Shown here piece after piece: positions 1 to 15,767 of a DNA stretch of 15,767 bases (its first letter is position 1; each line of letters begins with the position of its first letter). The stretch covers positions 1-15,767 of the forward strand of contig JBHIAT010000078.1 of NCBI GenBank assembly GCA_046758705.1, written 5' to 3'. Source of the stretch: Candidatus Bipolaricaulia bacterium. Lineage in GTDB: Bacteria > Bipolaricaulota > Bipolaricaulia > JBHIAT01. A program made the translations under genes and the position numbers. Below the pieces are notes generated by a model. It worked only from the letters and a program-made list of their open reading frames with translations, did not search any database and was not told the origin of the DNA.

Positions 1-3
1 GGT

Positions 4-336
4 TTAGGGATCTCTTGATGTCAGGGCGTTTTTCTTGTGGAGGGAAAAGATCAGTTTTATTACTTGTTGACTCTCCCTGCCCTCGTATTCTCGGTCAATG
101 GTTATGGACTGAATTTCAGGCAAAAAGTCCTCAATCAGCAGAAACACTCCAACAGCAAAAAGCTTGAACTTGGCAATCTTACGGCTCTGGCTTCCAAGCC
201 CTTGACGAATAATCTCTAAGGCTTCTCGTTTCACCTTCGCCGGAATCAGGATGGCAAACTCCTTATGGTTGGAAAAAGCCCAAACTGAATCTCCTGTGTC
301 TTCAACCTTAATGCTCTGGTCAATTTGGATGTGCAT
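4..336 (-). CDS. Hypothetical protein (110 aa), possibly RNase H-like/DUF3800-like fold, possibly C-terminally truncated
   Basis: Protein-like ORF starting MHIQIDQSIKVEDT, with a later hydrophobic strand plus acidic residues (ITIDREYEG). No clear RBS. Overlaps the tail of the upstream ORF by 91 nt. Confidence 0.55.
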   Translation of the reverse strand: MHIQIDQSIKVEDTGDSVWAFSNHKEFAILIPAKVKREALEIIRQGLGSQSRKIAKFKLFAVGVFLLIEDFLPEIQSITIDREYEGRESQQVIKLIFSLHKKNALTSRDP

Positions 337-938
337 ATAAGGATACGGTTTCTGGACGCCCCTGATAATTCACCCAATTGGATCATATGCCGTGTGCTAC
401 TCGGTGCGATGCCATTCTGGATTAGAGGAATGAGCGCAAATCCCATCACGATTCGCCCTGTATGGAAGCAAATTTTCAGGTGATCTTTGGCTCCTATCGC
501 CTCTTGAAGGTCAAAGATGTGTTGGGGGAGCGGTTCGATAAGAAATTTAACCCGAACTGCTAGCCATTTGGGGGCCATAAATTTGGCTTGAGTCTCTTTC
601 TGTGTCTGTGCAAGGACTCCTGTAGGATCGTAAAGGATAAGGCCAGTATTCAGGTCATTAGCTCTGATTGGGTGCTCCAGAATCTTCTCAATATCTGTAT
701 AGATCTTCCGCGGCACCGGGAAAGCATCGATGTATACGCCTTCCCGCCAAGCATCAATTCCAACACGTTTCGCCAGATCTTCCTGAACTCGCTCAACAAT
801 CAGTCTCAGATCGATATCGGAGAATTCGGTCTCTTCTCCTTTAGCAACTGATCCTACTAGAAGTGCTCCTACAAGGTCATCACGCTTTTGCAGCTGTTCT
901 TGTACGAACTTTTTAGCTATCTCGATGTGGTCGGCCAT
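246..938 (-). CDS. Nucleotidyltransferase domain protein (DNA pol beta superfamily, KNTase-like architecture); 3' end probably truncated near 350
   Basis: LVGSVAKGEETEFSDIDLRLIV matches the hG[S]...DxD NTase motif, with a third acidic strand (VYIDAF) and a helical C-terminal part. The last ~35 codons overlap another ORF and look like read-through. Confidence 0.85.
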   Translation of the reverse strand: MADHIEIAKKFVQEQLQKRDDLVGALLVGSVAKGEETEFSDIDLRLIVERVQEDLAKRVGIDAWREGVYIDAFPVPRKIYTDIEKILEHPIRANDLNTGLILYDPTGVLAQTQKETQAKFMAPKWLAVRVKFLIEPLPQHIFDLQEAIGAKDHLKICFHTGRIVMGFALIPLIQNGIAPSSTRHMIQLGELSGASRNRILICTSKLTRALRLKTQEIQFGLFPTIRSLPS

Positions 939-995
939 TTGCTCAACAAGCCTTTTTAATTACCGAAAATGGTTCTTTCTGGTAATAGTCATGTT

Positions 996-1024
996 ATTAT
1001 AGTGCAGAAGCGGGATTCTGTCCA
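996..1024 (-). promoter_or_regulatory. Sigma70-type promoter for the nucleotidyltransferase gene
   Basis: Minus strand TGGACA (1024-1019), 17-nt spacer, TATAAT (1001-996), about 58 nt upstream of the ATG at 938. Confidence 0.7.
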
Positions 1025-1073
1025 ACCTTAGATCCACCCCAACCAACTCCTGACTTTTCTTGTCCCTCAAAAG

Positions 1074-1103
1074 TTGCATCGCATTTCTTCCTCTGACTAT
1101 AAT
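1074..1103 (+). promoter_or_regulatory. Sigma70-type promoter, divergent, driving the CMD gene leader
   Basis: TTGCAT (1074-1079), 18-nt spacer, TATAAT (1098-1103). Confidence 0.6.
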
Positions 1104-1161
1104 GATTTGCGTCAGTGAAACCGCTGATGAAAATCAAAAAATTAAGGGGTCATTGCTTGCT

Positions 1162-1189
1162 GTAGAGGTGGGTTTGAAACCTGCTCTGC
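1162..1189 (+). repeat. GTAG-type REP-like palindrome (single degenerate copy)
   Basis: GTAGAGGTGGGTTTGAAACCTGCTCTGC: a GTAG tetranucleotide followed by an imperfect palindrome centred on GGTTT-G-AAACC. Confidence 0.5.
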
Positions 1190-1311
1190 CATGAGGCAGA
1201 TCAAGAGCAAGGAGGTGATGCTATTCTATCGGACGGCGGAGGTTGACGAACCACTGCGGCGATTGCCGTAGGGACGGTCAATTGAACTCAGCAATTTGTG
1301 AAAGGAGAATT

Positions 1312-1692
1312 ATGTCACGCGAGACGGTACAGGCCGAAATGAAACAAATCCTTGGGCAGGTACCTGGGTTTTTTGAGGGTTTGCCTGATGACACCGTTGA
1401 CGGAGAGTGGGAACTGTTCAAACGATTCGAACTCGGCGAGACCGCAATTCCGGCCAAATATAGGGAGTTGATCGGGGTTGCCGTATCATCCGTCCTCCAC
1501 TGCTGGTACTGCTCCAACTTCCACTCGGCATTGGCCCAGTTCCACGGAGCGAGTGAGGCGGAGGTTCAGGAAGCGGCGCACCTCGCCAAGTTCACAGCGG
1601 GCTGGAGCACCTATTTAAACGGGTCGCTGTATGATCGCGACCGGTTTATGAAAGAGTTGCAGGAGATAGGGGAATACCTCAGCCAAAGCTGA
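1312..1692 (+). CDS. Carboxymuconolactone decarboxylase / AhpD-like family protein (CxxC)
   Basis: RBS AAAGGAG at 1301-1307, then ATG 1312. IPAKYRELIGVAVSSVLHCWYCSNFH matches the AhpD core (E...CxxC...H); GASEAEVQEA follows. Confidence 0.9.
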   Translation: MSRETVQAEMKQILGQVPGFFEGLPDDTVDGEWELFKRFELGETAIPAKYRELIGVAVSSVLHCWYCSNFHSALAQFHGASEAEVQEAAHLAKFTAGWSTYLNGSLYDRDRFMKELQEIGEYLSQS

Positions 1693-1810
1693 TACCTTCC
1701 CCTGCAGAAGGCGAAGGACGAGTCGCAGGTTGTACCATTAGTCCATATCTGAGATCTCCCGCCGGGGGAGAGCGGGGAGTAACCCTTGCAGCTCACTCTG
1801 CAATGAGCCG

Positions 1811-1858
1811 GCCAGGAGCTTGGTGGCCTGAAGTCGCCGGGCTTCCTGGTTGCTTTTC
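1811..1858 (+). terminator. Probable intrinsic terminator after the CMD gene
   Basis: CCAGGAGCTTGGTGGC-CTGAA-GTCGCCGGGCTTCCTGG forms a long stem with G-U pairs, followed by TTGCTTTTC. Confidence 0.6.
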
Positions 1859-2062
1859 AGCATGATCAGCCTTGGTGGATTGCTTAGCAACGCCTGCTAA
1901 TTACCGCTTTTAATTCTTTTCGGCAAGAGTATAAACCTTGATTCCCTACAGGTCGGAGTCAAATTTTACTGTAAACGGCAATTGGGTGACGCTGCCGGAT
2001 TTCGAGCTCGTGTAGGTGTTTTTCCGACTTGTCTTTTTTTGTGGAAACCATCTCGATTTTAG

Positions 2063-2272
2063 GGTGCTCCAGAGGCAGAAGCCCCAGATGTCGACGACGA
2101 TGTGGATCCCACCGATCCCGCGATGCTGGGACAGGCGAGGCGACGGTTTAAAAAGCGCCTGAATGGGATTATCAACGTAAGAACTGACGGGAATGATCTT
2201 TACTACGCGAGGAGGGTAGCGGCGGGGTATCAGTTCGTGACTTACAAGCAGGCGGTGGCACCACGCGATTAG
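2063..2272 (+). pseudogene. 3' fragment of an unknown gene
   Basis: Open frame ...PEAEAPDVDDDVDPTDPAMLGQARRRFKKRLNGIINVRTDGNDLYYARRVAAGYQFVTYKQAVAPRD* with an in-frame TAG at 2060-2062 just upstream. Its stop overlaps the stop of a convergent ORF. Confidence 0.35.
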
Positions 2273-2466
2273 TAGTCCTGCGTTGAGTTGGAGTGTCGCC
2301 TAACAATCGCTGCAGCAGATGCGGCTAACGCTGCATAGAAATCGGCGGCGTTTTCGCTGTTGACGGTGCTGGTCAGTGAACCGTATCCCGCCCGCCGTGC
2401 AGCATCGTCAAGCAGATCTATGACAAGCTCGGGGGTGGACGGGAAACAGGCGACAGGTAGATCCAC
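2269..2466 (-). pseudogene. 3' fragment of an unknown gene
   Basis: DLPVACFPSTPELVIDLLDDAARRAGYGSLT... has protein-like composition and no good RBS. Its stop overlaps the convergent stop at 2270-2272. Confidence 0.35.
2425..2445 (+). repeat. Direct repeat copy 1 (21 bp)
   Basis: AAGCTCGGGGGTGGACGGGAA; 19/21 identical to 2770-2790. Confidence 0.8.
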
Positions 2467-2474
2467 TTATCAAC

Positions 2475-2515
2475 TTGAGATTTCGAGGGTCCCTACGTTA
2501 CGATAATCGTGGAGG
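2475..2515 (+). promoter_or_regulatory. Putative promoter, palindrome and RBS of the DUF433 operon
   Basis: TTGAGA (2475-2480), 18-nt spacer, TACGAT (2499-2504); palindrome ACGAT-A-ATCGT (2500-2510); GGAGG (2511-2515). Confidence 0.45.
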
Positions 2516-2524
2516 ATCACGGAA

Positions 2525-2752
2525 ATGACTAAGGACGCTGTGATTCAATGCTCTAAAGATATTCTCGGGGGCACTCCTGTGTTCAAGGGAACCCGAGTGC
2601 CCGTAAAAACCTTCATTGATTATCTGGAAGCCGGGGAGAGCCTGGACGACTTTCTCGAAGATTTTCCAACCGTCACACGCGAGCAGACCTTGCAAGTGCT
2701 TGAGCTTGCCAAGGATGCACTGCTAAACGATTTGAATGAGACTTCTGTTTGA
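2525..2752 (+). CDS. DUF433 family protein (putative antitoxin, VapB45-like)
   Basis: ILGGTPVFKGTRVPVKTFIDYLEAGESLDDFLEDFPTV is the classic DUF433 signature; GGAGG RBS upstream. Confidence 0.93.
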   Translation: MTKDAVIQCSKDILGGTPVFKGTRVPVKTFIDYLEAGESLDDFLEDFPTVTREQTLQVLELAKDALLNDLNETSV

Positions 2753-2783
2753 CGAGTCATTACCACGAAAAACTCGGGGGTAG
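2736..2783 (+). pseudogene. Truncated DUF5615/PIN-like toxin (N-terminal ~12 residues only)
   Basis: ATG 2736 overlaps the end of DUF433 and reads MRLLFDESLPRK, the typical start of PIN-like partners of DUF433, then TRG* (TAG 2781-2783). Confidence 0.75.
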
Positions 2784-2790
2784 ACGGGAA
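2770..2790 (+). repeat. Direct repeat copy 2 (21 bp)
   Basis: AAACTCGGGGGTAGACGGGAA, 345 bp downstream of copy 1. Confidence 0.8.
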
Positions 2791-2910
2791 GAAAGATGAG
2801 ATTGCATTTTTGAGCCTGGACGGCATAAAATCCCAATTGCAGAGTTATATAGAAAATGCTCATCTAACACGTTCAAAGACTTTGTTGAGCAATTCAAGCA
2901 GGTGTAGTTG

Positions 2911-3537
2911 ATGGATCCCAAACAGATCGTTGCACAGGGGTATGACCGTATTGATGAGCGGCATAGCGAATGGGCAAGCCGGGTTCGAAAGGAGGAACGC
3001 GCTCAATACACGTCCATACTGCTCGAAGAACTACCTGAAGGTGCTGAGGTGCTTGAACTCGGCTGCGGCGTGGGAATACCAACAACACGACAACTGGCAC
3101 AGCGCTTCGTGGTCACAGGTGTGGACATTTCTGCGCGGCAGATTGCGCTCGCTCGTCAGAATGTCCCTGCGGCAAAGTTCATCCATGCCGACATGATGGA
3201 ACTCGACCTTCCACCAGCTAGCTTTGATGCTGTCGTAGCGTTCTATTCCATCATCCATGTACCTCGTCAGGAACATCCCAAGCTCTTGCAGACGATTGCT
3301 ACATGGTTGCGATCTGGAGGGTTGTTGGTGGTGACGATGGGTGCCAGTTCGACAGATGTAGGTTTTGAAGAGGATTGGCTGGGCGCCCCCATGTACTGGA
3401 GTAGTTATGGCAGCGAAACCAACAAGCACCTCGTCGAAGCAACGGGCTTGCATATCATCAGCGCACGAGAAGAGACAGCAGAAGAATTTGGTGAGCTCGT
3501 GACCTTTCTTTGGGTAGTGGCTCAAAAGCCTACTTAG
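2911..3537 (+). CDS. Class I SAM-dependent methyltransferase
   Basis: VLELGCGVG (motif I), VTGVDIS, ADM, FDAVVAFYSIIH, LRSGGLLVV. Start is ATG 2911 or TTG 2908. Confidence 0.92.
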   Translation: MDPKQIVAQGYDRIDERHSEWASRVRKEERAQYTSILLEELPEGAEVLELGCGVGIPTTRQLAQRFVVTGVDISARQIALARQNVPAAKFIHADMMELDLPPASFDAVVAFYSIIHVPRQEHPKLLQTIATWLRSGGLLVVTMGASSTDVGFEEDWLGAPMYWSSYGSETNKHLVEATGLHIISAREETAEEFGELVTFLWVVAQKPT

Positions 3538-3567
3538 AGGACAGCTAATATTTTCTAAGGAGGAAAC

Positions 3568-5604
3568 ATGAAAACACACAGCATAGAAGCGTATGACCCA
3601 TCGTATCCTCCTGCCTACCTGGCCAATGGCCTGGTGGGATTACGCCTCGGCCAAATTCCGTTCTTGAACGGGAGTGCCCTCGTGAACGGGTTTGTGCATC
3701 ACAGATTGGATGACCGCTACGAGCAGTATGCCCCGGCCCCGTTCCCGATCGGCGCCGACCTGCTTATCGATCGCACCTGGCTGCAACGGGCTCCCGATCA
3801 TGCTGTTTTCCAGGAGCAACACTACGACTTCTCTTGCGGCGAGCTCGTCAGTCGCTTCGATTTCTCCGTCGATGGCGTGACGGCTCACGTTGAGGTGCTG
3901 ACCTTTTGCAGTCGAACGCTGCCGAGCCTCGTACTCCAAGAGATCATCGTCAGCGTGGACGAGCCATGCAACCTGGGCTTCCGTGCCGGCATCGAAATGG
4001 CCGATCTGCCCGGACGTTCCCTCGACAGACGATTGATTCACAAACCGCTTGGCGATGCCATCCTTCTTTGGGAAGGGAACGGCGGACTGACCACGGTAGG
4101 CGCCGCCTTCTTTGCCACGTTTGAGGGAGAGGACGCGGTCGAGGTCGAGCGCTACGACTGGCCCTACAGCTATGACAGCTCCTGCAACCTCTGCAAGGAA
4201 TATCGCCTCGAAGCGCAACCGGGAAAACGATATCGGATGCGACAGTGGGGATCGCTGGTGCCCGGCATCATGCATTCCGAGCCCCACTTTCAAGCGGTCC
4301 GAGCGATGAACGCCGGACGATGGCGCGGATTTGATGCCCTGCGTGACGAGAATCGCGCGGCTTGGGAAGAGCTGTGGCAGGGAAGAGTGCAGATTCTGGG
4401 CGCCAAGGAGAGATGGCAGGAGATCGCCGATGCCGCGTACTTCTATCTCCATAGCTCTGCCCATCCGGCCATGCCGTTGAGCGTCGCCCCGTTCGGCTTG
4501 AGTCACACAGAGTTGTACAATGGCCATGTCTTCTGGGATACTGAGACCTTCATCTTTCCACCGGCGCTGCTCACCGCCCCCGATGCCGCCCGGGCGATGC
4601 TCGAATACCGCAGCCGCGATCTGCAGGCGGCACGGTATAACGCCGCACTCCTCGGCTACCGCGGGATTCAATTTCCGTGGGAAACCTGCTTATACGGAGA
4701 CGAGGTCACCCCGATGTGGGCTTCCGTGGGATGGGGTGAACACCATGTAAACCTGGATGTCGCGTTTGCCTTCGCCCAGTACGTCCACGCCACCGGCGAT
4801 GAACGGTTTCTGCGAGACCATGCCTGGCCCGTGCTTGAGGGCGTGGCCGAATGGATCGTAAGCCGCGTGACCCAGACAAAGCGCGGCTACGAAATCCGCC
4901 ACGTCACCGGCATCGACGAGGGCATTACGAACATCCACAACAACGCCTACACCAACATTGCCAGCATCGTGGTGCTGCGTGAAGCCATCGAGTTTGCTCA
5001 GCGTATGGGCGTCCAACCGCCAGCGACGTGGGTCGACGTCGAGCAAAACATGTTCCTGCCCATTGATCCAAAGCTGAATATCATCCTCAAGCATGACGCT
5101 TACAAGTACAAGGGCGGCATCTGCACGCCAGAGACACTGGCAGGATTTTTTCCGCTGATCTATCGCCATCCCGACCAGGAGATAGAGAAGAACACCTATC
5201 AGTATCACATGGATCTGGCGGATACCTATTTGGGCTATCCGATGCTCTCCGCTGTCTATGGGGTGTGGGCAACCCGTATGGGGAGGCGAAAACTCGCGTT
5301 GGAGTTCTTTGAGAAGGGGATCGCGGACTACATCCTGGAACCGTTCATGGGATTTGGGGAGTTCAGTTCGAGACCGCAGCCTATGTTCCTGACCAATCCG
5401 GCCGGATTCCTGTTAGCGCTTTACTTCGGACTAACGGGATTAGAACTGGATGCCGGCCCTCCGGAAGACTGGTTCAAACGTCCGATCGTCATGCCCGAGG
5501 GATGGGACGGCATCGAAGTCGAACGGATCTGGGCCCGTGGCCGTCCCGTGCACCTGGTCGCTCGGCATGGTGATCAACAGGCGACGATGAGTTTCACGGA
5601 TTGA
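3568..5604 (+). CDS. Glycoside hydrolase family 65 protein (trehalose/kojibiose phosphorylase-like or inverting hydrolase)
   Basis: RBS AAGGAGG. YLANGLVG at the N-terminus; GLS...YNGHVFWDTE, FPWE, EHHVNLDVAFA, VTGIDE (general acid region) and NNAYTN. Confidence 0.9.
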   Translation: MKTHSIEAYDPSYPPAYLANGLVGLRLGQIPFLNGSALVNGFVHHRLDDRYEQYAPAPFPIGADLLIDRTWLQRAPDHAVFQEQHYDFSCGELVSRFDFSVDGVTAHVEVLTFCSRTLPSLVLQEIIVSVDEPCNLGFRAGIEMADLPGRSLDRRLIHKPLGDAILLWEGNGGLTTVGAAFFATFEGEDAVEVERYDWPYSYDSSCNLCKEYRLEAQPGKRYRMRQWGSLVPGIMHSEPHFQAVRAMNAGRWRGFDALRDENRAAWEELWQGRVQILGAKERWQEIADAAYFYLHSSAHPAMPLSVAPFGLSHTELYNGHVFWDTETFIFPPALLTAPDAARAMLEYRSRDLQAARYNAALLGYRGIQFPWETCLYGDEVTPMWASVGWGEHHVNLDVAFAFAQYVHATGDERFLRDHAWPVLEGVAEWIVSRVTQTKRGYEIRHVTGIDEGITNIHNNAYTNIASIVVLREAIEFAQRMGVQPPATWVDVEQNMFLPIDPKLNIILKHDAYKYKGGICTPETLAGFFPLIYRHPDQEIEKNTYQYHMDLADTYLGYPMLSAVYGVWATRMGRRKLALEFFEKGIADYILEPFMGFGEFSSRPQPMFLTNPAGFLLALYFGLTGLELDAGPPEDWFKRPIVMPEGWDGIEVERIWARGRPVHLVARHGDQQATMSFTD

Positions 5605-5636
5605 TCCCATTTCGTATAATGCCAAAGGAGGTATCC

Positions 5637-6194
5637 ATGGCCTGGATAAGGATCATTCAAGAGGACGAAGCCGAGGGCCCATTGCAGCAGACCTATGAAA
5701 GCCTCATCGAACCTTGGGGAGGTGTGGACAATATCATGAAAATCCACAGTCTCAACTTGCCTTCCCTGCATGCTCATTTCAAACTGTACAAAGTTCTCAT
5801 GCGTGGGCAATCTGATCTCAGTCTGGTTCAGCGCGAGATGATTGCCGTGGTTGTTTCGGCTACAAATCACTGCCATTACTGAATCACGCATCACGGAGCG
5901 GGGCTCCTTCGATTGACCAAAGATGAAGCTTTGGTCGAACAACTGAAATCGGATTTTCGCCAAGCTGACCTCAGTGAGTGTGATCAGGCCATGTTAACCT
6001 ATGCCGTGAAGCTTACAAAAGAACCTTGGCACATGGAGGAAGATGATGTAATTCGATTGCGGCAGGCGGGGTTCAGCGATGCCGCTATTTTGGACATTAA
6101 TCAGGTTACAGGGTATTTCGCTTTCACTAATCGCCTGACAGATGGATTGGGCGTGGAATTAGAACCGTTTTGGAAGGAAGAGGAGGCACAGTAG
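5637..6194 (+). CDS. AhpD-like/peroxidase-related selenoprotein (CxxU, 185 aa; TGA 5880-5882 read as Sec)
   Basis: RBS AAGGAGGT at 5625-5632, ATG 5637. ...REMIAVVVSATNHCHY-TGA-ITHHGAGLLRLTKDE... continues in frame into the second AhpD half (GFSDAAILDINQVTGYFAFTNRL). The TGA sits at the second Cys of CxxC. Confidence 0.9.
5882..5914 (+). promoter_or_regulatory. Bacterial SECIS-like stem-loop
   Basis: Upper stem GGAGC (5895-5899) / GCTCC (5903-5907) with a GGG loop that follows a 17-nt spacer after the TGA. Possible lower stem AATC (5882-5885) / GATT (5911-5914). Confidence 0.75.
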
Positions 6195-6198
6195 GAAA

Positions 6199-6957
6199 AT
6201 GGATTTTCCTGGAAAATGTGTATTAGTTACAGGCGGCTCTAGGGGCATCGGTCGGGCCATCGTCGAGGCTTTCACAAAACATGGCGCTTGCGTCGCCATC
6301 AACTATAAGGCAAACAGCCAAGCGGCTCATGAGACCATCGATTCTTTGCCCGGTGGCCCTCACATGGTTGTTCAAGCAGATGTGTCACAACCGGACACCG
6401 TTAAGTATCTTATTGAAGCAGTGATATCTGAATTTGGACGACTTGATATCGTTGTGAACAATGCAGGCACTTCAATCACTCATCGCATTGATGAAGTGGA
6501 TTTTACCGAATGGCAGCAGGCGTGGCGTGAGATACTTGCTGTCAACCTAATCGGCCCTGCAAATGTCACCTACTATACGGCCCAGCACATGATGAAAAAT
6601 GGTGGAGGTCGAATTGTGAACATCTCGTCACGAGGGGCATTTCGTGGTGAACCGGACAAGCCTGCTTATGGTGCCAGTAAGGCGGGTCTCAATGCGATGA
6701 GCCAATCGCTGGCGCAGAAGTTGGCGAAATACAACATCTTCATCGGGGTGGTTGCTCCGGGTTTTGTCGAGACCGATCTTTCTGCAGTCACATTATCAGG
6801 TCCTGAAGGCGATGAAATAAGAAGGCAAAGTCCTTTGGGTCGTGTGGCGCGTCCCGAAGAGGTAGCCACCGCCGTCTTATTTCTCGCTTCGGAAGGCACG
6901 GAATTTGTGACGGGTGCCATCATCGATGTGAATGGTGCATCATATTTGCGATCATAG
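6199..6957 (+). CDS. SDR family NAD(P)-dependent oxidoreductase (FabG-like)
   Basis: TGGSRGIG, NNAG, NISS, YGASK and PGFVET motifs. Confidence 0.95.
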   Translation: MDFPGKCVLVTGGSRGIGRAIVEAFTKHGACVAINYKANSQAAHETIDSLPGGPHMVVQADVSQPDTVKYLIEAVISEFGRLDIVVNNAGTSITHRIDEVDFTEWQQAWREILAVNLIGPANVTYYTAQHMMKNGGGRIVNISSRGAFRGEPDKPAYGASKAGLNAMSQSLAQKLAKYNIFIGVVAPGFVETDLSAVTLSGPEGDEIRRQSPLGRVARPEEVATAVLFLASEGTEFVTGAIIDVNGASYLRS

Positions 6958-7052
6958 ACTGATGATTCTAACACAAATAGATGGTGAACGGGCGACGACA
7001 AGTTTTACGGATTCATCTCGACAAACTGCCTAATCGAAAGGACTTACGTACC

Positions 7053-8255
7053 GTGCGCAAAGCAAGATTTCGCTGGTGGCACCCCCCCAGATCGGTCCAT
7101 GAGGAGAGAGATGAGGAACGCCGCGTCACTTGGCTCGAGCTGTTCCATGACCTGGTGTACGTAGTGATCATCGCCGAGCTCGCACATTCGCTATCCGAAC
7201 ACGTCAACCTTAAAGGCATCGGAACTTTTGTCTTTCTGTTTATCCCCGTTTGGTGGGCATGGATCAACGGCACCTACTATCACGACCTCCATGGAACGCG
7301 CGACATCAGTATCCGCATCTTTACCTTTCTCCAGATGTTCGCCGTTGCGGCAATGGCCATCTTTGCTCATGACGCCTTGGGGGAAACCTCAACTGGTTTT
7401 GCGCTCGCCTATGCCGCCCATCACTCCCTGCTGATCTACATGTGGTGGCGTGCCGGGTGGCATGACGCTCTGCACCGGTCGATCACGAACCGCTATAACG
7501 TCGGCTACTCTGTTTCGGTGCTGCTGTTTGTCATCTCCGTATTTGTGTCGGTGCCGTTGCGCTTCGTTCTTTGGGGGGTGGCCCTGTTTACCGACCTCAT
7601 CACCCCGACGGCCTCGCTTCCCCTGCAAAGGGATGACCCCGCCTGGGGAATCCCCTCCGCTTCGCTCATCGAACGCTTTGGCCTGTTCACGATCATCGTC
7701 TTAGGGGAGTCGATTGTGGGGGTGGTGCAGGGCGTCGCGGAACAGCTTCCTTTGACGGTCGATGTCGGCCTGTCCGGCGCGCTGGGGATGGTGCTCGCCT
7801 TTGGGCTATGGTGGACCTACTTTGACTTCGTCTTTAACCGCCCAGTCAAACCTGGAGTAGGATGGCAGGTGCTTTGGACCTACGGCCACCTGCCGATGGT
7901 GATCGGCATTACGGCCGTCGGGGCGGGCGTGCTGAACGTCGTTGCGCACGAAGGGCTGTCTCTACCAAACGAAGTTCGCTGGCTGCTGACCGGTGCGATC
8001 ACGTTGACGCTCACGTTCATTGGCGTCCTCATGCAGATCCCGCGCATCGATGAAGCGATCAAGAGGAGCTATCGTGTAGGGACCCTCCTTTTGCTGAGTG
8101 CAGGCATCGCTGCCATTGCTGTAGGGGTGTGGGGAGGTTCGCTCACGCCTGTGACGTTGCTCACCGTCCTGCTTGTGCTGATGCTCATCCCCATCGTTTA
8201 TAGCGTATATGTCTGGTTGAAGACGCGCATCGCCGATGAGCTTAGCTTGACGTGA
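7053..8255 (+). CDS. ltrA: Low temperature requirement protein A (LtrA) family membrane protein
   Basis: RRVTWLELFHDLVYV, WWAW, ERFGLFTIIVLGESI, WWTYF and YGHLP motifs; many hydrophobic segments. GTG 7053 follows GAAAGGA and is preferred over ATG 6981. Confidence 0.9.
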   Translation: MRKARFRWWHPPRSVHEERDEERRVTWLELFHDLVYVVIIAELAHSLSEHVNLKGIGTFVFLFIPVWWAWINGTYYHDLHGTRDISIRIFTFLQMFAVAAMAIFAHDALGETSTGFALAYAAHHSLLIYMWWRAGWHDALHRSITNRYNVGYSVSVLLFVISVFVSVPLRFVLWGVALFTDLITPTASLPLQRDDPAWGIPSASLIERFGLFTIIVLGESIVGVVQGVAEQLPLTVDVGLSGALGMVLAFGLWWTYFDFVFNRPVKPGVGWQVLWTYGHLPMVIGITAVGAGVLNVVAHEGLSLPNEVRWLLTGAITLTLTFIGVLMQIPRIDEAIKRSYRVGTLLLLSAGIAAIAVGVWGGSLTPVTLLTVLLVLMLIPIVYSVYVWLKTRIADELSLT

Positions 8256-8376
8256 ATCGTGCTGATGTGGGCCTTTGGGAGAGGAGGTACAACGATACCG
8301 GGTACCGGGCAATCCCACCGGGATGTGTTGAGATGGCACGTTGTTCTGGTACACGGATTTGCGCCGTGAGACCGGA

Positions 8377-9813
8377 TTAGTCAGGCTGTTTGGCTGTCTC
8401 CCGAATCTGCTGCCAAGCCCGATCGACATGATGTGCCTCGGTATGGGTCTGGCCAACGCAAAACCGCAGCGTGTATTGCTCGTTTAGCTTTGTATGGGTC
8501 AAATACAATTTACCACTTCGATTAAGCTGATCTAACAACCGTCGGTTGATCTCGTCCCCACCCACGTGTCGAAAGCAAACCAGGTTCAATGGCGGGGACA
8601 CAGCCAGTTCGAACCGATCGTCCTCCTGGACCCATCGGGCGAAATTCTGAGCCAGTTGGACGTGGCGTCTGATGTGATGGCGCAAGCCTTCCACCCCGTA
8701 ATGGCGAATGACAAACCAGAGTTTCAAGGAACGGAAGCGTCGACCAAGGGGGATGTGCCAGTCTCGATAATCGATGACAGCCCCGGACTCGGTGGCCTGA
8801 TTGCGCAGATACTCTGGGAGCACACTCAGCGTCTCGATCAAAGCCGCTCGGTCGGCCACATAAAAGCAATCACAATCGAAATTGGTGAACATCCACTTGT
8901 GAGGGTTAAAGCAATAACTGTCGGCGGACTCCATGCCGTCATGGAGGTAGCGATACTCCGGGCAGATAGCGGCCGTACCGGACATCGCGGCGTCAACGTG
9001 AAGCCAGACGCCTTCCTCGCGGCAGATCCGACCGATCTCCGGCAGTGGATCGATGGCGGTTGAAGATGTGGTCCCTAAAGTTGCACACACGAAGCAGGGA
9101 ATCAGGCCTGCCTGACGGTCCTGTTTGATCTGCTTGGTCAGTGCGTCGGGCCGCATCGCAAAGCGATCATCGACCTCAATCAGTCGAAGGTTCTGGCTGC
9201 CCAATCCGGCGATCTTGACCGCTTTCTCGATGGAAGAGTGCGCTTGCGTGGAGGCATAGGTGGTAAGACGTCCATCGCAGCCCCGTTGGTTGCTCTGGTA
9301 GTCCGTGGCGCGTTCGCGGGCCGCCAGAAGGGCACAGAGGGATGCACTGGAAGCAGTGTCCTGGATGACTCCGCCCCCGGTCCCCTCAGACTTGAACTTC
9401 GGAGGCAGGTCAAGCATATCCACCAACCAGTCGAGCACATGCGTCTCTAACTCTGTGCAAGCTGGACTCGTCGCCCATAACATGCCTTGGATCCCAAGGC
9501 CGGCCGAAAGCAACTCCCCCAGTATCGCAGGTCCTGAGGCGTTTGCCGGGAAGAAGGCGAAGAAATTGGGCGACTGCCAATGGGTGACTCCAGGAAGGAT
9601 CAACTCCTCGACATCTCTGAGAATGTTCTCAAAGGCTTCGCCCTGAAGCGGCGGCTCGGAAGGAAGCGAGGCGCGAATCTGCCCCGGCTGAGTTTGGGAT
9701 AAAACCGCAAATGACTCGATGTTCTGATAATAATCGGCGATCCAATCCACCACCGCCCGACCATACTGGCGGAACTCTTCTGGAGTCATATGAAAACTCT
9801 TCTCTGCAGACAT
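8377..9813 (-). CDS. Group II PLP-dependent decarboxylase (aromatic-L-amino-acid/DOPA decarboxylase-like)
   Basis: PGVTHWQSPNFFAFFP, WATSPACTELE, HVDAA, NPHKW (PLP lysine) and DWHIPLGRRFRSLKLW. ATG 9813 follows GAAAGGAAGAG. Confidence 0.95.
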   Translation of the reverse strand: MSAEKSFHMTPEEFRQYGRAVVDWIADYYQNIESFAVLSQTQPGQIRASLPSEPPLQGEAFENILRDVEELILPGVTHWQSPNFFAFFPANASGPAILGELLSAGLGIQGMLWATSPACTELETHVLDWLVDMLDLPPKFKSEGTGGGVIQDTASSASLCALLAARERATDYQSNQRGCDGRLTTYASTQAHSSIEKAVKIAGLGSQNLRLIEVDDRFAMRPDALTKQIKQDRQAGLIPCFVCATLGTTSSTAIDPLPEIGRICREEGVWLHVDAAMSGTAAICPEYRYLHDGMESADSYCFNPHKWMFTNFDCDCFYVADRAALIETLSVLPEYLRNQATESGAVIDYRDWHIPLGRRFRSLKLWFVIRHYGVEGLRHHIRRHVQLAQNFARWVQEDDRFELAVSPPLNLVCFRHVGGDEINRRLLDQLNRSGKLYLTHTKLNEQYTLRFCVGQTHTEAHHVDRAWQQIRETAKQPD

Positions 9814-9909
9814 CTCTCTTCCTTTCTCAAAGTTGTATTCCAGATGTCCTGAGTATATCCTGAAACGGATGTCTGGCGCATCTTCAAGCCCAGGAGGAGA
9901 GAGCGAATC

Positions 9910-10764
9910 ATGGTATTGTCCGATCTCGATGCACGAATCAGCGAACTGCAACCTAATACGATCACCGTACTGGGTTTACCGCTCGATGAGAACTCATCGT
10001 TCATGCATGGACCGGCGCTGGCACCAACGCGCATTCGCGAAGTGCTGCATACAGGCTCCACTAACCTCTGCGCCGAGAGCGGCCTCGATCTGGCTACCGA
10101 GCCGTGCTGGCAAGATCTGGGCGACTTGACATTGCCCAGTAGCATGACCGCTTTTACGGAGATCGAGCAGGCTATTACTCAGCTGCTGAACCGTGATGCG
10201 AGTGCACTCTCCTTAGGCGGAGATCATTCCGTTACTTACCCGATCTTGCGTGCTTACGCTCAAAAATACCCCGAGCTGAACGTTCTTCAATTGGACGCAC
10301 ACCCAGATCTCTACGACGAATGGGCAGGCAATCGTTACTCCCATGCCTGTCCATTTGCACGTATTATGGAGGAGCAGTTGGTGGCGCGATTGGTGCAGGT
10401 TGGTATCCGTACGATGAACCCCCATCAGCGCAGACAGGCTGAACGTTTCGGTGTCGAAGTGATCGAAATGCGTGATTGGCGTCCCGACATATCCTTGGAT
10501 TTCGACGGTCCGGTCTATCTATCACTTGACATAGACGTACTGGATCCGGCCTTTGCACCCGGCATTTCTCACCATGAACCCGGAGGGCTCACGACACGTG
10601 ATGTTTTGGTCATCATTCAAAACTTGAACGCCCCGATCGTTGGTGCTGACATCGTCGAATTCAATCCTAAGCGTGATCCGATGGGCATCACAGCTATGGT
10701 GGCTGTCAAGTTCTTGAAAGAAATCGTTGCGCAGATGCTGGAGAAAATCGCAGGAGGCAGGTAG
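9910..10764 (+). CDS. speB: Agmatinase/ureohydrolase (arginase family)
   Basis: GGDHS, DAHPD, SHACPF, SLDIDVLDPAFAPG and PGGL metal-binding motifs; AGGAGG RBS. The family is secure, the exact substrate is not. Confidence 0.85.
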   Translation: MVLSDLDARISELQPNTITVLGLPLDENSSFMHGPALAPTRIREVLHTGSTNLCAESGLDLATEPCWQDLGDLTLPSSMTAFTEIEQAITQLLNRDASALSLGGDHSVTYPILRAYAQKYPELNVLQLDAHPDLYDEWAGNRYSHACPFARIMEEQLVARLVQVGIRTMNPHQRRQAERFGVEVIEMRDWRPDISLDFDGPVYLSLDIDVLDPAFAPGISHHEPGGLTTRDVLVIIQNLNAPIVGADIVEFNPKRDPMGITAMVAVKFLKEIVAQMLEKIAGGR

Positions 10765-10809
10765 ATCCGTCATCTCCTGCTTCTTAACTAAAGAAAGGAG
10801 CAAACTGTC

Positions 10810-11799
10810 ATGGAGTATACGTATCTCGGCCGTACCGGCCTGAAAGTCAGCCGCCTGTGCCTGGGAACGATGAACTTCGGCGGAATCACCGACGAAGCCG
10901 ATGCTCATGCCATCATGGATCGGGCGTTGGAACTCGGCATCAACTTCTTTGATACAGCAAACGTCTATGGCTACACACCCGCTAAAGGCCATCGAGGCGC
11001 GACCGAAGAGATCATCAGCCGCTGGTTTGCAAACGGTGGTGGACGTCGGGAACGGGTCGTCATCGCCACTAAAGTCTATGGTGCCATGGGTGAATGGATG
11101 GATTGGCCGAACGAATCGCGGCTGTCAGCCCGGCATATCAAGTACGCCTGCGAAGCGAGTCTGCGCCGCCTACAAACGGACTACATCGACCTGTACCAGA
11201 TGCACCACATCGACCGCAACACGCCCTGGGAAGAGATCTGGCAAGCGATGGAGCAGCTGGTGCGCGAGGGCAAGGTGCTTTATATCGGCAGCAGCAACTT
11301 CGCCGGGTGGCACATCACACAGGCCAACGAGATCGCTAAAGCACGCCACTTCATGGGCCTTGTCTCCGAACAGAGCCTTTACAATCTCACAGCGCGCACG
11401 GTCGAAATGGATGTGCTCCCGGCTTGTGAATTCTATGGTCTCGGCGTCATTCCCTGGAGTCCGCTGGCCGGCGGACTACTCGGCGGCATCATCAAAAAGG
11501 AGGAGGGACACCGCCGGATGGAGGAATACATCCAGGAGCGGGTTGAGAGATTGCACCCCCAGTTGGAGCAGTACGAAGCCTTCTGCGACGAGATCGGTGA
11601 AAAACCAGCTGACGTCGCCCTGGCATGGTTGCTGCATCAGCCCACTGTTACCGCGCCGATCATCGGCCCGCGCATCATGGAACAGCTTGACGGCAGCCTG
11701 CGCGCGTTGGAGATCGAGCTGAGCGAGGCGCACCTCGCCAACCTCGACGAGATCTGGCCCGGTCCCGGCGACCCCTCACCTGAAGCCTATGCCTGGTAA
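10810..11799 (+). CDS. Aldo/keto reductase
   Basis: LGRTGLKVSRLCLGTMNFG, FFDTANVYG, IATK, LQTDYIDLYQMH and WSPLAGGLL motifs; AAAGGAG RBS. Confidence 0.95.
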   Translation: MEYTYLGRTGLKVSRLCLGTMNFGGITDEADAHAIMDRALELGINFFDTANVYGYTPAKGHRGATEEIISRWFANGGGRRERVVIATKVYGAMGEWMDWPNESRLSARHIKYACEASLRRLQTDYIDLYQMHHIDRNTPWEEIWQAMEQLVREGKVLYIGSSNFAGWHITQANEIAKARHFMGLVSEQSLYNLTARTVEMDVLPACEFYGLGVIPWSPLAGGLLGGIIKKEEGHRRMEEYIQERVERLHPQLEQYEAFCDEIGEKPADVALAWLLHQPTVTAPIIGPRIMEQLDGSLRALEIELSEAHLANLDEIWPGPGDPSPEAYAW

Positions 11800-11842
11800 C
11801 AGCACACAGGAGGATGATCAGGCGCTGGACAAGAGGTCAGAA

Positions 11843-12445
11843 ATGAAGCTATTCAATGTCATAAAACTGCCCAACATTATAATTATAAAACTGTCCAATA
11901 TATTTGTTCCCTGGTTTACAGAAGAAGTGGCCAGAGAGAATCAGTTTGTTGAACCGAATTTTAAATTAGGGCAGTTCTTTTTCGACAAGCGTACCGCTGT
12001 GGTACTCGTCGATGTACTGGATACCTACCAAAATCCCTGCTGTCTTTGTACGCCACGTTTAGCTCAAGAGTGGATGGACCGCGGACGTATCGTGCGTCTG
12101 CTTGATATCGACCGGCGCTTTCAATATCTGCCGGGATATCGCTTTTACAATTTTAAAAGACCAACAACGCTACATGAAGAGTTTGACGTAATTATCTGTG
12201 ACCCTCCTCGGTTTTCCGCAGCCAAACTGAAAATTTCAGTGGATATCTTGACGAAAAATATTCAAGATCAAGCCTTATTCATCCTGTTTCCCGTGAGCAG
12301 GGAGTCTAAACTGTTGCACGCGTTCTCCGATTATAATTTACAACCGACTGAATTTCCTATTGCACATAACAATGTCAAAAAAGAGCACGCGCATCTTTTT
12401 AAGTTGTATGGGAATCGCCCATTGAAGTCGCCGGAGAGTTCATAG
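11843..12445 (+). CDS. Putative N6-adenine/lysine methyltransferase of the ZCCHC4/EEF1AKMT1 (N6-adenineMlase-like) family
   Basis: GQFFFDKRT...LVDVL...CCLCTPRL...LLDIDRRF...FYNF...FDVIICDPPR follows the motif order of this family. ATG 11843 follows AGAGG; the start is uncertain. Confidence 0.7.
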   Translation: MKLFNVIKLPNIIIIKLSNIFVPWFTEEVARENQFVEPNFKLGQFFFDKRTAVVLVDVLDTYQNPCCLCTPRLAQEWMDRGRIVRLLDIDRRFQYLPGYRFYNFKRPTTLHEEFDVIICDPPRFSAAKLKISVDILTKNIQDQALFILFPVSRESKLLHAFSDYNLQPTEFPIAHNNVKKEHAHLFKLYGNRPLKSPESS

Positions 12446-12513
12446 TATTCTCTTCGTTGGTACAGTCTTTCCTACCTTGTTTCAGTGACACACAGCGAAG
12501 GAGGTGAAATAGG

Positions 12514-14040
12514 GTGTCCTTCGAATTTGAACTTGAAGAGATGACGATCCCCGAACTACAGGAAAAGATGGAATCGGGCACCTACAGCGCTCGTCAGATC
12601 ACCGAAATGTACCTTGAGCGGATCGAGAAACTCGATAAACAGGGGCCAGCGGTCAACGCCATTCTCGAACTAAATCCCGATGCGCTGGAGATCGCCGATT
12701 CGCTTGACGAAGAGCGTAAAGCGAAAGGTGCCCGCGGTCCACTGCATGGTATCCCTGTTGTGCTCAAAGATAACATCGACACGGCCGACCAAACGACGAC
12801 CACAGCCGGCTCACTCGCCCTCGCCGGTTCCATCCCCCTTCAGGATGCCTTTTTAGTGGGAAAACTTCGTGAAGCGGGTGCGGTGGTTCTCGGCAAGGCA
12901 AACCTCAGCGAGTGGGCCAACTTCCGGTCGGACCACTCCACCAGCGGCTGGAGCAGTCGCGGCGGTCAAACCCGCAATCCCTATGCTCTGGATCGAAACC
13001 CCTGCGGCTCCAGCTCAGGATCGGCGGTGGCCGTCGCGGCGAATCTTTGTGCTGTGGCCATTGGAACCGAAACAGATGGATCGATCATTTGCCCCTCGTC
13101 GGCCAATTCCATCGTCGGGATCAAACCGACACTGGGTCTGGTGAGCCGGTCTGGTATCATTCCGATCGCTCACAGTCAGGATACAGCTGGTCCGATGGCC
13201 CGAACCGTGACGGACGCGGCAGTTCTGCTCGGTGCGCTGACCGGCGTGGATCCACGGGACTCTGTCACCCAAGAGAGTCAGGGACAGTCTTATACCGATT
13301 ACACCCAGTTCCTGGACTCGAACGGCCTGCGGGGAGCGAGAATCGGCGTCGCACGCAACTTCTTCGGCTTTAACGAGAAGGTAGATCAGATCATGGATGC
13401 GGCGATCGAAGAGATGAAGCACCTCGGGGCCGAAATTGTCGATCCAGTGGATATCGAAACCGCCGGGCAGCTTAGGGAAACAGAACTTGAGGTGTTGTAC
13501 TACGAATTCAAAACCGATCTCAACAACTACCTGGCGGGATTGGGACCCGATGCCCCGGTACGTTCTCTAAAGGAGATCGTCGATTTTAACGAGCGAAATC
13601 GAGACACAGTGATGCCATACTTCGGTCAGGAGCACATGCTGAGGGCAGAAGAGAAAGGTTCGTTGACGAGCGAAGATTACATCGAAGCTCTGCAGAAAAA
13701 CCATCGGCTTACCAGGGAAGAGGGCATCGACGCGACATTGCGTAAGCATCGACTCGACGCCATCGTTGCACCGAGTGGAGGTCCAGCGTGGCTGACCGAC
13801 TGGGTCAACGGAGACCACCATATAGGCGGCAGTTCGTCCCCTGCCGCCGTGGCCGGTTATCCCAATGTCACGATTCCGGTCGGATATATATACGGCCTTC
13901 CCGTTGGTATCTCCTTTTTCACAGGAGCTTACCAAGAGCCGGTGCTCATCAAGCTGGCTTACGCTTTTGAGCAGGCGGCCCAGGTGCGCCAGCCACCGCA
14001 GTTCTTGGCCACTGCAAATTTAAATCTGGGTAGCCGATAA
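12514..14040 (+). CDS. Amidase signature family enzyme (peptide amidase-like)
   Basis: GPLHGIPVVLKDNI (Lys), GSSSGS and GTETDGSI give the Ser-cisSer-Lys triad; GTG start after AAGGAGGTGA. Confidence 0.95.
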   Translation: MSFEFELEEMTIPELQEKMESGTYSARQITEMYLERIEKLDKQGPAVNAILELNPDALEIADSLDEERKAKGARGPLHGIPVVLKDNIDTADQTTTTAGSLALAGSIPLQDAFLVGKLREAGAVVLGKANLSEWANFRSDHSTSGWSSRGGQTRNPYALDRNPCGSSSGSAVAVAANLCAVAIGTETDGSIICPSSANSIVGIKPTLGLVSRSGIIPIAHSQDTAGPMARTVTDAAVLLGALTGVDPRDSVTQESQGQSYTDYTQFLDSNGLRGARIGVARNFFGFNEKVDQIMDAAIEEMKHLGAEIVDPVDIETAGQLRETELEVLYYEFKTDLNNYLAGLGPDAPVRSLKEIVDFNERNRDTVMPYFGQEHMLRAEEKGSLTSEDYIEALQKNHRLTREEGIDATLRKHRLDAIVAPSGGPAWLTDWVNGDHHIGGSSSPAAVAGYPNVTIPVGYIYGLPVGISFFTGAYQEPVLIKLAYAFEQAAQVRQPPQFLATANLNLGSR

Positions 14041-14050
14041 GGAGATGATC

Positions 14051-14407
14051 ATGGATCGCAACGAATTCGGGTCGTGGATTGAAGGTTACATCAAAGCGTG
14101 GAACTCCAACGATCCCGAAGAGATTGGAGGACTGTTTGCTGAGGACGGGCTTTATTACACCGAACCCTATGCCGAGCCGTGGCGAGGTCGCCAAGAGATC
14201 GTGACCGAATGGTTAGGTCGGAAGGACGAGCCGGGAACTTTCGAGTTTCGCTATGAGATCCTGGGAGTATATGACAATTTGAGCGTCCTGCGCGGTTGGA
14301 CCAAATATCTTGATCCGGTGAAGGAATACAGCAACATCTGGATCGTGCGTCTCAACGAAAACGGCCAATGTACCGAGTTTACCGAATTCTGGATGAAACA
14401 TGAGTAA
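14051..14407 (+). CDS. SnoaL-like / NTF2 family protein
   Basis: WIEGYIKAWNSNDPEEIGGLFAEDGLYYTEP...GRQEIVTEW...GQCTEFTEFW; AAGGAG RBS overlapping the amidase stop. Confidence 0.88.
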   Translation: MDRNEFGSWIEGYIKAWNSNDPEEIGGLFAEDGLYYTEPYAEPWRGRQEIVTEWLGRKDEPGTFEFRYEILGVYDNLSVLRGWTKYLDPVKEYSNIWIVRLNENGQCTEFTEFWMKHE

Positions 14408-14424
14408 ATTAGCAAACTACTTCA

Positions 14425-14696
14425 AAGGGATATGATCCCCAGGGAGGATACTGGCGGGGCAGCGTCTGGGCACCGACAACCACCATGATGATCCGCGGTC
14501 TTGAGCACTATGGCCATCACAAACTCGCCCGCGAGATCGCGTCGAATCACCTTCACAACCTCGTCAACGTGCACAAGACAACGGGCACGATCTGGGAGAG
14601 AACTATGCCCCGGATCGGGTGGCACCGGGGAAGCCGGCCAAACCGGATTTCGTCGGATGGAGCGGCCTCGGCCCAATTCTGTATCTGATCGAACAC
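14425..14696 (+). pseudogene. Internal/C-terminal fragment of a GH63/MGH1-like (trehalase-like) glycoside hydrolase, frameshifted
   Basis: GYDPQGGYWRGSVWAPT..MMIRGLEHYG...TGTIWE, then a 2-nt AG duplication at 14597-14600, then NYAPD...PDFVGWSGLGPILYLIE. The YWRG.VW, WENY and FVGW motifs fit this family. Confidence 0.8.
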
Positions 14697-14974
14697 CCCA
14701 GCGATTCGAGCCGCAGAAGCCGCAGGAGTTAAATTTACCGTTCATCCATATGAACTCGATCGTCGACCGAGCGATTCCTACGGCGTGGAGGTGGCACACG
14801 CTTTGGGCGTCGATCCAGCACAAGTGTTCAAAACGCTCGTCGCCAAGCTCGACTCAGACCGCCTGGTCGTGGCCGTGATTCCGGTTTCATCTACGCTTGA
14901 TCTGAAGGCTTTGGCCACCACTTTTGGCACGAAACGCGCTGCGATGGCCTCGCCGTCAGAGGCAGAGCGTGCGA
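14695..14974 (+). pseudogene. ybaK: Truncated YbaK Cys-tRNA(Pro) deacylase
   Basis: TPAIRAAEAAGVKFTVHPYE...VFKTLV...VIPVSSTLDLKALA...MASPSEAERA. It lacks the start Met and the C-terminal GY..GGISP loop. Confidence 0.85.
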
Positions 14975-14975
14975 G

Positions 14976-15218
14976 AGGATCATTGGGGTTCACCCCGAGA
15001 CCCAGGGTAAAGGCCATAGGCGGGCGTTACTCAACGCAATCCATGCGCTGTCTGAAGCGCATCCGACATCAATCGGTGTAGCTCTAGACACGGAGAACCC
15101 GGTCAATGTGCCCCTGTATAAGCATTTTGGTTATCGGATAGTTAAAAAGACTAAACTGGACGATGTAGATGTGTGGTGTATGTTTAGACCCAACGGAGCG
15201 GAGGATGTGGTAAAGTGA
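14976..15218 (+). pseudogene. C-terminal half of a GNAT N-acetyltransferase
   Basis: IIGVHPETQGKGHRRALL (motif A QxxG) ... LDTENPVNVPLYKHFGY (motif B), stop at 15216-15218; no N-terminus. Not in the ORF track. Confidence 0.85.
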
Positions 15219-15428
15219 AAATTCACTTCATTCGACATGCAACATTGGTCATCTCTCTCAATGGAATCAACCTATTGGTTGATCCAATGCTAAGCCCTGC
15301 AAAATCACTGGATCCTATCTCGAATTCTCCTAATCCACAGCGAAATCCACTCGTTGAGCTTCCGTTTGATGAGCAGACACTCGATCAGCTTCTCGGACAG
15401 GTTGATGCTCTTCTCGTGACCCACTTAC
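15215..15428 (+). pseudogene. MBL-fold metallo-hydrolase interrupted by an IS
   Basis: MKIHFIRHAT...LLVDPML...RNPLVELP...DALLVTHL breaks inside the expected THxHxDH motif. The GTG start is coupled to the GNAT stop (GTGA). Confidence 0.85.
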
Positions 15429-15500
15429 CGAATTTCGGCGCAGAAGGCCCCTGCCTTTAGCTTTAGACATGAGGATGAATGCACCGCCAGCCCTTCGGGT

Positions 15501-15529
15501 TTGACTTTTCCCTCCCCTCTGAGTATGAT
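15501..15529 (+). promoter_or_regulatory. Sigma70 promoter for tnpB
   Basis: TTGACT (15501-15506), 17-nt spacer, TATGAT (15524-15529); GGAG at 15540-15543. Confidence 0.75.
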
Positions 15530-15548
15530 TAAGCTAATCGGAGCAACG

Positions 15549-15767
15549 ATGGAACAGACCATCAGCATTCGCATCAAGTGCCTTAAGCCCAACGCAGGCA
15601 AGGGTGAGCGACTAGCACACCAACAGCGCGAGTTCGTCCACGCCGCCAACTGGTTCCTCGACCGCATTGAGGCGTTGGGCACTACTTCCCGCAAGCAGCT
15701 CCATCGCGAGCTATACAGCTCAGCGCGTGAGCAGTTCGATCTGAATGCGGGTGTACTCCAGTGCGCA
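15549..15767 (+). CDS. tnpB: RNA-guided endonuclease TnpB family protein (N-terminal 73 aa, partial)
   Basis: MEQTISIRIKCLKPNAGKGERLAHQQREFVHAANWFLDRIEALGTTSRKQLHRELYSSAREQFDLNAGVLQCA has the TnpB/Cas12f-like N-terminal pattern. The RuvC domain is outside the window. Confidence 0.75.
   Translation, partial: MEQTISIRIKCLKPNAGKGERLAHQQREFVHAANWFLDRIEALGTTSRKQLHRELYSSAREQFDLNAGVLQCA

Follow-up and report, generated by a model that had tools for sequence, protein, structure and literature searches.

An AhpD-like CxxU gene with an in-frame TGA and a SECIS-like hairpin in a genome bin where no selenocysteine machinery was found

The window, that is, the whole stretch of 15,767 nucleotides analyzed here, is contig C78 of a metagenome-assembled genome (bin) of 3.70 Mb in 319 contigs, which is 93.86% complete and 4.69% contaminated. 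A frame of 185 codons on its forward strand opens with an ATG at position 5637, closes with a TAG ending at 6194 and contains one in-frame TGA (Table 1). ORF calling splits this frame into two ORFs, 5601-5882 and 5913-6194, which are parted only by the TGA at 5880-5882 and ten sense codons at 5883-5912 (ITHHGAGLLR). The read-through product has 185 residues, with the TGA as residue 82 in the motif N-H-C-H-Y-(TGA)-I-T-H-H, and the frame remains open for 103 codons after the TGA. The second OR­F has a TTG at 5913 as its sole start, and no Shine-Dalgarno motif precedes this TTG. A preliminary description of this DNA had pointed to the two ORFs in one frame, to the TTG as the only start of the second ORF, with no clear ribosome-binding site, to a TGA at the second Cys position of an AhpD motif, and to a GGAGC-GGG-GCTCC hairpin with a spacer of 17 nt to its loop G. 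All four observations were confirmed: the coordinates of the ORFs and of the TTG are as given above, the TGA aligns with the second Cys in the CxxC of homologs, and the hairpin occupies 5895-5907.

The ATG at 5637 is likely to be the start of the gene, judging from the AAGGAGG ahead of it and from homologs, which open with MAWI. The upstream gene ends with a TGA at 5602-5604, leaving a gap of 32 nt to this ATG, and a promoter-like site was placed there by its match to the consensus; two such sites were found against 1.8 expected in shuffles. The gene stands in a tight row of genes on the same strand, with gaps of 32, 4 and 23 nt. Its neighbors encode GH65, SDR, LtrA and PLP decarboxylase proteins, and no peroxiredoxin was found in the window. 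All 26 columns that are invariant in alignment A1 (29 sequences) are retained in the window's protein; by its sequence the gene is intact, with no visible decay. For annotation, the two ORF fragments are to be merged into one selenoprotein gene. A second gene of the CMD/AhpD family is present on the same contig at 1243-1692 (+); it carries an ordinary Cys motif, LHCWYCSNFH (Pfam CMD, E = 1.6e-13).

Table 1. Coordinates of features in the window and of sel clusters in three other genomes of the class
Feature	Position	Strand	Remark
Promoter-like site TTCACG-16-TATAAT	5593..5620	+	Consensus match only; placed in the 32-nt gap after the upstream stop
Shine-Dalgarno AAGGAGG	5625..5631	+	5 nt ahead of ATG 5637; read from the sequence
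AhpD-like gene (TIGR01926, CMD fold), 185 codons + TAG, one in-frame TGA	5637..6194	+	Profile and PDB matches
Glu67	5835..5837	+	Spacing of relay residue Glu118 of M. tuberculosis AhpD; invariant in A1
Cys79, first residue of CxxU	5871..5873	+	Invariant in A1
TGA, residue 82, selenocysteine codon of the family	5880..5882	+	Aligns with the second Cys of CxxC homologs
His86	5892..5894	+	Spacing of relay residue His137 (U82 + 4); invariant in A1
SECIS-like hairpin	5895..5907	+	GGAGC 5895-5899, loop GGG 5900-5902, GCTCC 5903-5907
sel cluster, L230 (G110:C18)	9363-14848		
sel cluster, L231 (G108:C27)	9784-15420		
sel cluster, L233 (G034:C17)	5908-10321		

Membership of the read-through protein in a known family is shown by profile matches. 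The NCBIfam model TIGR01926 ("peroxidase-related enzyme", 178 positions) matched residues 2-174 with 152.9 bits against a cut-off of 81.8, and the Pfam domain CMD (PF02627) covered residues 49-96, across the TGA. The CMD fold is settled by sequence matches to the PDB, with 3c1l_A at E = 5e-35. The solved Cys-form TIGR01926 proteins, 3c1l (Mlr4105), 2pfx, 6k40, 2oyo and 2prr, match the protein over near full length with E values of 5e-35 to 4e-20 and share the N-x-C-x-Y-C region with it. All of them are CxxC proteins; they differ from the window's gene in having a Cys in place of the TGA and in possessing no SECIS hairpin. To our knowledge, the physiological substrates of these Cys forms are mostly unknown.

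The residues E67, C79, Y81 and H86 are invariant across the 29 aligned sequences. Glu67 precedes Cys79 by 12 residues, the same distance as from Glu118 to Cys130 of M. tuberculosis AhpD, and E67, C79, Y81, U82 and H86 together are spaced like the proton relay of AhpD, as reported for Glu118/Cys130/His132/Cys133/His137 of M. tuberculosis AhpD and Glu36/Cys48/Tyr50/Cys51/His55 of PA0269 of P. aeruginosa (PMC3141380, in the passages cited here). These two proteins nonetheless belong to another subfamily: the window's protein matches only the core-domain model TIGR00778 (39.7 bits), and the second Cys of the relay is replaced by Sec in its predicted form. From these likenesses, the product may function as a thiol/selenol oxidoreductase.

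The gene is of a kind that has been catalogued since 2005 and abounds in ocean metagenomes. A survey of the Sargasso Sea from that year described an "AhpD-like protein" (COG2128, CXXU) with 27 sequences and a figure of its SECIS (PMC1088965). The GOS survey of 2008 counted 299 selenoproteins and 902 Cys homologs of "AhpD-like 1", which ranks fourth by selenoprotein number in the summary table (PMC2398784), and a table in a 2026 review lists "AhpD-like protein, TIGR01926, CxxU" (PMC13188914). With this family ("AhpD-like 1", COG2128/TIGR01926), as described in the passages cited, the window's gene has in common the profile, the CxxU with U at the second Cys, a hairpin just 3' of the UGA with a G in its small apical loop and a length of about 180-185 residues. 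The word "hidden" in the preliminary description was overstated for a family that these three sources already list. The gene itself is no different from other members. The oddity is the bin, in which no Sec machinery was found; the published surveys began from Sec-using genomes or from unbinned reads.

Conservation of the TGA was evident from alignment of the read-through protein with its homologs, a comparison that the preliminary description had proposed. Among 80 related loci fetched as DNA from species-representative genomes, the column held TGA in 58, Cys (TGC or TGT) in 21 and Gly in one, so that 79 of the 80 had either Cys or TGA. The TGA forms, with identities of 41-71%, came from MAGs labeled Chloroflexota, Acidobacteriota, Gemmatimonadota, Marinimicrobia, SAR324, Planctomycetota, Bacteroidota and others. 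A 92-row tree was built from the window, the 80 loci and 11 relatives from the class of the bin, with L024 and L026 dropped by a motif and length filter. On this tree the TGA label required 3 changes, against a mean of 27.2 when the labels were shuffled.

The hairpin begins 12 nt past the UGA, with a spacer of 17 nt from the TGA to the first G of its loop; the usual UGA distance window for bacterial SECIS elements is 16-37 nt. Its stem comprises 5 bp, and that of most relatives 6 bp. Like the fdhF-type SECIS of E. coli, which is read by SelB, it is a stem-loop in the coding region immediately after the UGA with a guanosine in its small apical loop (PMC1088965, in the passage cited). The stem in the window is short. 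The consensus that follows the TGA in the 58 TGA-form sequences reads ATN NNN CAT CAC GGA GCG GGN CTC CGT. The homologous stem in these sequences, formed by columns 14-19 and 25-30, has 85.6% of its cells paired, a value that falls to 28-54% when the 3' partner is slid by 1-3 columns in either direction, and the loop column G22 is conserved at 90% or above.

Synonymous codon choice at the pairing sites is biased in the same TGA-form genes. Gly+5 is encoded by GGR in 48 of 49 cases at the hairpin vs. 196 of 488 elsewhere, Leu+8 by CTY in 51 of 58 vs. 375 of 966, and Arg+9 by CGT in 33 of 44 vs. 80 of 660, while the bias is absent in 24 Cys forms. The Fisher p values for this codon bias (1e-13 to 1e-19) are inflated because the sequences are related; its direction is clear, and points to RNA-level selection on the hairpin, which is what a SECIS would predict. 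The window itself has GGA and CTC, with CTT in place of CGT, and gains a C-G pair beside the loop. Measures of folding were unremarkable by comparison with shuffled or recoded sequences: the folding energy of the window's hairpin had a z of -0.77, with 47 of 200 shuffles as good; RNAalifold predicted no consensus structure in the TGA forms; the minimum free energy of the 45 nt after the codon gave no signal against synonymous recodings (median z of -0.07 in TGA forms and -0.05 in Cys forms); and compensatory change in the fixed-register stem was found in only 2 pairs and 4 cells, which is not above shuffles.

The preliminary description had further supposed that the host carries selA, selB, selC and selD. 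This was not borne out in the 93.9%-complete bin, where searches for selA, selB, selD and tRNA-Sec found none of the four. The sole match of the bin over the threshold of the tRNA-Sec model RF01852 (48.2 bits) is a tRNA-Leu, ARAGORN reported neither a tRNA-SeC nor a UCA anticodon, and blastn with five tRNA-Sec genes gave T-arm fragments only. No selA was found in the bin, the selB search returned EF-Tu-like matches only, and the selD search returned paralog-level matches only (49 bits vs. a cut-off of 125). Likewise, tblastn of the bin with nine Sel proteins from TGA-bearing genomes yielded paralogs only. Run as controls on 10 other genomes with a TGA ortholog, such searches were positive, and each genome has at least one sel gene: selA passed the cut-off in nine of the 10 and selD in eight, tRNA-Sec was found in all five genomes tested and selB in four of the five. 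The bin is a MAG, and the absence of sel genes from it is no proof of absence.

A scan of the bin for in-frame TGAs gave 172 candidates, and Pfam was run on the 99 that have no Shine-Dalgarno motif with an in-frame start just after the TGA. No other selenoprotein type was found among these 99. A Pfam domain runs across the TGA in the AhpD-like gene, an MFS gene, an hsdM gene and perhaps a gene of the metallo-beta-lactamase fold. The MFS gene (C24:10323-11258, L156) has MFS_1 at residues 28-311 and its TGA at residue 112, the hsdM gene (C111:1-714, L197) has HsdM_N at 46-185 and its TGA at 126, and the third (C210:1553-2287, L221) has its TGA at 120. There is no redox motif at any of the three, and they are probably pseudogenes or errors.

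It appears almost certain that the locus is an AhpD-like gene in its Sec form, equipped with a SECIS and divided by ORF calling, from a family known since 2005. The 185-residue selenoenzyme of the preliminary description stands insofar as there is one CxxU AhpD-like gene with a conserved hairpin, which matches TIGR01926 and has TGA at the same column in 58 of 80 loci; the insertion of Sec in the host organism is what we infer from this. In a cell carrying the gene, the hairpin 12 nt beyond UGA-82 would recruit SelB and Sec-tRNA(Sec), which would decode the codon as selenocysteine. The resulting thiol/selenol oxidoreductase of 185 residues would have Glu67, Cys79, Tyr81, Sec82 and His86 in its active site. 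We incline, at slightly better than an even chance, to the view that the selenoprotein gene is a working one whose sel cluster was not captured: either a cluster of about 6 kb with tRNA-Sec, selA, selB and selD would have been left unbinned, or C78 would derive from a related Sec-using population.

The main alternative, to which we give a considerable chance though one short of even, is that the gene is stranded in an organism without Sec machinery, either after a single deletion of the cluster or after transfer of the gene or operon from a Sec user. Translation would then end at UGA-82 and yield a fragment of 81 residues, and the 3' half with its hairpin would be a young fossil. In its strictest form, the bin is correct, the organism has no selA, selB, selD or tRNA-Sec, and an intact CxxU gene with its SECIS, set in an operon, is stranded in a genome without Sec; we give this form a real chance, but one well below even. 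A bolder variant, in which the UGA is still read through without a Sec system, appears very improbable. These weights, a little above even for the working gene, below even for the stranded one and very small for what is left, are a rough judgment, with no computed posterior. The failure to find the four sel components in a bin of this completeness, or any other Sec-type gene among the 99 of 172 candidates examined with Pfam, favors a stranded gene. On the other side, each of the 10 genomes compared, all with a TGA ortholog, has at least part of the machinery, and absence is unprovable from a MAG.

The arrangement of the sel genes in the class bears on both readings. selA occurs in 8 of 184 genomes of the class. 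In all four Sec-using class genomes that were fetched, selA and selB are adjacent, and in three of them tRNA-Sec and selD accompany them within about 6 kb (Table 1). Both genomes of family f11 have the order tRNA-Sec, selA, selB, selD with TGA, and then a second selD with Cys; one genome of family f9 has selA, selB, tRNA-Sec and selD, and the other f9 stretch has selA and selB only. In the tandem selD genes of the two f11 genomes, the first has CFG-TGA-xGK and the second a Cys at the matching place. Because the machinery of the class is a single cluster, failure to bin just one locus of about 6 kb would take all sel genes from view. For the same reason, a truly stranded gene would be a fresh snapshot of a lineage losing its selenoproteome in one step, and would show that loss or gain of the Sec trait in this class can happen through a single compact cassette.

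Two Sec-using relatives supplied three synteny anchors that fall inside contigs of the bin, and there is no sel cluster at any of them. The flank upstream of the cluster in G108 (an Rrf2-like gene, feoB and a small gene) is spread over the ends of two contigs, C16 and C4, the latter of which continues without sel genes. The feoB-like gene is divided between C16:1-1875 and C4:1-303, which correspond to residues 1-561 and 526-626 of the G108 homolog, so C16 and C4 are neighbors in the genome. The three-gene flank upstream of the cluster in G110 corresponds to C47:6477-9576, and C47 continues for 12 kb without sel genes. On the downstream side of the cluster, both relatives have a trxB-like gene; its match in the bin is C58:12121-13107 (57%), and the genes upstream of that match are not sel genes. 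Missing at all three anchors, the cluster would seem to be gone from the genome, as a stranded gene would have it. The position of the cluster is, nonetheless, unfixed in the group because the two f11 relatives differ upstream of it.

The origin of the gene and of its contig was also considered. C78 has a G+C content of 53.6%, compared with 57.0 ± 2.4% for the genome (z of about -1.4), and ranks 147 of 160 by tetranucleotide distance; its composition is mildly atypical, and neither flags nor clears misbinning. Its PLP decarboxylase shares 79% identity with class genomes, and the best class matches of its amidase (65%) and LtrA (50%) are both in the Sec-using family f11. As a yardstick, GyrB of the bin is 59-70% identical to that of class members. 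The bin contains no additional close copy of the other C78 genes. This, together with best matches that lie within the class of the bin, argues against simple misbinning of C78.

The rest of C78 appears to be at home in the class, but the AhpD-like gene itself seems not to have come by vertical descent. In the 92-row tree, the window's protein falls in an all-TGA group of 22 rows from other phyla (SH-aLRT of 93), and 11 Cys forms of the bin's own class group apart from it. A stop at the Sec column occurs in none of the 41 other class genomes with a homolog, where identity to the window is at most 50%. The G+C content of the gene is 48.7%, below that of both the window and the genome. These points favor a stranded gene. 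What speaks for the working gene is the lack of decay: the codons past the TGA are all open, the invariant residues and the hairpin are kept, and the gene remains tightly packed in its same-strand row.

Two loci share part of this neighborhood. In L044, a Neomarinimicrobiota MAG, a TGA-form AhpD-like gene (3001-3543, 60%) is accompanied by a convergent gene for a PLP-dependent decarboxylase (4935-6362, 68%); the counterparts in the window are at 5637-6194 and 8377-9951. In L027, from Chloroflexota, an LtrA-like gene (25%) directly follows the AhpD-like gene, much as LtrA comes after SDR in the window. As for the GyrB of the bin (C10:36795-39128, L229), it has 778 residues, and most class relatives align to residues 1-425 only; those of G108, G109, G139 and G157, from ORFs of 745-1121 residues, align to about 540. 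There may be an insertion or intein in GyrB after about residue 425.

A recent nonsense mutation or a sequencing error in a codon for Cys (TGC or TGT) or Trp (TGG) is highly improbable. TGA is one base away from each of these codons, and among the best 120 proteins of the collection the Sec column holds W in 48, with 52 C, 7 G, 2 R, 1 L, 1 A and 9 that are off-motif. The W, however, is an artefact of gene calling. When L051 is translated, the product departs from P0047, with its W82, solely in having TGA where P0047 has W, and the same is true of L048 and P0036; since these pairs differ only there, W at this column is a TGA translated under another genetic code. Metagenome gene callers that switch to code 4 (perhaps 25) would thus disguise selenoproteins as CxxW or CxxG proteins. 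Besides a genome with no Sec machinery, treated above, the preliminary description had named two ways in which its reading could fail. One, that close relatives would all have TGC or TGT and no hairpin, is contradicted by the DNA of the 58 TGA-form loci and by their paired stem. The other, a sequencing error, found no support: in three runs from a single study, contigs cover the window at about 10-12x (C78 at about 10.7, 11.7 and 10.6) and show the TGA unchanged, with no variant listed. These contigs could be the source data themselves, and for that reason do not count as independent support. No RNA dataset was found among the public runs holding the contig. The contigs of all four runs have a joint from 1025 to 9829 that skips 8803 bases, with the same 32 letters between and a shorter side of 30-32 letters; it is probably a short shared word or the contig of another organism.

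A genome-wide sense meaning of TGA (code 4 or 25), or two separate small genes, would account for two halves open in one frame but is the least probable explanation of all, given that TGA is the commonest stop of the bin's long ORFs (728 of 1498) and terminates four genes of the window, that no tRNA with a UCA anticodon was found in the bin, that Pfam, NCBIfam and PDB matches run across the TGA, and that the second ORF has only its TTG start and no ribosome-binding site. A reading of the TGA as Trp or Gly was ruled out by this stop usage and by the artefactual W in homologs. A true Gly codon does occur at the Sec/Cys column in L098, a Thermotogae-labeled MAG, whose homolog (3001-3525) has the motif C-P-Y-G and is, on account of this codon, a CxxG variant without the second redox residue.
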